Assembly (NCBI RefSeq): GCF_044324785.1
Contig: NZ_CP172127.1
Origin: Escherichia coli
GTDB lineage: Bacteria; Pseudomonadota; Gammaproteobacteria; Enterobacterales; Enterobacteriaceae
Reading direction: 5' to 3' (one strand)
Length of the DNA stretch: 64,000 bases
Part shown: in pieces, positions 1 to 64,000 of the stretch
How positions within the stretch are numbered: the first letter of the stretch is position 1
Layout of the letters: the number at the start of each line of letters is the position of its first letter
Notes under the pieces: model-generated
Told to the model about the DNA's origin: nothing
Database searches by the model: none
The model's input: the letters and a program-made list of their open reading frames with translations, nothing else
Program-made: the position numbers and the translations under genes

Positions 1-1159
1 ACAGGGCATCACCATTGACGTGGCTTACCGTTATTTCTCTACCGAGAAGCGTAAATTTATTATCGCCGACACCCCTGGGCACGAGCAGTACACCCGCAAT
101 ATGGCGACTGGCGCATCGACATGTGAACTGGCGATCTTACTGATCGATGCCCGTAAAGGCGTGCTCGATCAAACCCGTCGTCACAGTTTTATCTCCACAC
201 TGTTGGGGATCAAACATCTGGTCGTGGCGATCAACAAAATGGATCTGGTGGGTTACAGTGAAGAGACGTTCACCCGTATTTGCGAAGATTATCTGACGTT
301 TGCCGGGCAGCTGCCGGGTAATCTGGATATCCGCTTTGTGCCGCTCTCTGCACTGGAAGGCGACAACGTGGCTTCGCAAAGTGAAAGTATGCCGTGGTAC
401 AGCGGTCCGACACTGCTCGAAGTGCTGGAAACCGTGGAGATCCAGCGAGTGGTGGATGCCCAGCCAATGCGCTTCCCGGTGCAGTACGTTAATCGCCCGA
501 ATCTCGATTTTCGTGGCTACGCCGGAACGCTGGCATCCGGTCGAGTGGAAGTCGGGCAACGTGTCAAAGTGCTGCCCTCTGGTGTGGAATCAAACGTCGC
601 GCGGATCGTGACTTTTGATGGCGATCGCGAAGAAGCCTTTGCCGGAGAAGCGATCACCCTGGTGCTGACGGATGAGATCGACATCAGCCGTGGCGATCTG
701 CTGCTGGCGGCAGACGAAGCGTTACCGGCTGTGCAGAGCGCGTCGGTGGATGTGGTATGGATGGCGGAACAGCCGCTTTCCCCAGGCCAGAGTTACGACA
801 TCAAAATTGCCGGTAAGAAGACGCGTGCTCGTGTTGATGGCATTCGTTATCAGGTTGATATTAATAACCTTACCCAACGCGAAGTTGAAAACCTGCCGCT
901 GAACGGCATCGGCCTGGTGGATCTCACTTTTGACGAGCCACTGGTGTTAGATCGTTATCAGCAAAATCCGGTTACCGGTGGGCTGATTTTTATCGATCGC
1001 CTGAGCAATGTGACCGTGGGTGCCGGTATGGTGCACGAGCCAGTTAGCCAGGCAACTGCTGCGCCATCTGAATTCAGTGCATTCGAACTGGAATTGAATG
1101 CCCTGGTTCGTCGCCACTTTCCGCACTGGGGCGCGCGCGATTTGCTGGGGGATAAATAA
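1..1159 (+). CDS. cysN: Sulfate adenylyltransferase subunit 1 (CysN), 5'-truncated by window edge
   Basis: ORF 20..1159 has no upstream stop to position 1; translation matches the C-terminal part of the CysN GTPase; stop overlaps cysC start (ATGA). Confidence 0.93.
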
Positions 1160-1764
1160 TGGCGCTGCATGACGAAAACGTCGTCTGGCATAGCCATCCG
1201 GTCACTGTGCATCAACGCGAGCTACACCACGGTCATCGTGGTGTAGTGCTGTGGTTTACCGGCCTCTCCGGGTCCGGTAAATCAACGGTCGCCGGGGCTC
1301 TGGAGGAGGCGTTACATAAACTCGGCGTCAGTACGTATCTGCTGGATGGCGACAACGTTCGCCACGGATTATGCAGCGATCTCGGTTTTAGCGATGCCGA
1401 TCGTAAAGAAAATATCCGTCGCGTCGGTGAAGTGGCGAATTTGATGGTTGAAGCCGGACTGGTGGTGCTGACCGCATTTATCTCGCCACACCGCGCCGAA
1501 CGCCAGATGGTTCGCGAACGCGTAGGAGAAGGGCGCTTTATCGAAGTGTTTGTCGATACGCCGCTGGCGATTTGCGAAGCCCGCGATCCAAAAGGCTTAT
1601 ATAAGAAAGCGCGTGCCGGTGAACTGCGTAACTTTACGGGAATAGATTCTGTTTACGAAGCGCCTGAATCGGCAGAAATTCATCTCAATGGTGAACAATT
1701 AGTAACAAATTTGGTACAGCAATTATTAGATCTGTTGAGACAGAACGATATTATCAGATCCTGA
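1159..1764 (+). CDS. cysC: Adenylylsulfate (APS) kinase
   Basis: 201 aa with P-loop GLSGSGKST; translationally coupled to cysN. Confidence 0.95.
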
Positions 1765-1813
1765 GACACCACCGGGTTTCCATGCCCGGTTCGTCAAAGT
1801 AACAGGATCAAAT

Positions 1814-2137
1814 ATGCGTAATAGCCATAACATTACACTAACAAATAACGACAGCCTTACTGAGGATGAAGAAACCACATGGTCACTGCCTGGTGCCGTG
1901 GTCGGTTTTATCTCATGGTTATTTGCGCTGGCGATGCCGATGTTGATTTATGGCTCTAACACGCTGTTCTTCTTTATCTACACCTGGCCTTTCTTTCTGG
2001 CACTGATGCCTGTCGCGGTAGTGGTGGGGATTGCGCTGCATTCATTGATGGACGGAAAGCTACGCTACAGTATTGTTTTCACCCTGGTGACAGTAGGCAT
2101 TATGTTTGGCGCACTGTTTATGTGGCTACTGGGCTAA
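1814..2137 (+). CDS. ygbE: Small inner-membrane protein YgbE
   Basis: 107 aa, hydrophobic helices; conserved position between cysC and ftsB. Confidence 0.8.
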   Translation: MRNSHNITLTNNDSLTEDEETTWSLPGAVVGFISWLFALAMPMLIYGSNTLFFFIYTWPFFLALMPVAVVVGIALHSLMDGKLRYSIVFTLVTVGIMFGALFMWLLG

Positions 2138-2330
2138 TTTGTACTTTCCCGTCTCCTCTGTTCATAATTCAAACCGTAACTAATAATGAGATTATGTTCT
2201 GCACGCCCTGGGTATACGTAACAATGGACAAATGTGGTACATTTGCCCGCGTTGTCGCGGTATCCCCAACAGAGGATGTAGAGTCGTCTTCGGATGCATG
2301 GGATGATGATGCCGTTTTTCAGGGGGCAGG

Positions 2331-2642
2331 ATGGGTAAACTAACGCTGCTGTTGCTGGCTATTCTGGTCTGGCTACAGTATTCGCTGTGGTTCGGTAAGA
2401 ACGGTATACATGACTATACCCGCGTCAATGATGATGTGGCGGCACAGCAAGCTACAAACGCGAAACTTAAAGCGCGAAACGATCAACTTTTTGCCGAAAT
2501 TGACGATCTCAATGGCGGCCAGGAGGCGCTCGAAGAGCGTGCGCGTAATGAACTCAGCATGACCAGGCCGGGCGAAACTTTTTATCGTCTGGTGCCTGAC
2601 GCGTCGAAGCGCGCACAGTCTGCGGGGCAAAACAATCGATAA
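2331..2642 (+). CDS. ftsB: Cell division protein FtsB
   Basis: 103 aa, N-terminal TM helix then coiled-coil; classic position upstream of ispD. Confidence 0.9.
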
Positions 2643-2660
2643 ATCAGCCCGGGAATTAAC

Positions 2661-3371
2661 ATGGCAACCACTCATTTGGATGTTTGCGCCGTGGTTCCGG
2701 CGGCCGGATTTGGCCGTCGAATGCAAACGGAATGTCCTAAGCAATATCTCTCAATCGGTAATCAAACCATTCTTGAACACTCGGTGCATGCGCTGCTGGC
2801 GCATCCCCGGGTAACGCGTGTCATCATTGTGATAAGTCCCGGCGACAGCCGCTTTGCGCAACTTCCACTGGCAAATCATCCGCAAATCACCGTTGTAGAT
2901 GGCGGTGATGAGCGTGCCGATTCCGTGCTGGCAGGTCTGAAAGCCGCTGGCGACGCGCAGTGGGTATTGGTGCATGACGCCGCTCGTCCTTGTCTGCATC
3001 AGGATGACCTCGCGCGATTGTTGGCGTTGAGCGAAACCAGCCGCACGGGGGGGATCCTCGCCGCACCAGTGCGCGATACGATGAAACGTGCCGAACCGGG
3101 CAAAAATGCTATTGCTCATACCGTTGATCGCAACGGCTTATGGCACGCGCTGACGCCGCAATTTTTCCCTCGCGAGCTGTTACATGACTGCCTGACGCGC
3201 GCTCTAAATGAAGGCGCTACCATTACCGACGAAGCCTCGGCGCTGGAATATTGCGGATTTCATCCGCAGTTGGTCGAAGGCCGCGCGGATAACATTAAAG
3301 TCACGCGCCCGGAAGATTTGGCACTGGCCGAGTTTTACCTCACCCGAACCATCCATCAGGAGAATACATAA
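2661..3371 (+). CDS. ispD: 2-C-methyl-D-erythritol 4-phosphate cytidylyltransferase
   Basis: 236 aa, N-terminal [11 protein letters not shown] nucleotidyltransferase motif. Confidence 0.93.
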
Positions 3372-3850
3372 TGCGAATTGGACACGGTTTTGACGTACAC
3401 GCCTTTGGCGGCGAAGGCCCAATTATCATTGGTGGCGTACGCATTCCTTACGAAAAAGGATTGCTGGCGCATTCTGATGGCGACGTGGCATTACATGCAT
3501 TGACCGATGCCTTACTTGGCGCGGCGGCGCTGGGGGATATCGGCAAGCTTTTCCCGGATACCGATCCGGCATTTAAAGGTGCCGACAGCCGCGAGCTGCT
3601 ACGCGAAGCCTGGCGTCGTATTCAGGCGAAGGGGTATACCCTTGGCAACGTCGATGTCACTATCATCGCTCAGGCACCGAAGATGTTGCCGCACATTCCA
3701 CAAATGCGCGTGTTTATTGCCGAAGATCTCGGCTGCCATATGGATGATGTTAACGTGAAAGCCACTACTACGGAAAAACTTGGATTTACCGGACGTGGGG
3801 AAGGGATTGCCTGTGAAGCGGTGGCGCTACTCATTAAGGCAACAAAATGA
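3371..3850 (+). CDS. ispF: 2-C-methyl-D-erythritol 2,4-cyclodiphosphate synthase
   Basis: 159 aa, [10 protein letters not shown]...HSDGDV motif; start overlaps ispD stop. Confidence 0.93.
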
Positions 3851-4876
3851 TTGAGTTTGATAATCTCACTTACCTCCACGGTAAACCGCAAGGCACCGGG
3901 CTGCTGAAAGCCAATCCGGAAGACTTTGTGGTGGTGGAAGATTTGGGCTTTGAGCCTGATGGTGAAGGTGAGCATATTCTGGTTAGAATCCTCAAAAACG
4001 GCTGCAATACCCGTTTTGTGGCGGATGCACTGGCGAAATTCCTGAAAATTCATGCCCGTGAAGTCAGCTTCGCTGGGCAAAAAGACAAACATGCTGTTAC
4101 GGAACAGTGGTTATGCGCTCGCGTGCCGGGCAAGGAAATGCCCGATCTGAGCGCCTTTCAACTGGAAGGCTGCCAGGTGCTGGAGTATGCGCGGCACAAG
4201 CGCAAGCTGCGTTTAGGCGCGCTGAAAGGTAACGCCTTTACCCTGGTTCTGCGCGAAGTGAGCAATCGCGATGACGTTGAACAACGTCTGATCGATATTT
4301 GCGTAAAAGGTGTACCGAACTACTTCGGTGCCCAACGTTTTGGGATTGGCGGTAGCAACTTGCAGGGCGCGCTGCGCTGGGCGCAAACCAATACTCCGGT
4401 GCGCGATCGCAATAAACGGAGTTTTTGGTTGTCGGCAGCCCGCAGTGCGTTGTTTAATCAGATTGTTGCTGAGCGCCTCAAAAAAGCAGACGTTAATCAA
4501 GTTGTTGACGGCGATGCGCTACAATTAGCCGGACGTGGTAGCTGGTTTGTCGCAACCACCGAAGAACTGGCGGAATTACAGCGTCGCGTCAACGATAAAG
4601 AGCTGATGATAACCGCCGCATTGCCGGGCAGTGGTGAATGGGGAACTCAGCGTGAAGCGTTGGCATTCGAACAAACAGCTGTCGCCGAAGAAACTGAATT
4701 ACAAGCCTTACTGGTGCGCGAAAAAGTTGAAGCCGCGCGCAGAGCGATGCTGCTGTATCCGCAACAATTAAGCTGGAACTGGTGGGATGACGTCACCGTA
4801 GAAATCCGTTTCTGGCTTCCGGCGGGTAGTTTTGCAACCAGCGTTGTCAGGGAACTTATCAACACAACAGGTGATT

Positions 4877-4896
<20 letters not shown>
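3847..4896 (+). CDS. truD: tRNA pseudouridine(13) synthase
   Basis: 349 aa, recognised TruD sequence; overlaps ispF stop. Confidence 0.9.
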
Positions 4897-6258
<1,362 letters not shown>

Positions 6259-6397
6259 AACATGAGGAAATACCTGGATTTTTCCTGGTTATTTTGCCGC
6301 AGGTCAGCGTATCGTGAACATCTTTTCCAGTGTTCAGTATGGTGCCTTGCACGGTAATTATGTCACTGGTTATTAACCAATTTTTCCTGGGGGATAA

Positions 6398-7537
6398 ATG
6401 AGCGCGGGAAGCCCAAAATTCACCGTTCGCCGCATTGCGGCTTTGTCACTGGTTTCGCTATGGCTGGCAGGCTGTTCTGACACTTCAAATCCACCGGCAC
6501 CGGTCAGCTCCGTTAATGGCAATGCGCCTGCAAATACCAATTCTGGTATGTTGATTACGCCGCCGCCGAAAATGGGGACGACGTCTACAGCGCAGCAACC
6601 GCAAATTCAGCCGGTACAGCAGCCACAAATTCAGGCTACTCAACAACCGCAAATCCAGCCAGTACAGCCAGTAGCTCAGCAGCCGGTACAGATGGAAAAC
6701 GGACGCATCGTCTACAACCGTCAGTATGGGAACATTCCGAAAGGCAGTTATAGCGGCAGTACCTATACAGTGAAAAAAGGCGACACACTTTTCTATATCG
6801 CCTGGATTACTGGCAACGATTTCCGTGACCTTGCTCAGCGCAACAATATTCAGGCACCATACGCGCTGAACGTCGGTCAGACCTTACAGGTGGGTAATGC
6901 TTCCGGTACGCCAATCACTGGCGGAAATGCCATTACCCAGGCCGATGCAGCAGAGCAAGGAGTTGTGATCAAGCCTGCACAAAATTCCACCGTTGCTGTT
7001 GCGTCGCAACCGACAATTACGTATTCTGAGTCTTCGGGTGAACAGAGTGCTAACAAAATGTTGCCGAACAACAAGCCAACTGCGACCACGGTCACAGCGC
7101 CTGTAACGGTACCAACAGCAAGCACAACCGAGCCGACTGTCAGCAGTACATCAACCAGTACGCCTATCTCTACCTGGCGCTGGCCGACTGAGGGTAAAGT
7201 GATCGAAACCTTTGGCGCTTCTGAGGGGGGCAACAAGGGGATTGATATCGCAGGCAGCAAAGGACAGGCAATTATCGCGACCGCAGATGGCCGCGTTGTT
7301 TATGCCGGTAACGCGCTGCGCGGCTACGGTAATCTGATTATCATCAAACATAATGATGATTACCTGAGTGCCTACGCCCATAACGACACAATGCTGGTCC
7401 GGGAACAACAAGAAGTGAAGGCGGGGCAAAAAATAGCAACCATGGGTAGCACCGGAACCAGTTCAACACGCTTGCATTTTGAAATTCGTTACAAGGGGAA
7501 ATCCGTAAACCCGCTGCGTTATTTGCCGCAGCGATAA
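6398..7537 (+). CDS. nlpD: Lipoprotein NlpD (LysM + M23 peptidase-like, amidase activator)
   Basis: 379 aa; lipobox LAGC, Q/P-rich repeat linker, LysM and C-terminal M23 domain; contains rpoS promoters by established knowledge. Confidence 0.93.
6594..6693 (+). repeat. Imperfect in-frame tandem repeats encoding QQPQIQP(V) units inside nlpD
   Basis: Repeated cagc(a/c)gccacaaattcag-like units read directly; protein shows [25 protein letters not shown]. Confidence 0.5.
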
Positions 7538-7599
7538 ATCGGCGGAACCAGGCTTTTGCTTGAATGTTCCGTCAAGGGATCACGGGTAGGAGCCACCTT

Positions 7600-8592
7600 A
7601 TGAGTCAGAATACGCTGAAAGTTCATGATTTAAATGAAGATGCGGAATTTGATGAGAACGGAGTTGAGGTTTTTGACGAAAAGGCCTTAGTAGAAGAGGA
7701 ACCCAGTGATAACGATTTGGCCGAAGAGGAACTGTTATCGCAGGGAGCCACACAGCGTGTGTTGGACGCGACTCAGCTTTACCTTGGTGAGATTGGTTAT
7801 TCACCACTGTTAACGGCCGAAGAAGAAGTTTATTTTGCGCGTCGCGCACTGCGTGGAGATGTTGCCTCCCGCCGCCGGATGATCGAGAGTAACTTGCGTC
7901 TGGTGGTAAAAATTGCCCGCCGTTATGGCAATCGTGGTCTGGCGTTGCTGGACCTTATCGAAGAGGGCAACCTGGGGCTGATCCGCGCGGTTGAGAAGTT
8001 TGACCCGGAACGTGGTTTCCGCTTCTCAACATACGCAACCTGGTGGATTCGCCAGACGATCGAACGGGCGATTATGAACCAAACCCGTACTATTCGTTTG
8101 CCTATTCACATCGTAAAGGAGCTGAACGTTTACCTGCGAACCGCACGCGAGTTGTCCCATAAACTGGACCACGAACCAAGTGCGGAAGAGATCGCAGAGC
8201 AACTGGATAAGCCAGTTGATGACGTCAGCCGTATGCTTCGTCTTAACGAGCGCATTACCTCGGTAGACACCCCGCTAGGTGGTGATTCCGAAAAAGCGTT
8301 GCTGGACATCCTGGCCGATGAAAAAGAGAACGGTCCGGAAGATACCACGCAAGATGACGATATGAAGCAGAGCATCGTCAAATGGCTGTTCGAGCTGAAC
8401 GCCAAACAGCGTGAAGTACTGGCACGTCGATTCGGTTTGCTGGGGTACGAAGCGGCAACACTGGAAGATGTAGGTCGTGAAATTGGCCTCACCCGTGAAC
8501 GTGTTCGCCAGATTCAGGTTGAAGGCCTGCGCCGTTTGCGCGAAATCCTGCAAACGCAGGGGCTGAATATCGAAGCGCTGTTCCGCGAGTAA
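7600..8592 (+). CDS. rpoS: RNA polymerase sigma factor RpoS (sigma-38), full length
   Basis: ORF 7564..8592; start set at ATG 7600 ([11 protein letters not shown]...), 330 aa; codon 33 is GAG (Glu), no internal stop. Confidence 0.95.
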
Positions 8593-8607
8593 GTAAGCAT
8601 CTGTCAG

Positions 8608-8645
8608 AAAGGCCAGTCTCAAGCGAGGCTGGCCTTTTTCTTTTG
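8608..8645 (+). terminator. Rho-independent terminator downstream of rpoS
   Basis: GC-rich hairpin ggccagtctcaagcgaggctggcc followed by ttttt ctttt. Confidence 0.6.
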
Positions 8646-8712
8646 GTTGGGGAGTTGGTGTGTTTTGTCGCCTGGATAAGACACGTCAGTGTCCCACCCG
8701 GCAATCAGCATC

Positions 8713-9120
8713 CTATTTGCTCATCATCTTGCGCACCAGTTGCATAAACAGCTCTTGCTCTTCTCCACTCAAACGCCCCAAAAATTCCTCATCCACACTG
8801 TCACCAATCGGTATCGCCGCAGCAAGTACCTTTTCTCCTTCGGCAGTCAGCCAGACAAAGCGACGCCGCTTGTCAGCGGCGTCATGTTCACGTCTGACTA
8901 AGCCACGATTTTCCATTCTTGCCAACATTTCTGCCAGCGTTGCTTTGGTGCTGACGGCTGCTTCCATCAGTGCCACCTGTTCGATACCAGGTTTATCAGC
9001 AATGGCGCGCATCACCGCGTACTGTGGTTTGGTCAGATCAGGTAACTCGTGCTGCCAGCGAGCCGTATGCTGCTGAAAAAGCTGTCGTAACTGATGGAAC
9101 GCTTTATTTCGTAACGCCAT
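8713..9120 (-). CDS. MarR/SlyA-family transcriptional regulator
   Basis: 135 aa winged-helix MarR-like sequence; divergent from the decarboxylase cluster. Confidence 0.8.
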   Translation of the reverse strand: MALRNKAFHQLRQLFQQHTARWQHELPDLTKPQYAVMRAIADKPGIEQVALMEAAVSTKATLAEMLARMENRGLVRREHDAADKRRRFVWLTAEGEKVLAAAIPIGDSVDEEFLGRLSGEEQELFMQLVRKMMSK

Positions 9121-9234
9121 GTAAACTCCGGGCTAATTCTCTGTCGCTATCATAGCGGTTTTTCAGTGACGAAGAAGATGTTGTTACTTTTCAATCCTTG
9201 CCGCTGTGGAAATGAAGGAGTATGTTAATAATAA

Positions 9235-9250
9235 TGTTCGTATACGAACA
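9235..9250. promoter_or_regulatory. Perfect 16-bp palindrome TGTTCGTATACGAACA, candidate operator in divergent promoter region
   Basis: Read directly; lies 17 bp upstream of the UbiX-like start, between divergent MarR gene and decarboxylase operon; MarR regulators bind palindromes. Confidence 0.4.
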
Positions 9251-9266
9251 ATTAAGAGAGTAAGCA

Positions 9267-9860
9267 ATGAAACTGATCGTCGGGATGACAGGGGCTACCG
9301 GTGCGCCTCTTGGTGTGGCATTACTGCAAGCGCTGCGGGAGATGCCGAATGTCGAGACTCATCTGGTGATGTCGAAGTGGGCGAAAACCACTATTGAACT
9401 GGAAACGCCTTACAGCGCTCGCGATGTTGCCGCCCTCGCAGACTTCAGCCATAACCCGGCGGATCAGGCGGCGACTATCTCTTCCGGCTCCTTTCGTACC
9501 GACGGCATGATCGTTATTCCATGCAGTATGAAAACGCTCGCCGGTATCCGCGCTGGTTACGCCGATGGTCTCGTAGGGCGCGCGGCGGACGTCGTGCTCA
9601 AAGAAGGCCGCAAACTGGTGCTGGTGCCGCGTGAAATGCCGCTTAGCACCATCCATCTCGAAAATATGCTCGCACTTTCGCGCATGGGCGTGGCGATGGT
9701 GCCGCCGATGCCTGCCTTTTATAACCATCCCGAAACGGTAGATGACATTGTCCACCATGTGGTAGCCCGCGTGCTGGATCAATTTGGCCTCGAACATCCT
9801 CACGCCAGGCGCTGGCAAGGGTTGCCGCAGGCCCGGAATTTTTCTCAGGAGAATGAATAA
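9267..9860 (+). CDS. UbiX/Pad1-family flavin prenyltransferase (decarboxylase B subunit)
   Basis: 197 aa, MKLIVGMTGATGA flavoprotein signature; first gene of three-gene cluster. Confidence 0.85.
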   Translation: MKLIVGMTGATGAPLGVALLQALREMPNVETHLVMSKWAKTTIELETPYSARDVAALADFSHNPADQAATISSGSFRTDGMIVIPCSMKTLAGIRAGYADGLVGRAADVVLKEGRKLVLVPREMPLSTIHLENMLALSRMGVAMVPPMPAFYNHPETVDDIVHHVVARVLDQFGLEHPHARRWQGLPQARNFSQENE

Positions 9861-11287
9861 TGGCATTTGATGATTTACGCAGCTTTTTACAGGCGCTTGA
9901 TGACCACGGCCAGTTACTGAAAATCAGCGAAGAGGTGAACGCGGAACCGGATCTGGCAGCCGCTGCCAATGCCACCGGGCGTATCGGCGATGGTGCACCG
10001 GCTCTGTGGTTTGACAATATTCGCGGCTTTACCGATGCCCGCGTGGCGATGAATACCATCGGTTCCTGGCAGAACCACGCGATTTCCCTCGGCCTGCCGC
10101 CAAACACCCCGGTTAAAAAACAGATTGATGAGTTTATCCGCCGCTGGGATAACTTCCCCATTACCCCGGAGCGCCGCGCCAATCCAGCCTGGGCGCAGAA
10201 CACCGTCGATGGCGACGAGATCAACCTGTTCGATATTCTGCCACTGTTTCGTTTAAACGACGGTGATGGCGGTTTCTATCTCGACAAAGCCTGCGTAGTT
10301 TCCCGCGATCCGCTCGACCCGGATAACTTCGGCAAGCAGAACGTCGGCATCTACCGCATGGAAGTGAAGGGCAAGCGTAAGCTCGGCCTGCAACCGGTGC
10401 CGATGCACGATATCGCCCTGCATCTGCATAAAGCAGAAGAGCGCGGTGAAGATCTGCCGATTGCCATCACCCTGGGTAACGATCCGATCATCACCCTGAT
10501 GGGGGCCACGCCGCTGAAATACGATCAGTCTGAGTACGAAATGGCGGGCGCGCTGCGCGAAAGCCCGTACCCGATCGCCACCGCCCCGCTGACCAGTTTT
10601 GATGTGCCGTGGGGCTCGGAAGTGATCCTCGAAGGGGTTATCGAAAGTCGTAAACGTGAGATTGAAGGGCCGTTCGGTGAGTTTACCGGCCACTACTCCG
10701 GCGGGCGTAACATGACCGTGGTGCGTATCGATAAAGTCTCTTACCGTACCAAACCGATTTTCGAATCGCTCTATCTTGGTATGCCGTGGACCGAAATCGA
10801 CTACCTGATGGGGCCTGCCACCTGCGTGCCGCTGTATCAACAACTGAAAGCCGAGTTCCCGGAAGTGCAGGCGGTAAACGCCATGTACACCCACGGCCTG
10901 TTGGCGATTATCTCCACCAAAAAACGCTACGGTGGCTTTGCCCGCGCGGTGGGCCTGCGTGCGATGACCACGCCGCACGGTCTGGGCTACGTGAAGATGG
11001 TGATTATGGTCGATGAAGACGTTGATCCGTTCAACCTGCCGCAGGTGATGTGGGCGCTCTCTTCGAAAGTGAACCCGGCAGGGGATTTAGTGCAGTTGCC
11101 GAATATGTCCGTGCTGGAACTCGACCCCGGCTCAAGCCCGGCCGGTATCACCGACAAGCTGATTATCGACGCTACCACGCCTGTCGCCCCGGACAACCGT
11201 GGTCACTACAGCCAGCCGGTGGTGGATTTACCGGAAACCAAAGCCTGGGCTGAAAAACTGACCGCTATGCTGGCCGCACGTCAATAA
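9860..11287 (+). CDS. UbiD-family reversible (hydroxy)aryl-acid decarboxylase, catalytic C subunit
   Basis: 475 aa UbiD-like; start overlaps UbiX-like stop (TAATG). Confidence 0.85.
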   Translation: MAFDDLRSFLQALDDHGQLLKISEEVNAEPDLAAAANATGRIGDGAPALWFDNIRGFTDARVAMNTIGSWQNHAISLGLPPNTPVKKQIDEFIRRWDNFPITPERRANPAWAQNTVDGDEINLFDILPLFRLNDGDGGFYLDKACVVSRDPLDPDNFGKQNVGIYRMEVKGKRKLGLQPVPMHDIALHLHKAEERGEDLPIAITLGNDPIITLMGATPLKYDQSEYEMAGALRESPYPIATAPLTSFDVPWGSEVILEGVIESRKREIEGPFGEFTGHYSGGRNMTVVRIDKVSYRTKPIFESLYLGMPWTEIDYLMGPATCVPLYQQLKAEFPEVQAVNAMYTHGLLAIISTKKRYGGFARAVGLRAMTTPHGLGYVKMVIMVDEDVDPFNLPQVMWALSSKVNPAGDLVQLPNMSVLELDPGSSPAGITDKLIIDATTPVAPDNRGHYSQPVVDLPETKAWAEKLTAMLAARQ

Positions 11288-11297
11288 GGAGAACAAG

Positions 11298-11534
11298 ATG
11301 ATTTGTCCACGTTGTGCCGATGAACAGATTGAAGTGATGGCGAAATCGCCGGTAAAAGATGTCTGGACGGTCTACCAGTGCCAGCATTGCCTCTATACCT
11401 GGCGCGATACCGAACCGCTGCGCCGCACCAGCCGCGAACATTATCCCGAAGCGTTCCGCATGACGCAGAAAGATATTGATGACGCGCCGATGGTGCCGAG
11501 CATCCCGCCGCTGCTGGCGGTAGATAAGCGTTAA
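11298..11534 (+). CDS. Small zinc-ribbon D subunit of the decarboxylase
   Basis: 78 aa with CPRC...CQHC motif; 10 bp downstream of the UbiD-like gene. Confidence 0.7.
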   Translation: MICPRCADEQIEVMAKSPVKDVWTVYQCQHCLYTWRDTEPLRRTSREHYPEAFRMTQKDIDDAPMVPSIPPLLAVDKR

Positions 11535-11542
11535 TAAAAAGT

Positions 11543-11570
11543 GCCGGGTAGTGGCTTTGCTTTACCCGGC
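11543..11570. terminator. Hairpin between convergent decarboxylase operon and pphB (likely bidirectional terminator)
   Basis: gccgggta-N12-tacccggc inverted repeat flanked by A/T runs. Confidence 0.5.
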
Positions 11571-11574
11571 CTAA

Positions 11575-12237
11575 TTACTTTATTTTATAAAATGACAGCC
11601 GCCCGCTTTTCGGCGATCCGGTATCAATATAAATCTGGTTAGCGAACGTCTGAATGTTATCAAACATCATATGTCCAAATATAAAATAATCAGCGCCGTT
11701 TATTTGTTGTAACTCGCCATTAAGCGATTTCTGCACACGATCAACAGGCCAGAGTAATTCTCTCTCCGCTATTTCTTTGCCAAAGAGATATTCATTCCCC
11801 GGATAATCTGCATGTGCGATGACATATTTTATTATGTCGTTAGTGATTTCAATAATATGTGGAAGGTGATGAAATCTCAGCAACAGATCTATTGCTTCTT
11901 GTTGTTCCGTCTCATTTAATTCAAAGAACCAGTCGCCGCCGCTGGCAAGCCACATATTGCCATCGCCGGTCGCGAACGCATCCAACGCCATCGCTTCATG
12001 GTTGCCTTTAACCGATGTAAACCAGGGCTGGTTTAGCAGGCGCAGCACGTTAAGACTCTCCGGCCCACGATCAATATTATCGCCGACAGAAATAAGTAAG
12101 TCGGTTTCAGGGCAAAAAGAGAGTTGATGTAAGCGAGATTGTAATAATTTATAGTCACCATGAATATCACCAACGGCCCATATATGGCGATAGTGATGGG
12201 CATCAATTATTTGATAGCGAGTGGTAGACATTTGCAT
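11575..12237 (-). CDS. pphB: Serine/threonine protein phosphatase 2
   Basis: 220 aa metallophosphatase with GDIHGD and GNHE motifs; AT-rich codon usage. Confidence 0.88.
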   Translation of the reverse strand: MQMSTTRYQIIDAHHYRHIWAVGDIHGDYKLLQSRLHQLSFCPETDLLISVGDNIDRGPESLNVLRLLNQPWFTSVKGNHEAMALDAFATGDGNMWLASGGDWFFELNETEQQEAIDLLLRFHHLPHIIEITNDIIKYVIAHADYPGNEYLFGKEIAERELLWPVDRVQKSLNGELQQINGADYFIFGHMMFDNIQTFANQIYIDTGSPKSGRLSFYKIK

Positions 12238-12323
12238 AGACTCAAATTTATATGAATGTATTATTATATCAGACCAGGGTATTGAAGTCTCTGGAGTAAT
12301 AAATTACAAAAGGATGTTTTAAA

Positions 12324-12857
12324 ATGCTGAGATATTTCTATGCTTTCCTGTTAGTTTTTTGTTTTTTCACCTCTAATGTACACGCTGCATCTATAGAAGA
12401 AATAAATCGTTTCGAAAAACTTATAACCGAAGGTGATGTAATTGAGTGTACAGCGCATTTCAGTCAGACGGAGAATAACGAAACATACCAACTTAACCTT
12501 TTGGGAATAATGAAAGTTACTTACTCTGGGGAAAGTGAAAAACGCTACCACTCGACACAATATTATCGTTTAGACGGCTTCAAAATTCCCTTTATCCGTT
12601 ATGAGATGGATATCATCGCTACTCATGAAAAATCGAAGTTAAAAGAAGAGATTGTGCCTGACAGCGTACAGGTATTTTATCCTTCAGCACCAGAGCAAGA
12701 AGCGATATTAGCAGAAGCTGTACGGAAAACCGCACCAATGTCTATTGATAATGACGATATCACATTTACGACATTTCCTGATTACCAGGTGAAAGTGAAA
12801 TCCCCCTCTATGCCAGAAGCGATGACTCAGTATTGCCAGGTGCAAACGAAAAAGTAG
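12324..12857 (+). CDS. Hypothetical secreted protein (predicted signal peptide, unknown function)
   Basis: 177 aa; N-terminal hydrophobic segment ending VHA-AS; AAGGA RBS 9 bp upstream; AT-rich; no domain recognised. Confidence 0.6.
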   Translation: MLRYFYAFLLVFCFFTSNVHAASIEEINRFEKLITEGDVIECTAHFSQTENNETYQLNLLGIMKVTYSGESEKRYHSTQYYRLDGFKIPFIRYEMDIIATHEKSKLKEEIVPDSVQVFYPSAPEQEAILAEAVRKTAPMSIDNDDITFTTFPDYQVKVKSPSMPEAMTQYCQVQTKK

Positions 12858-12866
12858 TGAATAAAC

Positions 12867-12889
12867 CCGACGGCATTGTGCCGTCGGGC
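12867..12889. terminator. Hairpin between convergent hypothetical ORF and mutS
   Basis: cccgacggca-ttg-tgccgtcggg perfect inverted repeat. Confidence 0.5.
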
Positions 12890-12898
12890 ATGTCAGGT

Positions 12899-15460
12899 TT
12901 ACACCAGACTCTTCAAGCGATAAATCCATTCCAGCGCCTGACGCGGGGTGAGTGAATCCGGGTCCAGGTTTTCCAGTGCCTCGACCGCAGGCGACGTTTC
13001 TTCTGGCACTGACAGCAAAGACATTTGCGTACCATCCACTTGCGTAGCGGCGGCGTTCGGCGAAATGCTTTCCAGCTCACGCAGTTTTTGCCGTGCGCGC
13101 TTAATAACCTCTTTTGGCACGCCCGCCAGAGCTGCAACCGCCAGGCCGTAGCTTTTGCTCGCCGCGCCATCCTGCACGCTGTGCATAAAGGCAATGGTGT
13201 CGCCGTGCTCCAGTGCATCGAGATGCACGTTGGCGACGCCTTCCATTTTCTCCGGTAACTGGGTCAGCTCGAAATAGTGGGTGGCAAACAGCGTCAACGC
13301 TTTAATCTTATTCGCCAGATTTTCCGCGCACGCCCACGCCAGCGACAGACCATCGTAAGTGGAGGTTCCGCGCCCAATCTCATCCATCAGCACCAGACTG
13401 TACTCGGTGGCGTTATGCAGAATATTGGCGGTTTCGGTCATCTCCACCATAAAGGTTGAACGCCCGGATGCCAGATCATCCGCTGCCCCTACGCGGGTAA
13501 AGATGCGATCGATAGGTCCAATCTCGACTTTTTGTGCCGGTACATAGCTGCCGATGTAGGCCATCAGCGCAATCAGTGCGGTCTGGCGCATATAGGTACT
13601 TTTACCGCCCATATTCGGACCGGTAATGATCAACATGCGACGCTGCGGCGACAGGTTCAGCGGGTTGGCGATAAATGGCTCGTTTAGTACCTGTTCAACC
13701 ACCGGATGGCGGCCTTCGGTGATGCGAATACCCGGTTTATCAATGAAGGTCGGGCAGGTGTAGTTCAGGGTATAGGCCCGTTCCGCCAGGTTAACCAGCA
13801 CATCAAGTTCCGCCAGCGCGCTCGCGCTCTGTTGCAACGCTTCCAGATGCGGCAACAGCAGGTCGAACAGCTCTTCATAAAGTTGTTTTTCCAGTGCCAG
13901 TGCTTTGCCTTTTGAGGTGAGAACTTTATCTTCGTACTCTTTTAGCTCTGGAATGATGTAGCGCTCGGCGTTTTTCAGCGTCTGGCGACGCATGTAGTTG
14001 ATGGGTGCCAGATGGCTTTGTCCACGGCTGATCTGAATGTAATAACCATGAACCGCGTTAAAGCCGACTTTCAGCGTGTCCAGGCCAGTACGTTCACGCT
14101 CGCGGACTTCCAGACGCTCCAGATAATCGGTCGCGCCATCAGCCAGCGCGCGCCACTCATCCAGCTCTTCGTTATAGCCCGGTGCGATAACACCACCGTC
14201 GCGTACCAGCACTGGCGGTGTGTCGATGATTGCTCGCTCCAGCAGATCGCGCAGCTCGGCAAACTCGCCCATTTTTTCACGCAGCGCCTGTACCGGAGCG
14301 CTATCGACATTTTCTAATAGCGCACGCAGCTCCGGCAGTTGCTGGAAAGCGTGACGCATACGGGCCAGATCGCGTGGGCGAGCAGTTCGTAAAGCCAGAC
14401 GCGCCAGAATACGTTCCAGGTCGCCGACCTGACGCAGTACCGGCTGCAGCTCGGCGGTGAAATCCTGCAATGCGCCAATAGTTTGCTGGCGCTCAAGCAA
14501 CACGCGGGTATCGCGCACTGGCATATGCAGCCAGCGTTTCAGCATACGGCTGCCCATCGGCGTGACGGTGCAGTCGAGCACAGAAGCCAGCGTATTTTCC
14601 GCACCACCCGCCAGATTCTGGGTGATTTCCAGATTACGACGCGTCGCGGCATCCATAATGATGCTGTCCTGCTCACGTTCCATAGTGATAGAACGAATAT
14701 GCGGCAGAGTCGTACGTTGGGTATCTTTCGCATACTGCAACAGACAACCGGCAGCACAAAGTCCGCGCGGCGCGTTCTCGACGCCAAAACCGACCAGATC
14801 GCGGGTCCCAAATTGCAGATTCAACTGCTGGCGCGCGGTGTCGATTTCAAACTCCCACAGCGGGCGACGGCGCAGGCCGCGACGGCCTTCAATTAACGAC
14901 ATTTCAGCAAAATCTTCTGCATATAGCAGTTCCGCCGGATTAGTGCGTTGCAGTTCTGCCGCCATCGTTTCCCGGTCAGCCGGTTCGCTCAGGCGAAAAC
15001 GACCGGAACTGATATCCAGCGTCGCGTAGCCGAAACCTTTACTGTCCTGCCAGATAGCCGCCAGCAGATTGTCCTGGCGCTCTTGTAACAGGGCTTCATC
15101 GCTGATGGTGCCTGGCGTAACGATACGCACAACTTTGCGCTCAACTGGACCTTTGCTGGTCGCCGGATCGCCAATTTGTTCGCAGATGGCAACGGACTCG
15201 CCCTGATTCACCAGTTTGGCGAGGTAGTTTTCCACCGCATGGTAGGGGATCCCCGCCATCGGGATCGGCTCTCCCGCGGAAGCACCGCGTTTGGTCAGTG
15301 AAATATCCAGCAGCTGCGACGCGCGTTTTGCGTCGTCATAAAACAGTTCATAAAAATCACCCATCCGGTAAAACAGCAGGATCTCGGGATGCTGGGCTTT
15401 CAGCTTGAGATACTGCTGCATCATTGGCGTATGGGCATCGAAATTTTCTATTGCACTCAT
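12899..15460 (-). CDS. mutS: DNA mismatch repair protein MutS
   Basis: 853 aa; Walker [10 protein letters not shown]; full-length match to MutS. Confidence 0.97.
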
Positions 15461-15718
15461 GGGGTTATGTCCGGTTCCCTGATATTAAATGGGGTGTGAT
15501 GGTTTTTATTTTCGTTGTAATCACATAAGGCGCACATGATACCGGAGTTAATCATTTCAGGGGAAGAAGCGAACGGCGAGTTCTTGATGGTGATTCCGGG
15601 AAAGATGCTGTTTTGCAGCTTTTGCGTGATGCTTATGAAGCAAGTACGCAAAATTGTATCAGTTGGCGAACCCTTCTTCTTTAGAGTCATAGTGCCCTTT
15701 AAGATTAAGTTGTAATAT

Positions 15719-15729
15719 AAATGCATCTT
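15719..15729. promoter_or_regulatory. Candidate NsrR half-site (AAATGCATCTT) upstream of ygbA
   Basis: Exact match to one 11-bp half of the NsrR consensus, 17 bp upstream of ygbA ATG; partner half is degenerate. Confidence 0.35.
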
Positions 15730-15746
15730 AATGAGGTGGAGGCAGC

Positions 15747-16091
15747 ATGTCCGGCAAGCGTATCTCTCGTGAAAAACTGACGATTAAAAAAATGATCGAT
15801 CTTTATCAAGCGAAATGCCCGCAGGCGTCAGCGGAGCCGTCGCATTACGACGCGCTGTTTGCCTACGCGCAAAAGCGGCTGGATAAATGTGTGTTCGGCG
15901 AAGAGAAACCAGCCTGTAAGCAGTGTCCGGTGCACTGTTACCAGCCTGCAAAGCGTGAAGAGATGAAACAGATTATGCGTTGGGCCGGGCCGAGAATGCT
16001 GTGGCGTCATCCGATCTTAACCGTGCGTCATCTCATCGATGACAAGCGTCCGGTGCCGGAGTTGCCAGAAAAATATCGTCCAAAGAAATAA
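15747..16091 (+). CDS. ygbA: YgbA, Cys-rich nitrosative-stress-induced protein
   Basis: 114 aa with CPQ...CKQCPVHC cysteine motif; divergent from mutS. Confidence 0.8.
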   Translation: MSGKRISREKLTIKKMIDLYQAKCPQASAEPSHYDALFAYAQKRLDKCVFGEEKPACKQCPVHCYQPAKREEMKQIMRWAGPRMLWRHPILTVRHLIDDKRPVPELPEKYRPKK

Positions 16092-16129
16092 ATCTGCCGG
16101 AGAGCCATACTCTCCGGCAAATAAGGCGT

Positions 16130-16558
16130 TTACGCTTTGGTGGCAATCAGGATGGCTGATGCTTTGATCAATGCAATAACGCGTGAGCCAGTGGTGAGTT
16201 TCATTTCATCCTGACTTTCATTTGTTACCACTGCCACAATTTCAAAACCCGCATCCGTTTTGATATGGACAGTGGCGTTCACTGCGCCTTCGGTGATTGT
16301 CGACACGCTGCCAGCAAACTGGTTGCGAGCAGAGAATTTCAGTCCACAGTCTTCCGTTGCCAGCGTTACCCACGGGGCTTTAATCAGGGCAATCGCTTCT
16401 TTCCCTTTCGCCAGACCCAGCGCTTGCTGGCTGCTGTGAGTCACAATTGCCACCAGCTTTGCACCACCTGCCAGCGTCAGTTCTACTTCATCATTCACAG
16501 CGCCCATTGCTACTGCGCTAACTGTTCCGGTTAATTGATTTCTTGCTGAAACTGCCAT
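16130..16558 (-). CDS. Molbindin: tandem TOBE (Mop) domain molybdate/tungstate-binding protein
   Basis: ORF 16130..16597; start set at ATG 16558 with AAGGAGG RBS; two SARNQ(L/F)-type TOBE repeats; 45 bp downstream of fhlA on same strand. Confidence 0.75.
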   Translation of the reverse strand: MAVSARNQLTGTVSAVAMGAVNDEVELTLAGGAKLVAIVTHSSQQALGLAKGKEAIALIKAPWVTLATEDCGLKFSARNQFAGSVSTITEGAVNATVHIKTDAGFEIVAVVTNESQDEMKLTTGSRVIALIKASAILIATKA

Positions 16559-16602
16559 ACTGCCTCCTTTCATTGAATGTTGATCGAGTATAACCACATC
16601 TG

Positions 16603-18681
16603 TTAAATCAATGCCGATTTATCAATTCCCAGTCGCTTCATCCGTGACAGCAGAGTCGTGCGTTTCAGCCCCAGACGTTGCGCAGCGCCTTTAGGCCCGG
16701 CAACCACGCCGTTAGTTTCTTTCAGCACGCGAACAATCAACTGATATTCATCTTCGCCCTCCTGAGCGACAACCGTTGCGGCAGGCGGCGTTTCTGGTTC
16801 CGGTAAAACAATATCTGGCAATGACAGCTGCAGCACGTTGCCGCGTGTCAGCAATACCGCGCGCTCAATGACGTTTTCCAGTTCGCGCACGTTACCCGGC
16901 CACTCCATGTTGCTCAAGGTGCGCAACGTCTCGGCAGGAATGCTGTCGATATTGCGCCCCAGACGACGGGCAATTTTGAAGGTAAAGGATTTCGCCAGCA
17001 GCGGAATATCTTCCGGACGCTCGCGCAGGGGCGGCAGGTGGATCGGGAATACGTTCAGGCGGTAATAGAGATCGCTACGGAACTCGCGATCGGCGACCAT
17101 TTTTTTCAGATCGCGGTTAGTCGCGGCAATTAAACGCACGTCCGTCTGAATGATTTTGTTGCTGCCGAGACGTTCAAACTCTTGTTCCTGCAATACACGC
17201 AGCAACTTCGGCTGTAACTCCAGTGGCATATCACCCACTTCGTCGAGGAACAGGGAGCTTTTATCCGCCAGTTCAAAACGACCAATGCGCTGGGCGCTGG
17301 CACCGGTAAAAGCCCCACGCTCATGACCAAACAGATCGCTCTCCAGCAATCCGGCAGGCATCGCCGCGCAGTTCATTTTTACCATGCGGCGATTATTACG
17401 CCCACTGAGATTATGGATCGCGCGGGCAATCAGCTCTTTACCTGTACCAGTTTCACCGAGAATCAGCACGGTACTGTCACTTTGCGCCACCATTTCAACT
17501 TGTTTAAGTACGCTGTACATGGCTTCGCTGCGGCCAATAATCTCGCCAAATTCACTATCAACATTGTTGAGCTGCTCGGTCAGGGCGAGGTTTTCATCAA
17601 CCAGCCGTTCTTTCAGACGATGAATTTCCTGATAGGCGAGGGCGTTATCGACAGCGATTGCCACACGTTCGGCAATCTGGCGCAGTAAATTCAGATTGGT
17701 AGTGGTAAAGACTTTCTCTTCGCATTGCGCCAGTTTCAGTACGCCCAGCATGGTGTCGCCAGACATCAGCGGTAACAGGCACAAGGTTTGAATCTGGTTG
17801 CCCCAGGTGTTGAACAACATGCGTTCATAGGGGGCTAAATCGTCCCGCTCGTGGAGATTAATCAACAGCATCTCTTTACTTTTGAAGACGCGTTCGGTGA
17901 GGGTTCCGGCTTCATCGACTTCGCTCTGTTCGTGAGCGGGATGCTGTTTATCAAGATAGTGAGTGGAGTAGATGTTGAGTTTGTTTTTACGGTGGCTGCG
18001 TAAGACGATGCTGATATCGTCAATGTCGAAGTAGTAGTGGATTTCTTTGGCGACTTCGCTGACCAGTTCGTCCATATCCAGGCGGGAAAGCACCGCGTTG
18101 GTAATGGCAACCAGGATGCGGAAGTTATCGCGCTCCCGGCATAACAACTCATAGTCGACATTGTTGACGACGCGGCTCTGGATTTGTTCGGTGACGACAG
18201 AAACGATCTGCGTAAATGTTTGCAGACGATTGAACTCTTTTTCGCTCCAGGGGCGATCGTCATAACGAATAAATTCACAGCCACCAAAAATATGCCCTTC
18301 CGCCGCCAGTGGCATCAGGCAATAGTGACCAAATTTGGGGTATAGCCCACCTGCGGCCAGCTGCGGCCAGGTTTCACAAAATTCTTCGTAACTGCAATGC
18401 AGCGTATCAGGGCGCGACAAAATGCTGCGTACCGGACCGTGTGCCAGAACAGTTTCGTCTTCATATTTAATGGGGGTGTCTTTTTCACGCGATGCGTAAT
18501 AAGACGCACGTTGAGTCTGCGCTTGCCACAACACAATAGCCGCGTTGTCGGCGAGCGCAGAACGCTTTACCAGTTGCGAAAGAGCCTCACACAGCGAGGC
18601 CAGATCGGGCTGCTGCAATAGTGTCCGAGTGATGTCGAACAACCCTTGTTGTCCGAGATCACTCATCGGTGTATATGACAT
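16603..18681 (-). CDS. fhlA: Formate hydrogenlyase transcriptional activator (sigma-54 dependent)
   Basis: ORF 16603..18717; start set at MSYTPMSDLG (692 aa); GAF domains, AAA+ [15 protein letters not shown]-terminal HTH. Confidence 0.95.
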   Translation of the reverse strand: MSYTPMSDLGQQGLFDITRTLLQQPDLASLCEALSQLVKRSALADNAAIVLWQAQTQRASYYASREKDTPIKYEDETVLAHGPVRSILSRPDTLHCSYEEFCETWPQLAAGGLYPKFGHYCLMPLAAEGHIFGGCEFIRYDDRPWSEKEFNRLQTFTQIVSVVTEQIQSRVVNNVDYELLCRERDNFRILVAITNAVLSRLDMDELVSEVAKEIHYYFDIDDISIVLRSHRKNKLNIYSTHYLDKQHPAHEQSEVDEAGTLTERVFKSKEMLLINLHERDDLAPYERMLFNTWGNQIQTLCLLPLMSGDTMLGVLKLAQCEEKVFTTTNLNLLRQIAERVAIAVDNALAYQEIHRLKERLVDENLALTEQLNNVDSEFGEIIGRSEAMYSVLKQVEMVAQSDSTVLILGETGTGKELIARAIHNLSGRNNRRMVKMNCAAMPAGLLESDLFGHERGAFTGASAQRIGRFELADKSSLFLDEVGDMPLELQPKLLRVLQEQEFERLGSNKIIQTDVRLIAATNRDLKKMVADREFRSDLYYRLNVFPIHLPPLRERPEDIPLLAKSFTFKIARRLGRNIDSIPAETLRTLSNMEWPGNVRELENVIERAVLLTRGNVLQLSLPDIVLPEPETPPAATVVAQEGEDEYQLIVRVLKETNGVVAGPKGAAQRLGLKRTTLLSRMKRLGIDKSALI

Positions 18682-18754
18682 TTTGTTCTTCCAGGAAAGC
18701 ACCGCAAAGCGGTGCAAAAGGTCATTGACTAACTATAGGAGATTTAGAATTTTA

Positions 18755-19765
18755 TTAGCATATACGCGGTAACGGTTCGGCGTGTGGTAAATCGAGGGTT
18801 CGTTTCACGCCATACAGACCGGCAAGACGAACACCTTTACGTTCCACCACTTCACCAATCAGCGCCGCGTCTTTTCCCAGTGGATGGGAATGTAACGCTG
18901 CCAGCACTTGCTCTGCCGCGTTGCGTTCAACGGCGATCACCAGTTTGCCTTCGTTGGCAAAGTTAAGGGCGTCCAGTCCCAGCAGTTCGCAAACGCCGCG
19001 CACGGCTGGTTTAACCGGCAGTGCCGCTTCTGAAATTTCAATACCACAACCGCAGGCTGCCGCGAACTCATGTACCACCGCGTTTACACCACCACGGGTG
19101 GCATCACGCAGCGCTTTCACGCCGGGAATGTCACGCAGCGTCTGAATAAGCGGCGTTAGTACCGCACAGTCGCTGACCAGTTCGCCATCCAGCCCCAGCT
19201 GCTCACGCAGGTTAAGGATAGTCGCCCCGTGATCGCCGAGCGTGCCGCTCACCAGCAATACATCGCCTGCGGTTAGCGTCTGTGCGCCCCAGTGAATATT
19301 CGCCGGAATTGCGCCCATGCCAGCGGTGTTGATAAACAGTTTATCTGCCGCGCCGCGCTGCACCACTTTAGTATCGCCAGTGACGATGGCAATGCCTGCC
19401 GCGCGGGCGGTTTCTGCCATGCTGGTCACTACGGCTTTCAGTGTCTCCATCGGCAATCCTTCTTCGAGGATAAAGCCACAGGAGAGATAGCGCGGAATAG
19501 CACCACTGACCGCAACGTCATTCGCGGTGCCGCAAATCGCCAGCTTGCCGATATTACCGCCAGGAAAGAACAGCGGGTCAATGACGTAACTGTCGGTGGA
19601 GAACGCCAGACGGTCGCCTTCCGCTACCAGCTGCGCCAGATCAAGACGGGCCTGATCTTCCTGCTCTGCCAGCCACGGGTTGGCAAAGGCTTCCATAAAC
19701 AGGCTGTTGATTAATTGCTGCATCGCCTGGCCGCCGCTGCCGTGGGCGAGTTGGATATTATTCAC
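18755..19765 (-). CDS. hypE: Hydrogenase maturation factor HypE
   Basis: 336 aa, AIR-synthase-like fold, C-terminal PRIC. Confidence 0.95.
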   Translation of the reverse strand: MNNIQLAHGSGGQAMQQLINSLFMEAFANPWLAEQEDQARLDLAQLVAEGDRLAFSTDSYVIDPLFFPGGNIGKLAICGTANDVAVSGAIPRYLSCGFILEEGLPMETLKAVVTSMAETARAAGIAIVTGDTKVVQRGAADKLFINTAGMGAIPANIHWGAQTLTAGDVLLVSGTLGDHGATILNLREQLGLDGELVSDCAVLTPLIQTLRDIPGVKALRDATRGGVNAVVHEFAAACGCGIEISEAALPVKPAVRGVCELLGLDALNFANEGKLVIAVERNAAEQVLAALHSHPLGKDAALIGEVVERKGVRLAGLYGVKRTLDLPHAEPLPRIC

Positions 19766-20883
19766 GCTTCACTCTCCTGCTGACGATACTGATACCACGC
19801 GGCGCACGCTCCTTCGGAGGAGACCATCAGTGCACCAAAGGCGGTTTGAGGATTACAGGTGTTACCAAATAGCGGGCATTGATGCGGCTTACATTTGCCC
19901 GTTAATACTTCGCCACAACGCGCACGCGGGTCATCGCAGACCTGCTGCGGTGCCGGGCGGAAATGTGCTTCGGCATCGAATCGCTGATAATCCGGCGTCA
20001 GGTGCACGCCAGAAGATTCAATCACGCCTAAGCCGCGCCATTCGCTGTCGCCGTTGACACAGAACACATCGGCAATTGCCTGTTGCGCCAGCAGGTTACC
20101 GGCATCCGGCACTACCCGGCGATACTGATTCTCTACCTTGCTGTGGGCCGCTATTTTCTGCTCCACCAGCATGACCACGCCTTGCAGTAGATCAAGCGGT
20201 TCGAAACCAGCGACCACCAGCGGACGATGAAAATCGCTGGCGATAAAATTATAGGCATCAGTGCCGATGACCATACTGACGTGGCCTGGCGCGAGGAACG
20301 CGTCGATACCGTTATCCGGCTGTTCCAGCAAACTGCGCAGCGTCGGGATAAGCGTAATATGCTGGCAGAAGAAGTAAAAATTCTGCACATCACGCGCTTT
20401 CGCCTGTTGCAGAGTGATGGCCGTCGTCGGCATGGTGGTTTCAAAACCTAAGCCGAAGAACACCACTTTGCGGGTTGGATTCTCCTGCGCCAGTTTCAAC
20501 GCATCCATCGGCGAGTAAACGATGCGCACATCGGCACCGCGTGCTTTTGCCTGCAACAGCGATCCCTGTTTCCCCGGCACGCGCATGGCGTCGCCAAAGG
20601 TACAGAAGATGACTTCCGGATGGCTGGCAATCTCCACGCAGGTGTCGATTCTACCCATCGGCAGTACACACACCGGGCAACCGGGACCGTGGATAAACTC
20701 AACGTTTTCCGGCAGCAACTGGTCGAGGCCGAATTTAAAAATGGCGTGGGTATGACCACCGCACACTTCCATAATCCGCAGAGGGCGTTCGGCGGTGTAA
20801 GAGAGATGTGAAGCACGTTCGCGCAGATGCTCAATTAACTGCATCACCTGTTCCGGCGCGCGATATTCATCAACAAAACGCAT
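19762..20883 (-). CDS. hypD: Hydrogenase maturation factor HypD
   Basis: 373 aa with conserved CGGH, GPGCPVC and CPVC motifs. Confidence 0.95.
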   Translation of the reverse strand: MRFVDEYRAPEQVMQLIEHLRERASHLSYTAERPLRIMEVCGGHTHAIFKFGLDQLLPENVEFIHGPGCPVCVLPMGRIDTCVEIASHPEVIFCTFGDAMRVPGKQGSLLQAKARGADVRIVYSPMDALKLAQENPTRKVVFFGLGFETTMPTTAITLQQAKARDVQNFYFFCQHITLIPTLRSLLEQPDNGIDAFLAPGHVSMVIGTDAYNFIASDFHRPLVVAGFEPLDLLQGVVMLVEQKIAAHSKVENQYRRVVPDAGNLLAQQAIADVFCVNGDSEWRGLGVIESSGVHLTPDYQRFDAEAHFRPAPQQVCDDPRARCGEVLTGKCKPHQCPLFGNTCNPQTAFGALMVSSEGACAAWYQYRQQESEA

Positions 20884-21155
20884 TATTTTTCCTCGCCATA
20901 CAACAGCGCGCCGACATCTGGCTCAACGTCAAACATGTTTTGTAAGGCGTCGAGAGTGTCGCGTGCTTCGGCTTCATTAATTACGCTCATGGCAAAGCCA
21001 ACGTGAACCAGTACCCACTGGCCCACGCGTGGCTGACCGTTTTCATCGCAGCTGCCGACTAACGTTAAATCGACGTCGCGCTGAATGCCGCAGACGTCGA
21101 CTTTCGCCTGGTTGCCGTCAATGGTGCGGATCTGGCCGGGAACGCCTATGCACAT
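20883..21155 (-). CDS. hypC: Hydrogenase maturation factor HypC
   Basis: Start set at MCIGVPG (90 aa) within ORF 20883..21182. Confidence 0.93.
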
Positions 21156-22018
21156 CGCTGTGTCTCCAGCCAGTTCAGCCACTGGTCCATCCCTTCGCCG
21201 CTGGTGGCGGAAATAAGGATGATTTCAATTTCTGGATTGACTTCGCGGGCGCAGGCGATGCACTTCTCAACGTCAAAGTTGAGATACGGCAACAGGTCAA
21301 CTTTGTTGAGCAGCATCAGCGAGGCGGCGGCAAACATATGCGGATATTTCAGCGGTTTGTCTTCACCTTCGGTAACGGAAAGCACCGCCACTTTGTGTTT
21401 TTCACCGAGATCGAAGCTGGCCGGGCAAACGAGGTTACCAACGTTTTCGATAAACAGAATACCGTTATCGTCCAGTGGCAGGCGCGGCGCGGCGTCGGCA
21501 ATCATCTGTGCGTCAAGATGGCAGCCTTTACCGGTGTTCACCTGAATCGCTGGCGTGCCGGTAGCACGAATGCGCGCGGCATCGTTCACGGTTTGCTGGT
21601 CGCCTTCAATAACTGCGCACGGAACGCTGTCTTTCAGGCGCATTAAGGTTTCCGTCAGCAGTGTGGTTTTACCGGAACCAGGGCTGGAAACCAGGTTGAG
21701 CACCAGTTGCTTGCGGGCAGCAAAGCGCGCGCGGTTGCGTTCAGCCAGACGGTTGTTTTTGTCCAGCACGTCAATTTCAACTTCCAGCATCCGACGCTGG
21801 CTCATGCCCGGCGCGTGAGTACCCGCTTCGCCATGACCGTAATGCAGGTCGCCTTCTTCAGTCTGGCTGGGGGTAAATTCAGGCGCTTTAATGCCGGTGA
21901 TTTTCATCTTCGGGCGTGCCGCCGGGGCAAATGGCGCGCTACGAAACGCGGAATGAGGGTTATGTTCATCACCCTCGATATACAGGTTGCCTTCACCGCA
22001 ACCGCATGTTGTACACAT
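21146..22018 (-). CDS. hypB: Hydrogenase nickel-incorporation GTPase HypB
   Basis: 290 aa; N-terminal MCTTCGC, His-rich stretch, P-loop GSGKTT. Confidence 0.95.
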
Positions 22019-22021
22019 CGC

Positions 22022-22372
22022 TCACTCCTGGTCTATTTCTATCCGCCGAATCTGTAAACCGTCGTCTGCCACAATCTGTAGCATGTCACCATGACACTGT
22101 GGACAGCGGCGGACGCGCTGGGTCAGTAGCGTCACATACTGTTGGCATGTTTCACACCAGCATTCGGCCTCTTGTTCTTCGAGGTGCAGTTTACAACCTT
22201 CCGCCACGCTGCCGCGGCAAACCAGATCAAAACAAAAGGCAAGAGAGCTGGTTTCGACACAAGAAAATGCGCCAATTTTGAGCCAGACCCCAGTTACGCG
22301 TTTTGCGCCGTGTTTTGCGGCCTGCTGTTCGATCAATTCCAGTGCCCGTTGGCAGAGGGTTATTTCGTGCAT
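22022..22372 (-). CDS. hypA: Hydrogenase nickel-insertion protein HypA
   Basis: Start set at MHEITLCQ (116 aa); zinc finger CxxC...CxxC. Confidence 0.93.
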   Translation of the reverse strand: MHEITLCQRALELIEQQAAKHGAKRVTGVWLKIGAFSCVETSSLAFCFDLVCRGSVAEGCKLHLEEQEAECWCETCQQYVTLLTQRVRRCPQCHGDMLQIVADDGLQIRRIEIDQE

Positions 22373-22401
22373 ATCGCCTCCCATTAACTATTGCCAGCTA
22401 C

Positions 22402-22419
22402 AAGCAATAATTGTGCCAG
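22402..22419 (-). promoter_or_regulatory. Sigma-54 (-24/-12) promoter for hyp operon
   Basis: Reverse complement reads CTGGCACAATTATTGCTTG (TGGCAC-N5-TTGC). Confidence 0.5.
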
Positions 22420-22531
22420 CGTTGATTATCCCTGCGGTGAATAATGTCGATGATGTCGAAATGACACGTCGACACGGCGACGAAATTCATCTTTAGCTTA
22501 AAAATCGCTTTAATAACAATAAATTAAAAGT

Positions 22532-22547
22532 TGGCACAAAAAATGCT
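22532..22547 (+). promoter_or_regulatory. Sigma-54 (-24/-12) promoter for hyc operon
   Basis: TTGGCACAAAAAATGCTT read directly, about 40 bp upstream of hycA. Confidence 0.55.
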
Positions 22548-22583
22548 TAAAGCTGGCATCTCTGTTAAACGGGTAACCTGACA

Positions 22584-23045
22584 ATGACTATTTGGGAAAT
22601 AAGCGAGAAAGCCGATTACATCGCACAGCGGCATCGTCGCCTACAGGACCAGTGGCACATCTACTGCAATTCGCTGGTTCAGGGGATCACGTTATCGAAA
22701 GCGCGCCTGCATCACGCCATGAGCTGCGCGCCGGACAAAGAACTCTGTTTCGTCCTTTTTGAACATTTTCGCATTTACGTCACCCTGGCGGATGGCTTTA
22801 ACAGCCACACCATCGAGTATTACGTCGAAACAAAAGATGGTGAAGACAAACAGCGGATTGCGCAGGCGCAACTGAGCATTGACGGCATGATTGATGGCAA
22901 GGTCAACATCCGCGATCGCGAACAGGTTCTGGAACACTATCTCGAAAAAATCGCTGGCGTTTACGACAGCTTATACACCGCCATTGAAAACAATGTGCCG
23001 GTGAATTTAAGCCAACTGGTAAAGGGACAAAGCCCGGCAGCATGA
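22584..23045 (+). CDS. hycA: Formate hydrogenlyase regulatory protein HycA
   Basis: 153 aa, recognised HycA sequence. Confidence 0.92.
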   Translation: MTIWEISEKADYIAQRHRRLQDQWHIYCNSLVQGITLSKARLHHAMSCAPDKELCFVLFEHFRIYVTLADGFNSHTIEYYVETKDGEDKQRIAQAQLSIDGMIDGKVNIRDREQVLEHYLEKIAGVYDSLYTAIENNVPVNLSQLVKGQSPAA

Positions 23046-23169
23046 GCTGAGGCTTTGCCCGTTTTGCAGGCGTTACGCCTGTTTGGGGATGGGCGTGTCG
23101 ATGAGTGTCGAAAATGACATTTCATCGGCATGTTTTCGTCAAAAATGACAATCACCTGAGGAATGCCTG

Positions 23170-23781
23170 GTGAATCGTTTTGTAATTGCTGACTCCACGC
23201 TCTGTATCGGCTGCCACACCTGTGAGGCCGCCTGTTCAGAGACGCATCGCCAGCACGGCCTGCAATCAATGCCGCGCCTGCGAGTGATGCTCAATGAAAA
23301 AGAATCTGCGCCGCAGCTCTGTCACCACTGTGAAGATGCGCCCTGTGCGGTGGTTTGCCCGGTTAACGCCATCACCCGCGTTGATGGGGCCGTGCAGTTG
23401 AATGAAAGTCTGTGCGTAAGCTGCAAACTGTGCGGCATCGCCTGCCCGTTTGGCGCAATTGAATTTTCCGGCAGCCGTCCGCTGGATATTCCGGCAAACG
23501 CCAATACCCCGAAAGCGCCACCGGCACCGCCTGCTCCGGCGCGTGTCAGCACATTGCTTGACTGGGTGCCAGGTATTCGCGCGATCGCCGTCAAATGTGA
23601 CCTTTGTAGTTTTGATGAACAAGGTCCGGCCTGCGTGCGGATGTGCCCGACTAAAGCCCTGCATCTGGTGGATAACACCGATATCGCCCGCGTCAGCAAA
23701 CGTAAGCGTGAGCTGACTTTTAACACGGACTTTGGCGATCTCACCTTGTTTCAGCAGGCTCAAAGTGGAGAGGCTAAATGA
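23170..23781 (+). CDS. hycB: Formate hydrogenlyase subunit 2 (4Fe-4S ferredoxin-type)
   Basis: 203 aa, multiple CxxCxxCxxxCP motifs; apparent GTG start. Confidence 0.92.
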   Translation: MNRFVIADSTLCIGCHTCEAACSETHRQHGLQSMPRLRVMLNEKESAPQLCHHCEDAPCAVVCPVNAITRVDGAVQLNESLCVSCKLCGIACPFGAIEFSGSRPLDIPANANTPKAPPAPPAPARVSTLLDWVPGIRAIAVKCDLCSFDEQGPACVRMCPTKALHLVDNTDIARVSKRKRELTFNTDFGDLTLFQQAQSGEAK

Positions 23782-25604
23782 GCGCAATTTCCCTGATCAA
23801 TAGCGGCGTGGCGTGGTTTGTCGCCGCCGCTGTTCTGGCATTTCTCTTTTCTTTTCAAAAGGCGCTAAGCGGCTGGATAGCCGGAATTGGCGGCGCGGTT
23901 GGTAGCCTGTATACGGCAGCCGCGGGCTTTACTGTGCTGACTGGCGCGGTTGGCGTGAGCGGTGCGCTGTCGCTGGTAAGCTACGATGTGCAAATCTCTC
24001 CGCTTAACGCGATTTGGCTGATTACGCTCGGTCTGTGCGGTCTGTTTGTCAGCCTCTACAACATTGACTGGCATCGCCACGCGCAGGTGAAGTGCAACGG
24101 CTTGCAGATCAATATGTTGATGGCTGCCGCCGTCTGCGCCGTCATCGCCAGCAACCTCGGCATGTTCGTGGTAATGGCTGAAATCATGGCCCTGTGCGCG
24201 GTGTTCCTTACCAGCAACAGCAAAGAGGGCAAACTGTGGTTTGCGCTGGGGCGTCTTGGCACTCTGCTGCTGGCGATTGCCTGCTGGCTGCTGTGGCAGC
24301 GTTACGGCACGCTGGATCTGCGCCTGCTGGATATGCGTATGCAACAGCTGCCGCTCGGTTCCGATATCTGGCTGCTCGGTGTGATTGGCTTTGGCCTGCT
24401 GGCCGGGATTATTCCGCTGCACGGCTGGGTGCCGCAGGCACATGCGAACGCCTCTGCGCCAGCTGCCGCGTTGTTTTCTACGGTAGTCATGAAAATTGGC
24501 CTGCTGGGCATTTTAACCCTGTCGCTGCTGGGCGGTAATGCACCGCTGTGGTGGGGGATCGCGCTGCTGGTGCTCGGCATGATCACCGCGTTCGTCGGTG
24601 GTCTGTATGCGTTGATGGAACATAATATCCAACGTCTGCTGGCTTACCACACCCTGGAGAATATCGGCATTATCCTGCTGGGGCTGGGCGCTGGCGTAAC
24701 GGGTATCGCGCTCGAACAACCGGCGCTGATTGCCCTTGGTCTGGTCGGTGGTCTGTACCATCTGCTTAACCATAGCCTGTTCAAAAGCGTACTGTTCCTC
24801 GGGGCGGGGAGCGTCTGGTTCCGTACCGGGCATCGCGATATCGAAAAACTCGGTGGCATTGGCAAGAAAATGCCGGTTATCTCCATCGCCATGTTAGTCG
24901 GGCTGATGGCAATGGCTGCGCTGCCGCCGCTGAACGGGTTTGCCGGGGAATGGGTTATCTATCAATCCTTCTTCAAACTGAGCAATAGTGGCGCGTTTGT
25001 TGCCCGTCTGCTGGGGCCGCTGCTCGCTGTGGGGCTGGCAATTACCGGTGCGCTGGCAGTGATGTGTATGGCGAAAGTCTATGGCGTCACGTTCCTCGGC
25101 GCGCCGCGTACCAAAGAAGCCGAAAACGCCACCAGTGCGCCGCTCCTGATGAGCGTAAGCGTGGTGGCACTGGCGATTTGCTGCGTAATTGGCGGTGTTG
25201 CTGCGCCGTGGCTGCTGCCGATGCTCTCTGCTGCTGTACCTCTGCCGCTGGAGCCTGCTAACACCACCGTTTCTCAACCCATGATCACGTTGCTGCTGAT
25301 TGCCTGCCCGCTGCTGCCATTCATCATTATGGCGATTTGCAAAGGCGATCGTTTGCCGTCGCGTTCCCGCGGTGCGGCCTGGGTGTGCGGCTACGACCAT
25401 GAAAAATCAATGGTGATTACTGCTCACGGTTTTGCCATGCCGGTGAAACAGGCGTTTGCGCCAGTGCTGAAACTGCGCAAATGGCTGAATCCGGTGTCGC
25501 TGGTACCGGGCTGGCAGTGCGAGGGGAGTGCGTTGCTGTTTCGCCGGATGGCGCTGGTTGAACTGGCGGTACTGGTGGTGATTATTGTTTCACGAGGAGC
25601 CTGA
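23778..25604 (+). CDS. hycC: Formate hydrogenlyase membrane subunit 3 (NuoL/antiporter-like)
   Basis: 608 aa polytopic membrane protein. Confidence 0.93.
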   Translation: MSAISLINSGVAWFVAAAVLAFLFSFQKALSGWIAGIGGAVGSLYTAAAGFTVLTGAVGVSGALSLVSYDVQISPLNAIWLITLGLCGLFVSLYNIDWHRHAQVKCNGLQINMLMAAAVCAVIASNLGMFVVMAEIMALCAVFLTSNSKEGKLWFALGRLGTLLLAIACWLLWQRYGTLDLRLLDMRMQQLPLGSDIWLLGVIGFGLLAGIIPLHGWVPQAHANASAPAAALFSTVVMKIGLLGILTLSLLGGNAPLWWGIALLVLGMITAFVGGLYALMEHNIQRLLAYHTLENIGIILLGLGAGVTGIALEQPALIALGLVGGLYHLLNHSLFKSVLFLGAGSVWFRTGHRDIEKLGGIGKKMPVISIAMLVGLMAMAALPPLNGFAGEWVIYQSFFKLSNSGAFVARLLGPLLAVGLAITGALAVMCMAKVYGVTFLGAPRTKEAENATSAPLLMSVSVVALAICCVIGGVAAPWLLPMLSAAVPLPLEPANTTVSQPMITLLLIACPLLPFIIMAICKGDRLPSRSRGAAWVCGYDHEKSMVITAHGFAMPVKQAFAPVLKLRKWLNPVSLVPGWQCEGSALLFRRMALVELAVLVVIIVSRGA

Positions 25605-25606
25605 GA

Positions 25607-26530
25607 ATGAGTGTTTTATATCCGTTAATTCAGGCGCTGGTGTTATTTGCCGTTGCGCCGCTGCTCTCCGGTATAACCCGCGTGGCGCGCGCCCGCTTGC
25701 ATAACCGTCGCGGGCCGGGCGTGTTGCAGGAGTATCGCGACATTATCAAACTGCTGGGTCGCCAGAGCGTTGGCCCGGATGCCTCCGGCTGGGTGTTCCG
25801 CCTGACGCCGTATGTGATGGTGGGCGTCATGCTGACTATCGCTACTGCGCTGCCGGTGGTGACCGTTGGTTCTCCGCTGCCGCAGCTGGGCGATTTGATC
25901 ACTTTACTGTATCTCTTTGCCATCGCGCGTTTCTTCTTTGCCATTTCTGGTCTGGATACCGGTAGCCCGTTTACCGCTATCGGCGCGAGCCGTGAAGCGA
26001 TGCTTGGCGTGCTGGTCGAACCGATGCTGCTGCTTGGTCTGTGGGTTGCGGCGCAGGTTGCCGGTTCCACCAACATCAGCAACATCACCGACACCGTTTA
26101 TCACTGGCCGCTGAGCCAGAGCATCCCGCTGGTGCTGGCGCTTTGTGCCTGTGCGTTCGCCACTTTTATCGAAATGGGCAAACTGCCGTTCGACCTGGCG
26201 GAAGCCGAGCAGGAGTTGCAGGAAGGTCCGCTCTCTGAATACAGCGGCAGCGGCTTTGGCGTCATGAAATGGGGTATCAGCCTGAAACAGCTGGTGGTGT
26301 TGCAGATGTTCGTCGGGGTGTTTATTCCGTGGGGACAAATGGAAACCTTCACCGCCGGTGGGCTGCTGCTGGCGCTGGTGATTGCCATCGTCAAACTGGT
26401 GGTTGGCGTCCTGGTTATCGCGCTGTTCGAAAACAGCATGGCCCGTCTGCGTCTTGATATTACTCCGCGCATTACCTGGGCTGGGTTTGGCTTTGCATTT
26501 TTAGCGTTCGTCTCCTTGCTGGCGGCGTGA
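25607..26530 (+). CDS. hycD: Formate hydrogenlyase membrane subunit 4 (NuoH-like)
   Basis: 307 aa polytopic membrane protein. Confidence 0.93.
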   Translation: MSVLYPLIQALVLFAVAPLLSGITRVARARLHNRRGPGVLQEYRDIIKLLGRQSVGPDASGWVFRLTPYVMVGVMLTIATALPVVTVGSPLPQLGDLITLLYLFAIARFFFAISGLDTGSPFTAIGASREAMLGVLVEPMLLLGLWVAAQVAGSTNISNITDTVYHWPLSQSIPLVLALCACAFATFIEMGKLPFDLAEAEQELQEGPLSEYSGSGFGVMKWGISLKQLVVLQMFVGVFIPWGQMETFTAGGLLLALVIAIVKLVVGVLVIALFENSMARLRLDITPRITWAGFGFAFLAFVSLLAA

Positions 26531-26547
26531 TTAAAGAGAGTTTGAGC

Positions 26548-28257
26548 ATGTCTGAAGAAAAATTAGGTCAACATTATCTCGCCGCGCTGAATGAGGCATT
26601 TCCGGGCGTCGTGCTGGACCACGCCTGGCAGACCAAAGATCAGCTGACCGTGACCGTGAAGGTGAACTACCTGCCGGAAGTGGTGGAGTTTCTCTACTAC
26701 AAGCAGGGGGGCTGGCTGTCGGTGCTGTTTGGTAACGATGAACGCAAACTGAATGGTCATTACGCCGTTTACTACGTGCTGTCGATGGAGAAGGGCACGA
26801 AGTGTTGGGTAACGGTTCGCGTTGAAGTTGACGCCAACAAACCGGAATATCCGTCCGTGACGCCGCGCGTTCCGGCGGCGGTGTGGGGCGAGCGCGAAGT
26901 GCGCGATATGTACGGTTTGATTCCGGTTGGTCTGCCGGATGAACGTCGTCTGGTGCTGCCGGATGACTGGCCGGATGAACTTTATCCGCTGCGTAAAGAC
27001 AGCATGGATTATCGTCAACGTCCGGCACCGACTACCGATGCTGAAACCTACGAGTTCATCAACGAACTGGGCGACAAGAAAAACAACGTCGTGCCGATTG
27101 GTCCGCTGCATGTCACTTCTGACGAACCGGGTCACTTCCGTCTGTTCGTCGATGGCGAAAATATTATCGACGCCGACTACCGCCTGTTCTACGTCCATCG
27201 CGGCATGGAAAAACTGGCGGAAACCCGTATGGGGTACAACGAAGTGACCTTCCTCTCTGACCGTGTGTGCGGGATCTGCGGCTTTGCTCACAGCACCGCC
27301 TACACCACGTCGGTGGAAAACGCGATGGGTATTCAGGTGCCAGAACGTGCGCAGATGATCCGCGCCATTCTGTTGGAGGTGGAACGCCTGCACTCGCATC
27401 TGCTCAACCTCGGCCTCGCCTGTCACTTTACCGGCTTCGACTCCGGCTTTATGCAGTTCTTCCGCGTGCGTGAAACCTCCATGAAAATGGCAGAGATCCT
27501 TACCGGTGCACGTAAAACCTACGGCCTGAACCTGATCGGCGGGATTCGTCGCGATCTGCTGAAAGACGACATGATCCAGACCCGCCAGCTGGCACAACAG
27601 ATGCGTCGTGAAGTGCAGGAGCTGGTGGATGTGCTGCTGAGCACACCGAACATGGAGCAGCGTACTGTCGGCATTGGTCGTCTGGACCCGGAAATCGCCC
27701 GCGATTTCAGTAACGTTGGCCCGATGGTCCGCGCCAGCGGTCACGCCCGCGATACCCGTGCCGATCACCCGTTTGTTGGTTATGGCCTTCTGCCAATGGA
27801 AGTCCACAGCGAGCAGGGCTGCGACGTTATTTCGCGTCTGAAAGTGCGTATCAACGAAGTCTATACCGCGCTGAACATGATCGACTACGGTCTGGATAAC
27901 CTGCCGGGTGGCCCGCTGATGGTGGAAGGCTTTACCTACATTCCGCACCGCTTTGCGCTGGGCTTTGCCGAAGCGCCGCGCGGCGACGATATCCACTGGA
28001 GCATGACCGGCGACAACCAGAAGCTGTACCGCTGGCGCTGCCGTGCCGCGACCTACGCGAACTGGCCGACCCTGCGCTACATGCTGCGCGGCAACACCGT
28101 TTCCGATGCGCCGCTGATTATCGGTAGCCTGGACCCTTGCTACTCCTGTACCGACCGCATGACCGTGGTCGATGTGCGTAAGAAGAAGAGCAAAGTGGTG
28201 CCGTACAAAGAACTCGAGCGTTACAGCATTGAGCGTAAAAACTCGCCGCTGAAATAA
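26548..28257 (+). CDS. hycE: Hydrogenase 3 large subunit ([NiFe])
   Basis: Start set at MSEEKLGQHY (569 aa); RVCGICGFAH and C-terminal DPCYSC Ni-binding motifs. Confidence 0.95.
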   Translation: MSEEKLGQHYLAALNEAFPGVVLDHAWQTKDQLTVTVKVNYLPEVVEFLYYKQGGWLSVLFGNDERKLNGHYAVYYVLSMEKGTKCWVTVRVEVDANKPEYPSVTPRVPAAVWGEREVRDMYGLIPVGLPDERRLVLPDDWPDELYPLRKDSMDYRQRPAPTTDAETYEFINELGDKKNNVVPIGPLHVTSDEPGHFRLFVDGENIIDADYRLFYVHRGMEKLAETRMGYNEVTFLSDRVCGICGFAHSTAYTTSVENAMGIQVPERAQMIRAILLEVERLHSHLLNLGLACHFTGFDSGFMQFFRVRETSMKMAEILTGARKTYGLNLIGGIRRDLLKDDMIQTRQLAQQMRREVQELVDVLLSTPNMEQRTVGIGRLDPEIARDFSNVGPMVRASGHARDTRADHPFVGYGLLPMEVHSEQGCDVISRLKVRINEVYTALNMIDYGLDNLPGGPLMVEGFTYIPHRFALGFAEAPRGDDIHWSMTGDNQKLYRWRCRAATYANWPTLRYMLRGNTVSDAPLIIGSLDPCYSCTDRMTVVDVRKKKSKVVPYKELERYSIERKNSPLK

Positions 28258-28266
28258 GGAATCGCC

Positions 28267-28809
28267 ATGTTTACCTTTATCAAAAAAGTTATCAAAACCG
28301 GCACGGCGACCTCGTCTTATCCGCTGGAGCCGATTGCGGTTGATAAAAACTTCCGTGGTAAGCCAGAGCAGAACCCGCAGCAGTGCATCGGCTGCGCGGC
28401 CTGCGTCAATGCCTGCCCGTCAAACGCCTTAACGGTTGAAACCGACCTCGCCACAGGAGAGCTTGCGTGGGAGTTCAATCTTGGACGCTGCATCTTCTGT
28501 GGACGCTGCGAAGAAGTCTGCCCGACGGCGGCGATCAAACTGTCGCAAGAGTACGAACTGGCGGTGTGGAAGAAAGAAGATTTCCTGCAACAGTCTCGCT
28601 TCGCGCTGTGCAACTGCCGCGTCTGCAATCGTCCTTTTGCCGTCCAGAAAGAGATCGACTACGCCATTGCGCTGCTTAAGCACAATGGTGACAGCCGCGC
28701 GGAAAACCACCGCGAAAGCTTTGAGACTTGCCCGGAATGTAAGCGCCAGAAATGCCTGGTGCCGTCCGACCGTATTGAACTGACTCGCCATATGAAAGAG
28801 GCCATCTGA
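28267..28809 (+). CDS. hycF: Formate hydrogenlyase subunit 6 (ferredoxin-like)
   Basis: 180 aa with two 4Fe-4S cysteine clusters. Confidence 0.93.
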
Positions 28810-29576
28810 TGAGCAATTTATTAGGCCCCCGTGACGCCAACGGCATTCCGGTCCCGATGACGGTGGATGAATCCATCGCCAGCATGAAGGCGTCGTTACT
28901 GAAAAAAATCAAACGTTCTGCCTACGTTTACCGCGTGGACTGCGGCGGCTGCAACGGCTGCGAAATCGAAATTTTCGCCACGCTTTCGCCGCTGTTTGAT
29001 GCAGAACGCTTCGGCATTAAAGTCGTTCCTTCACCGCGTCATGCGGATATTTTACTGTTTACCGGCGCGGTCACCCGTGCAATGCGATCCCCTGCGCTGC
29101 GTGCGTGGCAGTCCGCGCCGGACCCGAAAATCTGTATCTCCTACGGTGCCTGCGGTAACAGTGGCGGGATCTTCCATGATCTCTACTGCGTGTGGGGCGG
29201 TACGGATAAAATCGTCCCGGTAGATGTCTACATCCCTGGCTGCCCGCCAACGCCTGCCGCCACGCTGTACGGCTTTGCGATGGCGCTCGGCCTGCTGGAG
29301 CAGAAAATCCACGCTCGTGGGCCGGGTGAACTGGATGAACAACCGGCGGAGATCCTGCATGGCGATATGGTGCAGCCGCTGCGTGTGAAAGTGGATCGCG
29401 AAGCACGCCGCCTCGCGGGTTATCGTTACGGTCGTCAGATTGCCGATGACTTCCTGACACAGTTAGGGCAGGGCGAAGAACAGGTTGCACGCTGGCTGGA
29501 AGCGGAAAACGATCCGCGTCTGAACGAGATTGTCAGCCATCTGAATCATGTTGTTGAAGAGGCGCGTATCCGATGA
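28809..29576 (+). CDS. hycG: Hydrogenase 3 small subunit (NuoB-like)
   Basis: 255 aa; CGGCNGC and GCPP motifs. Confidence 0.93.
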
Positions 29577-29983
29577 GTGAAAAGGTGGTGTTCAGTCAAC
29601 TGAGCCGTAAATTTATTGATGAGAACGATGCCACGCCCGCCGAGGCGCAGCAGGTGGTCTATTACAGCCTGGCGATTGGTCACCACCTTGGGGTTATCGA
29701 TTGCCTGGAAGCGGCGCTCACCTGTCCGTGGGATGAATATCTGGCATGGATTGCCACTCTGGAGGCGGGCAGCGAAGCCCGCCGCAAAATGGAAGGCGTG
29801 CCGAAATATGGTGAGATCGTCATCGACATTAACCATGTGCCGATGCTGGCCAACGCATTCGATAAAGCCCGGGCAGCGCAAACTTCGCAGCAGAAGGAAT
29901 GGAGTACAATGCTGTTAAGTATGCTGCATGATATTCATCAGGAAAACGCCATCTATTTGATGGTGAGGAGATTGCGTGACTGA
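29573..29983 (+). CDS. hycH: Formate hydrogenlyase maturation protein HycH
   Basis: 136 aa, recognised sequence. Confidence 0.9.
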
Positions 29984-30446
29984 CGTTTTACTCTGTGTTG
30001 GCAATAGCATGATGGGCGATGATGGCGCAGGCCCGCTACTGGCGGAAAAGTGCGCCGCCGCGCCGAAAGGTAACTGGGTGGTGATTGACGGCGGTAGCGC
30101 ACCGGAAAACGACATCGTCGCTATCCGTGAACTGCGCCCTACACGACTGCTGATTGTCGATGCCACGGATATGGGGCTAAACCCCGGTGAGATCCGTATC
30201 ATCGATCCGGATGATATCGCCGAGATGTTTATGATGACTACCCATAACATGCCGTTGAACTACCTTATCGACCAGTTAAAAGAAGACATTGGCGAAGTGA
30301 TTTTCCTCGGCATCCAGCCGGATATCGTCGGCTTTTACTACCCGATGACCCAGCCGATTAAAGATGCGGTAGAAACCGTTTATCAACGACTGGAAGGCTG
30401 GGAAGGGAATGGCGGATTCGCGCAGTTAGCGGTGGAAGAAGAGTAG
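29976..30446 (+). CDS. hycI: Hydrogenase 3 maturation endopeptidase HycI
   Basis: 156 aa; GTG start; [20 protein letters not shown] motif. Confidence 0.92.
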   Translation: MTDVLLCVGNSMMGDDGAGPLLAEKCAAAPKGNWVVIDGGSAPENDIVAIRELRPTRLLIVDATDMGLNPGEIRIIDPDDIAEMFMMTTHNMPLNYLIDQLKEDIGEVIFLGIQPDIVGFYYPMTQPIKDAVETVYQRLEGWEGNGGFAQLAVEEE

Positions 30447-30568
30447 TTTTTCAATAAGTAATCAGGACAGGGACGTTCTTGATGAGGGAATCAGAACTGA
30501 TAGCAAACCCCAGATTGCCCGATGCGCAACGCTTATCGGGCTTTCCTGGTTAGTGCGACAGTAGTTAC

Positions 30569-33459
<2,891 letters not shown>

Positions 33460-33718
33460 CGGATTTTATCCTGTTATCAGTAGGGGAGATGTAGTTGTTA
33501 TCAGTCGACGTGACGGAAAAATGCCGATGCTGAAACGGAATTAGGAAACCGGTTTCACAAAATCATGAATAGTTGTCACTAAATAAGCAAGAGAGTTAAT
33601 TGTTCATTTTTTATATTTGTGAAACCGGTCACCTGAATATTTTTCCCGCCGATTGCGCAAGGACAATCGGTAAACGGTGCAGTACACTGCGTTGATTGCG
33701 TGTAAAGGGATGAAAATG

Positions 33719-34729
33719 ATGACGACGATGCTGGAAGTGGCGAAGCGCGCCGGGGTTTCAAAAGCGACCGTTTCCCGCGTGCTTTCAGGTAATGGCTACG
33801 TCAGCCAGGAGACTAAAGATCGCGTGTTTCAGGCGGTAGAAGAGAGCGGTTACCGTCCAAACTTGCTGGCGCGCAATCTGTCGGCGAAGAGTACTCAGAC
33901 GCTGGGGCTGGTAGTGACCAACACGCTTTACCACGGCATTTATTTTAGTGAATTACTGTTTCATGCCGCGCGAATGGCGGAAGAGAAAGGGCGACAGTTG
34001 CTATTGGCAGATGGTAAACATAGCGCCGAAGAGGAGCGCCAGGCGATTCAGTATCTGCTGGATTTGCGCTGCGACGCCATTATGATTTACCCGCGTTTTT
34101 TAAGCGTGGATGAGATTGATGACATCATTGACGCACACAGTCAGCCGATAATGGTGCTTAATCGCCGCCTGCGCAAAAACAGCAGCCATAGCGTCTGGTG
34201 CGATCATAAACAGACCAGCTTTAACGCCGTGGCAGAGTTGATAAACGCCGGACATCAGGAGATTGCTTTCCTTACCGGCTCGATGGATTCCCCCACCAGT
34301 ATTGAACGTCTTGCCGGGTATAAAGACGCGCTGGCGCAGCATGGTATTGCGCTCAATGAAAAACTTATCGCTAACGGTAAATGGACGCCCGCCAGCGGGG
34401 CCGAAGGGGTAGAAACGTTGCTCGAACGTGGGGCTAAATTTAGCGCGTTAGTTGCCAGTAACGACGATATGGCGATAGGTGCGATGAAAGCGTTGCACGA
34501 GCGCGGCGTAGCGGTGCCAGAGCAGGTGTCAGTTATCGGATTCGATGATATCGCAATTGCCCCCTATATCGTTCCGGCGCTCTCCAGCGTAAAAATTCCG
34601 GTGACTGAGATGATTCAGGAAATTATTGGACGGCTGATTTTTATGCTCGATGGCGGGGATTTCTCACCGCCGAAAACCTTCAGCGGAAAACTGATCCGCC
34701 GCGACTCACTCATTGTTCTTTCGCGATAA
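33719..34729 (+). CDS. ascG: LacI-family repressor of the asc operon
   Basis: ORF 33677..34729; start set at MTTMLEVAKRAGVSKATVSRV (HTH); reading frame uninterrupted. Confidence 0.9.
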   Translation: MTTMLEVAKRAGVSKATVSRVLSGNGYVSQETKDRVFQAVEESGYRPNLLARNLSAKSTQTLGLVVTNTLYHGIYFSELLFHAARMAEEKGRQLLLADGKHSAEEERQAIQYLLDLRCDAIMIYPRFLSVDEIDDIIDAHSQPIMVLNRRLRKNSSHSVWCDHKQTSFNAVAELINAGHQEIAFLTGSMDSPTSIERLAGYKDALAQHGIALNEKLIANGKWTPASGAEGVETLLERGAKFSALVASNDDMAIGAMKALHERGVAVPEQVSVIGFDDIAIAPYIVPALSSVKIPVTEMIQEIIGRLIFMLDGGDFSPPKTFSGKLIRRDSLIVLSR

Positions 34730-34877
34730 ACATTGTCATCACATGTCATCGTCACTAGTGTCGATGACATCTTTTTCCCTGCATTACAGAAATTAATTTC
34801 CTTAAATAACAGTGAATTAAAAACTGGCATGATTTGTGAATGTATCGGCGCATTAACTGTCATTGCTGGAGAATTTG

Positions 34878-35405
34878 ATGAACCGTTTCATCATTGCTGA
34901 CGCGAGTAAATGTATTGGTTGCCGTACCTGTGAAGTGGCGTGCGTGGTTTCTCATCAGGAAAATCAGGACTGTGCATCGCTGACCCCGGAAACATTTTTA
35001 CCGCGTATCCATGTCATTAAAGGTGTGAACATTTCCACGGCGACAGTTTGCCGTCAGTGTGAAGATGCACCGTGCGCTAACGTCTGCCCGAATGGTGCTA
35101 TCAGTCGTGATAAAGGGTTTGTTCATGTGATGCAGGAACGTTGTATTGGTTGCAAAACCTGCGTTGTGGCTTGCCCGTATGGCGCGATGGAAGTGGTGGT
35201 ACGTCCGGTGATTCGCAACAGCGGCGCAGGGCTTAACGTACGGGCTGACAAAGCCGAAGCCAATAAATGCGACCTCTGTAACCATCGTGAAGACGGCCCG
35301 GCGTGTATGGCTGCTTGCCCGACCCATGCGCTGATTTGTGTCGATCGTAATAAACTTGAACAACTGAGCGCAGAAAAACGCCGCCGTACGGCGCTGATGT
35401 TCTAA
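34878..35405 (+). CDS. hydN: Electron-transport protein HydN (4Fe-4S ferredoxin-type)
   Basis: Start set at [15 protein letters not shown] (175 aa). Confidence 0.92.
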
Positions 35406-35557
35406 AAATCTTACAGAACTGTTCTGGCATCAAAGGAATTCCCGGAAATATTCGTAGAATACGGAGCGGGCGGTATCGCCGACCTGTGACTGCCGGATAC
35501 GACGCTGTCGTGTCCGGCAGGGCGGGTTACGCAATTCATGATGGCGGGAATAACTCA

Positions 35558-37810
35558 ATGGCAAAAAACACATCTTGCGGTGTCCAACTGCGTATTCGTG
35601 GCAAAGTGCAGGGCGTCGGTTTTCGTCCGTTTGTCTGGCAGCTGGCACAGCAATTAAATCTTCACGGCGATGTCTGTAATGACGGCGATGGAGTGGAAGT
35701 CCGGCTGCTGGAAGACCCGGAAACGTTTCTTGTGCAGTTGCATCAGCACTGCCCGCCGCTGGCGCGTATTGATAGCGTCGAGCGAGAGCCGTTTATCTGG
35801 TCACAACTGCCCACTGAGTTCACTATCCGCCAGAGCACAGGCGGCACCATGAATACGCAAATTGTTCCCGACGCCGCGACTTGTCCTGCCTGTCTTGCTG
35901 AAATGAATACCCCGGGCGAGCGGCGTTATCGTTATCCGTTTATCAACTGTACCCACTGCGGCCCACGTTTCACCATTATTCGCGCGATGCCTTACGACCG
36001 CCCGTTTACCGTAATGGCGGCGTTTCCGCTGTGTCCGGCCTGTGACAAAGAATATCGCGACCCGCTCGATCGTCGCTTCCACGCCCAGCCGGTGGCCTGC
36101 CCGGAGTGTGGCCCACATCTTGAATGGGTAAGTCATGGTGAACATGCAGAACAAGAGGCGGCATTACAGGCAGCTATCGCGCAGTTAAAAATGGGCAACA
36201 TTGTCGCCATCAAAGGGATTGGCGGATTTCATCTCGCCTGCGATGCGCGTAACAGTAACGCGGTGGCGACACTGCGGGCGCGCAAACATCGCCCGGCGAA
36301 ACCGCTGGCGGTTATGTTGCCAGTGGCAGAAGGTTTACCAGACGCTGCCCGTCAGTTGCTTACCACACCCGCCGCGCCGATTGTGCTGGTGGATAAAAAA
36401 TACGTTCCTGAGCTTTGTGATGATATCGCCCCTGGCCTTAACGAAGTCGGGGTGATGTTGCCTGCGAACCCGCTTCAGCATTTGCTGTTACAGGAACTGC
36501 AATGCCCGCTGGTGATGACCTCCGGCAACCTGAGCGGTAAACCACCGGCTATCAGCAACGAACAGGCGCTGGCGGATTTGCAGGGCATTGCCGACGGATT
36601 CTTGCTACATAACCGCGACATCGTGCAGCGGATGGATGATTCGGTGGTGCGCGAAAGCGGCGAAATGCTGCGCCGTTCGCGGGGGTATGTGCCGGATGCG
36701 CTGGCTTTGCCTCCGGGCTTTAAAAATGTTCCGCCTGTGCTATGTCTCGGCGCGGATCTGAAAAATACCTTCTGCCTGGTGCGCGGTGAACAAGCGGTGT
36801 TGAGTCAGCATCTGGGCGATTTAAGTGACGATGGCATCCAGATGCAGTGGCGCGAAGCGTTACGCCTGATGCAAAACATCTACGATTTCACCCCGCAATA
36901 CGTTGTGCATGACGCGCATCCGGGCTATGTCTCCAGCCAGTGGGCGCGCGAAATGAATCTGCCGACGCAAACGGTGCTGCATCATCATGCTCATGCGGCG
37001 GCGTGTCTGGCAGAGCATCAGTGGCCGCTGGATGGCGGTGATGTCATTGCGTTGACGCTCGACGGTATCGGTATGGGGGAGAACGGCGCTTTATGGGGCG
37101 GCGAGTGCCTGCGGGTGAACTATCGCGAATGTGAACACCTGGGCGGCTTGCCAGCGGTGGCGCTTCCGGGGGGCGATTTGGCGGCGAAGCAGCCGTGGCG
37201 TAACCTGCTGGCGCAGTGCCTGCGCTTTGTGCCGGAGTGGCAGAATTACCCTGAAACGGCAAGTGTGCAACAGCAAAACTGGAGCGTGCTGGCGCGGGCC
37301 ATTGAGCGTGGAATTAACGCGCCGCTGGCGTCATCGTGTGGGCGTTTGTTCGATGCTGTGGCGGCGGCGCTGGGCTGTGCGCCAGCCACGTTAAGTTATG
37401 AAGGTGAAGCGGCTTGTGCTCTGGAGGCGCTCGCAGCTTCGTGCGACGGAGTGACGCATCCGGTGACGATGCCGCTGGTGGACAATCAACTGGATCTCGC
37501 CACTTTCTGGCAGCAGTGGCTGAACTGGCAGGCACCGGTTAGTCAACGCGCGTGGGCGTTTCATGATGCGCTGGCGCAGGGTTTTGCTGCGTTGATGCGT
37601 GAGCAGGCCACGATGCGTGGTATCACTACGCTGGTATTTAGCGGCGGGGTTATTCATAACCGTTTGCTGCGTGCACGTCTGGCGCATTATCTCGCTGATT
37701 TCACATTGCTGTTTCCACAGAGTTTACCGGCGGGTGATGGCGGCTTGTCTCTGGGGCAGGGGGTTATTGCTGCGGCGCGTTGGTTAGCGGGTGAAGTCCA
37801 GAACGGATAA
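35558..37810 (+). CDS. hypF: Carbamoyltransferase HypF (hydrogenase maturation)
   Basis: ORF 35486..37810; start set at [15 protein letters not shown] (750 aa); acylphosphatase, two zinc fingers, YrdC and Kae1-like regions. Confidence 0.93.
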
Positions 37811-37834
37811 AGCGTGTTGCATTTGGACATCATT

Positions 37835-37914
<80 letters not shown>

Positions 37915-37937
37915 ACATTTTGGGCACAGTAGCCCAC

Positions 37938-39071
37938 CTACACCGGCAACGTTTTCAACAATCCAAACGCTTCTTTCATCCGATCCTCACTGACCACAAA
38001 GGCGCGAAGCTGGTCAGCATCGTCAACACCGCGCGCCACCATTCCCTGGCGTTCGGTATTAATTTGCCAGCGTAAATCCTGACGCTGGGTTTCGCCTGCC
38101 AGATGCAGCGGTAATTCCGGCGTTTTGATTTTCACCAGCATCGCCGGGAGTTTCAGCGGCGTGTTATTGCCGAGAAGATTTTTTGCCAGCACCATCGCGC
38201 TAAGTTGAATCGGTTGCAGGAACGGCAGTACCTGACCGTTAATTTCCGCGCAATCGCCCAGCGCATAAATATCGGCATTACTGGTTTGCAGATAACTATC
38301 GACGCAAACGCCGCGATTAATCGTCAGCCCGGCGCGTCGCGCCAGGGCGGTTTCCGGGCGCAGTCCGGTGGCGGCAATTACCGCATCCACTTCAATGCAG
38401 CGCTGGCGGTCCAGCGTTGCCAGAATGCCAGAATCCGTTTTTTCCAGCCCCTGCAACTGAGATTTCAACAGCAGATGAACGCCCATCTCCGTCAACCGAT
38501 GCTGCAAGCGGCTGCTTACTTCCGGTGGCATTAACGACGCCAGAATACTGGCAGCGTTGTCGATTAGCGTGACCGCTTTGCCTGCACGACAAAAATCCAT
38601 CGCCAGCTCGCTACCAATCAAGCCAGCGCCAACAATCAACACGCGTCGGGCATCCCGTAGTTGCGTTTCACAGGCGCGATACTCTTGCTGACTATTTAAT
38701 GTCAGCATTAACTCACGCCCAGGCACTGGCGGGACAAAGGCGCTGGCTCCGGTTGCCAGCACTAACTTGTCGTATTGCCACTGATTATTCTGACTTTTCA
38801 CCACATGGGCTTCGGCATCGATATCCGTCACCCAGGTGTGCGGAAACAGGTGCAGATTAAACTGCTCGGCAAATTCACCCGCCGTCTGGCGGGTAAGGTC
38901 ATCGGCACGTTGCCCCTGGCTGATAACATGGCTGAGGTCCGGTTTGTTGTACTCATCCATGCTGTCGGCGGCAATCAGGGTTAATGGAATACTGGCGTCC
39001 TGTTTGCGAATATTTTTCACCAGTTGGCGGGCGGCGAAGCCCGAACCAATGATCACAATGCCGTTGCTCAT
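37938..39071 (-). CDS. norW: NADH:flavorubredoxin oxidoreductase
   Basis: 377 aa; FAD/NAD Rossmann motifs IIGSGFA and IVGAGLIG. Confidence 0.93.
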
Positions 39072-40507
39072 TTTGCCTCCGATGCCAGTTCGTCAAAGAC
39101 GTCTTTGCCGAGAGAGCATTCCGGGCAGAGGAAGTTATCCGGGACTTCACTCCACGGCGTTCCTGGCGCAACGTCCTGCATTGGCTCGCCTTTTGCCGGA
39201 TCGTAAATCCACTGGCAGACGCTGCACTGCATCCGTGGGCCGAGGTCAGCCGTCGTGGTGGCAGAGGTTTCTTCTTTAACTACCGTATTCACTGTGCTCT
39301 GCGGCAGCGGCGCGAGCGCCCACTGACGGGCGATTTCGCGACCGTGTTCACGGCATAACTCCAGCGCGTCCTGGTCCGGTCGCCATTTGGCTTTCAGGCT
39401 AAGCGACATTTCGAAACCCGCATCCTGCAGGCGCGTGGAAAGACGATCCACCGCACCGCCGCTCCAGCCGTGAGAGCCGAAAGCGCTGGCGCGTTTGTTA
39501 CGGAAGCGTAATCCGGTCATCTCCTCCACCAGCCCGGCGATTTTCGGCATCATCACATTATTCATCGTAGAAGTGCCGACCAGCACGCCTTTTGAGCGGA
39601 AGACATTGGTCAGGATTTCGTTTTTATCGCTTCGGGCGACGTTGAAAATTTTCACCGCCACGCGTGGGTCGGTTTCCGCAATCCCCTGGGCAATAGCGTC
39701 AGCCATCATGCGGGTGTTATTCGACATGGTGTCGTAGAAAATGGTGATTCTGTCTTCCTGATAATCAGCCGCCCATTTCAGGTACAGCTCGACAATTTGC
39801 GTCGGGTTATCGCGCCATACCACGCCGTGAGAGGTCGCTATCATATCGACTGGTAAGTTAAAGCCCAGGATCTCGGTAATTTTCGGCGTTACCAGGCGGC
39901 TGAACGGCGTCAGGATATTGGCGTAGTAACGCTGGCACTGCTCGAAAAGCTCCGTCTGATCCACTTCATCGTTGAACAGATGCTCGTCGCAGTAGTGCTG
40001 ACCGAAAGCATCGTTACTGAACAGCACCGCGTCGCCTGTCAGGTAAGTCATCATGCTGTCCGGCCAGTGCAGCATTGGTGTTTCGACAAAAATGAGCTGT
40101 TTGCCGTTGCCGATATCCAGCGTGTCGCCAGTTTTCACCACATTAAAATTCCACTCCGGATGATGGTGATGACCATTTATCGAGTCGATAGCGTTGGCAG
40201 TACAGTAAATCGGCGTATCGGGAATTTGCGCCATCAGTTCGGTCAGCGCCCCAGCGTGGTCCTCTTCTGCATGGTTAATCACGATGTAATCGATATCCGC
40301 CAGATCGATTTCATTACGCAGGTTCTGCACAAATTCGCGGCTGAATTTATGGTCGACGGTGTCGATCAGCACGTTTTTTTCTTCGCGGATGAGGTAGCTG
40401 TTGTAACTGCTGCCGCGCAGCGTTTTATATTCCGTGCCGTGAAAATCACGCACTTCCCAGTCACGTTGACCAACCCAATGAATGTTATTTTTCACCACAA
40501 TAGACAT
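39068..40507 (-). CDS. norV: Anaerobic nitric oxide reductase flavorubredoxin
   Basis: 479 aa; metallo-beta-lactamase-like, flavodoxin, and C-terminal rubredoxin CxxC...CxxC. Confidence 0.95.
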
Positions 40508-40544
40508 AGCAACCTCAATTTATTCAGCGTGTTCTAAAAAGATG

Positions 40545-40561
40545 TCTTGCTAATTGCAGAT
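40545..40561 (-). promoter_or_regulatory. Sigma-54 promoter of norVW
   Basis: Reverse complement reads CTGGCACGCAATCTGCA (GG-N10-GC). Confidence 0.6.
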
Positions 40562-40625
40562 TGCGTGCCAGTTTTTTATCTGATTGTTTTTACTCTATAA
40601 ATAAAAGTATGCTCATTAATGAGTA

Positions 40626-40681
40626 GTCAAAATGACTATTAATCAAATGGTCGATATGACAATATCTATAGTCAAATTGAC
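40626..40681. promoter_or_regulatory. Three NorR enhancer sites (GT-N7-AC)
   Basis: GTCAAAATGAC (40626-40636), GTCGATATGAC (40650-40660), GTCAAATTGAC (40671-40681) read directly between norV and norR. Confidence 0.8.
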
Positions 40682-40693
40682 AGTGAGGCAAAG

Positions 40694-42208
40694 ATGAGTT
40701 TTTCCGTTGATGTGCTGGCGAATATCGCCATCGAATTGCAGCGTGGGATTGGTCATCAGGATCGTTTTCAGCGCCTGATCACCACGCTGCGTCAGGTGCT
40801 GGAGTGCGATGCGTCTGCGTTGCTACGTTACGACTCGCGGCAGTTTATTCCGCTTGCCATCGACGGGCTGGCGAAGGATGTACTTGGTAGACGCTTTGCG
40901 CTGGAAGGGCATCCACGGCTGGAAGCGATTGCCCGCGCCGGGGACGTGGTGCGCTTTCCCGCAGACAGCGAATTGCCCGATCCCTATGACGGTTTGATTC
41001 CCGGGCAGGAGAGTCTGAAGGTTCACGCCTGCGTTGGTCTGCCATTGTTTGCCGGGCAAAACCTGATCGGCGCATTGACGCTCGACGGGATGCAGCCCGA
41101 TCAGTTCGATGTTTTCAGCGACGAAGAGTTACGCCTGATTGCCGCGCTGGCGGCGGGAGCGTTAAGCAATGCGTTGCTGATTGAGCAACTGGAAAGCCAG
41201 AATATGCTGCCGGGCGATGCCGCGCCGTTTGAAGCGGTGAAACAGACGCAGATGATTGGCTTGTCGCCAGGCATGACGCAATTAAAAAAAGAGATTGAGA
41301 TTGTGGCGGCGTCCGATCTCAACGTCTTAATCAGCGGTGAGACGGGAACCGGTAAGGAGCTGGTGGCGAAAGCGATTCATGAAGCCTCGCCACGGGCGGT
41401 GAATCCGCTGGTCTATCTCAACTGTGCCGCACTGCCGGAAAGTGTGGCGGAAAGTGAGTTGTTCGGGCATGTGAAAGGAGCGTTTACTGGCGCTATCAGT
41501 AACCGCAGCGGGAAGTTTGAAATGGCGGATAACGGCACGCTGTTTCTCGATGAGATCGGCGAGTTGTCGTTGGCATTGCAGGCCAAGCTGCTGAGGGTGT
41601 TGCAGTATGGCGATATTCAACGCGTTGGCGATGACCGCAGTTTGCGGGTCGATGTGCGCGTGCTGGCGGCGACTAACCGTGACTTACGCGAAGAGGTACT
41701 GGCAGGGCGATTTCGCGCTGACTTGTTCCACCGCCTGAGCGTGTTTCCACTTTCGGTGCCGCCGCTGCGTGAGCGGGGCGATGATGTCATTCTGCTGGCG
41801 GGGTATTTCTGCGAGCAGTGTCGTTTGCGGCTGGGGCTCTCCCGCGTGGTATTAAGTGCTGGGGCGCGAAATTTACTGCAACACTACAGTTTTCCGGGAA
41901 ACGTGCGCGAACTGGAACATGCTATTCATCGGGCGGTAGTGCTGGCGAGAGCCACTCGCAGCGGCGATGAAGTGATTCTTGAGGCGCAACATTTTGCTTT
42001 TCCTGAGGTGACGTTGCCGCCGGCAGAAGCGGCAGCGGTGCCCGTTGTTAAGCAAAACCTGCGTGAAGCGACAGAAGCGTTCCAGCGTGAAACCATTCGC
42101 CAGGCACTGGCACAAAATCATCACAACTGGGCTGCCTGTGCGCGGATGCTGGAAACCGACGTCGCCAACCTGCATCGGCTGGCGAAACGTCTGGGGCTGA
42201 AGGATTAA
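40694..42208 (+). CDS. norR: NO-responsive sigma-54-dependent activator NorR
   Basis: 504 aa; GAF domain, AAA+ GETGTGKE and GAFTGA, C-terminal HTH. Confidence 0.95.
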
Positions 42209-43170
42209 ATAATCCCGGCCTGATAGAAATCCTGCAGGTTAATTGCGCCGGTGAGTTTGCCGTTTTCATCCACTACCGGTGCGGCGGTGATTTTGCGTTT
42301 CATCAGGATTTCTTTGGCGTCGATGGCACGGCTTTGCGATTGCAACGTAGTGCCGCCGACAGTCATCGCTTCATTGACTGGCGTGGTGAGTGCGCCGCCG
42401 CCAACCAGCCAGCGACGTAAATCGCCGTCGGTAAAGACGCCTTGTACCTGTTGTTGAGCGTTACATACCGCCACCAGCCCCAGACCAGTGCGGCTGAGTT
42501 CCAGCATCGCGTCCATCACGCTGGCGGTTAATGCCACCTGCGGGATGGCATCGTCACGACGCATAAGATGATGCACTTTGTTCAGCAAGCGAGCGCCCAG
42601 TGCTCCAGCAGGGTGGGAGCGGGCAAAATCTTCTTCATTAAATCCGCGCGCCTGCATGACCGCCATCGCCAGCGCGTCACCCATCATCAGGGTATTCACG
42701 GTGCTGGAGGTCGGCGCAAGGTGCATCGGGCAGGCTTCGCGTTCTACGGAGATATCCAGCACCGCTTTCGCCGCCAGGCCCAGCGGTGACGTCGGTTTGC
42801 CGGTCATCGCCAGCAGCGCGATAGATTTATCTTCCAGACGCGGAATAATCAGATCCAGTTCCTTCGCGCCACCGGAGTAAGAGATAAACAGCATCACATC
42901 GCGGCTTTCGATCATCCCCAGGTCGCCGTGCAATGCCTCTGCCGGATGGACAAAAAAAGCCGGTGTGCCGGTACTGGCAAGTGTTGCGGCGATTTTCTTA
43001 CCAATGTGGCCCGATTTGCCAATTCCCGAAACCACCACTTTGCCTTCGCAGTGCAGGATGATATTGGCGGCGCGAACAAAATCATCGCCCAGACGTTCCG
43101 GTAAACGGCTTGCTTCCTGCAACTCCAGCATTAACGTCTGACGTCCCGCGTTCAGTAGTGCTTCACTCAT
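42205..43170 (-). CDS. gutQ: D-arabinose 5-phosphate isomerase GutQ
   Basis: 321 aa; SIS domain ([13 protein letters not shown]) plus CBS pair. Confidence 0.92.
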
Positions 43171-43936
43171 TGCTCTCTCCGGTTATGATCACATCGATCC
43201 CTTTCTTTTCCAGCGCCTGACGAAACGCTGGATCGATACCTGCGTCGGTAATTAGCTTATCGACGCTTTCAAGACTGCAAACTACGTTGGGGCTTTTACG
43301 GCCAAACTTTGATGAGTCCGCCATCAAAATCACTTCGCGAGCGGCATTGCACATTGCCTTACTGACGGTATAAACCTCGTTGAACGTGGTTACGCCCGCA
43401 TTGAGATCGATGCCGTCGGTGCCCATAAACAATTTATCGAAGGTGAAATGCTCGAAGGCATTCTCTGCCAGTTGCCCGTGAAATGAGGCCGATTTTTTAC
43501 GAAATGTTCCGCCTGGCATCAGGATAGTTTGTTCGTTATCCAGTTCGGATAGCGCATTGACGATATGCAGGCTGTTGGTCATCACTGTGATGTTATTAAA
43601 GCGCGAGAGCAGGGGAACCATCTGCAAAACGGTACTGCCAGCATCAAGAATGATCGAATCGCCATCATGGATAAAACTAACGGCAGCTTCTGCAATCAGC
43701 TCTTTCTTGTGGGTGTTGATGAGTGTTTTATGATCGATAGGCGGATCGGATTCCTCTTTATTCAACACCACTCCGCCATAAGTACGAATGACGGTTCCGG
43801 CATGTTCCAGAATGACCAGATCTTTGCGAATGGTTGTGCCTGTGGTGTCAAAGTATTGCGCCAATTCTTCAACCGAGCATTTACCCTGCTTTTGCAGATA
43901 CTCCAGAATGGCGGCCTGACGCTGACGAGGTTTCAT
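43163..43936 (-). CDS. srlR: DeoR-family glucitol operon repressor
   Basis: 257 aa DeoR-type HTH and sugar-binding domain. Confidence 0.92.
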
Positions 43937-44002
43937 GGGCGTGATTACCTGATTTAGGTTTCAAAATGATAACTTCGCAAGCAAGTAACATTCACAACGA
44001 AA

Positions 44003-44362
44003 TTATCCACGTTTCAGTTTAAGCGCCAATGATAGAGCATTCTGTGATAGTGGATCATGGGGAAAGATCACATCGGGCTGTAAATCACCCGCATACATAC
44101 CGGTAATTGCGGGAATTTTTTGCGGTCGGGCGAAGACGGTCAGTCCTTTCATAAACAAGGTGTCGACGATGCGTTGCTGATCGTCCAGGGCGATGGCGAC
44201 CACGACCCGCGGTTTAAAGCGCCCGCTGGAACGGCCCACGCCAACCCGCCCTTGCTGGCATAGTGTGTCGAAGGCACGGTTAAAACGAGAAATTTGCCAA
44301 CCGCCTAAGGCCAGTTGCGCACACCAGGCGATAACGGCGACGGTGATGAGTGCGGATACCAT
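44003..44362 (-). CDS. gutM: Glucitol operon activator GutM
   Basis: 119 aa, N-terminal hydrophobic segment; conserved position. Confidence 0.88.
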   Translation of the reverse strand: MVSALITVAVIAWCAQLALGGWQISRFNRAFDTLCQQGRVGVGRSSGRFKPRVVVAIALDDQQRIVDTLFMKGLTVFARPQKIPAITGMYAGDLQPDVIFPHDPLSQNALSLALKLKRG

Positions 44363-44394
44363 AACTTCTCCGTAATGTAGTGGCGGAAGTCTTG

Positions 44395-44424
44395 TAGGCC
44401 TGATAAGCGTAGCGCATCAGGCAT
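44395..44424. repeat. REP element, with adjacent hairpin (44437-44461) between srlD and gutM
   Basis: gtaggcctgataagcgtagcgcatcaggca REP-like palindrome, followed by gcggagatc-N7-gatctccgc. Confidence 0.65.
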
Positions 44425-44467
44425 TCTATTAGTCGCGCGGAGATCCTTAAAAGATCTCCGCTGTTGA

Positions 44468-45622
<1,155 letters not shown>

Positions 45623-45632
45623 GTTTCAGCCT

Positions 45633-47170
<1,538 letters not shown>

Positions 47171-47407
47171 TTATTGTTTTATTACCAAACGGCAACCTAA
47201 TCTAATCAGATTGAAAGATTTAAAAGTGTTATTTTGATCGCAAAATGAAAGATAAATATTTTAACTTGAAAGTTTCAATAAAAGGATAGCGAGGAGAATG
47301 AGTTGAGTTATGTAAAGTCCGTATCGGGCAGTGACTACCGCTTCCTTGTGCGGGGCGTGATGCTTTACCATACTTGCCCCTGGTTGAATCTGTTAAATGG
47401 ACCCCTC

Positions 47408-48493
47408 ATGTTCAAGCGTCGTTATGTAACATTGCTTCCCCTTTTTGTGTTGCTTGCCGCCTGTAGCAGCAAGCCAAAACCTACTGAGACTGAAACGACC
47501 ACCGGAACGCCGTCTGGCGGCTTCCTGCTTGAGCCGCAGCACAATGTGATGCAGATGGGCGGCGATTTCGCTAATAACCCGAATGCCCAGCAGTTCATCG
47601 ACAAAATGGTGAACAAACACGGTTTCGATCGTCAGCAGTTGCAGGAAATTCTCTCCCAGGCGAAACGTCTGGATTCGGTATTGCGGCTGATGGATAACCA
47701 GGCACCAACTACTTCGGTGAAACCGCCATCAGGTCCGAACGGCGCATGGCTGCGTTATCGCAAAAAATTTATTACGCCGGACAACGTGCAGAATGGTGTC
47801 GTTTTCTGGAATCAGTATGAAGATGCGCTGAATCGCGCGTGGCAGGTGTATGGCGTACCGCCGGAAATTATCGTCGGGATTATCGGCGTTGAAACGCGCT
47901 GGGGGCGTGTGATGGGGAAAACTCGCATCCTCGATGCGCTGGCAACGCTGTCATTTAACTACCCACGCCGCGCGGAGTATTTCTCTGGCGAGCTGGAAAC
48001 CTTCCTGCTGATGGCGCGCGACGAGCAGGACGATCCGCTCAATCTGAAAGGTTCCTTTGCCGGGGCGATGGGCTACGGACAGTTTATGCCGTCGTCTTAC
48101 AAACAATACGCGGTAGATTTCAGCGGCGACGGGCATATCAACCTGTGGGATCCGGTTGATGCCATTGGTAGTGTGGCGAACTATTTCAAAGCGCACGGCT
48201 GGGTGAAAGGTGATCAGGTTGCGGTGATGGCAAACGGTCAGGCTCCAGGCTTGCCAAATGGCTTCAAAACCAGGTACAGCATTTCGCAGCTTGCCGCGGC
48301 AGGTTTAACGCCACAGCAGCCGCTGGGCAACCATCAACAAGCTAGCCTGCTGCGTCTGGATGTTGGAACAGGTTACCAGTACTGGTACGGTCTGCCGAAC
48401 TTCTACACCATTACCCGTTATAACCACAGCACCCATTACGCAATGGCGGTCTGGCAGTTAGGACAAGCTGTGGCGCTGGCACGCGTGCAGTAA
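47408..48493 (+). CDS. mltB: Membrane-bound lytic murein transglycosylase B (lipoprotein)
   Basis: ORF 47303..48493; start set at MFKRRYVTLLPLFVLLAACSS (lipobox), 361 aa. Confidence 0.9.
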   Translation: MFKRRYVTLLPLFVLLAACSSKPKPTETETTTGTPSGGFLLEPQHNVMQMGGDFANNPNAQQFIDKMVNKHGFDRQQLQEILSQAKRLDSVLRLMDNQAPTTSVKPPSGPNGAWLRYRKKFITPDNVQNGVVFWNQYEDALNRAWQVYGVPPEIIVGIIGVETRWGRVMGKTRILDALATLSFNYPRRAEYFSGELETFLLMARDEQDDPLNLKGSFAGAMGYGQFMPSSYKQYAVDFSGDGHINLWDPVDAIGSVANYFKAHGWVKGDQVAVMANGQAPGLPNGFKTRYSISQLAAAGLTPQQPLGNHQQASLLRLDVGTGYQYWYGLPNFYTITRYNHSTHYAMAVWQLGQAVALARVQ

Positions 48494-48637
48494 CTATTTG
48501 CAAGAGGGGGGCGTGAGCTTCCCTCTGCCAAATCGGCTTTTTTCTGAATCCTCCTCGTAAAATTGCAACGCCAACACCATCTTCCTGACGAAAGTGCTAT
48601 CTTGTCCGGCATAAATTTTTGACTGACAGAGGTTGTG

Positions 48638-49135
48638 ATGACTGACAGTGAACTGATGCAGTTAAGCGAACAGGTTGGGCAGGCGCTGAAAGCCCGTGGC
48701 GCAACCGTAACAACTGCTGAGTCTTGTACCGGTGGTTGGGTAGCGAAAGTGATTACCGATATTGCCGGTAGCTCCGCCTGGTTTGAACGCGGATTTGTCA
48801 CCTACAGTAACGAAGCCAAAGCGCAAATGATCGGCGTACGTGAAGAGACGCTGGCGCAGCATGGCGCGGTGAGCGAGCCTGTCGTGGTGGAAATGGCGAT
48901 AGGCGCACTGAAAGCGGCTCGTGCTGATTATGCCGTGTCTATTAGTGGTATCGCCGGGCCGGATGGCGGCAGTGAAGAGAAGCCTGTTGGCACCGTCTGG
49001 TTTGCTTTTGCCACTGCCCGTGGCGAAGGCATTACCCGGCGGGAATGCTTCAGCGGTGACCGTAATGCGGTGCGTCGTCAGGCTACTGCGTATGCATTGC
49101 AGACCTTGTGGCAACAATTTCTACAAAACACTTGA
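48638..49135 (+). CDS. pncC: NMN amidohydrolase PncC (CinA-like)
   Basis: Start at ATG 48638 (MTDSELMQ...), 165 aa. Confidence 0.9.
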   Translation: MTDSELMQLSEQVGQALKARGATVTTAESCTGGWVAKVITDIAGSSAWFERGFVTYSNEAKAQMIGVREETLAQHGAVSEPVVVEMAIGALKAARADYAVSISGIAGPDGGSEEKPVGTVWFAFATARGEGITRRECFSGDRNAVRRQATAYALQTLWQQFLQNT

Positions 49136-50276
<1,141 letters not shown>

Positions 50277-50344
50277 TCGTCTTGTTTGATACACAAGGGT
50301 CGCATCTGCGGCCCTTTTGCTTTTTTAAGTTGTAAGGATATGCC

Positions 50345-50845
50345 ATGACAGAATCAACGTCCCGTCGCCCGGCATATGCTCGCCTGTTAGATCGTGCGGT
50401 ACGCATTCTGGCGGTGCGCGATCACAGTGAGCAAGAATTGCGACGTAAACTCGCGGCACCGATCATGGGCAAAAATGGCCCGGAAGAGATTGATGCCACG
50501 GCAGAAGATTACGAGCGCGTTATCGCCTGGTGCCATGAACATGGCTATCTCGATGACAGCCGATTTGTTGCGCGCTTTATCGCCAGCCGTAGCCGCAAAG
50601 GTTATGGACCTGCGCGTATTCGTCAGGAACTGAATCAGAAAGGTATTTCCCGCGAAGCGACAGAAAAAGCGATGCGTGAATGTGACATCGACTGGTGCGC
50701 ACTGGCGCGCGATCAGGCGACGCGAAAATATGGCGAACCTTTGCCAACTGTCTTTTCAGAAAAAGTTAAGATCCAGCGTTTTCTGCTCTATCGTGGCTAT
50801 CTGATGGAAGATATCCAGGATATTTGGCGAAATTTTGCCGACTGA
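50345..50845 (+). CDS. recX: RecA regulator RecX
   Basis: 166 aa, recognised sequence, downstream of recA. Confidence 0.92.
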
Positions 50846-50973
50846 ACGCATACGGTATTTTACTTCCCAGTCAAGAAAACTTATCTTATTCCCACTTTTT
50901 CAGTTACCAGCCCGGCGGTTAAAACACGCTGTAGCTGGTGGCGATATTTCGTTAGCTTGATTTCAGGATAATT

Positions 50974-53604
50974 ATGAGCAAGAGCACCGCTGAGATCCGT
51001 CAGGCGTTTCTCGACTTTTTCCATAGTAAGGGACATCAGGTAGTTGCCAGCAGCTCCCTGGTACCCCATAACGACCCAACTTTGTTGTTTACCAACGCCG
51101 GGATGAACCAGTTCAAGGATGTGTTCCTTGGGCTCGACAAGCGTAATTATTCCCGCGCTACCACTTCCCAACGCTGCGTGCGTGCGGGTGGTAAACACAA
51201 CGACCTGGAAAACGTCGGTTACACCGCGCGTCACCATACCTTCTTCGAAATGCTGGGCAACTTCAGCTTCGGCGACTATTTCAAACACGATGCCATTCAG
51301 TTTGCATGGGAACTGCTGACCAGTGAAAAATGGTTTGCCCTGCCGAAAGAGCGTCTGTGGGTTACCGTCTATGAAAGCGACGACGAAGCCTACGAAATCT
51401 GGGAAAAAGAAGTAGGGATCCCGCGCGAACGTATTATTCGCATCGGCGATAACAAAGGTGCGCCATACGCATCTGACAACTTCTGGCAGATGGGTGACAC
51501 TGGTCCGTGCGGCCCGTGCACCGAAATCTTCTACGATCACGGCGACCACATTTGGGGTGGCCCTCCGGGAAGTCCGGAAGAAGACGGCGATCGCTACATT
51601 GAGATCTGGAACATCGTCTTCATGCAGTTCAACCGCCAGGCAGATGGCACGATGGAACCGCTGCCGAAGCCGTCTGTAGATACCGGTATGGGTCTGGAGC
51701 GTATTGCTGCGGTGCTGCAACACGTTAACTCTAACTATGACATCGACCTGTTCCGCACGCTGATCCAGGCGGTAGCGAAAGTCACTGGCGCGACCGATCT
51801 GAGCAATAAATCGCTGCGCGTAATCGCTGACCACATTCGTTCTTGTGCGTTCCTGATCGCGGATGGCGTAATGCCGTCCAATGAAAACCGTGGTTATGTA
51901 CTGCGTCGTATCATTCGTCGCGCAGTGCGTCACGGCAATATGCTGGGCGCGAAAGAAACCTTCTTCTACAAACTGGTTGGTCCGCTGATCGACGTAATGG
52001 GCTCTGCGGGTGAAGACCTGAAACGCCAGCAGGCGCAGGTTGAGCAGGTGCTGAAGACTGAAGAAGAGCAGTTTGCCCGTACTCTGGAGCGCGGTCTGGC
52101 GCTGCTGGATGAAGAGCTGGCAAAACTTTCTGGTGATACGCTGGATGGCGAAACTGCTTTCCGTCTGTACGACACCTATGGCTTCCCGGTTGACCTGACG
52201 GCTGATGTTTGTCGTGAGCGCAACATCAAAGTTGACGAAGCTGGTTTCGAAGCAGCAATGGAAGAGCAGCGTCGTCGCGCGCGCGAAGCCAGCGGCTTTG
52301 GTGCCGATTACAACGCAATGATCCGTGTTGACAGCGCATCTGAATTTAAAGGCTATGACCATCTGGAACTGAACGGCAAAGTGACCGCGCTGTTTGTTGA
52401 TGGTAAAGCGGTTGATGCCATCAATGCAGGCCAGGAAGCTGTGGTCGTGCTGGATCAAACGCCATTCTATGCGGAATCCGGCGGTCAGGTTGGTGATAAA
52501 GGCGAACTGAAAGGCGCTAACTTCTCCTTTGCGGTGGAAGATACGCAGAAATACGGCCAGGCGATTGGTCACATCGGTAAACTTGCTGCGGGTTCTCTGA
52601 AAGTGGGCGACGCGGTGCAGGCTGATGTTGATGAGGCTCGTCGCGCCCGTATTCGTCTGAATCACTCCGCAACGCACCTGATGCACGCTGCGCTGCGCCA
52701 GGTTCTGGGTACTCATGTATCGCAGAAAGGTTCACTGGTTAACGACAAAATGCTGCGCTTCGACTTCTCACACAACGAAGCGATGAAACCAGAAGAGATT
52801 CGTGCGGTCGAAGACCTGGTGAACGCACAGATTCGCCGTAACTTGCCGATCGAAACCAACATCATGGATCTCGAAGCGGCGAAAGCGAAAGGTGCGATGG
52901 CGCTGTTCGGCGAGAAGTATGATGAACGTGTACGTGTGCTGAGCATGGGCGATTTCTCCACCGAGCTGTGTGGCGGTACTCACGCCAGCCGCACTGGTGA
53001 TATTGGTCTGTTCCGCATCATCTCTGAATCGGGTACTGCTGCAGGCGTTCGTCGTATCGAAGCGGTAACTGGAGAAGGCGCTATCGCCACCGTTCATGCA
53101 GACAGCGATCGCTTAAGCGAAGTCGCGCATCTGCTGAAAGGCGATAGCAATAATCTGGCTGATAAAGTGCGTTCAGTACTGGAACGTACGCGTCAGCTGG
53201 AAAAAGAGTTACAACAGCTTAAAGAACAAGCTGCCGCACAGGAGAGCGCAAATCTTTCCAGTAAGGCAATTGATGTTAATGGTGTTAAGCTGTTGGTTAG
53301 CGAGCTTAGCGGTGTTGAGCCGAAAATGTTGCGTACCATGGTTGACGATTTAAAAAATCAGCTGGGGTCGACAATTATCGTGCTGGCAACGGTAGCCGAA
53401 GGTAAGGTTTCTCTGATTGCAGGCGTATCTAAGGACGTCACAGATCGTGTGAAAGCAGGGGAACTGATTGGTATGGTCGCTCAGCAGGTGGGCGGCAAGG
53501 GTGGTGGACGTCCTGACATGGCGCAAGCCGGTGGTACGGATGCTGCGGCCTTACCTGCAGCGTTAGCCAGTGTGAAAGGCTGGGTCAGCGCGAAATTGCA
53601 ATAA
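50974..53604 (+). CDS. alaS: Alanine--tRNA ligase
   Basis: 876 aa; full-length AlaRS. Confidence 0.97.
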
Positions 53605-53838
53605 TATAAGCGTCAGGCAATGCCGTGGACTCGCTTCACGGCATTCGCATTAACGCTATCGACAACGATAAAGTCAGGTTGAAGTTGTGTATATCGGCTA
53701 AACTTAGGTTTAACAGAATGTAATGCCATGACTGCTTACATGTAATGTGTTTGTCATTGCTTACTTTTTGGCGTTATATGATGGATAATGCCGGGATACA
53801 GAGAGACCCGACTCTTTTAATCTTTCAAGGAGCAAAGA

Positions 53839-54024
53839 ATGCTGATTCTGACTCGTCGAGTTGGTGAGACCCTCATGATTGGGGATGAGGTCACCGTGAC
53901 AGTTTTAGGGGTAAAGGGCAACCAGGTACGTATTGGCGTAAATGCCCCGAAGGAAGTTTCTGTTCACCGTGAAGAGATCTACCAGCGTATCCAGGCTGAA
54001 AAATCCCAGCAGTCCAGTTACTAA
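53839..54024 (+). CDS. csrA: Carbon storage regulator CsrA
   Basis: 61 aa [48 protein letters not shown]. Confidence 0.97.
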
Positions 54025-54249
54025 TCTTTCCGCGTCTCATCTTTATCGGTGAGACGCACCCTCAAAATTTCTCCTTCACTCCATTGTCTTTTCGCTTTAC
54101 TCCCGTTCATTCAACTTAAGTCTCCATTTTTTTGCATTACTGCTATCTGTCAGACCTCCGTTTTTCTGTTGATAAAACACTCTTTTTGACGTTTTTACAG
54201 ACTAATTGAGCGTGAAGTGTGCAAACGATAAAAGTGTGGGAAAAATTGT

Positions 54250-54277
54250 TTGACTTATAAGTCTCAGAAAGTAATAT
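54250..54277 (+). promoter_or_regulatory. Sigma-70 promoter of serV-arg tRNA operon
   Basis: -35 TTGACT, 16-bp spacer, -10 TAATAT, then GC-rich discriminator gtgcgcc; AT-rich upstream region. Confidence 0.5.
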
Positions 54278-54339
54278 GTGCGCCACGCAGCGACGATGAG
54301 CGATAAACAAGTTCTTCGAAGCACTCGTAAGAGGCGTGT

Positions 54340-54432
54340 GGTGAGGTGGCCGAGAGGCTGAAGGCGCTCCCCTGCTAAGGGAGTATGCGGTCAAAAGCTG
54401 CATCCGGGGTTCGAATCCCCGCCTCACCGCCA
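54340..54432 (+). tRNA. serV: tRNA-Ser (anticodon GCT)
   Basis: 93-nt cloverleaf with long variable arm, anticodon loop ctGCTaa, CCA end. Confidence 0.93.
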
Positions 54433-54435
54433 TTT

Positions 54436-54512
54436 GCATCCGTAGCTCAGCTGGATAGAGTACTCGGCTACGAACCGAGCGGTCGGAGGTTCGAATCCTC
54501 CCGGATGCACCA
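54436..54512 (+). tRNA. tRNA-Arg (anticodon ACG)
   Basis: 77 nt gcatccgtagctcagctggatagagtactcggctACGaaccgagcggtcggaggttcgaatcctcccggatgcacca; 3 bp after serV. Confidence 0.93.
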
Positions 54513-54575
54513 TCTCTTACTTGATATGGCTTTAGTGGCGGTATCAATATCAGCAGTAAAATAAATTTTCCCGAT

Positions 54576-54652
54576 GCATCCGTAGCTCAGCTGGATAGAG
54601 TACTCGGCTACGAACCGAGCGGTCGGAGGTTCGAATCCTCCCGGATGCACCA
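54576..54652 (+). tRNA. tRNA-Arg (anticodon ACG), second identical copy
   Basis: Identical 77-nt sequence, 63-bp spacer after first copy. Confidence 0.93.
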
Positions 54653-54767
54653 TATTCTCCGTAACCTTCAGCAATGAAGGTATCGAAGAGATAGCGGTAT
54701 TAACCGCAGGCACCAGGGAGGATAACGTTGCGCCAGCAACGGCCCGAAGGGCGAACGTCAGTGAGTC

Positions 54768-54785
54768 ATCCTCCCGGATGCACCA
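54768..54785 (+). other. 18-nt remnant identical to the 3' end of tRNA-Arg (atcctcccggatgcacca)
   Basis: Read directly 115 bp after the second tRNA-Arg; no tRNA body upstream. Confidence 0.6.
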
Positions 54786-54932
54786 TCTTCTCCAAAAAAC
54801 TTCCTTCAAAAATATCTCATTTCTAAATAACTACTTTATCCATTTCCTGAATTTTCTTCTCCTTCGCCATCAGCGACAAAATCAAGCAATTACGCTAAAG
54901 TAGCGTCATATTTTTCGACTTGCGAGAAGACC

Positions 54933-55499
54933 ATGTACGAGCGTTATGCAGGTTTAATTTTTGATATGGATGGCACAATCCTGGATACGGAGCCTACGCA
55001 CCGTAAAGCGTGGCGCGAAGTATTAGGGCACTACGGTCTTCAGTACGATGTTCAGGCGATGATTGCGCTTAATGGCTCGCCCACCTGGCGTATTGCTCAG
55101 GCGATTATTGAGCTGAATCAGGCCGATCTCGACCCGCATGCGTTAGCGCGTGAAAAAACAGAAGCAGTAAGAAGTATGCTGCTGGATAGTGTCGAGCCGC
55201 TTCCTCTTGTTGAAGTGGTGAAAAGTTGGCATGGTCGTCGCCCAATGGCTGTAGGAACGGGGAGTGAAAGCGCCATCGCTGAGGCATTGCTGGCGCACCT
55301 GGGATTACGCCGTTATTTTGACGCCGTCGTCGCTGCCGATCACGTCAAACACCATAAACCCGCGCCAGACACATTTTTGTTGTGCGCGCAGCGTATGGGC
55401 GTGCAACCGACGCAGTGTGTGGTCTTTGAAGATGCCGATTTCGGTATTCAGGCGGCCCGTGCAGCAGGCATGGACGCTGTGGATGTTCGCTTGCTGTGA
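54933..55499 (+). CDS. yqaB: HAD-family sugar phosphatase YqaB
   Basis: 188 aa; HAD motif I FDMDGT. Confidence 0.9.
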   Translation: MYERYAGLIFDMDGTILDTEPTHRKAWREVLGHYGLQYDVQAMIALNGSPTWRIAQAIIELNQADLDPHALAREKTEAVRSMLLDSVEPLPLVEVVKSWHGRRPMAVGTGSESAIAEALLAHLGLRRYFDAVVAADHVKHHKPAPDTFLLCAQRMGVQPTQCVVFEDADFGIQAARAAGMDAVDVRLL

Positions 55500-55924
55500 G
55501 TGAAGCGTTATCGCTTTTCTCGTTGTTTGCCAGTAGTTTTCTCAGCGCTACACTATTACCCGGCAACTCCGAAGTCGTGCTGGTGGCAATGTTGCTTTCC
55601 GGGATCAGTCATCCCTGGGTTTTAGTTTTAACAGCAACAATGGGTAATAGCCTTGGAGGGTTAACTAACGTTATCCTTGGGCGTTTCTTTCCATTGCGTA
55701 AAACATCGCGCTGGCAAGAGAAAGCTACTGGCTGGCTGAAACGCTATGGTGCAGTCACGCTATTATTAAGCTGGATGCCCGTAGTTGGCGATTTACTGTG
55801 TCTGTTAGCGGGATGGATGCGCATCTCCTGGGGGCCGGTAATCTTTTTTTTGTGCCTTGGTAAAGCGTTACGCTATGTTGCAGTTGCAGCAGCGACCGTT
55901 CAGGGCATGATGTGGTGGCACTAA
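55496..55924 (+). CDS. yqaA: DedA/SNARE-associated family inner membrane protein YqaA
   Basis: 142 aa membrane protein; overlaps yqaB stop. Confidence 0.88.
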   Translation: MSEALSLFSLFASSFLSATLLPGNSEVVLVAMLLSGISHPWVLVLTATMGNSLGGLTNVILGRFFPLRKTSRWQEKATGWLKRYGAVTLLLSWMPVVGDLLCLLAGWMRISWGPVIFFLCLGKALRYVAVAAATVQGMMWWH

Positions 55925-55969
55925 TTGTAGGCCTGCACATATGGTCACCATTACAGTTATGCTAATTAA

Positions 55970-57553
<1,584 letters not shown>

Positions 57554-57561
57554 CAGAAAAG

Positions 57562-57634
57562 AAAAAGGCCACTCGTGAGTGGCCAAAATTTCATCTCTGA
57601 ATTCAGGGATGATGATAACAAATGCGCGTCTTTC
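57562..57634 (-). ncRNA. micA: MicA (SraD) small regulatory RNA
   Basis: Reverse complement gives GAAAGACGCGCATTTGTTATCATCATCCCTGAATTCAGAGATGAAATTTTGGCCACTCACGAGTGGCCTTTTT; between gshA and luxS on the opposite strand. Confidence 0.85.
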
Positions 57635-57702
57635 ATATACTCAGACTCGCCTGGGAAGAAAGAGTTCAGAAAATTTTTAAAAAAATTACCGGAGGTGGCT
57701 AA

Positions 57703-58218
57703 ATGCCGTTGTTAGATAGCTTCACAGTCGATCATACCCGGATGGAAGCGCCTGCAGTTCGGGTGGCGAAAACAATGAACACCCCGCATGGCGACGCAAT
57801 CACCGTGTTCGATCTGCGCTTCTGCGTGCCGAACAAAGAAGTGATGCCAGAAAGAGGGATCCATACCCTGGAGCACCTGTTTGCTGGTTTTATGCGTAAC
57901 CATCTTAACGGTAATGGTGTAGAGATTATCGATATCTCGCCAATGGGCTGCCGCACCGGTTTTTATATGAGTCTGATTGGTACGCCAGATGAGCAGCGTG
58001 TTGCTGATGCCTGGAAAGCGGCAATGGAAGACGTGCTGAAAGTGCAGGATCAGAATCAGATCCCGGAACTGAACGTCTACCAGTGTGGCACTTACCAGAT
58101 GCACTCGTTGCAGGAAGCGCAGGATATTGCGCGTAGCATTCTGGAACGTGACGTGCGCATCAACAGCAACGAAGAACTGGCGCTGCCGAAAGAGAAGTTG
58201 CAGGAACTGCACATCTAG
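57703..58218 (+). CDS. luxS: S-ribosylhomocysteine lyase (AI-2 synthase)
   Basis: 171 aa; HTLEHL metal-binding motif. Confidence 0.96.
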
Positions 58219-58250
58219 TCAGTAAACTATCTTCACAATTAATTGAAAAA

Positions 58251-58272
58251 AGCCAGTTCAAATGAACTGGCT
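58251..58272. terminator. Hairpin between convergent luxS and emrB
   Basis: agccagttca-aa-tgaactggct perfect inverted repeat flanked by A/T runs. Confidence 0.55.
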
Positions 58273-58281
58273 TAGTTGTAC

Positions 58282-59820
58282 TTAGTGCGCACCACCTCCG
58301 CCGCCACCTGCGCCAAATGGCGGTTTAGCAAACCACACCAGCCCCAGCAGGACGAGGAATATCCCGGCTGACATCCAGAAGATCTCATTGGCGGAAATAA
58401 TCAGCCCCTGATTGGTGATCTGCTGGGCAATCCAGCCTGATGCCTGCTGTTGCGTCATTCCCAGTCCTTCCAGTTGACTGTACATCGCTTGGGCATTCGG
58501 GTTGAACGGGTTTACCGACTCGGTTAACTGTGCGTGGTGCATCGACTCGCGGTTGGTCCACATGGTGGTGGTAATGGATGTGCCGATAGACCCCGCCAGC
58601 GTTCGCGTAAAGTTAGAGAGGCTCGATGCCGCCGCCAGTCGTTCCGGTGGCAAACCAGACAGCGTAATGGTGGTCAGCGGCATAAAGAAGCAGGCCACCG
58701 CAAAACCCTGGATAAACTGCGGCCAGGCCGACGCGCCAAAATCCATACCCGGTTCAAAGGTATAGGCACGCCAGTAGAAGCAGACGGCATACATAATAAA
58801 GCTGAAGGTTACCAGCCGCCGCATATCCAGTTTATGCGCGAAGCGGCCGATAATCGGCGACAGGATCACCGGAATAATTCCTACCGGCGCAGAGGCCAGA
58901 CCTGCCCACGTTGCCGTGTAACCGTAGACCTCCTGCAACAACTGCGGCAGCAGAACAATAGCGCCGAAGTAGAGCATATACGCGAGGCTGATACACAAAC
59001 AGCCGATGGTGAAGTTGCGCGACTTAAACAACGACAGATCGACTATCGGGTTATCGTCGGTCAGCTCCCAGACAATCAGGAAGCAGATAGCCACCACTGC
59101 CACCACGGTAAGGATGATAATTTCCTGTGATGAGAACCAGTCCAACTCTTTACCGCGGTCGAGCATAATCTGCAGGCTACCGATACCAATAACCAGCAGT
59201 GCCAGCCCCACGGCATCAATCCGCCGCCGTTCGGTGCGGGTTTCGCGTCCGCGCAGGGTTTGCAGTGTCATCAACACCACCGCCACGCCAATCGGCACGT
59301 TGATGAAGAATATCCAGCCCCAGTGGTAATTATCGCTGATATAACCGCCGAGGATCGGGCCGCAAATTGGCGCGACAATCACCGTCATCGACCACAACGC
59401 CAGCGCGATCGAGCGTTTGGCTGGCGGGTAGTTATTCAGCAATAGACTTTGCGAAAGCGGGATCAACGGTCCGGCGACAATCCCCTGAATCACGCGGAAG
59501 AAGATCAGCATATTCAGGCTGCTGGAGACACCACACGCCCACGACGCAATAGCAAAGGCGATGGTTGACCAGAGGAACAGTTTCACTTCCCCGACGCGCT
59601 TTGCCAGCCAGCCGGTAAGCGGGATCGAGATGGCATTCGCTACCCCGAAGGAAGTGATTACCCACGTTCCCTGGCTGAGCGATGAGCCCAGATTCCCGGC
59701 GATAGTGGGGATCGCCACGTTAGCAATGGTGGAGTCCAGCACCTGCATGAATGTCGCCAGTGACAGCGCAATCGTCATAATGACCAGTTGCGCGCCTTCC
59801 AGCGGTTTTTGCTGTTGCAT
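58282..59820 (-). CDS. emrB: Multidrug efflux MFS transporter EmrB
   Basis: ORF 58282..59829; start set at MQQQKPLEGAQL (512 aa); 14-TM MFS. Confidence 0.94.
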   Translation of the reverse strand: MQQQKPLEGAQLVIMTIALSLATFMQVLDSTIANVAIPTIAGNLGSSLSQGTWVITSFGVANAISIPLTGWLAKRVGEVKLFLWSTIAFAIASWACGVSSSLNMLIFFRVIQGIVAGPLIPLSQSLLLNNYPPAKRSIALALWSMTVIVAPICGPILGGYISDNYHWGWIFFINVPIGVAVVLMTLQTLRGRETRTERRRIDAVGLALLVIGIGSLQIMLDRGKELDWFSSQEIIILTVVAVVAICFLIVWELTDDNPIVDLSLFKSRNFTIGCLCISLAYMLYFGAIVLLPQLLQEVYGYTATWAGLASAPVGIIPVILSPIIGRFAHKLDMRRLVTFSFIMYAVCFYWRAYTFEPGMDFGASAWPQFIQGFAVACFFMPLTTITLSGLPPERLAAASSLSNFTRTLAGSIGTSITTTMWTNRESMHHAQLTESVNPFNPNAQAMYSQLEGLGMTQQQASGWIAQQITNQGLIISANEIFWMSAGIFLVLLGLVWFAKPPFGAGGGGGGAH

Positions 59821-59836
59821 CACACGCACCTCTGGA

Positions 59837-61009
59837 TTAGCCAGCGTTAGCTTTTACGATATCGTCGATCAGTTTATTGACAGGTGCCAGGCTGATTTCA
59901 CGCGCGGTGCTTACCGCTACCGGTGTGGAACGTACTTTATTTGCCAGTACCTGACCGTCACGGTTAGTGGTATTGACGCTCACCAGCGTGGATAAACCGA
60001 TACGCAGCGGGTATTGCTCCAGCTGTTTTTGGTCCAGTTCGATACGAACAGGCAGACGCTGAACGACTTTGATCCAGTTACCAGTCGCATTTTGCGCCGG
60101 AAGCAGTGAGAACGCGCTACCTGTGCCCATATCCAGACCAACCACTTTTCCGGTGTATTTCACATCATCGCCGTAAATATCGGTGGTGATGGTGACCGGC
60201 TGACCGATACGCATATTGGCAATCTGCGTCTCTTTAAAGTTGGCATCCACCCACATATTGGTGGCTGGAACGACCGCCATCAGCGGCGTCGTTGGGCTAA
60301 TTTGCGCCCCAGGCTGTACCGCGCGGCGGGAGACATAACCGGTCATCGGACTGACAATACGGGTACGCTCCAGCGCCAGCCAGGTGTTACGTACTTCGGT
60401 GGCAGCCTGTTGCACGGCAGGCTGATCTTCCAGTTTAGTCCCCAGAATCATCGCCTGATTGGCATTGTATTGTTGAATAGCGACGTCCAGTTGTGCCTGG
60501 GCACTGGTAACGGCGTCGCGGGCGTGTTGCAGCTCTTCGCGACCAATCAGGTTGGCATTGCCCAGCGGCACACGGCGGTTGTAGTCGCTTTGTGCTTTCG
60601 CGAGGGCGATTTTTTGCACCTCAATATTCGCCTGCAACTGTTTGCTGTTAATCATCAGCTGGTGGGTTTGGCGAACGCTGGAAGCCAGTGCAGTTTTGGC
60701 TTTTTCAAACGCCTGGCGAGCATCTGTCGGGTCGAGAGTGACCAGAACATCGCCTTCTTTTACAAAATCGGTGTTATCGGCCCAGACTTTCGTCACGCTG
60801 CCAGACACCTGAGACATAATTTGAATCTGATTCCCTGCCACGTATGCGTCATCGGTTTCTTCGAAATGACGCAGTACTAAAAACCAATAAATCCCTATCG
60901 CTACGGCAATAATTATAAAGAGCAAGGTGAGAAGGAGGAGCAGACGCTTACGTTTGCCGCTCTTCTTTACCGGTTGCTGCGGGGTTTGAGTCTCCGCATT
61001 TGCGCTCAT
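59837..61009 (-). CDS. emrA: Multidrug efflux membrane fusion protein EmrA
   Basis: ORF 59837..61021; start set at MSANAETQTP (390 aa); HlyD-family periplasmic adaptor. Confidence 0.94.
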   Translation of the reverse strand: MSANAETQTPQQPVKKSGKRKRLLLLLTLLFIIIAVAIGIYWFLVLRHFEETDDAYVAGNQIQIMSQVSGSVTKVWADNTDFVKEGDVLVTLDPTDARQAFEKAKTALASSVRQTHQLMINSKQLQANIEVQKIALAKAQSDYNRRVPLGNANLIGREELQHARDAVTSAQAQLDVAIQQYNANQAMILGTKLEDQPAVQQAATEVRNTWLALERTRIVSPMTGYVSRRAVQPGAQISPTTPLMAVVPATNMWVDANFKETQIANMRIGQPVTITTDIYGDDVKYTGKVVGLDMGTGSAFSLLPAQNATGNWIKVVQRLPVRIELDQKQLEQYPLRIGLSTLVSVNTTNRDGQVLANKVRSTPVAVSTAREISLAPVNKLIDDIVKANAG

Positions 61010-61135
61010 ATTGTTCTCCACGATCTTCTTAACTCATCGGCTGAGCCGACCTGCTTGCCAAAAAGGCCAGCATGTTGCGATGCTGGCCAGTCATTTTTTC
61101 TTTTATAAATCTGGATTTTTGAGCGAGATGACGCG

Positions 61136-61666
61136 TTAGCTCATCGCTTCGAGAACCACACCGTCTTGTTCCATCTGGTCGAGACGGGAGAGCAATTTGC
61201 GGGTGATTTGCTCGAGCTGATCTTTTTCTGTTGTGCTGAGCGCGGACCAGAGTTGATGCAGGCAGTTATGCTGCGGTGGTAAAACCTCGCGCAAAAACTC
61301 GTGACCTTTTTCCGTTAATTGCAGATGCAGGCAGCGGCGATCGTTATCGCTTTCACGACGTTCAATCCAACCGCGTTTTTCCAGTTCATCGGCAATACGC
61401 GTCGCGTTGGTACGGGATGATCCAAGAGCACAACTCAATTCAGAAGGCTGAATACTGTGGTTTTCCTGAGACTCCAGCGTAATCAACGCCATAAACAACG
61501 TCTCGTTAATCCCCTGAGCCTTCAGCATTTTATTGCGGTTCTCCAGCAGCTTGCTTTGCATGTGCATGCAAAGACGGGTCAGAAGGATCTCCTGATAAGG
61601 AAAATCTTCGTGGCGGCTGGCGCGAAATTTTAGCATTTGTTCAATGGGCGTAAACGAACTATCCAT
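61136..61666 (-). CDS. emrR: MarR-family repressor of emrAB (EmrR/MprA)
   Basis: 176 aa, recognised sequence; upstream of emrAB. Confidence 0.94.
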
Positions 61667-61756
61667 TTGGGTATGACCTCATTAATTTCAGCCGATATAG
61701 TAACGACAGTGACAAATAAAGTAAATGTATTGTTTTAGAAAAATGATTCTTGTGGG

Positions 61757-62092
61757 TTATATAATCGCCATCACTTTCCAGGCGAGCCCGTAGGCCAGCG
61801 CACTAAGCAGTGTTGGGATGATAATGCTGCGTGTTTTATAGAAACTGGCACCCAGTACCGCGAAGCCGACCAGCGTGGGCACGAAACGGCGTGTATCGTG
61901 CATCACTTCTGGTGCGGTAGAGACAACCAGCAGAGCGCATATCGAGGCGATGCCAATGGTGTCGAGCAATATGCCTATCGCGCCACGTTTGGTTGGGCGG
62001 GCATTACCCACACGCAGGCGCAGCGGCAAATAGCGGAAGCAATAATTCGCCGCGCCAACCAGTAACCCAAGCAGCAGAACCTCATAGCTCAT
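61757..62092 (-). CDS. ygaH: L-valine exporter small subunit YgaH (AzlD-like)
   Basis: 111 aa membrane protein; overlaps ygaZ 3' end. Confidence 0.88.
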
Positions 62093-62819
62093 CGGGCGCT
62101 CCTTGCCAGAATGCCTGGATTAACGCAGTGAGGCAGCCACAGACAATGCCTGCCAGAATGGCGACGGGAATAGAAAATAGCGTTACGCCTGCAAGGGCAC
62201 CAACTAACGCTGCGGTAACGCAAAGAGATTGTTTGCGCTGGAAAGAGGCGAGCAGGAAACTCATAAAGAGTGCCGGAAGCATAAAACCTAATGCTGCTTC
62301 AACGGCGGGATATCCTTGCAGCAAGCCGCTGCCGGAGAATGCCCCTATTACCGTACCAAATACCCACGATGACCATGAACTGAAGGCAATGCCGATCATC
62401 CAGTTCTCGCTCCAGCGGCGATTATTGCGTACCAGTTTTGCGGTTGCGGCGGCAAAAACCTCATCCGTCAGGCCAAATGCCCACAGGGCGGTTTTCGATT
62501 TTTGCAGACGCTGAATAATACGGCTACGCAGTGACGGGCCATACAAAACATGGCGAACATCCATTGCCATGACGGTCAGTGCAGCAACCCACAAACTACT
62601 CCCGGCTGCCAGCATCGCGGTAATGACGAACTGGCTCGCGCCTGCATAAATGATGCAGGAGAAAAAAACGCTTTCGAGAGGAGAGAATCCCAGACGGGTC
62701 GCATTCAGACCGAACGCAAAGGCCACCGGAATATAACTAATAACAATCGGTAAACTGTCTTTGCATCCTTCCATGAAGGTCGCCGAACCAGGAGCAGGCT
62801 GTGGAGTAGGGCTTTCCAT
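62082..62819 (-). CDS. ygaZ: L-valine exporter subunit YgaZ (AzlC-like)
   Basis: 245 aa polytopic membrane protein. Confidence 0.88.
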
Positions 62820-62942
62820 AGAGTGTACGCTTAACGATTGTTAATATTATAAATAGACTGAATGAATATCTTAACCTTATCAGACTGATGGGCTTCTTAA
62901 CACCCTTATAAGTGTAAAGCCACGAAAACGGTTGCTGATTGC

Positions 62943-64000
62943 TTAATTTGCAGCTTCCTGACGATGAAAACCTCGCCACCAGACCAGTAAGTTAACCAGG
63001 GCAATCGTCGCGCCAGCCAGACAAACGCCAGCCCAACCGCCATGTTGCCAGGCTGAGGCTGAAATTAGCGAACCGGCGGCACCGCCAATAAAGTAGCTGG
63101 TCATGTAACCTGCGGTCAGGCGATTACGCGCATCAGGGTGTATTCGATAAATTACCGTCTGGTTAGTGATATGCACGCCCTGCACGGTGAGATCCAGCAC
63201 CAGGATGCCGATAATCAAGGCCAGTACGGAAGTGTGGCCAAACCAGATCGCCAGCCATGAAAGTAATAGCAGCAGCAGACCGAAAGTAGTGGTGTGGTGC
63301 GATTTACCCTTATCGGCAAAACCGCCCGCCGGACGAGCACCCAACGCTCCGGCAGCTCCCGCAAGTCCAAACAGACCAATTACACCATCGCTGTAGTTAA
63401 AAGGTGGAGCGGCAAGCAAAAAGGCCATTGAGGTCCAGAGAATGCTGAAGTTGGCAAAGGTCAGGCAGCCCAGCAACGCGCGGGTGCGCAGAATTTTATC
63501 GCTGATAAACATGCTGAAAACGGAACCAAGCAACTGTGGGTAGTTGAGGTGGGTTTCTGATTTCATTTGTGGCAGACCACGCCATAATGCCAGCGCCATC
63601 AGTGCCATTAACACCGAGGCAACCCAAAAGACGGTGCGCCAGCCGCCGAGGTTTGCCAGCAACCCGGCAACGGTTCGTGCCAGCAAGATCCCCAACAGCA
63701 GCCCGCTCATAATGGTGCCGACCACTTTGCCGCGTTTGTCCGGTGAAGCCAGCGTCGCTGCCAGCGGAACCAGAATTTGTGCCACGACCGAGAATAAACC
63801 GGTTAATGCCGTACCGAGGATCATCATCGCCAGCGACTGACTGCTGGCGGTAATCAACATACCGCCTGCCGCCAGTAAGGTCATCGAGACAATCAGGCGG
63901 CGGCGTTCAAACATATCACCGAGGGGAACAAGAAACAGCAGACCTGCGGCATAGCCCAACTGCGCGGCGGTAACAATAAAGCCCGCCGAACTGGCGGAAA
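62943..64000 (-). CDS. ygaY: MFS transporter (YgaY-like), 5' end beyond window
   Basis: Minus-strand frame open from 62943 to the window edge with no stop; hydrophobic MFS-like translation. Confidence 0.75.
   Translation of the reverse strand, partial: SASSAGFIVTAAQLGYAAGLLFLVPLGDMFERRRLIVSMTLLAAGGMLITASSQSLAMMILGTALTGLFSVVAQILVPLAATLASPDKRGKVVGTIMSGLLLGILLARTVAGLLANLGGWRTVFWVASVLMALMALALWRGLPQMKSETHLNYPQLLGSVFSMFISDKILRTRALLGCLTFANFSILWTSMAFLLAAPPFNYSDGVIGLFGLAGAAGALGARPAGGFADKGKSHHTTTFGLLLLLLSWLAIWFGHTSVLALIIGILVLDLTVQGVHITNQTVIYRIHPDARNRLTAGYMTSYFIGGAAGSLISASAWQHGGWAGVCLAGATIALVNLLVWWRGFHRQEAAN

Follow-up and report, generated by a model that had tools for sequence, protein, structure and literature searches.

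The nlpD locus and its repeat tract

The stretch of DNA analysed here, a window of 64,000 nucleotides from the Escherichia coli contig NZ_CP172127.1 (assembly GCF_044324785.1), carries on its plus strand, at positions 6398-7537, an open reading frame of 379 codons plus a stop that encodes the murein hydrolase (AmiC) activator lipoprotein NlpD. The product matches the NCBIfam equivalog model NF008123 over residues 4-379 with a score of 679 bits where the cut-off is 311, and its translation displays the layout typical of this lipoprotein. It begins with a lipoprotein signal peptide (6398-6475) ending in the lipobox LAGC (residues 23-26), of which G25 and C26 are invariant in an alignment of 38 species, with Cys26 encoded at 6473-6475. 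This is followed by a low-complexity N-terminal linker rich in Q, P, S, T and N (residues 27-122, 6476-6763), 17 of whose 96 residues are glutamine and 15 proline, by a LysM domain (residues 123-165, 6764-6892; Pfam PF01476, E-value 2.7e-12), by a second long linker spanning residues 166-278, and finally by a degenerate LytM or Peptidase_M23 domain (residues 279-372, 7232-7513; PF01551, E-value 4.6e-33). The upstream neighbour of the gene is pcm (5632-6258), and downstream of it lies rpoS, which was recognized from the list of open reading frames and from annotated rpoS genes in related loci, and whose coding sequence runs on the same strand from an ATG at 7600 to 8592. The open reading frames of the window, taken together with the genes annotated next to nlpD at 16 E. 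coli loci, show the gene order surE-pcm-nlpD-rpoS, and an nlpD annotation is present in 5,420 E. coli genomes. The equivalog match, the lipobox/LysM/LytM layout and the synteny together identify the product of this open reading frame as NlpD. Earlier work on the protein established that its LysM domain directs it to the septum, that its LytM domain activates AmiC, and that anchoring in the outer membrane is required for its proper control (Tsang et al. 2017, PMC5533458).

Within the N-terminal linker lies a tract in which three units of 24 bp are followed by a degenerate tail; it occupies codons 66-98 of nlpD (6593-6691, plus strand) and is read in frame throughout. Unit 1, CAGCAACCGCAAATTCAGCCGGTA (6593-6616), and unit 3, CAACAACCGCAAATCCAGCCAGTA (6641-6664), both encode QQPQIQPV; the diverged unit 2, CAGCAGCCACAAATTCAGGCTACT (6617-6640), encodes QQPQIQAT, and the tail (6665-6691) encodes QPVAQQPVQ. 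The first-pass annotation of this DNA had pointed to an in-frame, imperfect tandem repeat of QQPQIQP(V) in the N-terminal linker of NlpD, and this is indeed what codons 66-98 spell out; only the ends that it gave, 6594-6693, needed to be moved by one or two bases to coincide with codon boundaries. Tandem Repeats Finder describes the tract as 2.7 copies of a period of 24 with 70% matches and a score of 67. Units 1 and 3 specify identical peptides, with 3 of their 24 bases differing, all synonymously, and unit 2 differs from either at 7-9 of 24. The longest exact repeats in the tract measure 11-12 nt, among them an identical 11-nt core, CAACCGCAAAT, which recurs at 6596-6606 in unit 1 and at 6644-6654 in unit 3. 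The same program also reports a perfect tandem of two 9-bp copies, CAGCCAGTA, at 6656-6673 (100% match), which encodes QPV QPV. The tract of K-12 is two synonymous bases apart from that of the window. To a degree far beyond chance the NlpD tract is repetitive: at an offset of 8 residues it matches itself at 12 of 16 positions, and this value was reached in none of 5000 trials in which the residues of the linker were shuffled (mean 5.5, maximum 9), nor in any of 5000 further trials in which only the 63-residue Q/P-rich segment was shuffled (maximum 10).

Length alleles across E. coli and their origins

The same annotation had suggested that such a tract would be prone to slipped-strand changes in copy number, which could alter the length of the linker. 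We compared the repeat number across the nlpD alleles of 5,426 complete E. coli genomes, 5,420 of which were matched by a 301-bp query. An even sample of 40 of these matches proved misleading, as 39 had the identical tract length and the tract consequently looked invariant; identity bands from a plain megablast search could not by themselves tell indels from SNPs, and the variants surfaced through the weakest match and through allele-specific queries. That weakest match, strain OkiPb01695, has a clean in-frame deletion of 48 bp that leaves a single QQPQIQPV unit. Carriers of this deletion were counted with a 600-bp query representing the deletion allele under a strict E-value, a design that rules out one-piece matches by three-unit genomes. 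One-piece matches over the 600 bp were obtained in 61 of the 5,420 genomes, and these encode an NlpD of 363 residues with one unit. The corresponding duplication of 48 bp, which yields five units and 395 residues, is found in one genome (PapRG-04-4), the loss of 9 bp, leaving one QPV copy and 376 residues, in seven, and the gain of 9 bp, with three QPV copies and 382 residues, in three. As a cross-check, a shorter query gave poor coverage in 59 genomes and no match in 3, and these 62 agree in number with the 61 deletions and the one duplication; 11 of the 21 genomes that fell into the 90-95% identity band of the same query are probably SNP-rich divergent lineages or carry other small indels. 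Queries built from synthetic two-unit and four-unit alleles recovered no allele shorter or longer by 24 bp among the complete E. coli genomes.

Repeat number is thus variable in this species, with length variants in 72 of 5,420 genomes (about 1.3%) and three units kept in about 98.7%, proportions that are to be read in a non-random collection of genomes in which O157:H7 is over-represented. The translated series of 363, 376, 379, 382 and 395 residues reappears in a collection of 15 billion proteins, where both exact 363-residue forms occur on at least 1000 contigs, one of them being named from Shigella flexneri, S. dysenteriae and S. boydii, and where the 376-, 382- and 395-residue forms occur on 633, 234 and 6 contigs, respectively. 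In addition, a 360-residue double variant occurs there on 7 contigs. All the length changes observed, of -57, -48, -9, +9 and +48 bp, are in frame and keep NlpD full-length, and the 48-bp alleles shorten or lengthen the linker by 16 residues; that linker length could be altered is what the first-pass annotation had anticipated. Its expectation of slippage-prone copy number holds in so far as the tract varies and does so recurrently, but the variation is rare rather than hypervariable, and its steps are of 48 or 9 bp and never of 24. With units that are multiples of three nucleotides, variation between strains and homoplasy, the tract is a coding variable-number tandem repeat, that is, an in-frame minisatellite.

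The point at which the alleles switch from one unit to another bears on how they would have arisen. The unit that survives in the deletion alleles invariably starts like unit 1 (CAG) and finishes like unit 3 (ATC CAG CCA GTG), so that it reads as CAG from unit 1, then CAACCGCAAAT, then CCAGCCAGTG from unit 3. The middle unit of the five-unit allele is the reciprocal hybrid, which starts like unit 3 (CAA) and finishes like unit 1, and the hybrid units of both 48-bp alleles change parent inside the 11-nt core CAACCGCAAAT. Misaligned pairing at this core in a 48-bp register would yield both the one-unit deletion and the reciprocal five-unit duplication, by either replication slippage or unequal sister exchange. 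The step would hence comprise two units and never one because the 48-bp alleles are the reciprocal products of a single misalignment with the switch inside the 11-mer; unit 2 would be too diverged to pair, which may account for the lack of 24-bp steps within E. coli. Similarly, misaligned pairing at the 9-bp QPV tandem would add or remove three residues. The +9 allele has three identical CAGCCAGTA copies, which is what would be expected if it was born on a haplotype with a perfect 9-bp tandem like that of the window; in K-12 and O157 the 9-bp pair is imperfect (GTG/GTA).

As only one crossover product is possible, deletion alleles that are identical in the tract can nonetheless be independent, and we judged their origins by the flanking SNPs within 1 kb on either side. 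The deletion haplotype of O157:H7, typified by TW14359, is one SNP from the three-unit O157 strain 644-PT8 and is separated by 14-15 SNPs from the other haplotypes with the deletion. A B1-like deletion haplotype (AMSHJX01, ESBL 15, 19AR0254) is one SNP from the haplotype of OkiPb01683 and 2014C-3061, which keep all three 24-bp units and carry the 9-bp loss, and four SNPs from RM8426, an O26 strain with the complete three-unit tract. The third deletion haplotype (ECCWS199, P276M, HS-01) is closest to K-12, at 7 SNPs, with another deletion haplotype at 9. The deletion haplotypes are 9-15 SNPs apart from each other and differ in their downstream context, which contains either ygbN or a MarR-family gene, and the 61 carriers fall into at least five identity classes. 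Judged from these flanks, the 48-bp deletion arose independently at least three times, and probably more often than that. The O157:H7 haplotype accounts for 28 of the 61 carriers, which are identical over 600 bp and include TW14359, EC4115, RM6067W, SS17 and SS52; SS17, TW14359 and EC4115 have been placed in clade 8 of O157:H7 lineage I/II (PMC4321836). Three units are kept in the O157:H7 genomes 644-PT8, NE 1169-1 and Balcarce_24.2. The length variants are tolerated, one of them, the deletion, being carried by O157:H7 strains of the clade-8 type and also by Shigella.

The role of the tract in NlpD

Both linkers of NlpD have been predicted to be disordered by DISOPRED (Tsang et al. 2017, PMC5533458). 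Among the homologues in the PDB we found no solved structure that covers the N-terminal linker, as DipM and EnvC match the LytM part only, and an AlphaFold model built from the 38-sequence alignment was poor throughout, with a mean pLDDT of 42, so that it neither supports nor contradicts disorder of the linker. The best-supported view of the tract is that it belongs to a flexible Q/P-rich tether, presumably disordered, that joins the lipid anchor at Cys26 to the LysM domain. The exact length of this tether does not appear to be critical, because the loss of 16 of its approximately 96 residues is carried by successful lineages. The tract therein most likely serves as a spacer whose exact length matters little, and we infer that changes in this length are nearly neutral. 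Taken together, we propose that the tract is a coding minisatellite in a disordered tether, which undergoes rare, recurrent, in-frame misalignment and acts as a passive spacer of uncritical length, a reading to which we assign a probability of roughly 0.8.

Comparison with relatives of E. coli gives a picture of turnover between genera and of relative constancy within Escherichia. We scanned species-representative genomes with DNA patterns, a search whose listed matches did not include E. fergusonii, E. marmotae or E. ruysiae. Four units are present in E. albertii and three in E. whittamii, in two further Escherichia species, in the divergent "E. coli" RM9387 and in E. coli SCPM-O-B-8794 (GTDB-listed L029). 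Citrobacter, Salmonella, Enterobacter, Leclercia, Lelliottia and Kosakonia have a single degenerate copy, PQIQPVQRPVTQPTQIQPV, and in Cedecea neteri two copies of QQPQIQPV precede RQPQAQPV. The matching position is taken up in Pantoea by an unrelated repeat of the SGGM type and in Erwinia by unrelated low-complexity sequence, and the motif of the tract is absent from the NlpD proteins of Yersinia and Pectobacterium. Consistent with this, Tidhar et al. (2009, PMC2736372) had noted that E. coli and Salmonella possess the P/Q-rich repeat region and that Yersinia, in which NlpD is still functional, lacks it. In the 38-species alignment residues 36-96 contain almost no conserved column, whereas the LysM and LytM domains are nearly invariant. 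Between Escherichia species the tract has a pN/pS of about 0.07, a value from small counts (21 synonymous sites) to which recombination mosaics may contribute, and its synonymous divergence of 0.57-0.75, which is saturated, is the highest in nlpD; the lowest synonymous divergence is that of codons 166-379, which contain the rpoS promoter and leader. From this the tract DNA is certainly not a conserved nucleotide element. On the other hand, the low pN/pS together with three units across the deep Escherichia lineages listed points to more constraint on the peptide, and possibly on its length, than a pure spacer needs, and we would cautiously suggest that drift of the peptide is restrained within Escherichia.

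This constraint is the main reason to consider that QQPQIQPV might be a functional motif that binds peptidoglycan, the divisome, a partner in the Tol-Pal/YraP pathway or an outer-membrane protein, with copy number setting the avidity. The low pN/pS would fit such a motif, the more so as it is seen where synonymous sites are the most diverged in nlpD, and so would the identity in peptide of units 1 and 3 in the face of their synonymous differences, the retention of three units in deep Escherichia lineages among the matches listed, and the repetition of the same octapeptide in Cedecea. Furthermore, a fusion containing the N-terminal linker alone showed weak affinity for midcell, where it was slightly enriched, which hints at a specific interaction (PMC5533458). 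Nevertheless, NlpD function is conserved in lineages in which the motif is absent (Yersinia, Pectobacterium) or replaced (Pantoea, Erwinia), two of the three units have been lost in lineages as successful as O157:H7 clade 8 and Shigella, and the counts behind the pN/pS value are small. We accordingly regard a binding motif as unlikely, albeit worth keeping in mind.

A related idea, that the length of the tether is adaptively tuned, would hold that the one-unit allele was selected because it alters the reach of LytM to septal peptidoglycan and the timing of AmiC activation. It draws on the occurrence of the same deletion on at least three haplotypes, on its presence in all 28 genomes of the O157:H7 deletion haplotype, including the clade-8 strains TW14359, EC4115 and SS17, on its occurrence in Shigella, and on the proposal of Tsang et al. 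that regulation of NlpD may depend on its distance from the peptidoglycan, which those authors offered as speculation (PMC5533458). Yet recurrence is to be expected from mutation alone when a single crossover product is possible, and presence throughout a clonal lineage can be a matter of hitch-hiking. The overall frequency of the deletion is 1.1%, its carriers come from unrelated hosts and phylogroups that share no ecology, and the reach of the LytM domain is buffered by the second long linker. Tuning of this kind therefore seems rather improbable. We are more doubtful still that the one-, three- and five-unit alleles measurably change the timing or strength of septal AmiC activation by NlpD; were this the case, the one-unit allele would contribute to envelope or stress phenotypes in the O157:H7 clade 8 and Shigella lineages, and the alleles would form a natural series for testing the model in which NlpD is held at a distance from peptidoglycan.

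That the tract belongs to the nlpD-rpoS operon and precedes its internal rpoS promoter is all that would recommend a role in rpoS expression at the DNA or RNA level, be it as an upstream promoter element or through an altered nlpD-rpoS read-through transcript. The major rpoS promoter lies inside nlpD, 567 bp before the rpoS ATG (PMC8545128), and in the window it would correspond to the hexamers TTGCGT (6999-7004) and TATTCT (7022-7027), assigned by us on either side of a 17-nt spacer, with a start site near 7033 (feature 6999-7033, plus strand). The first-pass annotation was right in placing the tract upstream of the rpoS promoter embedded in nlpD, as the tract ends 342 bp before this start site. 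It spans about -440 to -342 relative to the start site and lies outside the 567-nt leader, on which grounds we rejected it as an element of the rpoS promoter or leader, and about 295 bp separate its end from the reach of the -35 region. A palindrome resembling that of mqsRA lies at 6881-6891, with the tract 190 bp upstream of it, so that changes in tract length leave the spacing between palindrome and promoter untouched. The tract overlaps neither the promoter nor this palindrome, these being the two elements compared. It has no match in Rfam and no promoter-like site by a simple consensus scan, a scan that missed the known rpoS promoter too. Moreover, the variants are not polar, being all in frame, and the synonymous sites of the tract are the least conserved in nlpD, a pattern contrary to that of a conserved DNA element. 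The authors who described an nlpD deletion in Salmonella UK-1 reached the same conclusion for their case (PMC3391293), and an effect of the tract on rpoS is in our view very improbable. Finally, it is scarcely credible that the length variants are artefacts of assembly or sequencing through collapse or expansion of the repeat, since, even if repeats can be mis-assembled and the five-unit allele is known from one complete genome only, every read type used is longer than the whole tract of 99 bp, 61 independent complete assemblies agree on one and the same deletion, which is also found on at least 1000 contigs, the 395-residue protein occurs on 6 contigs from several independent accessions, and the hybrid units match precisely the reciprocal products that one crossover block would give.

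Counterparts of the tract and uses of its alleles

The passive, length-tolerant spacer that we favour has several parallels in the cell envelope. Proline-rich low-complexity spacers in RcsF, LpoA/LpoB, TonB and FtsK allow a domain anchored in one layer of the envelope to reach another, and the lengths of such spacers often tolerate change. The P/Q-rich linker of FtsK, with its repeats of the QQPQQPV type, resembles the NlpD tract in composition. Experiments on RcsF and the Lpo proteins have demonstrated that the length of their linkers is important, and we know of no comparable experiment on the linker length of NlpD.

The repeat itself has been known since 1994, when an unusual amino acid repeat in NlpD of E. 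coli K-12 was reported by Ichikawa et al. (J Bacteriol 176:1630), whose title announces it, and by Lange and Hengge-Aronis, as these papers are cited in PMC2736372; it concerns the same gene, tract and peptide repeat as in the window. In the literature searched we found no published description of length variants in E. coli, although one may exist. What the present analysis contributes is therefore a set of details on a known feature, namely the allele counts in the population, the crossover point, the recurrence of the deletion and the turnover between genera. These carry little weight for biology at large, the tract being a coding minisatellite of an ordinary kind that evolves slowly within a flexible tether. 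As such it is a clean example of how the divergence of one unit can fix the copy-number step, here at 48 bp, with both reciprocal products seen.

The closest counterpart among published variants is a 12-bp in-frame deletion in nlpD of Salmonella Typhimurium UK-1, which Luo et al. (2012, PMC3391293) placed outside the rpoS promoter. Like the alleles described above, it is strain-specific, in frame and of a microhomology type, and it affects the homologous Q/P-rich segment of nlpD; the deleted sequence, CGCCGCAACAAG, would appear to fit the PQQA start of that segment. It differs in species and in size, and as Salmonella has a single degenerate copy it does not amount to a change in octapeptide copy number. 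A local mutational bias inside nlpD, connected with the embedded rpoS promoter, is seen in Pseudomonas fluorescens SBW25, in which C565T is a transcription-dependent hotspot (Farr et al. 2025, PMC11838912). That hotspot is, however, a single base within the promoter and gives rise to a nonsense mutation; unlike it, the E. coli tract is situated about 340 bp upstream, is not transcribed from the promoter and changes by misalignment of repeats. Phase-variable contingency loci resemble the tract in the recurrent, repeat-mediated length change of a gene for a surface or envelope protein. They differ from it in that the NlpD units are 24 bp long, imperfect and present in three copies, and that their changes are in frame and give no switch behaviour. 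We considered such a locus as a candidate and rejected it, given that all changes are in frame, that the units match at 70% and that 98.7% of genomes share one length.

The natural series of tether lengths from 360 to 395 residues could be used for testing the periplasmic reach of NlpD against the activation of the septal amidase. The deletion also marks the O157:H7 lineage of TW14359, EC4115 and SS17 and some Shigella; given its repeated origin, any phylogenetic use of it as a marker calls for caution.

Repeat alleles of the NlpD linker within and beyond E. coli

Different genera carry different lineage-specific tandem repeats at the same position of the NlpD linker: an SGGM-type repeat in Pantoea (nlpD loci L024, L035, L044, L057, L072 and L122), two copies of QQPQIQPV in the Cedecea group (L021, L043 and L120) and three copies of QPV in Superficieibacter (L070). 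Judged from these sequences, this spot in the linker is one at which short repeats have arisen repeatedly across genera.

Within the E. coli tract (6593-6691) we also found a 12-nt exact direct repeat, CAGCCGGTACAG, at 6608-6619 and 6680-6691; the copies lie 72 bp apart and could serve as the source of a 72-bp in-frame deletion. In the search of complete E. coli genomes, such a deletion allele was not required to explain the genomes matched at low coverage. A 360-aa NlpD allele combining one repeat unit with one QPV was recovered from 7 contigs (the set of variant proteins P0155, P0151, P0153 and P0154), and the names attached to the one-unit protein (363 aa) include Shigella flexneri, S. dysenteriae and S. 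boydii. In the 90-95% identity band of the shorter-query search, the alleles differing by +/-9 bp leave 11 of the 21 genomes unaccounted for; possible explanations are divergent, SNP-rich lineages that bear the E. coli label, or further small indels. Across the tract region, strain RM9387 (NZ_CP009104.1), a complete genome labelled "E. coli", shares only 84% identity with the window, and its nlpD has one additional codon ahead of the repeat, with GI replacing A. RM9387 probably represents a cryptic lineage of Escherichia deposited under the name E. coli.

Divergence along nlpD and the embedded rpoS control region

Comparison of nlpD (6398-7537) with loci L002 (RM9387), L020, L029 and L128 showed that between-species synonymous divergence in Escherichia is uneven along the gene, peaking across the tract together with the LysM part and reaching its minimum in codons 166-379, which contain the rpoS promoter and its 567-nt leader. 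This pattern is consistent with nucleotide-level constraint by the embedded rpoS control region or, alternatively, with a recombination mosaic. In the window, nlpD also contains an mqsRA-like palindrome, ACCT-TAC-AGGT (6881-6891), which lies roughly 150 bp before the rpoS start site. In K-12 and nine further loci compared, the sequence is ACCT-TGC-AGGT, which is cited as the MqsA site for p-rpoS (PMC4894380); the window differs from K-12 by a G/A polymorphism in the spacer, with both arms unchanged.

The nlpD start codon and genes downstream of rpoS

RefSeq/PGAP rows (loci L001-L018) place the nlpD start at 6443 or 6449, 15-17 codons 3' of the ATG at 6398, and the K-12 CDS is accordingly annotated as 1095 bp versus 1140 bp. 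With the downstream start the lipoprotein signal peptide loses its positively charged K/RR n-region; the name NLPD_ECOLI is attached to the 379-aa protein starting at the ATG at 6398. Downstream of rpoS, in the rpoS-mutS region known to be variable (PMC4209514), the window has genes for a MarR-family regulator (8713-9120, minus strand) and a UbiX-like flavin prenyltransferase (9267-9860, plus strand) where K-12 has ygbN, and the one-unit nlpD allele is found with either arrangement.

Follow-up and report, generated by a model that had tools for sequence, protein, structure and literature searches.

The 64,000-nucleotide stretch of Escherichia coli DNA analysed here (the window) carries the genes surE, pcm, nlpD and rpoS in the same order as in MG1655, the canonical enterobacterial context. 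Downstream of rpoS lie an intrinsic terminator and a set of genes that extends to mutS (Table 1). An ATG at 7600-7602 and a TAA at 8590-8592 delimit an rpoS frame of 993 nt, which has the length and register of MG1655 b2741 (993 nt) and aligns with it base for base from position 7600. A further in-frame ATG is found at 7564, 36 nt 5' of this start, and yields a mechanical ORF of 342 aa. Since the K-12 annotation begins at 7600 and the AGGAG ribosome-binding site is positioned 7 nt 5' of that codon, as it is in K-12, we assigned the start to 7600 rather than to 7564. Three minus-strand ORFs within the gene (7598-7849, 8130-8492 and 8275-8622) were taken as chance frames in a conserved gene. Rfam returned no match in or near rpoS; its hits in the window, MicA and three tRNAs, lie elsewhere.

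The encoded protein matched the NCBIfam RpoS equivalog NF004207 over residues 1-329 with 604.6 bits (cut-off 394) and the equivalog TIGR02394 with 480.7 bits (cut-off 378.7), and it fell below the models' own cut-offs when compared with RpoD and RpoH. Pfam recovered sigma-70 regions 1.2, 2, 3 and 4, all of them intact. The protein is RpoS, a group 2 member of the sigma-70 family, with a match far beyond chance. A first-pass annotation of this DNA had described a full-length rpoS of 330 codons with GAG at codon 33, and both readings were accurate: the frame is unbroken from start to stop and its product passes the RpoS equivalog models, and the coordinates and identity of the codon are exact. 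Residue 33 (...KALVE-E33-EPSD...) is located in an acidic N-terminal segment that precedes region 1.2, which starts at residue 56.

Full-length sigma-S in solved holoenzymes (PDB 5IPL, 6KJ6 and 6OMF) is identical to the window protein at 329 of the 330 residues. This was the count for chain 5ipl_F, and a residue-by-residue alignment with chain 6kj6_F placed the sole difference at residue 33, which is Gln in the K-12 chain and Glu in the window. The exact window protein is present on at least 1000 public contigs under the name MULTISPECIES RpoS (Enterobacteriaceae). It is identical to the 330-aa WP_000081550.1 annotated in the sampled natural isolates N3, CFSAN018748 and Ec-FL1-1X, which share the nlpD-rpoS context and terminator of the window and differ from it in the synonymous haplotype alone; for strain N3 these rpoS differences are at 7992, 8061 and 8277. 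The best complete genome reaches only 99.8% identity to the window in rpoS, so the exact synonymous haplotype is uncommon. Over 6,408 bp around rpoS, the window nevertheless matches a public draft assembly (GCA_013355125.1) at 100% identity.

Table 1. Features of the nlpD-rpoS-mutS part of the window and domains of its RpoS protein.
Feature	Position	Strand	Basis or remark
nlpD (LysM/M23 lipoprotein)	6398..7537	+	conserved upstream neighbour, 379 aa, intact
rpoS 5' leader, inferred, inside nlpD	7033..7599	+	placed by the reported 567-nt K-12 distance
AGGAG ribosome-binding site (Shine-Dalgarno)	7588-7592	+	7 nt 5' of ATG; identical in K-12
rpoS CDS, sigma-S (sigma-38)	7600..8592	+	330 codons + TAA, read from sequence
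rpoS codon 33, GAG (Glu)	7696-7698	+	MG1655 CAG, W3110 TAG; read directly
Sigma-70 region 1.2 (Pfam PF00140)	RpoS residues 56-88		
Sigma-70 region 2 (Pfam PF04542)	RpoS residues 94-163		
Sigma-70 region 3 (Pfam PF04539)	RpoS residues 174-248		
Sigma-70 region 4 (Pfam PF04545)	RpoS residues 262-315		
rpoS intrinsic terminator hairpin	8606..8639	+	15-pair stem, then T run
MarR-family (slyA/kpdR-like) regulator	8713..9120	-	first non-K-12 gene 3' of rpoS; PMC4209514 primer F6 site
Non-oxidative hydroxyarylic acid decarboxylase subunits B, C, D	9267..11534	+	N3 annotation (99.5% identical) and Pfam
pphB (Ser/Thr phosphatase 2)	11575..12231	-	annotation and Pfam
Orphan ORF, 177 aa	12324-12857	+	within pphB-mutS spacer (12238-12898)
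mutS	12899..15460	-	far border of polymorphic rpoS-mutS region
TOBE-domain gene	16130-16597	-	in the ygbA-fhlA interval, also in CFT073 and E2348/69

Codon 33 of rpoS among E. coli genomes

Codon 33 begins with G in the window, with C in MG1655, and with T in both W3110 and EMG2. A 59-mer centred on this base was prepared in GAG, CAG and TAG versions and searched for in 5,426 complete genomes of E. coli. The GAG version had 4,825 exact matches, with 5,414 genomes giving a match in this census; the CAG and TAG versions had 173 and 121 exact matches, respectively. Among the matches listed, GAG was carried by CFT073, O157:H7, 55989 and other natural isolates, CAG by MG1655, BW25113, DH10B, MC4100, BW2952 and derivatives, and TAG by W3110, EMG2, WG1, J53, NCM3722, HMS174, S17-1 and BLR(DE3). 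The CAG and TAG genomes so listed were nearly all K-12 laboratory derivatives or carriers of K-12 DNA, and the first four CAG and first five TAG genomes named here bear out the first-pass statement that K-12 lineages have amber or Gln at this codon. The 90-95% identity band of the census held 162 further genomes, from which we sampled Ec-FL1-1X; this isolate has GAG, four synonymous changes in the flanks of the codon, and the protein WP_000081550.1. GAG is thus found in at least 89% of complete genomes, or in approximately 92% if Ec-FL1-1X is typical of the 162-genome band. Glu33 is the default of the species and the K-12 reference alleles are the exceptions; GAG by itself says only that an allele is not that of MG1655 or W3110.

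Among the TAG genomes, BLR(DE3) (NZ_CP020368.1) is an E. coli B derivative that has the K-12 amber 59-mer at rpoS codon 33. The presence of K-12 DNA near recA in this B strain is known, and its TAG codon likely arrived when K-12 DNA was co-transduced together with recA/srl, which lies nearby. Genotype listings of BLR(DE3) should count rpoS(Am).

To look for K-12 genomes with GAG, we queried the 3.2-kb K-12 nlpD-rpoS-ygbN haplotype with only C97G changed. This query, which cannot pick out K-12 revertants, returned 60 listed matches, every one a natural isolate at 100% identity; 57 were uninterrupted and 3 were split by an IS insertion. The uninterrupted matches, at least 57 in number, had human, pig, cattle and poultry sources. 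Since the edited K-12 haplotype is 100% identical to many natural isolates, GAG is likely to be the ancestral state in E. coli. The comparison indicates that the CAG and TAG of K-12 are derived, single-base changes of laboratory lineages at the first base of codon 33, and that the K-12 rpoS alleles descend by such a change from a natural, phylogroup-A-like haplotype.

Variation at this codon has been reported repeatedly. Dong et al. 2009 (PMC2700278) described amber in some K-12 strains and Glu, Tyr or Gln in others, found GAG to be common in natural non-K-12 isolates, and found it in all of the VTEC strains tested. Coldewey et al. 2007 (PMC1852560) recorded 33E in all of their EHEC and probiotic isolates, and Lyons et al. 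2011 (PMC3045373) linked the amber allele of many K-12 strains with an amber suppressor. Ferenci et al. 2011 (PMC3074542) listed C97G/Q33E in most ECOR strains and called it common. K-12 stocks with GAG or TAT at codon 33 have also been reported (PMC2700278, PMC3074542). The first-pass annotation had treated GAG as discriminating so long as K-12 reference alleles do not share it; the reference genomes indeed lack GAG, but since some K-12 stocks are reported to carry GAG or TAT, this codon does not by itself discriminate strictly. The Glu/Gln/amber polymorphism, like the mosaic structure of the rpoS-mutS region, has been described since about 2000, and neither is new.

Were Glu33 to make a functionally distinct sigma-S relative to Gln33, the polymorphism would be relevant to physiology. 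A passage in PMC1852560 that rests on a 2002 source speaks for such a difference, whereas a passage in PMC3074542 citing that same source credits Q33E with similar functional activity. As residue 33 also lies N-terminal to all of the conserved sigma regions, and most of the species carries Glu33, we consider a distinct Glu33 variant very improbable.

Flanking sequence and the rpoS-mutS region

Comparison of rpoS with MG1655 (b2741) revealed 11 nucleotide differences, of which ten are synonymous third-position changes and only C97G (Q33E) alters the protein, leaving RpoS identical at 329 of 330 residues. A further 13 differences were found in nlpD, and 25 substitutions relative to K-12 were counted over 6262-8418. 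Homology to K-12 stops at 8639, which is the 3' edge of the rpoS terminator; the gene immediately downstream is ygbN in K-12 and the MarR/slyA-like gene in the window. K-12 has ygbN-ygbI between rpoS and pphB, and the window is without them: in an in-silico PCR based on the typing scheme that Ewers et al. 2014 published (PMC4209514), primer sites for o454/ygbN, ygbK, ygbI and o347 were absent from the window. Of two characters that would mark a K-12 lineage, TAG or CAG at codon 33 (which is not a strict criterion) and the nlpD-rpoS haplotype with ygbN directly 3', the window has neither.

We also compared 25 kb of the window with the complete genomes. Strain N3, at 99.5%, was the only one to reach 99% identity, and the other 5,425, K-12 included, fell in the 95-99% band with no value above 98.4%. 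The differences from N3 cluster at 17-21 kb, in the fhlA-hyp region, which suggests a recombination mosaic. Farther along the window, a plus-strand tRNA array at 54340-54652 consists of serV (Ser-GCU) followed by two tRNA-Arg(ACG) genes, in contrast to four (argV, argY, argZ and argQ) at the same locus of MG1655, a difference in tandem copy number. A MicA sRNA gene (Rfam RF00078, 83.9 bits) is present on the minus strand at 57563-57634, adjoined by a 518-aa ORF where K-12 has gshA next to micA.

These comparisons bear on whether the GAG codon could belong to a K-12 stock in which an ancestral amber TAG had pseudo-reverted, in which case codon 33 would be uninformative. GAG or TAT is reported for some K-12 stocks (PMC2700278, PMC3074542). 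A pseudo-revertant would not, however, be expected to carry ten additional synonymous differences in rpoS and 13 in nlpD, to lose K-12 homology at 8639 with a MarR regulator and decarboxylase genes replacing ygbN-ygbI, to come from a region in which N3 alone reaches 99% over 25 kb, or to have two rather than four copies of tRNA-Arg(ACG). The flanking sequence refutes this reading, to which we assign a negligible chance. It is likewise the flanking sequence, rather than codon 33, that excludes K-12; the non-K-12 background proposed in the first-pass annotation from the codon was correct, and is established by the synonymous rpoS differences, the end of homology and the different downstream genes. 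We are close to certain that the window carries a wild-type rpoS from a natural E. coli lineage other than K-12.

The segment that replaces ygbN-ygbI is made up of the MarR-family regulator and the decarboxylase genes, which are kpdB/yclC/kpdD-like and encode a UbiX-like flavoprotein and a UbiD family protein. The absence of o454/ygbN and the presence of slyA-like and kpdBCD-like genes beside rpoS are shared with pattern I of PMC4209514, represented by O157:H7 EDL933 (EHEC 1). The gene content of the window is that of pattern I, but its predicted amplicons are not all of the EDL933 sizes. The slyA-nlpD product is 1,394 bp in the window versus 1,393 in EDL933, whereas the mutS-yclC product is 1,880 bp versus 1,318, owing to a pphB-mutS spacer that is 562 bp longer and contains an orphan ORF, and the fhlA-mutS product is 1,674 bp versus 1,208, the window having the TOBE-domain gene that CFT073 also carries. 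Since these last two sizes differ, the polymorphic region of the window, which runs from rpoS to fhlA (8593-17086), is a mosaic variant of pattern I and does not have the EDL933 structure.

Among the haplotypes in Table 1 of PMC3074542, that of ECOR50 shares C264T, T270C, T462C, T549C, G564A, T573C and G819A with the window rpoS, which adds A393T, G504T and G678A and is without T357G; C97G is not listed for ECOR50 in that table. The rpoS PCR fragment of ECOR50 belongs to the 4.2-kb class, consistent with extra genes beside rpoS. We suggest tentatively, and with less confidence than doubt, that the lineage carries an undescribed rpoS-mutS mosaic that combines the ygbN-negative state of O157:H7, the TOBE gene of the CFT073 type and the 562-bp longer spacer with its orphan ORF.

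The orphan ORF has a signal-peptide-like N-terminus (MLRYFYAFLLVFCFFTSNVHA/AS), falls in the 2-kb bin where the GC content of the window is lowest (0.48), and gave no match in Pfam. The spacer that contains it exceeds by 562 bp that of a comparison strain without the ORF, whose 105-bp spacer is of unrelated sequence. The spacer DNA segment was found in 2 of the 5,426 complete E. coli genomes, those of N3 and the goat strain R32_14_1F, and the protein in only 3 clusters among 5.8 billion proteins. Escherichia marmotae has a copy of the segment with 78% identity at the same pphB-mutS position. The AlphaFold2 model of the protein, built from a 4-sequence alignment, had a pLDDT of 39 and was unusable. 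It could represent an old Escherichia gene, present in the ancestor and since lost by almost every E. coli, or it could have entered by introgression at mutS, a locus prone to recombination.

Expression signals and function of sigma-S

The major rpoS promoter of K-12 is reported to lie about 567 nt 5' of the ATG, inside nlpD, and we used this distance to place the leader in the window. Between the start of nlpD and the ATG of rpoS there are 1,202 nt, the K-12 length, with no indels versus MG1655. Only five substitutions relative to K-12 fall in the leader (7171, 7195, 7306, 7417 and 7438), and the stretches 6947-7170 and 7439-7599 are identical to K-12. The latter is the last 161 nt of the leader, which we take to include the ribosome-binding site and the region of sRNA pairing. 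A consensus promoter scan found no sigma-70-like site 5' of rpoS, but it is too crude for this result to weigh against the known promoter within nlpD. None of the nlpD promoter region, the leader, the ribosome-binding site, the ORF and the terminator contained a disruptive change, and, as judged from its sequence, the window holds all of the cis elements known to be needed for rpoS. In strain N3, one G is missing at 7225 and nlpD is annotated as frameshifted; nlpD of the window is intact.

In the arrangement described here, nlpD would carry the rpoS promoter and a long leader, and the intrinsic terminator would close transcription after rpoS, ahead of the variable rpoS-mutS segment. The sigma-S produced would bind core RNA polymerase through regions 2-4, competing for core, and would steer the polymerase to promoters of the general stress regulon. 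The gene looks functional, because its protein is WP_000081550.1, found on at least 1000 contigs, and because the last 161 nt of its leader are those of K-12. Expression of the protein and a working general stress response, which the first-pass annotation had presumed, are plausible.

An intact rpoS does not guarantee a working stress response: in ECOR strains that share one RpoS sequence, the amount of the protein varies between very low and the highest found, and variation in ppGpp contributes to these differences (PMC3074542). The same study reported that 20-30% of natural isolates are rpoS-defective. Whether the response works in this strain is decided by genes elsewhere in the genome, among them rssB, spoT/ppGpp and crl, and by phenotype. 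The level or activity of sigma-S in this strain could therefore be attenuated or unusual, with the ORF intact, through RssB proteolysis, ppGpp/SpoT, Crl or the five distal leader substitutions at 7171-7438. The ECOR precedent and the substitutions themselves favour this possibility. Against it, the proximal 161 nt of the leader match K-12, and the substitutions are located inside the nlpD coding sequence and resemble ordinary lineage polymorphism. We regard attenuation as unlikely, and prefer the reading of an ordinary, functional rpoS.

The Glu33 rpoS of the window is an ordinary wild-type allele that has already been described, and it matters little beyond serving as a sanity check. Its source is a natural non-K-12 E. 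coli with an undamaged rpoS, and nothing in the sequence points to an rpoS-null phenotype. E33 is the norm of the species, and it is the K-12 reference alleles, including the sigma-S of chain 6kj6_F, that are exceptional.

Follow-up and report, generated by a model that had tools for sequence, protein, structure and literature searches.

The closest described relatives of the locus analyzed here are the EcdBCD decarboxylase of Escherichia coli O157:H7 and the MarR-type regulator HosA. Recombinant O157 EcdCD is entered in a review table as a 4-hydroxybenzoate decarboxylase whose reaction is reversible and oxygen-sensitive, and the grouping used there identifies vanillate as its second substrate. 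The O157 protein also serves as the "Had" step in the conversion of tyrosine to phenol. The accompanying flavin prenyltransferase (O157 UbiX, WP_000767724) has been shown to form the prFMN cofactor from DMAP or DMAPP (Marshall et al. 2019), and VdcD is required for VdcC activity. An O157 rumen proteome paper concerns the housekeeping UbiD, not EcdBCD. HosA from UMN026 and O157 is described as a repressor of the decarboxylase operon that is released by 4-hydroxybenzoate, with a KD of ~4.7 uM and a 38-fold response in vivo. Its inducer specificity is for 4-hydroxybenzoate, with negligible response to close analogues, and it is already in use as a 4-hydroxybenzoate biosensor. In EPEC, an effect of HosA on flagellar motility has been reported as well.

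We analyzed a 64-kb stretch of E. coli DNA (hereafter the window) in which four open reading frames free of internal stops make up a comparable segment. The gene hosA (8713-9120, minus strand; 135 aa, MarR/SlyA family) is divergent from vdcB (also ecdB, pad1 or "O157 UbiX"; 9267-9860, plus strand; 197 aa), vdcC (ecdC, yclC; 9860-11287, plus strand; 475 aa) and vdcD (ecdD, yclD; 11298-11534, plus strand; 78 aa). By family, these three genes would encode a UbiX-like flavin prenyltransferase that makes prFMN, the UbiD-family prFMN-dependent catalytic subunit, and a Cys4 zinc-ribbon protein acting as allosteric activator of VdcC; the RefSeq annotation already names them subunits B, C and D. The vdcB stop and vdcC start share one base (TAATG), and vdcC and vdcD are separated by 10 nt containing an AGGAG ribosome-binding site. 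A preliminary description of this DNA had proposed a MarR gene divergent from tightly coupled UbiX-like, UbiD-like and 78-aa zinc-ribbon genes, and the reading frames and their junctions are as it proposed. The B-C-D order within one tightly coupled operon is that of the VdcBCD/EcdBCD/BsdBCD decarboxylases.

Upstream, rpoS ends at 8592 and is followed by its intrinsic terminator (8606..8639, plus strand), a terminator-like hairpin of 15 pairs with a T-run, which is the final sequence shared with K-12 ahead of the variable segment. K-12-type genomes match the window at 8593-8638 only (46 nt past rpoS, 100% identity); window positions 8639-11575 (~2.9 kb) are missing from K-12, which has ~6.1 kb of its own sequence in their place. 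Downstream lie pphB (11575-12231, minus strand), encoding serine/threonine phosphatase 2 according to the strain N3 annotation (NF007425, 458 bits against a cut-off of 332), and, beyond it, mutS (12899-15460, minus strand). We treat pphB as a flank outside the decarboxylase system; its allele is divergent, with 93-94% nucleotide identity to mainstream E. coli. The vdcD and pphB genes converge, and the 40 bp that separate them hold a hairpin, GCCGGGTA-12 nt-TACCCGGC (11543..11570), that is probably a terminator, and a homologous hairpin follows vdcD in the Citrobacter-like contig L013 and in L015. No RNA family emerged from an Rfam scan of positions 6000-16500 (gathering thresholds). The order rpoS-hosA-vdcBCD-pphB-mutS without ygbI-N is the EDL933/O157 type of the rpoS-mutS polymorphism ("pattern I", with a 2.9-kb segment), and the sole deviation is an extra reading frame, ORF177 (12324-12857, plus strand), between pphB and mutS. 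The placement of the cluster between rpoS and pphB/mutS in the preliminary description was right as to the flanks and skipped this 177-aa ORF.

All three decarboxylase subunits score above curated NCBIfam cut-offs: VdcC at 789.1 bits (NF041204, cut-off 650), VdcB at 312.2 bits (NF041206, cut-off 290) and VdcD at 121.2 bits (NF041205, cut-off 30). The family assignments are therefore far beyond chance, and the suspected match to a three-subunit hydroxyarylic-acid decarboxylase is borne out. VdcB matches Pad1 (PDB entry 1sbz) over residues 1-197 (E=1.6e-129) and is identical at 196 of 197 positions to the biochemically characterised O157 UbiX, WP_000767724. VdcC aligns with ShVdcC (7ae4_A) over residues 3-471 (E=1.7e-160). 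The reference E-R-E triad of UbiD enzymes is E277, R173 and E282 in Fdc1, and the catalytic glutamate of ShVdcC is E278; in the window VdcC, the motifs NVGIYR, with R166, and EGPFGEF, with E269 and E274, align with identical motifs of ShVdcC. These three residues thereby match its catalytic E-R-E, and E274 is the counterpart of E278. VdcC and ShVdcC also have in common the MHD and EYE motifs, which, by analogy with Fdc1, would be metal ligands. VdcD matches ShdD (7ae4_a, E=3.5e-11), and its Cys3, Cys6, Cys28 and Cys31, which form two CXXC knuckles, are numbered as the zinc ligands of ShVdcD. Values of dN/dS are 0.016-0.033 for vdcB and vdcC (0.026 for vdcC against other haplotypes), with dS at 0.14-0.18; both genes are under strong purifying selection.

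VdcB and VdcC are members of the UbiX and UbiD superfamilies, respectively, and the housekeeping UbiD could in principle draw on prFMN supplied by VdcB. The pair might thus be paralogues forming a ubiquinone back-up that acts on 3-octaprenyl-4-hydroxybenzoate, not on free phenolic acids. We consider this extremely improbable: VdcC scores 174.8 bits on the UbiD equivalog NF008175 (cut-off 788) versus 789 bits on the VdcC model, E. coli UbiD structures are matched at E ~5e-47 versus 1.7e-160 for ShVdcC, and the locus has its own VdcD subunit and a repressor that senses 4-hydroxybenzoate. Moreover, K-12 produces ubiquinone without the cassette, and activity on free 4-hydroxybenzoate has already been reported for the O157 enzyme. 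There is equally little to be said for a protocatechuate (AroY-type) or gallate decarboxylase in which B and D are mere helper proteins. Homologues of B and D from Enterobacter and Klebsiella do boost AroY activity in engineered strains, and Klebsiella KpdBCD accepts di- and tri-hydroxybenzoates too, according to the review table; however, the AroY-type structures 5o3m and 5ny5 are matched only at E values of 1e-25 to 1e-27, the published inducer of HosA is specifically 4-hydroxybenzoate, and the same table groups the O157 enzyme under 4-hydroxybenzoate decarboxylases. Having considered the ubiquinone and AroY-type readings, together with that of a decaying island discussed below, we rejected each on such evidence. 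As for the free phenolic acids that we favor as substrates, the preliminary description called the substrate not firmly established, but it is better established than that: O157 EcdCD is listed for 4-hydroxybenzoate and vanillate in that table, and O157 UbiX is a proven flavin prenyltransferase.

The hosA product is identical at 131 of 134 positions to PDB entry 8aga, "Transcriptional regulator HosA" (E=6e-83); the three substitutions are M52, G119 and S134 in the window against I, A and N in the crystallised protein. The ligand contacts H9, R12 and D110 are all present, as are the further contacts K6, F15, H18, W22, K31, Y34 and A35. The protein falls below the cut-off of every generic MarR equivalog model, as expected of a distinct member. 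Judged by its sequence, the regulator is the characterised HosA, whose effector, 4-hydroxybenzoate, and operator are both published.

The cognate operator is also in place. At 9236..9249, ending 17 nt before the ATG of vdcB, is a perfect 14-bp inverted repeat, GTTCGTATACGAAC, with exactly the sequence of the published 14-bp HosA binding site (UMN026 oligonucleotides). It occurs once in the window, where it widens to a perfect 16-bp palindrome (9235-9250). Five E. coli haplotypes share this operator without change although the intergenic region is ~12% divergent, and the Citrobacter copies have one central mismatch. This palindrome sits between vdcB and a candidate sigma-70-like promoter for vdcBCD (9207..9235, plus strand; TGGAAA, a 17-nt spacer and AATAAT, with 9 of 12 consensus matches). 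The promoter call is weak on its own, because sigma-70-like sites in the region are no more numerous than expected from shuffled sequence. The candidate directly precedes the operator, in keeping with the published placement of the operator downstream of the start site. A second palindrome, CGCTATCATAGCG (9145..9157), 25 nt upstream of the hosA start, is unchanged in the five E. coli haplotypes and partly retained in Citrobacter; it is a candidate for either the hosA -10 region (TATGAT, minus strand) or a further binding site.

The earliest account of HosA concerned EPEC, where it was described as controlling temperature-dependent motility and the expression of fliC, and the cassette has served as a pathotype marker. 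On that basis HosA might be chiefly a virulence or motility regulator, with an incidental linkage to the decarboxylase genes. This appears unlikely, given that hosA and vdcBCD stay divergent, and the operator half-sites conserved, from E. coli to Citrobacter, that the effector of HosA is the substrate of the enzyme, and that the cassette occurs in 44% of genomes, including those of isolates from surface water, cattle, swine and goats. A role in motility or virulence and control of the decarboxylase are not mutually exclusive. Given the EPEC report, the vdcBCD operon may not be the only target of HosA.

We conclude with high confidence that the segment is the hosA-vdcBCD (ecdBCD, pad1-yclC-yclD) cassette of the rpoS-mutS interval and that it works along the following lines. 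A HosA dimer would bind GTTCGTATACGAAC, downstream of the promoter and ahead of the vdcB start codon, blocking transcription of vdcBCD and probably also that of the divergent hosA. On entering the cell, 4-hydroxybenzoate would bind at the dimer interface (H9, R12, D110), ligand-bound HosA would leave the DNA, and the vdcBCD operon would be transcribed. VdcB would then prenylate reduced FMN to prFMN, and the zinc-ribbon VdcD would hold VdcC in its active form. With prFMN, VdcC would carry out a reversible decarboxylation, without oxygen, that yields phenol from 4-hydroxybenzoate and guaiacol from vanillate. The phenol-forming reaction would also conclude a microbial route from tyrosine to phenol, and the cell probably benefits by easing phenolic-acid stress in the gut. 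The present analysis establishes gene content and order, families, catalytic, ligand and zinc residues, operator, distribution and the action of purifying selection. Repression by HosA, its relief by 4-hydroxybenzoate and the enzyme activities are carried over from the literature on near-identical orthologues, and may be expected to apply to a window allele set that differs from the studied strains by ~4% of nucleotides and by 1-7 residues per protein. No feature of the sequence speaks against this reading.

The cassette is present in 2,380 of 5,426 complete E. coli genomes (~44%), about two thirds of which carry ygbI-N as well. K-12 lacks it and has ygbI-N at the locus instead, as the preliminary description stated. 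Its attribution of pad1/yclC-like genes to O157-type strains was correct for an O157-like strain, which has the same gene order, but too narrow at this frequency; its view of the cluster as accessory rather than new is supported. In the complete E. coli genomes the site in the chromosome is constant, and the cassette is never on a plasmid. Outside E. coli, the same cassette lies between rpoS and mutS in C. freundii, C. rodentium and two related contigs, and in E. marmotae what remains of hosA is 118 nt joined to the ygbN terminator. The deletion junction in K-12 differs from that in E. marmotae.

These distributions bear on a further possibility, namely that the cassette is a recent pathogen-specific island, possibly decaying in the source strain. 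Its GC content (56-59%) is above that of its neighbours (36-45%), its presence within E. coli is patchy, and a preprint argues for horizontal acquisition from Shigella. The constant chromosomal site, the Citrobacter copies at the same place, the hosA remnant with its distinct junction, and a complement of genes that are all intact and under purifying selection make a recent island very unlikely. Instead, the same cassette and site in Citrobacter and the remnant in E. marmotae favor ancestral presence with repeated loss over acquisition.

ORF177 encodes a 177-aa exported protein that is predicted to form a ToxS/VtrC-like lipocalin barrel. An AlphaFold model from a 4-sequence alignment (pLDDT 39) was discarded, and the model used is that from a 7-sequence alignment. 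By this model, the closest known proteins would be the periplasmic lipocalin-like co-sensors VtrC, ToxS, FidL and YqeJ. Sensors of the VtrC/ToxS type are defined by a membrane or signal segment at the N terminus and an eight-stranded lipocalin-like barrel in the periplasm. In VtrC/ToxS cassettes, a gene for a ToxR/VtrA-like transmembrane transcription factor is adjacent and often overlapping, whereas ORF177 is without one: in Escherichia it is flanked by pphB and mutS, and in Citrobacter-like genomes by vdcD together with mutS or a Sel1 gene. Searches of ORF177 gave no Pfam family at E<=10, no PHROG family, no plasmid match by tblastn and, with the family profile, no PDB sequence match at E<=10; comparison with the YqeJ-like protein adjoining Citrobacter mutS gave an hhalign probability of 0.06.

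Only 2 of the 5,426 complete E. coli genomes carry ORF177, a count that stands for complete genomes because megablast of the L008 and L011 alleles against them found nothing. The alleles are hyper-divergent inside near-identical flanks. In Citrobacter the homologue lies directly 3' of vdcD, with pphB intervening in Escherichia, and E. marmotae retains ORF177 without vdc genes. Co-transcription with vdcD was considered and judged unlikely, since in Citrobacter-like contigs a hairpin and a TATAAT-like element separate the two genes and E. marmotae has ORF177 alone. We tentatively suggest, as a rather doubtful reading, that ORF177 is a stand-alone, fast-evolving ToxS/VtrC-like barrel and an ancestral fifth gene of hosA-vdcBCD, lost from nearly all E. 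coli, which might cooperate with the cassette, e.g., by periplasmic binding of phenol, phenolic acids or another hydrophobic gut molecule. If so, the hyper-divergent alleles would reflect diversifying selection. The source strain is among the very few E. coli that keep this gene and offers a handle for studying that family of exported, putatively barrel-forming proteins.

The hosA-vdcBCD cassette of the window is intact and ordinary, and it is already known: publications cover its regulator, ligand and operator as well as the cofactor-forming enzyme and the decarboxylase activity. It is a textbook case of the rpoS-mutS polymorphism and by itself adds no new biology. By analogy with the studied orthologues, it would mark strains able to turn 4-hydroxybenzoate, whose sources are plant phenolics, parabens and the breakdown of tyrosine, into phenol, a precursor of the uraemic toxin phenyl sulfate. 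The comparison with Citrobacter and E. marmotae indicates an ancestral, repeatedly lost trait and corrects the view of a pathogen-acquired island.

Among known systems, EcdBCD/Pad1-YclC-YclD of O157:H7 (Lupa et al. 2005; 1sbz) has the same genes, order, locus, flanks and RefSeq names. Relative to an O157-like strain, the window differs at 1 of 197 residues in VdcB, 4 of 475 in VdcC and 2 of 78 in VdcD (each at least 97% identical); nucleotide identity is 96-97% in the vdc genes (dS 0.13-0.18) and 88% in the control region, and the window keeps ORF177 between pphB and mutS, whereas O157-type strains are without it. HosA of uropathogenic UMN026 and EPEC E2348/69 (Roy and Ranjan 2016; 8aga and six further PDB entries) is identical at the 131 of 134 positions noted above and shares the 14-bp operator, the H9/R12/D110 contacts and the divergent gene arrangement; besides the three substitutions, the difference is the operator-flanking base that gives the 16-bp perfect palindrome in the window. 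For ShdBCD/VdcCD of Sedimentibacter hydroxybenzoicus (7ae4; Marshall et al. 2021), the C subunit is alignable end to end with matching E-R-E residues, and the D subunit is likewise a zinc ribbon whose four Cys occupy the same positions, but this organism is a distant Firmicute with a different regulator, and the D subunit of the window has a tail 6 residues longer. BsdBCD of Bacillus subtilis, StdBCD of Salmonella, KpdBCD of Klebsiella and VdcBCD of Streptomyces belong to the same family of three-subunit reversible hydroxyarylic acid decarboxylases. Their regulators and loci differ from those of the window, the B. subtilis regulator being the LysR-type BsdA. In the review table, their substrates are 4-hydroxybenzoate and/or vanillate, and the Streptomyces enzyme is listed for vanillate only. 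Enterobacter cloacae EcdB/EcdD, used in muconate engineering, are homologous to B and D, but their partner is the protocatechuate decarboxylase AroY; "Ecd" there stands for Enterobacter cloacae, a naming trap in the literature on EcdBCD. The ubiquinone enzymes UbiX and UbiD share the two superfamilies and prFMN chemistry with the cassette. O157 UbiX takes both DMAP and DMAPP, unlike K-12 UbiX, and VdcC differs from the ubiquinone UbiD in falling below its equivalog cut-off (175 versus 788 bits), in needing VdcD and in acting on free phenolic acids.

An ORF listing over window positions 5000-16000 recovered four intact genes with ATG starts, arranged as they had been described from inspection of the sequence: a MarR-type regulator gene, hosA (8713-9120, minus strand, 135 aa), divergent from three coupled plus-strand genes for a UbiX-like, a UbiD-like and a zinc-ribbon protein, vdcB (9267-9860, 197 aa), vdcC (9860-11287, 475 aa) and vdcD (11298-11534, 78 aa). 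vdcB and vdcC overlap by one base (TAATG), and the 10-nt gap between vdcC and vdcD contains AGGAG. Upstream, rpoS ends at 8592 and is followed by its strong terminator (8606-8639); downstream come pphB (11575-12231) and mutS (12899-15460), both on the minus strand. GC content is 56-59% in vdcB, vdcC and vdcD versus 36-45% in pphB and the pphB-mutS spacer. In the literature these E. coli genes also go by the names pad1/yclC/yclD, kpdB/C/D with kpdR, HAD and vdcBCD, and hosA has been misnamed slyA.

The family assignments of the preliminary description, to UbiX, UbiD and D-subunit proteins, are borne out by curated NCBIfam cut-offs and PDB matches. Scores exceed the curated threshold in all three cases: 312 bits on the VdcB model (cut-off 290) for the 197-aa protein, 789 bits on VdcC (cut-off 650) for the 475-aa protein and 121 bits on VdcD (cut-off 30) for the 78-aa protein. 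VdcB matches Pad1 of E. coli O157:H7 (PDB 1sbz) over all 197 residues (E=1.6e-129), VdcC aligns end to end with ShVdcC of Sedimentibacter (7ae4_A, E=1.7e-160), and VdcD matches ShdD (E=3.5e-11). In VdcC, R166, E269 and E274 lie within NVGIYR and EGPFGEF, two motifs that are identical in ShVdcC, and E274 is the counterpart of the catalytic E278 of that enzyme; Cys3, Cys6, Cys28 and Cys31 of VdcD occupy the positions of the four zinc ligands of ShVdcD. Two rival readings of the enzyme are a ubiquinone back-up and an AroY- or gallate-type enzyme. The 475-aa protein falls below the ubiquinone UbiD equivalog (175 bits, cut-off 788), and its matches elsewhere are far weaker (E. coli UbiD ~5e-47, AroY ~1e-27), Fdc1 also being worse than ShVdcC; we regard the first reading as very improbable and give the second equally little credence. 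The MarR protein is HosA: 131 of 134 residues agree with the protein crystallised under the name 'Transcriptional regulator HosA' (8aga and six further entries), and it keeps the reported 4-hydroxybenzoate contacts H9, R12 and D110, together with K6, F15, H18, W22, K31, Y34 and A35.

Between hosA and vdcB lie 146 bp, among them a perfect 16-bp palindrome, TGTTCGTATACGAACA (9235-9250), which is located 17 nt before the vdcB ATG and directly follows a sigma-70-like site (9207-9235) that, taken alone, is a weak candidate promoter. A biosensor study that worked with UMN026 HosA used oligonucleotides whose HosA binding site is exactly the 14-bp core of this palindrome, GTTCGTATACGAAC, and the published sequence around that site can be aligned with the window. 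Another perfect palindrome, CGCTATCATAGCG (9145-9157), precedes the hosA start codon by 25 nt and survives in part in Citrobacter (CTATCATAACGG); it could represent the -10 region of hosA or a further binding site. Mainstream E. coli and this haplotype share only 88% identity in the intergenic region; the operator, an AT-rich -10-like element and CGCTATCATAGCG are invariant in five haplotypes, and the substitutions are concentrated around 9193-9215. In the Citrobacter freundii-like and C. rodentium loci the operator half-sites persist, and each locus has a single mismatch at the centre.

As other papers summarise Roy and Ranjan (2016), HosA represses its own gene and a 'non-oxidative hydroxyarylic acid decarboxylase' operon, and 4-hydroxybenzoate makes it leave a palindrome on the downstream side of the transcription start. 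The reported KD of HosA is ~4.7 uM, the protein discriminates against close analogues of 4-hydroxybenzoate, and a 2026 study of O157:H7 HosA found an in vivo response to this ligand of up to 38-fold. GTTCGTATACGAAC occurs once in the 64-kb window and once per cassette-carrying E. coli locus. That HosA is primarily a motility or virulence regulator we consider very unlikely, since its effector is the substrate of the enzyme and the operator half-sites are conserved as far as Citrobacter.

The enzymes have likewise been studied in orthologues. VdcB differs by one residue from O157 UbiX (WP_000767724, the accession annotated in an O157-like strain), which forms prenylated FMN from DMAP or DMAPP alike. 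[quoted passage not shown] A review table, with reference to Lupa et al. 2005, places the recombinant enzyme of 'E. coli O157:H7 (EcdCD)' among the 4-hydroxybenzoate decarboxylases; the grouping of the table indicates vanillate as the second substrate, and the same entry reports that reverse carboxylation was demonstrated. A 2026 metagenomic study takes the O157 protein as the reference 'Had' enzyme for the gut tyrosine-to-phenol route. The 'Ecd' label is ambiguous: EcdBCD/EcdCD denotes E. coli O157:H7 in Lupa et al. 2005 and in reviews, and EcdB/EcdD in muconate-engineering papers are Enterobacter cloacae proteins. The earlier caution that the substrate is not firmly established is thus excessive for biochemistry and induction, both of which are published, and fair for ecological benefit.

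The following mechanism is very probably the best explanation of the cassette as a whole. HosA would bind the operator between the promoter and vdcB and would be released by 4-hydroxybenzoate; VdcB would make prFMN; and VdcC-VdcD would reversibly decarboxylate 4-hydroxybenzoate to phenol and vanillate to guaiacol, and the probable physiological role would be to relieve phenolic-acid stress and to add to the phenol of the gut. Its direct basis here is anatomy, family membership, key residues, operator, selection and distribution; regulation and activities are taken from the literature on orthologues that differ by 1-7 residues per protein.

Of 5,426 complete E. coli genomes, 2,417 carry the 2,822-bp cassette, 2,380 of them with at least 80% coverage; its location is chromosomal in every carrier, and RefSeq annotates it as a MarR protein with subunits B, C and D. 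Comparison with K-12 MG1655, which has the order rpoS-ygbN-ygbM-ygbL-ygbK-ygbJ-ygbI-pphB-mutS and no trace of the cassette, agrees with the expectation that K-12 carries ygbI-ygbN here: the sequence absent from K-12 spans window positions 8639-11575 (~2.9 kb), and ~6.1 kb of K-12 sequence stands in its place. The pad1/yclC-like genes expected of O157:H7-type strains were found in an O157-like cattle strain with the order rpoS-hosA-vdcBCD-pphB-mutS. Many strains, such as AHB4, have both blocks (rpoS-hosA-vdcBCD-ygbN...ygbI-pphB-mutS). With a longer query the cassette is contiguous with pphB in 799 genomes; thus about one third of carriers have the arrangement of the window and of O157, and about two thirds have both blocks. 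Published work distinguishes four strain patterns of rpoS-mutS polymorphism (EDL933-type, K-12-type, CFT073/B2-type and E2348/69-type), and a '2.9-kb' hosA-pad1-yclC segment is attributed to Herbelin et al. 2000. The cassette is accordingly accessory and not new, as had been judged: regulator, ligand, operator, cofactor synthase, enzyme, structures, distribution and routine annotation are all known, and the initial interpretation of a system already known in detail is correct.

Patchy presence in E. coli could be read as a recently acquired or decaying island, and a preprint proposes horizontal acquisition from Shigella. The order rpoS-marR-vdcB-vdcC-vdcD is nevertheless found at the same site by mutS in C. 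freundii-like, C. rodentium and two further related contigs, as rpoS-marR-vdcBCD-ORF180-mutS (ORF180 being a Citrobacter homologue of the ORF177 discussed below) with neither pphB nor ygbI-N (L015 6081-12686, L017 6006-12206, L019 1924-9196 and L020 1969-8144). Citrobacter and window proteins are 97-98% identical for VdcC, 89-91% for VdcB, 92-94% for VdcD and 78-79% for HosA; VdcC is more conserved than MutS (95.5-95.8%). E. marmotae, which lacks the cassette, keeps 118 nt from the 3' end of hosA (89% identity; L005 1064-1180), joined to the right half of the hairpin terminator that precedes ygbN. At the K-12 junction (L002 11514-11559) the rpoS terminator is followed by CTGTGCACA and then by the same ygbN-side hairpin in intact form; the two junctions differ, which argues for independent events, and they look like two separate cassette deletions. 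The genes are under strong purifying selection between haplotypes: vdcB and vdcC have dN/dS values of 0.016-0.033, with dS at 0.14-0.18. Judged from these sequences, the Citrobacter, E. marmotae and K-12 results point to an ancestral cassette that was lost repeatedly; acquisition from Shigella is not needed to explain them, and a recent or decaying island has at most a slim chance of being the right description.

The hairpin 3' of vdcD (11543-11570, GCCGGGTA...TACCCGGC) is homologous to that of Citrobacter-like contigs (L013 754-850) and unlike the vdcD/ygbN hairpin of both-block strains (L004 14943-14975), so the O157-type arrangement is no simple deletion derivative of the arrangement with both blocks. 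Small extra genes are piled up around mutS in the Citrobacter-like genomes (L015 9846-9998 and 12893-14190; L020 8258-8488; L019 5672-6523), including a hok/gef toxin, a SymE-type toxin and a Sel1-repeat protein; a YqeI/YqeJ-like pair (ToxR-like plus lipocalin) is also near mutS there. The interval is therefore a small-insertion hotspot outside E. coli too.

This window carries an unusual haplotype of the region. rpoS and nlpD are ~99% identical to mainstream E. coli, whereas hosA, vdcBCD, pphB and mutS are 93-98% identical; the drop after rpoS (8593-15460) places the start of the divergent haplotype just past that gene, which fits the known mosaicism of the rpoS-mutS region. Strain N3 alone is near-identical across the interval (99.7-100%). 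The pphB-mutS spacer is 661 bp (12238-12898) versus 105 bp in mainstream E. coli, and it holds a gene that the preliminary description overlooked, ORF177 (12324-12857, plus strand, 177 aa, GC 39%), with an N-terminal signal-like segment. Among the 5,426 complete E. coli genomes only two carry its sequence, those of N3 and of an isolate from a goat, and the gene order is the same in both. Pfam, PHROG, plasmid and PDB sequence searches gave no match; an exhaustive HMMER scan of 1.84 billion representatives found seven relatives, and a profile search of 5.8 billion proteins found 16 clusters, a tiny family. Two invariant cysteines (C42, C171), Y75, R134 and a P152-x-Y154 motif are constant within it.

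The E. marmotae copy is syntenic (L005 8001-8534) with 78% protein identity and a dN/dS of 0.36, compared with 0.009 for mutS. On a metagenomic contig (L008), VdcD is 98.7% and the last 130 MutS residues are 100% identical to those of the window, but the ORF in the ORF177 slot (1093-1629) is only 47% identical despite these near-identical flanks; another contig (L011 706-1242) has an allele at 40% identity, and the complete E. coli genomes, searched for both alleles, contained neither. Such hyper-divergence may come from diversifying selection or from ancient allelic lineages. In five Citrobacter-like lineages the slot immediately after vdcD, before mutS, is taken by a homologue of 22-25% identity that is encoded on the same strand as vdcD, pphB being absent there; remoter members are at unrelated loci. 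In our reading, ORF177 is ancestral content of the rpoS-mutS interval that is gone from nearly all E. coli.

A functional tie of ORF177 to the decarboxylase is possible. Several observations weaken the case for it: (i) the synteny is limited to one inherited locus; (ii) a hairpin lies between vdcD and the homologue; and (iii) E. marmotae has kept ORF177 without the vdc genes. It is doubtful, though conceivable, that as an ancestral fifth gene of the locus, encoding a predicted stand-alone ToxS/VtrC-like barrel, it works with the cassette. Its AlphaFold model, built from a 7-sequence alignment, is confident (pLDDT 85.3, pTM 0.77). Foldseek searches of AFDB with this model returned uncharacterised Enterobacterales proteins (TM 0.70-0.86, 16-22% identity) and, with much weaker scores, lipocalin-like, FidL-like and CadC-family entries. 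The AFDB relatives come from Lelliottia, Cronobacter, Erwinia, Pantoea and Serratia. The best structural matches of the predicted model are the lipocalin-like barrels of ToxS and VtrC. In our reading ORF177 is a real, fast-evolving protein, probably exported and predicted to form a barrel. VtrC/ToxS-type sensors are likewise described as fast-evolving and as always paired with a ToxR-like gene; ORF177 has no ToxR-like gene adjoining it.

Follow-up and report, generated by a model that had tools for sequence, protein, structure and literature searches.

The 16-bp palindrome TGTTCGTATACGAACA at positions 9235-9250 of the 64,000-nucleotide stretch of Escherichia coli DNA analysed here (hereafter the window) is very probably an operator for HosA, a repressor of the MarR family. 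What is recognised is the inner 14 bp, GTTCG-N4-CGAAC, rather than the full 16-mer. A HosA operator at this place is already known, and there is nothing new in this main finding. This analysis established which protein the regulator is, which sequence makes up the 14-bp site, where that site lies and how well it is conserved. That HosA binds the site, is released by 4-hydroxybenzoate (4-HBA) and represses in vivo, and where the site lies with respect to the transcription start, is drawn from the literature. In the proposed mechanism, a HosA dimer produced from the divergent gene would bind GTTCG-N4-CGAAC 16 nt before the start codon, where the ecdBCD transcript begins or immediately past that point, and would thereby block RNA polymerase. 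4-hydroxybenzoate, a substrate of the encoded enzyme, would then bind HosA, upon which HosA would leave the DNA and the operon would be transcribed. Auto-repression of hosA is reportedly mediated by the same intergenic region.

The decarboxylase locus and its divergent regulator

The palindrome lies in the rpoS-mutS polymorphic (variable) region of E. coli. Upstream of hosA are pcm (5632-6258), nlpD (6398-7537) and rpoS (7564-8592), the last of which is followed by its terminator (8606-8639). The hosA gene (8713-9120, minus strand) encodes a 135-aa repressor of the MarR/SlyA family, assigned through its PDB match (8aga) and NCBIfam MarR-family matches. Divergent from it, on the plus strand, are ecdB/vdcB (9267-9860), which encodes the 197-aa UbiX-type subunit B of a non-oxidative hydroxyarylic acid decarboxylase, ecdC/vdcC (9860-11287), which encodes the UbiD-type catalytic subunit C, and ecdD/vdcD (11298-11534), which encodes the small subunit D. 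Their products score 312, 789 and 121 bits against the NCBIfam models VdcB, VdcC and VdcD, respectively, each above the model's cutoff (290, 650 and 30), and the three genes are adjacent and co-oriented, as in a VdcBCD/EcdBCD-type operon. The original prediction of a substrate-inducible decarboxylase operon agrees with these assignments and with the published repression by HosA and de-repression by 4-HBA, as the latter are relayed in citing works. Downstream of the decarboxylase genes, pphB (11575-12237) and mutS (12899-15460) are both on the minus strand; a 177-aa open reading frame with a signal-peptide-like N-terminus (12324-12857, plus strand) is located between them.

Variants of the rpoS-mutS region that carry 'slyA/kpdR' together with kpdBCD (yclC) have been described previously (PMC4209514). 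Over positions 8600-12300, the closest complete E. coli genome is that of strain N3, which is 99.7% identical. Of 5,426 complete E. coli genomes, 2,381 had the intergenic region; every copy was chromosomal, and there was nearly always just one per genome.

Judged by its sequence, the divergent regulator is a HosA orthologue. It aligned to PDB entry 8aga, 'Transcriptional regulator HosA', with E = 6e-83 and identity at 131 of 134 aligned residues, and it matched six more PDB entries bearing the same title. One strain has a promoter that fits the oligonucleotide derived from UMN026 (described below), and the regulator is identical to HosA of that strain at 132 of 135 residues (98%). The three differences (M52I, G119A and Q122K) all fall outside residues 53-118, and this segment, which comprises the helix-turn-helix and the wing, is unchanged with respect to the UMN026-type allele. 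The regulator has the winged helix-turn-helix domain of ~135-150 aa that characterises the MarR family; it matched 33 distinct MarR-family PDB sequences as well as 10 MarR-type NCBIfam models, with scores that were all under the specific cutoffs of those models. When 81 HosA homologues were compared, T58-K59-A60-T61 was invariant and the D-x-RRR of the wing (D83, R85-R87) was invariant or nearly so. By analogy with other MarR-type proteins, TKAT (58-61) would form the start of the predicted recognition helix. An invariant helix together with invariant half-sites in the DNA (see below) would be the pattern expected of a dedicated repressor-operator pair.

The 14-bp operator and its conservation

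The palindrome consists of two 8-nt arms that are 100% complementary and gap-free, and it is embedded in the window as …GTATGTTAATAATAA-TGTTCGTATACGAACA-ATTAAGAGAGTAAGCA-ATG…. Its operator core, GTTCGTATACGAAC (9236-9249), has the half-sites GTTCG and CGAAC around a 4-bp centre, TATA, and an outer T·A pair extends the core to the perfect 16-bp palindrome (9235-9250). The intergenic gap in which it resides measures 146 bp (9121-9266) and separates the divergent MarR open reading frame (8713-9120, minus strand) from the UbiX-type open reading frame that begins with the ecdB ATG at 9267 (plus strand), with 16 bases (9251-9266) between the palindrome and that ATG. In the original prediction, the coordinates and perfect symmetry of the palindrome and the extent of the region shared with the divergent MarR-family gene were exact, and the distance of 17 bp to the UbiX-like start codon was right to within one base.

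The inner 14 bp coincide with the published binding site of HosA, which upholds the earlier assignment of the palindrome as an operator for the divergent MarR regulator. Using HosA of E. coli UMN026 and synthetic DNA with a 14-bp palindromic TFBS, binding was measured by EMSA and by biolayer interferometry, the latter providing the KD, and 4-hydroxybenzoate was found to dissociate HosA from the DNA, with a ligand KD of 4.7 µM as determined by ITC (PMC6261655). HosA binding was reproduced in a second study, in which p-hydroxybenzoate was preferred specifically over close analogues (PMC6694116). By analogy, the ligand at the locus in the window would be specifically 4-hydroxybenzoate; release by a phenolic ligand, as had been predicted, is thus on record for a core identical to this one (PMC6261655) and would be expected here as well.

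According to two HosA crystal-structure preprints, Roy & Ranjan (Biochemistry 2016, PubMed id 26818787) reported that HosA represses the HAD operon as well as itself. Citing preprints further credit that study with the finding that DNA binding is lost and the operon induced in the presence of 4-HBA, and citing papers credit it with a palindromic site downstream of the transcription start, a position that, per the citing preprints, suggests a steric block to RNA polymerase. The switch composed of HosA, 4-hydroxybenzoate and the palindrome was characterised in 2016, and it is already in use as an in vitro biosensor part.

The published oligonucleotides allow the site to be compared base by base. 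Those in the supplement of PMC6261655 contain AATAATAAC-GTT(T)CGTATACGAAC-AATTAAGAG, and the natural-context oligonucleotide of Table S1 reads CAGAGGCGTATTTTAATAATAAC-GTT(T)CGTATACGAAC-AATTAAGAGAATAAACA…TGAG. Table S1 prints the site as the 15-nt GTTTCGTATACGAAC on both strands, whereas the main text gives 14 bp. Since E. coli genomes with the same flanks as the oligonucleotide (searched with its 14-nt version) carry the 14-mer GTTCGTATACGAAC, the extra T in Table S1 is probably a typographical or machine-reading error. In the BLAST match of the oligonucleotide, the sole discrepancy was an A that is absent at a line break close to the ATG, outside of the site. The one extra T in Table S1 apart, window positions 9236-9249 are identical to the tested 14-bp core.

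The UMN026 hosA-ecdBCD (kpdBCD/vdcBCD) locus shares with the window the regulator (98%), the 14-bp core GTTCGTATACGAAC and the flanks AATAATAA…AATTAAGAG, and in both loci, which lie in the rpoS-mutS variable region, the site precedes subunit B. The two loci differ in the base that precedes the core, which is C in UMN026 and T in the window, and this change makes the palindrome 16 bp long instead of 14. Overall, the UMN026-type intergenic allele is ~87% identical to that of the window, with no difference at conserved operator positions. Those attributes of a HosA operator that can be tested by sequence, namely a HosA orthologue, the recognition 14-mer and a place before a VdcB/C/D operon, were all found at this locus.

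Within E. coli, GTTCG-N4-CGAAC was kept in all nine other alleles that were sampled (99% to 84% intergenic identity), in which the only changes were a centre T to C in two strains and either T or C before the core; the core was retained among intergenic alleles only 87% identical overall. In exact-word searches, T at 9235 turned up in 356 complete E. coli genomes, O157:H7 and O145 among them, and the C version in 1,813 complete genomes, 1,697 of them exact. The 16-bp symmetry is a minority allele of the 14-bp site. We infer that the T9235 variant behaves like the tested C variant. The T at 9235 also completes a possible -10 hexamer, AATAAT (AATAAC in the C allele), and the T/C difference might affect promoter strength rather than HosA binding.

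Two E. coli genomes have altered genes around the operator. In strain 15.TR.026_OXA (NZ_CP032145.1, 3126921-3127244), hosA, together with the left part of the intergenic region, is replaced by an IS26 transposase gene, and the operator and ecdB are intact despite the loss of hosA. This strain represents a natural loss of hosA that should leave the operon unrepressed. Strain FDAARGOS_497 has one of the closest intergenic alleles (99.3%), and its ecdB is annotated as a frameshifted pseudogene.

For comparison across genera, the HosA protein was used to scan one genome per species, which returned 80 loci whose HosA proteins were 58-99% identical to that of the window. These loci represent Escherichia, Citrobacter, Salmonella, Klebsiella, Enterobacter, Kluyvera, Kosakonia, Leclercia, Lelliottia, Pluralibacter, Atlantibacter, Rahnella, Erwinia, Leminorella and Mangrovibacter, among others. 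The 71 of 80 loci in which ecdB starts at most 260 bp from hosA on the opposite strand made up the footprint set. Each of these 71 regions contained exactly one strict match to NTTCG-N4-CGAAN, in which TTCG and CGAAC were invariant (2.0 bits, 71/71). The centre of the core was TATA in 26 of the 71 regions, and in the others it was one, rarely two, transitions away (TACA, TATG, TGTA, CATA). Information content was far lower in the flanks, falling to ~0 at 20-30 nt on either side. The distance from the end of the core to the ecdB ATG was 15-19 nt in 61 of 71 regions and ~36 nt in Rahnella. The outer base at position 9235 was T in 54% of the regions. Conservation of the palindrome, which the original prediction had put forward as a check, was therefore confirmed for the inner 14 bp, with GTTCG-N4-CGAAC kept in the nine E. 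coli alleles and TTCG and CGAAC in all 71 regions, and did not hold for the outer T·A pair.

The motif is also present where the neighboring gene is different. In eight of the nine remaining loci, ecdB is absent and ecdC is directly next to hosA (L055, L070, L071, L074, L081, L085, L087 and L089; a Pluralibacter metagenome-assembled genome (MAG), Superficieibacter, Cedecea, some Rahnella, Erwinia endophytica and Mangrovibacter). In seven of these eight, the motif deviates from the E. coli 14-mer at no more than one position, and in Mangrovibacter it does so at two. In the ninth locus, from Rahnella perminowiae (L086), a transporter-like gene divergent from hosA replaces the decarboxylase, and the motif has decayed to four mismatches. 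One MAG in the scan, 'Citrobacter sp. HRGM_Genome_0066', contributed two hosA loci (L010 and L023). One of these is on a 5,967-bp contig, with a HosA 99% identical to that of the window and a tblastn match to EcdB that starts at residue 15, and the other is of Citrobacter type, with a HosA identity of 78%. The 5,967-bp contig looks like mis-binned E. coli DNA.

Predicted promoter geometry and lineage differences

Outside of the core, the footprint of the 71 regions displays moderate conservation of TTG at offsets -38 to -36 and of GTATTTTA at -16 to -9 relative to the core, with T at -38 in 87% of regions and GTAT/T-rich bases at -16 to -10. On the basis of this cross-genome footprint, the operon promoter is predicted at 9198-9226 (plus strand), with a -35 element TTGCCG (9198-9203), a 17-nt spacer and a -10 element TATGTT (9221-9226); the exact hexamers in the allele of the window are extrapolated from that alignment. 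Transcription of ecdB would then be predicted to start near 9232-9235, some 1-4 nt ahead of the palindrome, putting the operator at about +2 to +18, and this promoter agrees with the literature in placing the site downstream of the transcription start. A consensus scan offered an alternative, TGGAAA (9207-9212) with AATAAT (9230-9235), for which +1 would fall inside the palindrome; the -35 element of the scan lacks conservation in the other genomes. Under either predicted promoter, a bound dimer would occlude the start region. The ecdB Shine-Dalgarno region, read from the sequence, is AAGAGAG (9254-9260, plus strand), and a purine-rich, GAGG-like block is kept at the same distance elsewhere.

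A second small palindrome, CGCTATCATAGCG (9145-9157; longer form GTCGCTATCATAGCGGT, 9143-9159), is located on the hosA side of the gap. The longer form was called terminator-like on the plus strand in the consensus scan. Some 25-35 nt ahead of the hosA start, CTAT[C/G]ATAG was kept in nearly every one of the 71 regions, and in the window the minus strand reads TATGAT from 9154 to 9149, upstream of the hosA Shine-Dalgarno sequence GGAG (9129 to 9126). Because the hosA strand reads TATGAT or TATCAT 25-35 nt before the start, the 9145-9157 element is probably the -10 box of hosA.

In 34 of the 71 regions, a second, imperfect HosA-like site occurs 56-57 bp upstream of the main operator (L015, L018, L025, L027-L029, L033, L035, L038, L039, L041, L043-L046, L049-L054, L056-L063, L067-L069 and L072). 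Its right half is a perfect CGAAC, and its left half is GATCG in most regions, GGCCG in the Klebsiella oxytoca group and GCACG in K. pneumoniae. The genera with this distal site are Klebsiella, Enterobacter, Kluyvera, Pseudocitrobacter, Leclercia, Lelliottia and Pluralibacter; among the 71 regions compared, it was absent from Escherichia (including the window), most Citrobacter and Salmonella. At the corresponding position of the window, ~9179-9192 (TGTTGTTACTTTTC), there was no convincing match to the HosA site. The Escherichia intergenic region is ~25 bp shorter.

Alternative explanations and related systems

The palindrome taken by itself is not beyond chance. It is the sole perfect even palindrome of at least 16 bp in the 64-kb window, but dinucleotide-preserving shuffles of the 64 kb produced a mean of 1.3 palindromes of this length, with at least one in 70% of shuffles, and statistical rarity was therefore dropped as evidence. 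These shuffles are what speaks for a functionless chance palindrome in AT-rich promoter DNA. The expected number of such palindromes in one particular 146-bp promoter region is ~0.003, and the palindrome becomes meaningful because it falls in that region and coincides with an island of invariant bases in 71 intergenic regions. Invariant half-sites between variable flanks, a near-fixed distance to the start codon and the published binding experiments (PMC6261655, PMC6694116) leave a chance origin scarcely credible. It is also very improbable, although somewhat less so, that the palindrome acts as RNA, either as a hairpin in the ecdB 5' leader that affects stability or translation or as a terminator-like hairpin on the minus strand. 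The predicted fold does have a 6-bp stem with a 4-nt loop, and the consensus scan marked the minus-strand version, followed by TTATTATT, as terminator-like. The folding energy of the leader equals that of its shuffles, however (z = -0.06, with folds as good or better in 85 of 200 shuffles), just 3 of the stem pairs are G-C, an Rfam search of 8550-9450 returned nothing credible, and there is no minus-strand gene that reads into the palindrome. The ten half-site stem positions are invariant in the 71 regions with zero compensatory changes, which favors base-specific protein contact over pairing, and direct protein-DNA binding has been published (PMC6261655, PMC6694116). The terminator-like call on the minus strand is a by-product of a palindrome beside AT-rich promoter DNA.

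Another DNA-binding protein, whether a regulator or a nucleoid protein, could instead occupy the site while HosA acts elsewhere in the region. Nothing specific speaks for this reading; a second conserved palindrome is present at 9145-9157, and a HosA structure preprint mentions that the protein has been reported to bind another promoter as well, that of flagellin. The former is better explained as the hosA -10 box, and the oligonucleotides bound by purified HosA share this core and little else of the region (PMC6261655). In the genomes compared, the motif travels with hosA, even where the neighbor gene changes. The 64-kb window has no second exact GTTCG-N4-CGAAC, and its three one-mismatch matches do not exceed the shuffle level. 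To our knowledge, none of the operator consensuses of LexA, PurR, Cra, FadR, UxuR/ExuR and TyrR fits GTTCG-N4-CGAAC. We consider occupancy by another protein to be most unlikely, ranking between the RNA and the chance explanations, and retain the palindrome as the HosA operator.

Several known systems resemble the HosA operator in arrangement. PcaV, a Streptomyces coelicolor MarR repressor that takes its name from the protocatechuate (pca) pathway, follows the same logic: a MarR dimer sits on an intergenic palindrome and is freed by a hydroxybenzoate-type ligand. Among solved structures, PcaV (PDB 4fht/4g9y) ranks next after HosA as a relative of the window's regulator (E = 5e-16), but it is a distantly related protein with other target genes and probably another operator sequence. 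The best NCBIfam model for the regulator is BagL/FevM, the MarR regulator of Streptomyces bagremycin/ferroverdin clusters, at 88 bits against a cutoff of 230; the UbiX subunit of the window scores 342 bits with the BagM/FevK model (cutoff 420), and the UbiD subunit scores 116 bits with the BagN/FevL model (cutoff 1000). Because all three scores are below the curated cutoffs, the proteins of the window are not members of these families, and because models from the same Streptomyces clusters match them, the association of MarR, UbiX and UbiD proteins recurs. The bagremycin/ferroverdin clusters are biosynthetic, whereas the operon in the window is catabolic, and we know of no operator for BagL/FevM. 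In the classical cases of MarR/marO and SlyA (E. coli and Salmonella), the protein, which is released by phenolic compounds, binds a short palindrome or pseudopalindrome that overlaps the promoter. The fold family, winged helix-turn-helix, is shared, but the regulator scores only 27-29 bits with these models against cutoffs of 120-240, and the operator sequences are unrelated. SlyA is described in a HosA structure preprint as acting mainly by countering H-NS silencing.

Starting from sequence alone (a divergent MarR gene, a phenolic acid decarboxylase and a palindrome by the start codon), the original prediction arrived at an experimentally verified element; this has value as a calibration and carries little weight as a discovery. 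Comparison across genomes reduces the recognised unit to GTTCG-N4-CGAAC and shows the outer pair to be unconserved. Anything modestly new would be confined to the distal site and the second palindrome, and we hold that prospect to be rather unlikely. It is similarly doubtful, though conceivable, that the control region differs between lineages in ways not yet described, through the distal site or through T/C at 9235. If it does, the distal site or T9235 could alter cooperativity, auto-regulation or basal promoter strength, and the O157:H7-type allele in the window could have an induction threshold different from that of the UMN026 allele.

What the first reader, a model, noticed from the sequence alone, without database searches (positions are those of the whole stretch)
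11575..12898. AT-rich block with pphB and an uncharacterised 177-aa secreted protein next to mutS
The segment is markedly more AT-rich than its neighbours. It contains pphB and a 177-aa ORF with a predicted signal peptide (MLRYFYAFLLVFCFFTSNVHA|AS), a good RBS and no recognisable domain, ending in a hairpin shared with convergent mutS. Composition and location in the polymorphic mutS-rpoS interval suggest horizontal acquisition.
Basis: partly seen in the sequence, partly recalled or inferred. Interest (0 to 1): 0.45.

Follow-up and report, generated by a model that had tools for sequence, protein, structure and literature searches.

The report
Rare fast-evolving exported barrel protein gene
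Between the phosphatase gene pphB and the repair gene mutS, this E. coli strain carries a real but rare gene for a small exported barrel-shaped protein that looks like the bile-sensing proteins VtrC and ToxS of Vibrio, has sat at this chromosomal spot in Escherichia and Citrobacter while changing unusually fast, and has been lost from almost all E. coli.

Summary
Window 11575-12898 is the lowest-GC stretch of the 64-kb window (0.40 against a mean of 0.53). It contains pphB and an intact 177-aa ORF (12324-12857, +) with a Sec-type signal peptide, followed by a strong hairpin before the convergent mutS.

The ORF, called X here, is a real gene:
- A small family of 176-181-aa proteins exists in Escherichia, Citrobacter and a few unnamed taxa.
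- Two cysteines are invariant in 16 of 16 members.
- dN/dS is below 1.
- The AlphaFold model is confident (pLDDT 86).

X differs from that family in three ways: a cleavable signal peptide instead of a membrane anchor, no adjacent ToxR-like gene, and no profile similarity to YqeJ/FidL.

X holds the same position next to the mutS 3' end in Escherichia and Citrobacter, yet is only 20-23% identical where mutS is 95-96%. Only 2 of 5426 complete E. coli genomes carry it. Here it sits on a roughly 0.8-kb mosaic segment with a crossover inside pphB. pphB itself is a core gene.

Function is inferred only: binding of a hydrophobic ligand in the periplasm.

The parts
11575..12231 (-). pphB (PrpB), a PPP-family Ser/Thr phosphatase. 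It is a core E. coli gene and a chimera in this strain. The ORF itself runs to an ATG at 12237.
   Evidence: NCBIfam NF007425 at 457.9 bits (cut-off 332) and Pfam Metallophos. RefSeq annotation of strain N3. Positions 11575-11866 are 95-100% identical to K-12 and O157. Positions 12159-12231 are only 86-88% identical to them but 93-96% to E1V33, R32 and E. marmotae.
12232..12323 (.). Divergent intergenic region between pphB and the ORF, GC 0.27. It holds a sigma-70-like site (TAGACT, 16 nt, TATTAT) at 12237-12264 on the plus strand and an AAGGA ribosome-binding site at 12311-12315.
   Evidence: The promoter match is a consensus hit only: 3 sites were found against 3.5 expected in shuffles. The spacer is 90-97% identical in the other type-A loci.
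12324..12857 (+). The 177-aa ORF, called X here. It encodes an exported, lipocalin-like beta-barrel protein with invariant Cys42 and Cys171 that probably form a disulfide.
12324..12386 (+). Predicted Sec/SPase I signal peptide, residues 1-21 (MLRYFYAFLLVFCFFTSNVHA | AS).
   Evidence: A 14-residue uncharged core, with V at -3 and A at -1. The cleavage position is conserved across the family. pLDDT is about 50 for residues 1-20. No SignalP run was possible.
12866..12888 (.). GC-rich hairpin (10-bp perfect stem, 3-nt loop) between the convergent ORF and mutS. It acts chiefly as the mutS terminator.
   Evidence: The tail UUUAUU follows only on the minus strand. A hairpin sits at the same place with different stem sequences in K-12, the type-B contig and SY019.
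12899..15460 (-). mutS, the convergent neighbour. Its 3' end is the constant anchor of the X locus across genera.
12130..12910 (.). Approximate extent of the mosaic segment (5' end of pphB, spacer, X and hairpin). Its closest relatives are in unclassified or cryptic Escherichia lineages rather than typical E. coli.
   Evidence: Sliding-window identity. dS contrast between cassette and flanks.

Best explanation
The AT-rich block is two things with different histories.

**pphB** is a core E. coli phosphatase gene.

**The 177-aa ORF (X)** is a genuine accessory gene.
- Shown: its product has an N-terminal Sec-type signal peptide and a confidently predicted eight-stranded lipocalin-like barrel. 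The element order is five strands, one helix, three strands. Two invariant cysteines lie in the first and last strands.
- Inferred: the signal peptide is cleaved, the protein is soluble in the periplasm, and the cysteines form a disulfide that staples the barrel shut.
- Inferred from the closest solved folds (ToxS and VtrC of Vibrio, which hold bile salts in the barrel): X binds a small hydrophobic molecule met in the gut. It would act either as a free binding protein or together with an unlinked membrane partner.

**Evolution.** X is a positional orthologue at the 3' flank of mutS in Escherichia and Citrobacter. It evolves 10-30 times faster at non-synonymous sites than its neighbours. It was deleted from most E. 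coli. In this strain it sits on a roughly 0.8-kb segment exchanged by homologous recombination, with a crossover inside pphB.
For: **A real gene.**
- Sixteen full-length homologues of 176-181 aa keep the ORF, the signal peptide and both cysteines at 18-24% identity between subfamilies.
- dN/dS is 0.36-0.45 against E. marmotae and 0.2-0.3 in more distant pairs.

**Fold.**
- The AlphaFold model has pLDDT 85.9 and pTM 0.78.
- Foldseek independently ranks VtrC, V. parahaemolyticus ToxS and V. cholerae ToxS first.
- The element order A-E strands, F helix, G-I strands matches the VtrC crystal structure as described in PMC4933562.
- The disulfide between first and last strands matches the FidL/YqeJ subgroup described in PMC9214523.

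**Export.**
- The hydrophobic core is 10-14 residues in most members, followed by a conserved small-x-small site. YqeJ and FidL have 18-21-residue anchors.

**Synteny.**
- pphB|X|mutS in E. marmotae, Escherichia sp. E1V33, strain R32_14_1F, type-B contigs and an unnamed enterobacterium.
- vdcD|X|mutS in C. rodentium and C. freundii.

**Rate.**
- X is 20-23% identical between Escherichia and Citrobacter. The neighbours are vdcC 97-98%, vdcD 92-94% and mutS 95-96%.

**Rarity and mosaicism.**
- X occurs in 2 of 5426 complete E. coli genomes.
- Cassette dS is 0.04-0.05 against flank dS 0.27-0.54.
- The breakpoint lies inside pphB.
Against: - No expression, localisation or ligand data exist, so every functional step is inference.
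- Profile-profile comparison with YqeJ/FidL shows no similarity, probability 0.4-7%.
- No ToxR-like partner gene lies next to X in any of the contexts examined.
- dN/dS of 0.6-1.3 between very close alleles could mean weak constraint rather than adaptive diversification. These estimates rest on few substitutions.
- The direction of exchange, import against retention with overwritten flanks, is not resolved.
Confidence: 0.6

Rival explanations
1. X is a true but cryptic member of the VtrC/ToxS co-component superfamily. It would be a sensor barrel that has lost its membrane anchor and works in trans with a ToxR-like membrane regulator encoded elsewhere, for example YqeI or a strain-specific one, to control transcription in response to bile or lipid.
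For: - ToxS and VtrC are the top hits by two fold-search methods.
- The element order matches VtrC.
- The disulfide between first and last strands matches FidL/YqeJ.
- Extreme divergence is a hallmark of that superfamily (PMC9214523).
- In C. freundii, a ToxR-like/YqeJ_C-like pair lies 3.3 kb away on the other side of mutS.
Against: - The defining adjacent or overlapping ToxR-like gene is absent from every X locus.
- A signal peptide replaces the membrane anchor.
- hhalign finds no similarity to YqeJ/FidL.
- The C. freundii pair is absent from a second C. freundii locus that still carries X.
Confidence: 0.2
2. X is a periplasmic protective or 'arms-race' protein. Candidates are an orphan immunity protein against a periplasm-acting toxin, or an inhibitor of a host or competitor enzyme. 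Its fast divergence would then reflect antagonistic co-evolution rather than ligand sensing.
For: - X is exported, small and stabilised by a disulfide.
- Alleles at one locus are highly divergent (44-46% identity between types A and B within Escherichia-like flanks).
- dN is 10-30 times that of the neighbours.
- The alternative cassette at the same site, a Sel1-repeat protein, is also exported.
- According to PMC4933562, the calycin superfamily includes periplasmic metalloprotease inhibitors.
Against: - No toxin or effector gene is adjacent in any context.
- PADLOC and PHROGs give no match.
- Average dN/dS is below 1.
Confidence: 0.12
3. X is a decaying or functionless remnant. It would be tolerated in a recombination-prone region and be on its way to loss, as has already happened in most E. 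coli.
For: - X is absent from more than 99.9% of complete E. coli genomes.
- Truncated 115-135-aa products are on record in its cluster.
- dN/dS is 0.6-0.8 among close type-A alleles and 1.28 in one close pair.
Against: - The full-length ORF, the signal peptide and both cysteines are kept across Escherichia and Citrobacter at about 20% identity.
- dN/dS is 0.2-0.45 over longer distances.
- X is near-universal in E. marmotae records, on hundreds of contigs.
- The fold prediction is confident from only 8 sequences.
Confidence: 0.08

Closest known systems
VtrC and ToxS of Vibrio (periplasmic lipocalin-like bile-salt-binding co-components; PDB 5kev, 8dml, 8u2f, 8alo)
   Same: - An eight-stranded meander barrel with the helix after the fifth strand.
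- Similar size (137-161 aa against a 156-aa mature X).
- Found in enteric bacteria and fast-evolving.
   Different: - VtrC and ToxS are anchored by an uncleaved N-terminal membrane helix. Each forms an obligate or strong heterodimer with an adjacent ToxR-like transcription factor.
- X has a cleavable-type signal peptide and no such neighbour.
- Sequence identity is 7-12%, with no profile similarity.
- The VtrC barrel is open between its first and last strands, whereas X probably closes that seam with a disulfide.
FidL/YqeJ subgroup of the VtrC superfamily in E. coli, Salmonella and Shigella (Kinch et al. 2022, PMC9214523)
   Same: - A conserved cysteine in the first barrel strand and another in the last. 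X has C42 and C171. YqeJ has C37 and C158.
- The same five strands, helix, three strands order in both models.
- Found in the same group of bacteria.
   Different: - hhalign probability is 0.4-7%.
- The precomputed Pfam YqeJ_C family (PF27292) hits YqeJ relatives but none of the X family.
- YqeJ and FidL have 18-21-residue anchors and sit directly downstream of YqeI or GrvA.
- X has an extra helix at residues 24-33 and a longer helix at 123-134.
Known polymorphism of the mutS-rpoS region of E. coli and Salmonella
   Same: - The chromosomal region is the same. Mosaic structure, alternative gene blocks (ygbI-N against slyA-vdcBCD) and recombination of mutS are reported for it (PMC4209514).
- PMC7232297 notes that pphB lies next to mutS.
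   Different: - The papers read here deal with the large blocks between pphB and rpoS or on the fhlA side.
- Neither paper was found to mention this gene; I searched them by keyword and did not read them in full.
- The pphB|mutS junction as a second, small variable site is shown here. Its states are empty, X type A, X type B or a Sel1-repeat gene.

Membership tests
VtrC/ToxS-like lipocalin co-component superfamily | Periplasmic eight-stranded meander beta-barrel, lipocalin-like, with a short helix after the fifth strand | tested here: met
   [not shown]
VtrC/ToxS-like lipocalin co-component superfamily | Encoded next to, and often overlapping, a ToxR-like gene (winged-helix domain, one membrane helix, periplasmic domain) | tested here: not met
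   The neighbours of X are pphB or vdcD on one side and mutS on the other, with hok or a 136-aa ORF in between in some loci. This holds in Escherichia, Citrobacter and an unnamed enterobacterium. The distant members P0006, P0009 and P0124 also lack such a neighbour.
VtrC/ToxS-like lipocalin co-component superfamily | Uncleaved N-terminal transmembrane anchor | tested here: not met
   The uncharged run is 10-14 residues in most members, followed by a conserved small-x-small|A-S/T site. YqeJ and FidL have runs of 18-21 residues. The modelled helix spans residues 4-14 in X and 2-30 in YqeJ. This is a prediction only. SignalP and experiments were not available.
FidL/YqeJ subgroup | Conserved disulfide between the first and last barrel strands | tested here: met
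   C42 and C171 are invariant in 16 of 16 members. They lie in the first (39-50) and last (167-174) strands. Residues 39+174 and 42+171 give the same sum, which fits antiparallel pairing.
FidL/YqeJ subgroup | Sequence or profile similarity to FidL, YqeJ, STM0345 or SF3507 | tested here: not met
   hhalign of the X family against YqeJ, and against YqeJ plus FidL plus a C. freundii YqeJ-like protein, gives probabilities of 0.4% and 7%. X homologues carry no precomputed PF27292 hit.
VtrC/ToxS-like lipocalin co-component superfamily | Binds bile salts or another hydrophobic ligand in the barrel and signals through its partner | not testable with these tools
   This needs binding assays and genetics.
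PphB (PrpB) PPP-family protein Ser/Thr phosphatase | Full-length match to the equivalog model above its curated cut-off | tested here: met
   NF007425 at 457.9 bits against a cut-off of 332. Pfam Metallophos E 4e-16.
Mobile genomic island | Integrase or transposase, flanking direct repeats, or a tRNA or other att site | tested here: not met
   No repeats bracket the cassette. There are no mobility genes between vdcD and mutS. The boundaries coincide with the pphB start and the mutS stop, and the flanks are homologous in all site states.

The most novel reading that the evidence does not exclude
X would be the first soluble, partner-less branch of the VtrC/ToxS sensor superfamily. It would be a secreted periplasmic barrel kept at the mutS 3' flank since before Escherichia and Citrobacter split. 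It would be under diversifying pressure on its ligand or partner surface, and would either capture gut lipids or bile acids on its own or plug in trans into ToxR-like regulators.
Probability: 0.15. Interest if true: 0.65.

Novelty: new variant of a known kind. Interest (0 to 1): 0.4.

Why it matters
If the fold-based reading is right, VtrC/ToxS-like barrels are not confined to two-gene 'co-component' cassettes. They would also exist as free exported proteins, which widens the search for bile or lipid sensing in enteric bacteria.

The locus is also a clean natural example of a gene that keeps its chromosomal address, signal peptide, fold and disulfide while the rest of its sequence diverges to about 20% identity between genera whose neighbouring genes are 95% identical. 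That makes it useful for studying how fast periplasmic proteins can evolve.

It also adds a small, previously overlooked variable site, the pphB|mutS junction, to the well-known mutS-rpoS polymorphism.

Practically, the finding is modest. It concerns one uncharacterised gene that is rare in E. coli and has no experimental data.

Tried and rejected
- **Domain and sequence libraries.** Pfam, NCBIfam, PADLOC, PHROGs and PDB sequences gave nothing for X.
- **Rfam.** No match in 11000-13500.
- **Profile comparison with YqeJ/FidL.** hhalign found no signal.
- **AlphaFold database search.** The afdb50 Foldseek library was not installed.
- **Species-genome scan.** The first scan, with the 8-sequence alignment, failed for lack of conserved stretches. 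The repeat with 5 sequences found only Escherichia sp. E1V33. The patterns were too specific to reach the Citrobacter alleles, which were found later by profile search.
- **Remnants of X in the K-12 spacer.** A global alignment of the 105-bp K-12 spacer to the cassette was uninformative. Only the terminator end and a short promoter-proximal stretch look homologous by eye.
- **Spurious ORF: rejected.** ORF length, cysteines and signal peptide are conserved, and dN/dS is below 1.
- **Lipoprotein: rejected.** There is no conserved lipobox cysteine.
- **Functional link to pphB or vdcBCD: rejected.** Citrobacter has X without pphB, and E. marmotae has X without vdcBCD.
- **Mobile element: rejected.**

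Full report
**1. What is there**

The window is the mutS-rpoS region of an E. coli chromosome. It is 99.8-99.9% identical to strain N3, NZ_CP031609. It is not that strain, because nlpD is intact here and frameshifted in N3.

The gene order is:
- rpoS, then a MarR-type regulator
- vdcB (9267-9860), vdcC (9860-11287) and vdcD (11298-11534)
- pphB (11575-12231, minus strand)
- a 177-aa ORF (12324-12857, plus strand)
- mutS (12899-15460, minus strand), then ygbA

The block 11575-12898 has GC 0.403. The mean for all 1324-bp windows is 0.532 (sd 0.031), so this is the lowest-GC stretch of the 64 kb. By part, pphB is 0.42, the 92-bp spacer 0.27 and the ORF 0.39, against 0.56-0.57 for the flanking genes.

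pphB matches the NCBIfam PphB equivalog at 457.9 bits, cut-off 332. The ORF has an AAGGA ribosome-binding site 9 nt upstream of its ATG.

A perfect 10-bp GC-rich hairpin lies at 12866-12888, with a free energy of -21.9 kcal/mol on the plus strand and -25.2 on the minus strand. A U-rich tail follows it only on the mutS strand. A hairpin sits in the same place in K-12, in the type-B contig and in SY019, each with a different stem sequence. It is therefore primarily the mutS terminator.

**2. The ORF is a real gene belonging to a small, unannotated family**

Pfam, NCBIfam, PADLOC, PHROGs and PDB sequences give no match. Searches of 1.8 and 5.8 billion proteins found only a handful of clusters, all 176-181 aa long:
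- **Type A.** This is the window's type. The exact sequence occurs on 228 contigs, named E. coli, unclassified Escherichia, and once E. fergusonii.
- **E. marmotae type.** It is 78% identical and occurs on hundreds of contigs.
- **Type B.** It is 44-46% identical and occurs in records named E. coli and Enterobacteriaceae FGI 57.
- **A 40%-identical type** in an unnamed enterobacterium.
- **Citrobacter types** in the C. freundii complex, C. gillenii and C. rodentium, 20-24% identical.
- **Two distant clusters** in unrelated genomic contexts.

In an alignment of 16 members, six positions are invariant: the initiator Met, Ala22 at the predicted cleavage site, Cys42, Val117, Tyr154 and Cys171.

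dN/dS is 0.36-0.45 against E. marmotae and 0.2-0.3 for more distant pairs. For close alleles it is 0.6-1.3, based on few changes. The neighbours give 0.01-0.12. So the gene is constrained, but far less than its neighbours.

**3. The protein**

The N-terminus has one or two basic residues, an uncharged core of 10-14 residues in most members, and a small-x-small site (V-H-A|A-S here). That site is kept at the same alignment column in the whole family. This is a Sec/SPase I signal peptide by the -3/-1 rule. There is no conserved lipobox.

The AlphaFold model built from only 8 sequences is confident, with pLDDT 85.9 and pTM 0.78. It shows a disordered signal peptide, a helix at 24-33, five long strands, a helix at 123-134 and three more strands ending at 167-174.

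Fold searches gave these results:
- Foldseek independently puts VtrC, V. parahaemolyticus ToxS and V. cholerae ToxS first, with E about 3e-3 and TM-scores of 0.41-0.57.

The VtrC crystal structure is described as strands A-E, helix F and strands G-I (PMC4933562). The X and YqeJ models have the same order.

Kinch et al. (PMC9214523) report that the enterobacterial members FidL, YqeJ, STM0345 and SF3507 share a disulfide between the first and last barrel strands. The two invariant cysteines of X lie in exactly those strands. The strand boundaries (39+174 = 42+171) are consistent with direct cross-strand pairing. That last point is inference, because I could not read coordinates.

**4. Where it does not fit that family**

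- No ToxR-like gene is adjacent to X in any locus.
- X has a signal peptide where VtrC, ToxS, YqeJ and FidL have an 18-21-residue anchor.
- Profile-profile comparison with YqeJ, FidL and a Citrobacter YqeJ-like protein gives a probability of 0.4-7%.

X therefore works, on present evidence, like a VtrC/ToxS-type barrel, but it cannot be filed as a member. It is best described as an orphan, probably soluble variant.

The outer-membrane-barrel reading is unlikely. No member ends with an aromatic residue, and the soluble sensors rank higher.

**5. Evolutionary anatomy of the site**

X always lies next to the 3' end of mutS, convergent with it. The arrangements found are:
- vdcD-pphB|X|mutS in the window, N3, R32_14_1F, E1V33, the type-B contigs and an unnamed enterobacterium
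- ygbI-pphB|X|mutS in E. marmotae
- vdcD|X|mutS, without pphB, in C. rodentium and C. freundii

Neither pphB nor vdcBCD is thus a constant partner. The constant anchor is mutS.

Between Escherichia and Citrobacter, X is 20-23% identical. The neighbours are far more conserved: vdcC 97-98%, vdcD 92-94% and mutS 95-96%. Between C. rodentium and C. freundii, X is 53% identical against 96% for mutS. In the type-B contig the flanks are 85-95% identical to the window, but the cassette is about 55% identical. The change occurs exactly at the pphB start and the mutS stop.

Among 5426 complete E. coli genomes the junction has these states:
- X type A in 2 genomes
- X type B in none
- an unrelated 287-aa Sel1-repeat gene, also with a signal peptide, in 182 genomes
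- none of these cassettes in the remaining genomes; K-12 and O157, the two read directly, have a 105-bp spacer

**6. History in this strain**

Against E1V33 and R32_14_1F, the dS of X is 0.04-0.05. For pphB it is 0.49-0.54 and for mutS 0.27-0.47. Within pphB, the 3' 290 bp are 95-100% identical to K-12 and O157. The 5'-most 73 bp are 86-88% identical to them but 93-96% to E1V33, R32 and E. marmotae. Identity to E1V33 and R32 drops again just inside mutS.

So a segment of about 0.8 kb (roughly 12130-12910) has a different ancestry from its surroundings. It was exchanged by homologous recombination. No repeats or mobility genes bracket it.

This fits the published picture of frequent recombination around mutS (PMC4209514). 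However, pphB as a gene is core: the pphB/mutS stretch is matched in 5415 of 5426 genomes. X itself is an old resident of the site, not foreign cargo. The most economical history is ancestral presence, loss in most E. coli, and local retention or re-import. The direction of exchange is not resolved.

**7. Mechanism, with its status**

- **Shown:** an intact conserved ORF, a signal-peptide pattern, a confident barrel prediction, invariant cysteines in the seam strands, closest folds ToxS and VtrC, synteny, a high evolutionary rate, rarity and mosaicism.
- **Inferred:** export and cleavage, a disulfide-closed barrel, and binding of a hydrophobic small molecule in the periplasm. The last rests on analogy with bile-salt binding in VtrC and ToxS and with calycins in general. 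X would act alone or with an unlinked partner.
- **Not supported by anything here:** a specific ligand, a regulatory output, or a link to PphB.

Rivals are a trans-acting co-component, an arms-race immunity or inhibitor protein, and a decaying remnant. They are scored in the report sections.

**8. Verdict**

This is a genuine, uncharacterised and taxonomically narrow gene. It has a recognisable fold, an unusual combination of features and a striking evolutionary rate. It sits in a region already known to be polymorphic. It is of moderate interest: worth a note and a cheap experiment, not a major surprise.

Noticed in passing
L002 3858-4721 (E. coli SY019), the same site as window 12232-12898: A different cassette occupies the pphB|mutS junction in 182 of 5426 complete E. 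coli genomes. It is a 287-aa Sel1-repeat protein on the minus strand with its own signal peptide (MRITIASIILIISATAIGA|ED). Both alternative cargos at this site are exported proteins.
   Followed up: partly
window 11575-12231: pphB is a chimera. Its 3' 290 bp are 95-100% identical to K-12 and O157. Its 5' end is closer to cryptic Escherichia lineages, so a recombination breakpoint lies inside the gene.
   Followed up: yes
window 6398-7537: nlpD is an intact 379-aa ORF in the window. It is annotated as frameshifted in the otherwise 99.8% identical strain N3, so the window comes from a close relative and not from N3 itself.
   Followed up: partly
L019 10893-12190; L020 10846-14379; L024 12478-15462: The 5' flank of mutS is an insertion hotspot in relatives. 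One C. freundii locus has a ToxR-like (Trans_reg_C) plus YqeJ_C-like pair there. A second C. freundii locus has a phage-integrase island. An unnamed enterobacterium has an integrase plus the Kiwa defence genes KwaA and KwaB.
   Followed up: no
L019 7846-7998: A hok/gef-family toxin gene lies between X and mutS in C. freundii.
   Followed up: no
window 12866-12888; L003 about 3715-3745; L007 about 1635-1660: The mutS terminator hairpin is kept at the same position in different lineages, but with different stem sequences (CCCGACGGCA, CCCGATAG and CCCGGGAG). This amounts to structure conservation through compensatory change or replacement.
   Followed up: partly
window 15536-15715: A small ORF lies between mutS and ygbA. 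It is annotated as a 59-aa hypothetical protein in N3 and as 44 aa in other E. coli. It was not examined.
   Followed up: no
L014 84-2592; L021 404-6826: The two most distant X homologues (P0009 and P0124) lie downstream of a conserved cluster: SDR, amine oxidase, DUF1365, cyclopropane-fatty-acid-synthase-like, DUF2878 and DUF3833. This hints at a lipid-related neighbourhood in those taxa. The taxon was not identified.
   Followed up: no

Follow-up and report, generated by a model that had tools for sequence, protein, structure and literature searches.

The window analysed here is a 64,000-nucleotide stretch of Escherichia coli DNA (NCBI RefSeq contig NZ_CP172127.1). At 16130..16558, on the minus strand, it carries the coding sequence of a ModG-like di-Mop/TOBE molbindin of 142 amino acids, which we refer to as mop. 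The protein is RefSeq WP_000301062.1 in E. coli strain N3, and the gene is the orthologue of c3292 in strain CFT073. Immediately upstream on the same strand lies fhlA (16603..18681), which encodes the sigma-54 activator of formate hydrogenlyase (FHL), and onward from fhlA the window continues with hypEDCBA and then hyc. The downstream neighbour is ygbA (15747..16091, plus strand), a gene of the YgbA_NO family that converges on mop, followed by mutS on the minus strand (12899-15460). The RefSeq/PGAP annotation mislabels fhlA as 'flhA', a symbol that belongs to a flagellar export gene, and calls its product 'formate hydrogenlyase transcriptional activator FlhA'. Between mutS and ygbA there is a 59-aa ORF (15536-15715, plus strand) that RefSeq lists as a hypothetical protein; it measures 180 nt here and in N3, and 135 nt in a K-12-like genome.

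The open reading frame delimited mechanically runs from 16130 to 16597 on the minus strand and would encode 155 aa from a GTG. We place the biological start at the ATG at 16558, because it is preceded by an AAGGAGG ribosome-binding site (16563..16569, minus strand, 4 nt 5' of the ATG), because RefSeq annotates the same 429-nt CDS in strain N3, which is 99.2% identical to the window over 9 kb, and because intact orthologues share this start. All the intact orthologues recovered are exactly 142 aa long and begin M[AST]VSARNQL, and the GGAGG of the ribosome-binding site is kept in nearly all of them. The start, length and ribosome-binding site given in an earlier note on this DNA, made from the sequence alone, are therefore upheld. 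So is the strand shared with fhlA, but the distance of 45 bp needs a small correction: the fhlA stop codon occupies 16603-16605, which leaves a spacer of 44 nt (16559..16602, minus strand). The composition of mop is unremarkable overall, with a GC content of 50.3% and a GC3 of 0.47, compared with 0.58 for fhlA.

Domain searches resolve the protein into two tandem Mop/TOBE domains, the similarity that the earlier note had read from the translation. The Pfam TOBE family (PF03459) matches in two stretches with an E-value of 8.8e-35 and is the only domain found, and the NCBIfam 'Mop' molybdenum-pterin-binding model TIGR00638 likewise matches in two stretches (E 4.1e-42; 142 bits against a cutoff of 55). 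In a phmmer comparison the protein aligned end to end with Azotobacter vinelandii ModG (1H9J; residues 1-140, E 5e-33). The next matches were the DiMop domain of E. coli ModE, at 1e-15, and then single-domain Mop and tungbindin proteins. An AlphaFold2 model based on 30 orthologues has a pLDDT of 96.5, and Foldseek superposes it on ModG with a TM score of 0.95, an rmsd of 1.3 Å and 48% identity.

In the Mop/TOBE fold, the type-1 oxyanion site lies on the three-fold axis and is formed by the Ala20-Val21-Asn22 backbone, and the type-2 site of Tub, Mop and ModE is formed by Ser4, Arg6, Lys60 and Ala61 together with Ser40 of the adjacent subunit, according to the tungbindin study of 2025 (PMC11980592). 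Using these published roles and the alignments with ModG and ModE, we assign the type-2 positions of the first domain to S4, R6, T40, S43, K60 and A61, and those of the second, at an offset of 72, to S76, R78, T112, S115, K132 and A133. The type-1 loops read G-A-V-N in both domains (G19-A20-V21-N22 and G91-A92-V93-N94) and are conserved. Across the 30 orthologues, which reach as far as Burkholderiales and a Fibrobacteres MAG, the ligand positions are invariant or nearly so. Since ModG shares both sets of ligands, and ModE lacks the A-V-N loops and the second-domain ligands, we classify the predicted product as a ModG-type storage or buffer molbindin, neither a truncated ModE nor a 'transporter'.

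Two other assignments were tried and rejected. As a ModE transcription factor the protein falls short, since its alignment to the 263-position ModE model is confined to positions 124-261 and its 88 bits are far under the cutoff of 369. As a ModC or other ABC transporter component, it matches only the C-terminal TOBE part (approximately 280-352) of the ModC and WtpC models, far below their cutoffs, and the Pfam search gave no match to ABC_tran in the protein.

Both the gene and its polymorphism are already known, annotated and published, and mop is not an overlooked gene. The exact protein sequence occurs on at least 1000 contigs, under the names 'TOBE domain-containing protein', 'transporter', 'molybdopterin-binding protein' and 'molybdenum-pterin-binding protein', and RefSeq uses the first of these labels in about 1900 complete E. 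coli genomes. Ewers et al. 2014 (PMC4209514) ran a c3292-mutS PCR and reported fhlA-mutS amplicons of 1673 bp for CFT073 and 1208 bp for MG1655 and EDL933, the long form occurring only in their 'pattern III' strains. Their c3292 primer matches the window exactly at 16515-16533. In silico, the window yields a c3292-mutS product of 1121 bp and an fhlA-mutS product of 1674 bp, against the published 1673 bp for CFT073 and 1208 bp for MG1655; c3292 is the same gene as mop, with no difference in the gene itself. The gene between fhlA and ygbA was noted again by Lerminiaux et al. in 2020 (PMC7232297), where it was mislabelled 'modE'. The earlier note had allowed that the ORF might prove to be annotated and characterised in reference genomes. 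Annotated it is, but the literature that we searched holds no functional study of the protein (binding, expression or mutant) in any enterobacterium, although an older study in a subscription journal may have been missed.

The same published primers describe the surroundings of the locus. The window has a short, O157-like mutS-rpoS region (7379-15432) with a slyA-nlpD product of 1394 bp, and in-silico PCR found no o454, o388, f265 or o347 sites. Its combination with a CFT073-type fhlA-mutS interval of 1674 bp falls outside the scheme of Ewers et al. 2014. The mutS-yclC product measures 1880 bp instead of 1318 bp, and a 177-aa ORF between pphB and mutS (12324-12857, plus strand; a 'hypothetical protein' in N3, with no Pfam match) probably accounts for the extra ~560 bp. 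The nlpD gene is intact in the window (6398-7537, plus strand, 379 aa) and is flagged as frameshifted in the near-identical N3 (L056 6444-7537).

The earlier note knew of no named gene at this position in the K-12 annotation and proposed an alignment of the fhlA-ygbA interval to see whether the ORF is present, frameshifted or absent there. It is wholly absent from K-12-type genomes, through a clean deletion of about 470 bp rather than a frameshift. The missing segment comprises mop and its leader and corresponds roughly to 16128..16600 of the window; divergence of the flanks makes its boundaries imprecise by a few bases. In K-12-type genomes the gap between fhlA and ygbA is 36 nt and contains only a hairpin and no remnant of mop. 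This hairpin is homologous to the one that follows mop in the window and carries a compensatory change in the stem (GCCGGAGAG/CTCTCCGGC in the window versus GCCGGACAG/CTGTCCGGC in K-12). The flanks adjoining the indel are more diverged than the remaining region, and the 3' end of ygbA differs by haplotype (16040-16128 versus L002 ~1880-1940), with the protein ending ...RPKK here and ...RPKKPHE in K-12 (114 versus 117 aa).

Among 5426 complete E. coli genomes, the 473-nt mop segment is found in 1892, always as a single chromosomal copy that is partial in only three, and 3507 give a full-length match to a 161-nt probe for the K-12-type ygbA-fhlA junction; the two alleles jointly cover 5399 genomes. 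Strains 042, O127:H6 (E2348/69), 536, APEC O18 and 81009 carry the gene, and K-12/C600, O104:H4 and O157:H7 are without it. We read this pattern as one deletion of about 470 bp in the lineage that includes K-12, O157:H7 and O104:H4. Judged from a few named strains and the phylogroups to which we take them to belong, the distribution agrees with one loss along the branch to groups A/B1/C/E.

To place the gene in a wider context, we scanned one genome per species, which gave 49 mop loci, and searched these by tblastn with HypE, FhlA, YgbA and MutS from the window. The order hypE-fhlA-mop recurs in about 38 species of at least 11 genera: in E. albertii, a cryptic Escherichia clade, seven Citrobacter species and Pseudocitrobacter; in Raoultella, Klebsiella spallanzanii, K. 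indica and several 'Enterobacter' species; and in Pluralibacter, Kluyvera, Yokenella, Lelliottia and Kosakonia. An insertion of sitABCD separates mop from ygbA in Raoultella and Klebsiella. Because this order is common to outgroup species and genera, we take the position after fhlA, at the 3' end of the hyp-fhlA cluster, to be ancestral for Enterobacteriaceae.

The gene is under strong purifying selection. Comparison with E. albertii gives a dS of 0.37 and a dN of 0.010, with flanks that are about 91% identical, and dN/dS against orthologues in other genera lies between 0.03 and 0.11, which puts the ORF far beyond chance. These data bear on the possibility that mop serves no present function in E. 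coli and is either an insertion gained by horizontal transfer or a remnant in decay. Such a reading would suit the patchy distribution in the species (35% of complete genomes), the somewhat low GC3 relative to fhlA, and the location in the fhlA-mutS interval, a known hotspot of gain and loss (PMC7232297). Against it, position and orientation are the same in outgroup species and genera, divergence tracks that of the flanks and appears vertical in character, length is fixed and partial copies are rare, and there are no mobile-element features flanking the gene in the window. We rejected horizontal acquisition on synteny, divergence and composition, and on the selection data a non-functional remnant is effectively excluded; of the readings considered here, this is the one to which we give almost no weight.

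The association with fhlA is old, but it is not obligatory. In Phytobacter and in Kosakonia sp. S29 (L039, L044 and L051, ~5869-6000), fhlA has been deleted and mop is intact behind a short remnant of the fhlA C-terminus, and in Raoultella sp. BIGb0138 (L018, ~5950-6018) and an Enterobacter sp. (L034) the hyp genes have gone as well. In Serratia, Cedecea and Edwardsiella, mop stands alone among genes with no link to molybdenum or hydrogen metabolism. Some Salmonella enterica (L003 5939-6433; L004 3558-4453) have mop at another locus, by MsrPQ-like, TetR, CaiF/GrlA and fimbrial usher genes. The segment that moved, about 490 bp, consists of mop with its leader and ~15 nt from the end of fhlA, and its homology to Citrobacter extends from 62 nt upstream of the ATG to the stop codon. 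It is nearly the same unit as the one deleted in K-12, and in one assembly an IS21 IstB fragment adjoins it.

This record also weighs on a more specific proposal, in which mop would be a regulatory accessory that senses molybdate for the FHL regulon. Its molybdate-loaded form would act on FhlA, or on ModE by way of the homologous DiMop domain, and so make fdhF and hyc expression track molybdenum. The adjacency to fhlA across Enterobacteriaceae and the lack of a terminator between the two genes favour it, as does the likeness of mop to the ModE DiMop domain (34-36% identity, and structurally close). In K-12, transcription of fdhF and hyc requires molybdate, partly through ModE. Yet K-12 shows this molybdenum-dependent regulation without mop. 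Moreover, mop is kept where fhlA has been deleted (Phytobacter, Raoultella and Enterobacter, as above), has moved in Salmonella (L003) and stands alone in three further genera, while the protein has no additional interaction domain and possesses the type-1 loops of storage-type molbindins that ModE lacks. We regard a regulatory role of this kind as improbable.

How mop is expressed can be suggested from the arrangement of the locus. It lies on the same strand as hyp and fhlA after a short gap; in the window, nothing resembling a terminator hairpin separates fhlA from mop, and a strong terminator-like hairpin (16092..16122, minus strand; 14 pairs and a T run) directly follows the mop stop codon, between the convergent mop and ygbA. 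This is the layout expected of the last gene in the hyp-fhlA unit, and it makes it likely that transcripts from the hyp promoters read through fhlA into mop. Lelliottia sp. (L037, just upstream of 6001) looks different: a GC-rich hairpin with a T run comes after the fhlA stop, and a TATAAA box then precedes mop, which there looks transcriptionally separate from fhlA.

Besides read-through, mop is probably also transcribed from its own weak promoter, situated in the spacer and the 3' end of fhlA, and the hairpin in Lelliottia is one of the comparative observations that point this way. Comparison of orthologues reveals a single conserved element in the spacer apart from the ribosome-binding site, a box of the form G(G/C)TATA(C/A)(T/A) located 25-30 nt 5' of the ATG. 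The copy in the window, TATACT at 16587-16592, is a candidate -10 element, and the box is also present in the relocated Salmonella gene. In three independent cases of fhlA loss, the DNA retained upstream of mop begins within the last 15-60 nt of fhlA; the remnant reads '...KKMGMDKQAMT' and stop in Phytobacter and '...LLSRMKRLGINKNELV' and stop in Raoultella sp. BIGb0138, and the third case is the relocated Salmonella copy. The promoter is one that we infer only, because a sigma-70 consensus scan upstream of mop returned no promoter-like site and the -35 region is poor by eye.

Other regulatory elements were sought in the same region. A sigma-54 promoter of the FhlA type (-24/-12) at the TGGC..TATACT box was rejected by eye, as there is no GC at -12. 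Taking the ModE operator consensus to be TATAT-N7-TAYAT, inspection by eye found no conserved operator-like palindrome upstream of mop. Conservation extends to the left half alone; a weak second half-site occurs in the window and one Citrobacter but not in other genera, and we claim no ModE site. An Rfam search covering 15400-16900 (E<=1) returned no hit, and so no riboswitch or sRNA for the mop leader or 3' region.

Taken together, we think it likely that mop encodes a ModG-type molbindin, ancestral to the family and lost through one ~470-bp deletion in the E. coli lineage that includes K-12, whose most probable role is to buffer or store molybdenum for molybdenum-cofactor (Moco) synthesis. 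The domain make-up, fold, conservation of ligand positions, purifying selection, synteny and deletion polymorphism are established here; oxyanion binding, oligomeric state, transcription pattern and physiological role are put forward in conditional terms. The protein would be small and cytoplasmic and would bind molybdate, and probably tungstate too. ModG is a trimer that binds eight molybdate or tungstate oxyanions, and by analogy with it we infer for mop a small oligomer with oxyanion sites formed between its subunits. Expressed by read-through from fhlA and from its own weak promoter, the protein would most likely buffer or store cytoplasmic molybdate for the cofactor that serves FdhH and other molybdoenzymes.

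Whether the anion is chiefly molybdate cannot be read from the sequence, which does not distinguish it from tungstate. The protein could instead be a tungstate binder resembling TudG or Tub, which either sequesters tungsten against mis-metallation of molybdoenzymes or stores it. To our knowledge, however, Enterobacteriaceae have no established tungstoenzymes and no TupABC, and ModG, the closest characterised homologue, is a molybdate protein. In favour of tungstate, the ligand set is the same as that of Eubacterium limosum Tub, which binds tungsten and molybdenum equally in vitro and stores tungsten in vivo, and the TudG/ModG architecture is common in gut species predicted to use tungsten (PMC11980592). 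On balance we hold a primarily tungstate-directed role to be slightly less probable even than the regulatory one discussed above, and prefer molybdenum buffering or storage.

Within that preferred reading, a specific part for mop in formate hydrogenlyase is plausible, and the earlier note had suggested as much from the neighbouring gene. Such a tie is reasonable, given the age of the synteny with fhlA and the fact that FdhH is a molybdoenzyme. It is weakened by the retention of mop without fhlA or hyp, by its solitary occurrence in Serratia, Cedecea and Edwardsiella, and by the FHL proficiency of K-12 without it. Indeed, K-12 and the two thirds of sequenced E. coli that lack mop make active FdhH and other molybdoenzymes, so that the gene is dispensable.

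In itself, mop is an ordinary accessory gene that is already annotated. Its interest lies in the fact that K-12 underlies nearly all work on FHL and on molybdate regulation, yet lacks a strongly conserved molbindin that sits beside fhlA in most Enterobacteriaceae and that roughly one in three sequenced E. coli have kept, many extraintestinal pathogens among them. Should the protein serve to buffer or store molybdenum, it could affect molybdoenzyme activity under molybdenum scarcity, for instance in the inflamed gut or in urine, as well as hydrogen production and sensitivity to tungstate, an anion that has been proposed for microbiota editing. A stronger version, which we would put forward only as a long shot, is that mop is a working part of enterobacterial molybdenum homeostasis and sets the flow of molybdate to Moco synthesis or ModE under anaerobic, formate-inducing conditions. 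If that were true, the textbook account of molybdate control of fdhF, hyc and mod in K-12 would describe a lineage that is missing one component, and measurable differences in FHL activity, molybdenum storage or tungstate tolerance would be expected of strains with mop (B2/D/F-type ExPEC, Nissle-like strains, Citrobacter, Raoultella and others). The gene also offers a clean natural presence/absence pair for the function of ModG-type molbindins outside nitrogen fixers.

Among known systems, the best match for mop is ModG of A. vinelandii (PDB 1H9J/1H9K/1H9M; Delarbre et al. 2001), which likewise consists of two tandem Mop domains in about 140 aa and nothing else. The two share the type-1 (G-A-V-N) and type-2 (S-x-R, T-x-x-S, K-A) motifs in both domains, and differ at position 115, which is Ser in the mop protein and Ala in ModG. 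The genomic settings are not alike. In A. vinelandii, modG is located among the mod genes for transport and regulation and is involved in molybdenum homeostasis and cofactor supply to nitrogenase; Mop and Tub proteins act as stores (PMC11980592). By contrast, mop has no linkage to mod genes, its neighbours being fhlA and ygbA, and it follows fhlA/hyp in diazotrophic and non-diazotrophic enterics alike.

The DiMop domain of E. coli ModE (PDB 1H9R/1H9S/1O7L/1B9M) has the same two-TOBE fold (34-36% identity, TM score of about 0.89) and the same domain-1 ligand residues. ModE, however, carries an N-terminal winged-helix DNA-binding domain that the mop protein lacks, and the ligand motifs that mop retains are missing from both type-1 loops and from the second Mop domain of ModE. 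For these reasons 'modE' and 'molybdate transport system regulatory protein' are misnomers for mop. The single-domain molbindins include Mop (Clostridium pasteurianum MopII, 1GUG; Sporomusa ovata, 1FR3; and Haemophilus influenzae) and the tungbindin Tub of E. limosum (9BEB). Each half of the mop protein corresponds to one such domain, with about 40% identity to Tub and a shared numbering of S4, R6, A20-V21-N22, T/S40, K60 and A61. These proteins are about 70 aa long and form hexamers; mop fuses two domains, so a trimer would be the equivalent assembly, as in ModG.

Follow-up and report, generated by a model that had tools for sequence, protein, structure and literature searches.

RtT RNAs were first described in the tyrT operon, and tyrT/tyrV is also the classic case of unequal crossing-over in tandem tRNA genes. 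The RtT RNA of tyrT-tyrV (rttR; Rfam family RF00391) lies directly after a tRNA gene and on the same strand, has a common core with hairpins, and ends in a terminal copy of the 3′ end of the neighbouring tRNA, including the CCA. In E. coli K-12, the RefSeq/PGAP annotation places four RtT sRNAs in the tyrT operon and none in the arg operon, serV-argV-argY-argZ-argQ. Release of rtT as a discrete processed RNA has been reported for tyrT and for homologues in Actinobacillus, and the function of RtT is still called unknown in PMC7542023 and in bioRxiv 10.1101/2024.07.17.603846.

The E. coli DNA analysed here (the window, which denotes the whole stretch of 64,000 nt) carries a short array of tRNA-Arg(ACG) genes downstream of serV, followed by a spacer and by an 18-nt remnant that copies the tRNA 3′ end. 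We regard it as very probable that this is the serV-tRNA-Arg operon in a rare two-copy form, that the spacer and the remnant make up one RtT-family element which would be processed together with the tRNAs, and that two modes of recombination act on the array. The 133-nt module is a conserved but unannotated RtT-type element that ordinarily ends in the remnant. The array, which usually has four copies, is here in a rare form with two that arose by repeat recombination, and as such it is a matter of ordinary biology.

The serV–tRNA-Arg locus and its K-12 counterpart

The features of the locus, in order along the window, are as follows.

54250–54277, plus strand: promoter-like site, TTGACT-16 nt-TAATAT, upstream of serV (consensus scan, 9/12 hexamer matches)
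54340–54432, plus strand: tRNA-Ser(GCT), serV (ARAGORN; Rfam tRNA, 56.8 bits; tRNA-Ser in the annotation of syntenic E. coli loci)
54436–54512, plus strand: tRNA-Arg(ACG) copy 1, denoted T (ARAGORN; Rfam tRNA, 67.1 bits)
54513–54575, plus strand: 63-nt inter-tRNA spacer, denoted B (97–98% identity to the K-12 argY-argZ spacer and to EcN spacers)
54576–54652, plus strand: tRNA-Arg(ACG) copy 2, also T, identical to copy 1 (ARAGORN; Rfam tRNA, 67.1 bits)
54653–54785, plus strand: RtT-family element of 133 nt, made up of the 115-nt spacer (A) and the 18-nt remnant (r)
54653–54767, plus strand: 115-nt spacer A
54710–54723, plus strand: predicted 5′ strand of the closing helix, GCACCAGGGAGGAT, pairing with the remnant (inverted repeat; MFE and centroid structures)
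54721–54771, plus strand: conserved RtT core with hairpins (nhmmer, tail-trimmed Tyr-type HMM)
54768–54785, plus strand: 18-nt remnant r, the tail of the RtT-like element (exact match to tRNA-Arg, T loop to CCA)
54786–54793, plus strand: TCTTCTCC, resembling the module start TATTCTCC (direct repeat, 25/26 identical)
54892–54915, plus strand: weak hairpin with a T run, terminator-like, in the interval from the array to yqaB (consensus scan)
54933–55499, plus strand: yqaB (fructose-1-phosphate/6-phosphogluconate phosphatase), the conserved downstream flank (ORF; syntenic annotation)

The layout given by the initial annotation, namely two identical 77-nt tRNA-Arg genes 63 bp apart, then 115 bp and 18 nt that repeat the tRNA 3′ end exactly, was borne out by ARAGORN, Rfam and a repeat search. 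The 100% identity of the two tRNA-Arg copies extends to 79 nt (54435–54513 versus 54575–54653), and the repeat unit, a 77-nt tRNA-Arg plus a 63-nt spacer B, measures 140 bp. The 64-kb window contains three exact copies of the 18-mer ATCCTCCCGGATGCACCA, at the 3′ ends of both tRNA-Arg genes and at 54768–54785; the chance expectation is 0 in 100 shuffles. If one mismatch is allowed, the repeat grows to 26 nt (ATCCTCCCGGATGCACCAT[A/C]TTCTCC), and thus the sequence just 3′ of the remnant looks like the beginning of the 115-nt spacer. Going by this resemblance, the TCTTCTCC that follows the remnant is possibly the trace of a further tandem unit.

According to syntenic annotation, the locus is flanked as in E. 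coli, by csrA upstream and yqaB downstream. The start of yqaB lies 147 nt from the last CCA, a distance that was constant across all architectures examined. The site at 54250–54277 is a candidate operon promoter by its match to the consensus. In the interval from the array to yqaB, the consensus scan found no terminator stronger than the one at 54892–54915, and the count of terminator-like sites of this kind was not above that in shuffles. The hairpin at 54892–54915 is situated 18 nt 5′ of the yqaB start codon and could be either the terminator of the tRNA operon or a yqaB leader element. A coding role like that of tpr in tyrT was rejected: the module is overlapped only by ORFs of 20–41 aa or by spurious ORFs running through the tRNA genes. 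When 20 kb of the window (44000–64000) was compared with complete E. coli genomes, identities were 98.3–98.8% among the best matches listed, and the summary count of this comparison contained one record with at least 99% identity for its best place. The window is thus E. coli-like without being close to any of the listed genomes, and it may come from a sparsely sampled lineage or from a Shigella, a group outside the collection compared.

The statement in the initial annotation that K-12 has four tandem tRNA-Arg copies proved right when the K-12 locus was compared. Written with T for tRNA-Arg, B for a spacer of ~63 nt, A for one of ~115 nt and r for the 18-mer, the K-12 array reads T-A-r-B-T-B-T-A-r-B-T-A-r, with four tRNA-Arg genes and three A-r modules, which follow argV, argZ and, as the terminal module, argQ. 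The terminal module is 99% identical to that of the window, and the 18-mer is identical. The two operons also have in common the csrA/yqaB flanks, the tRNA sequence and the 147 nt to yqaB. They differ in that the window has two tRNA-Arg genes and one RtT-like module, as opposed to four and three in K-12, and in that it belongs to the EcN-type (T-B)n-T-A-r series, unlike the interleaved layout of K-12.

The module as a member of the RtT family

The module begins one base after the CCA of tRNA-Arg copy 2, on the same strand and within the tRNA operon, and its 3′ end repeats the last ~18–19 nt of the adjacent tRNA including the CCA (the exact 18-mer at 54768–54785), which is how RtT elements end. 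Rfam RF00391 gave a full-length match at 54660–54785 with 21.6 bits; the module searched alone reached 28.8 bits (E = 4e-4), and the K-12 argV copy 34.7 bits. All of these arg-module scores are under the RF00391 gathering cut-off of 45 bits; the model consensus bears a Tyr-type tail and penalizes other tails. When an HMM built from 30 tail-trimmed RtT elements of the Tyr type was run with nhmmer against the 64-kb window, the sole significant match was 54721–54771 (E = 8.6e-6), and nothing else in the 64 kb fell below E = 1. An alignment of the four K-12 RtT sRNAs, the three K-12 arg modules and the window module displayed homology along the whole element, with invariant blocks such as GCAACGRCCCGAAGGGYGA common to the window module and the K-12 tyrT RtT sRNAs, and only the last ~14 nt diverged, each matching the element's own tRNA. 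Further sub-threshold Rfam matches (Plastid-ycf2, HPnc0260, mir-9128 and others) were discarded as antisense tRNA look-alikes or noise.

As with RtT in the K-12 tyrT operon, where there are four copies, the arg-type element is present several times per operon (three times in K-12 argVYZQ). The window element is shorter, at ~133 nt versus 175–178 nt for tyrT RtT, it does not have the TCGAGCG..AGCGAGA hairpin and the GGTTCGA T-loop half of the latter, and its tail matches tRNA-Arg where that of tyrT RtT matches tRNA-Tyr. The pairing partner of the tail is ~110 nt upstream in Tyr-type RtT and ~45 nt upstream in the window element, and the helix is therefore analogous, rather than strictly homologous, to that of the Tyr type. 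In contrast to the tyrT RtT sRNAs, which are annotated, none of the sampled arg-module matches overlapped an annotated feature, and the scores remain below the Rfam cut-off. Of 5,426 complete E. coli genomes, 5,356 (98.7%) carry the module body, with a median of three per genome and regardless of tRNA-Arg copy number; among the module-body matches listed, 0 of 40 had an annotated feature underneath, a consequence of an Rfam model fitted to the tyrosine form. A search of the literature for arg-operon RtT-like modules or for variation of the array returned no report.

The 133-nt module has a minimum free energy of −56.1 kcal/mol (z = −5.9 versus shuffles). In the predicted fold, remnant positions 54768–54781 pair with GCACCAGGGAGGAT (duplex energy −19.8 kcal/mol) as the 3′ side of a closing helix of 13 bp, and 54782–54785 are left as an unpaired ACCA; modelled in this way, the closing helix with its free ACCA is reminiscent of the acceptor and T stems of a tRNA stacked on each other. 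The helix encloses hairpins formed by CGTTGC/GCAACG at 54726–54741 and by GCCC/GGGC at 54742–54752, and a third hairpin is degenerate in the window copy. Among 16 Arg-type elements from several genera, the closing helix has 95.7% of cells paired, with two compensatory pairs, the first two hairpins are 99% and 98% paired, and overall 96.4% of cells are paired compared with at most 52% in slid controls. Compensatory changes were seen at three pairs, two of which are those within the closing helix. Arg-type sequences are so alike that covariation among them is modest. Hairpin 3 retains a stem in 56 of 66 distinct variants taken from all host types, by way of 32 different stem sequences.

In the element, a hairpin-rich conserved core is joined to a tail whose 18 nt copy the 3′ end of the neighbouring tRNA from the T loop to the CCA, and this tail would pair back to 54710–54723 to yield the 13-bp helix and free ACCA, a shape like an acceptor/T-arm. 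By analogy with rtT, the element would be co-transcribed with the tRNAs and presumably cut out as a discrete RNA by RNase P, RNase E and 3′ exonucleases.

Length variants of the array and rival explanations

Counted over 5,425 complete E. coli genomes, tRNA-Arg(ACG) occurs 21,502 times, on average 3.96 times per genome (median 4, range 1–9), and 53 of the 60 genomes in a spread sample (about 88%) have four copies. A single copy was found in at least seven genomes, WB61 and at least six others. Alleles with one, two, three, four and five tRNA-Arg genes differ by whole units, with unchanged flanks, as the following layouts illustrate.

Window, AVS0970 and TUM13770: T-B-T-A-r (n = 1)
EcN: (T-B)3-T-A-r (n = 3, four tRNA-Arg)
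FDAARGOS_1255: (T-B)4-T-A-r (n = 4, five tRNA-Arg)
WB61: T-A-r (n = 0 by layout)
ETEC H10407: T-B-T-A-r-B-T, terminal module absent

In ETEC H10407 (locus L126, 1801–2025) the last tRNA-Arg is joined directly to the sequence normally found 3′ of the remnant, that is, the terminal module is missing by an exact 133-bp deletion between the 18/19-nt direct repeats formed by the tRNA 3′ end and the tail. The whole-unit allele series and the H10407 deletion thus point to two recombination modes at the array. One would be unequal crossing-over of the 140-bp units, generating the (T-B)n-T-A-r series in which the window has n = 1, and the other would be gain and loss of the 133-bp RtT-like module between the 18/19-nt direct repeats. 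The former is like the copy-number change of tyrT/tyrV, with identical tandem genes, whole-unit alleles and conserved flanks, whereas the arg array differs from it in also gaining and losing the 133-bp module, independently, by way of the shorter repeat shared by tRNA 3′ end and tail. Since the module is conserved in four-copy arrays and these two modes act on the array, the remnant is a long-standing, conserved component of the operon and did not arise through the loss of copies. The proposal of the initial annotation that the copy number had changed by recombination between tandem repeats stands in so far as the array is shorter than that of K-12 and whole-unit alleles with one to five copies exist, but the remnant itself is no evidence for such a change.

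A few arrays depart from these layouts. In E. coli O157:H7 MB41-1 (L125, 1718–1819), the spacer between the second and third tRNA-Arg is 102 nt long, is 59% identical to B and matches both B (63 nt) and A-r (133 nt) poorly; it may be a hybrid or a partly deleted module. In the complete assemblies of IH5 (L128) and B-766 (L131), synteny breaks at the array: IH5 has a 74-nt tRNA-Arg followed by a truncated pdeC and soxS/soxR, and in B-766 serV-tRNA-Arg-yqaB is present a second time in inverted orientation. Either the repeats have truly rearranged in these strains or the assemblies are wrong. E. coli XL10-Gold (H46, NZ_CP081008.1, 4656236–4656535) has six tRNA-Arg(ACG) places, one of them lying under 'hypothetical protein' annotations distant from the usual locus, and this extra place may be a copy of the array on integrated F′ DNA.

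The remnant invites readings as a scar. It could have been left from a tRNA-Arg that was partly deleted as the array shrank from four copies to two, and an exact copy of a tRNA 3′ end without a tRNA body would be in line with this. However, the same 18-mer together with the 115-nt sequence upstream of it is found at the argQ end of four-copy K-12, in EcN and in a five-copy strain, the sequence upstream of the 18-mer is homologous to RtT, and the body occurs in 98.7% of genomes whatever their copy number, and we find a recent deletion scar hardly credible. It could also be that an integrase element inserted in the T loop of the tRNA-Arg and left the 3′-end repeat behind, the 115 nt being its residue, as the initial annotation had in mind when it called the duplicate typical of integrase-mediated insertion. 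The T loop is one sublocation used by tRNA-targeting integrases, and the repeats that integrases leave likewise consist of an intact tRNA gene and, at a distance, a short exact 3′-end copy starting in the T loop, as the repeat does here; moreover, H10407, in which exactly the 133-bp module is missing, looks like an 'empty site' allele. Deletion between the 18/19-nt direct repeats would, however, account just as well for the H10407 allele. A mere 115 nt separates the repeats, no integrase or cargo is found in or beside them (a point on which the initial annotation was correct, yqaB following directly, 147 nt after the remnant), and, unlike in integrase-left repeats, what lies between them is a conserved, structured RNA element that accompanies many types of tRNA. 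Its interior carries compensatory changes of the RNA type, and the core with matching tails is found after at least five other kinds of tRNA and apparently after 5S rRNA, which would require many integrase specificities. A search of a phage database returned four records, three of them Salmonella chromosomal contigs; the fourth (H181), a short record of 7.4 kb that has no annotation and goes under the name Salmonella phage S.Kent 1-2-1, gave a 40%, partial match. An attachment-site scar is thus very unlikely, and the claim of an integrase scar gives way to one conserved RtT-family element comprising both spacer and remnant. Neither copy loss nor an integrase needs to be invoked for the remnant, because four-copy K-12 carries the same 115-nt plus 18-nt module.

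The two-copy state itself might be an artefact of assembly, in which a true array of three to five copies was collapsed by merging of 140-bp units; the RtT-like module would still be real in that case. The units are short, their 77-nt cores are identical and the spacers are 88–98% alike, short-read assemblers can merge such units, about 88% of the 60-genome sample is four-copy, and odd rearrangements are seen at the array in some 'complete' assemblies, as in IH5 and B-766. On the other hand, exactly the two-copy layout, co-linear over the whole locus, is found in about 29 complete genomes (about 0.5%) from several sources and in at least two haplotype groups, and two-copy genomes (H167, H170, H172) are among the closest relatives listed in the 20-kb comparison. 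Alleles with one, three and five copies exist as well, and an engineered one-copy K-12 is viable (PMC13170351). We consider collapse unlikely on this evidence, and it is not needed as an explanation because about 29 complete genomes share the layout. The initial annotation had named, as speaking against its own account, the presence of the same remnant and spacer beside four intact copies in K-12 with the missing copies lost to assembly collapse; the first half of this is what K-12 contains (spacer 99% and 18-mer 100% identical), and as for the second half, collapse is unlikely, as said above.

RtT-type elements at other genes, their possible origin and their meaning

A scan for the core GCAACGRCCCGAAGGGYGA in one genome per species gave at least 120 loci, mostly from Enterobacterales and constituting a non-random subset. 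Among the loci listed, the core follows genes for tRNA-Tyr, Arg(ACG), Lys, Pro or Glu. For the 116 listed elements with the upstream tRNA inside the fetched DNA, the tail is an exact 16-nt copy of the 3′ end of that tRNA in 90, and matches it with at most one mismatch in 100. Of the tails compared, the element's own gives the strongest pairing with the body in the Tyr type (−18.5, the others reaching −15.0 or weaker) and in the Arg type (−17.5, again against −15.0 or weaker). In Hafnia and Yersinia, where the T stem of tRNA-Arg differs, the pairing partner of the tail changes along with it. As a rule for all types, host-specific pairing of body and tail was rejected: it is clear in the Tyr and Arg types but not in the other three (Lys, Pro, Glu), and no more than 44 of 79 elements paired most strongly with their own tail.

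Twelve elements with the RtT core (L008, L042, L044, L045, L048, L054, L055, L076, L077, L084, L085, L109) have no tRNA tail and end in AACTGCCAGGCAT, which we take to be the 3′ end of E. coli 5S rRNA. One of these, in E. coli SCPM-O-B-8794 (L048, 7790–7860, minus strand), has a rho-independent terminator directly 3′ of it, and those of other species are followed by the rrn-distal tRNA-Thr(GGT) or tRNA-Asp. The rule of the host-matched tail thus seems to extend to 5S rRNA. At the Pro types (L017, L018, L021, L033, L074, L112) and the Glu type L107, a strong terminator-like hairpin and T run come directly after the tRNA, and the RtT-like part would sit 3′ of this apparent terminator, unlike in the Tyr, Arg and Lys types. 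The three contigs from the phage collection (H178–H180; AGRM01000002.1, AFYI01000003.1, AGRM01000003.1), labelled Salmonella enterica and 0.5–0.7 Mb in size, are clearly chromosomal; one of them contains a full-length Arg-type module that is 83% identical to the window's, and another contains an annotated 'RtT RNA'.

As to where such elements come from, a tentative idea, which we hold to be less likely than not, is that they are former copies of tRNA (and 5S rRNA) genes whose T loop has been interrupted by a conserved, structured insert of ~45–65 nt, the tail being the true 3′ end of the lost gene. In Yersinia nurmii (L078, 119–281, minus strand) an Arg-type element aligns to positions 23–59 of the host tRNA-Arg with 35 of 37 positions identical, and the tRNA-like part ends at the T-loop TTCGA, directly before the RtT core; this element looks like a tRNA pseudogene with a T-loop insert. 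In the Tyr, Lys and Pro types a host-matched ..GGTTCGA is kept just before the core. The Y. nurmii alignment and the host-matched GGTTCGA together suggest copies of stable-RNA genes with a T-loop insert. The 115-nt body of the window was tried as a decayed full-length tRNA-Arg by global alignment to tRNA positions 1–59, and its score of 36 was not significant: shuffles scored 29.4 ± 4.1, and 147 of 2,000 did at least as well (p about 0.07). The same test gave p = 0.27, 0.79 and 0.12 for the K-12 copies and p > 0.6 for the serV and tyrT controls, and this reading is therefore not put forward for E. coli. If the idea is true, the 18-mer of the window would be a real remnant of tRNA-Arg, albeit an ancient and conserved one, and the insert would be, or would have been, a loop-specific mobile or recombining sequence that turned redundant copies of stable-RNA genes into processed non-tRNA RNAs across the Enterobacterales.

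The present locus matters mostly for annotation, in that a short exact repeat of a tRNA 3′ end beside an array of tRNA genes may be taken for the scar of a deletion or an integration. Here the repeat forms the tail of an RtT-family element, and about 99% of E. coli genomes have the body of that element. The locus adds an unannotated member to a known RNA family, and the well-known tRNA array in which it sits is of a rare but ordinary length. tRNA-Arg(ACG) is the only tRNA reading CGU/CGC/CGA and is the main substrate of TadA. The engineered one-copy K-12 has 16-fold less tRNA-Arg(ACG) (PMC13170351), so that low-copy alleles may have effects on translation and RNA editing; the two-copy array is one such allele, natural but rare, being carried by about 0.5% of complete genomes. 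For the RtT family, known since 1991, the host-matched tail, which holds for at least five tRNA specificities and apparently for 5S rRNA, provides a concrete handle.
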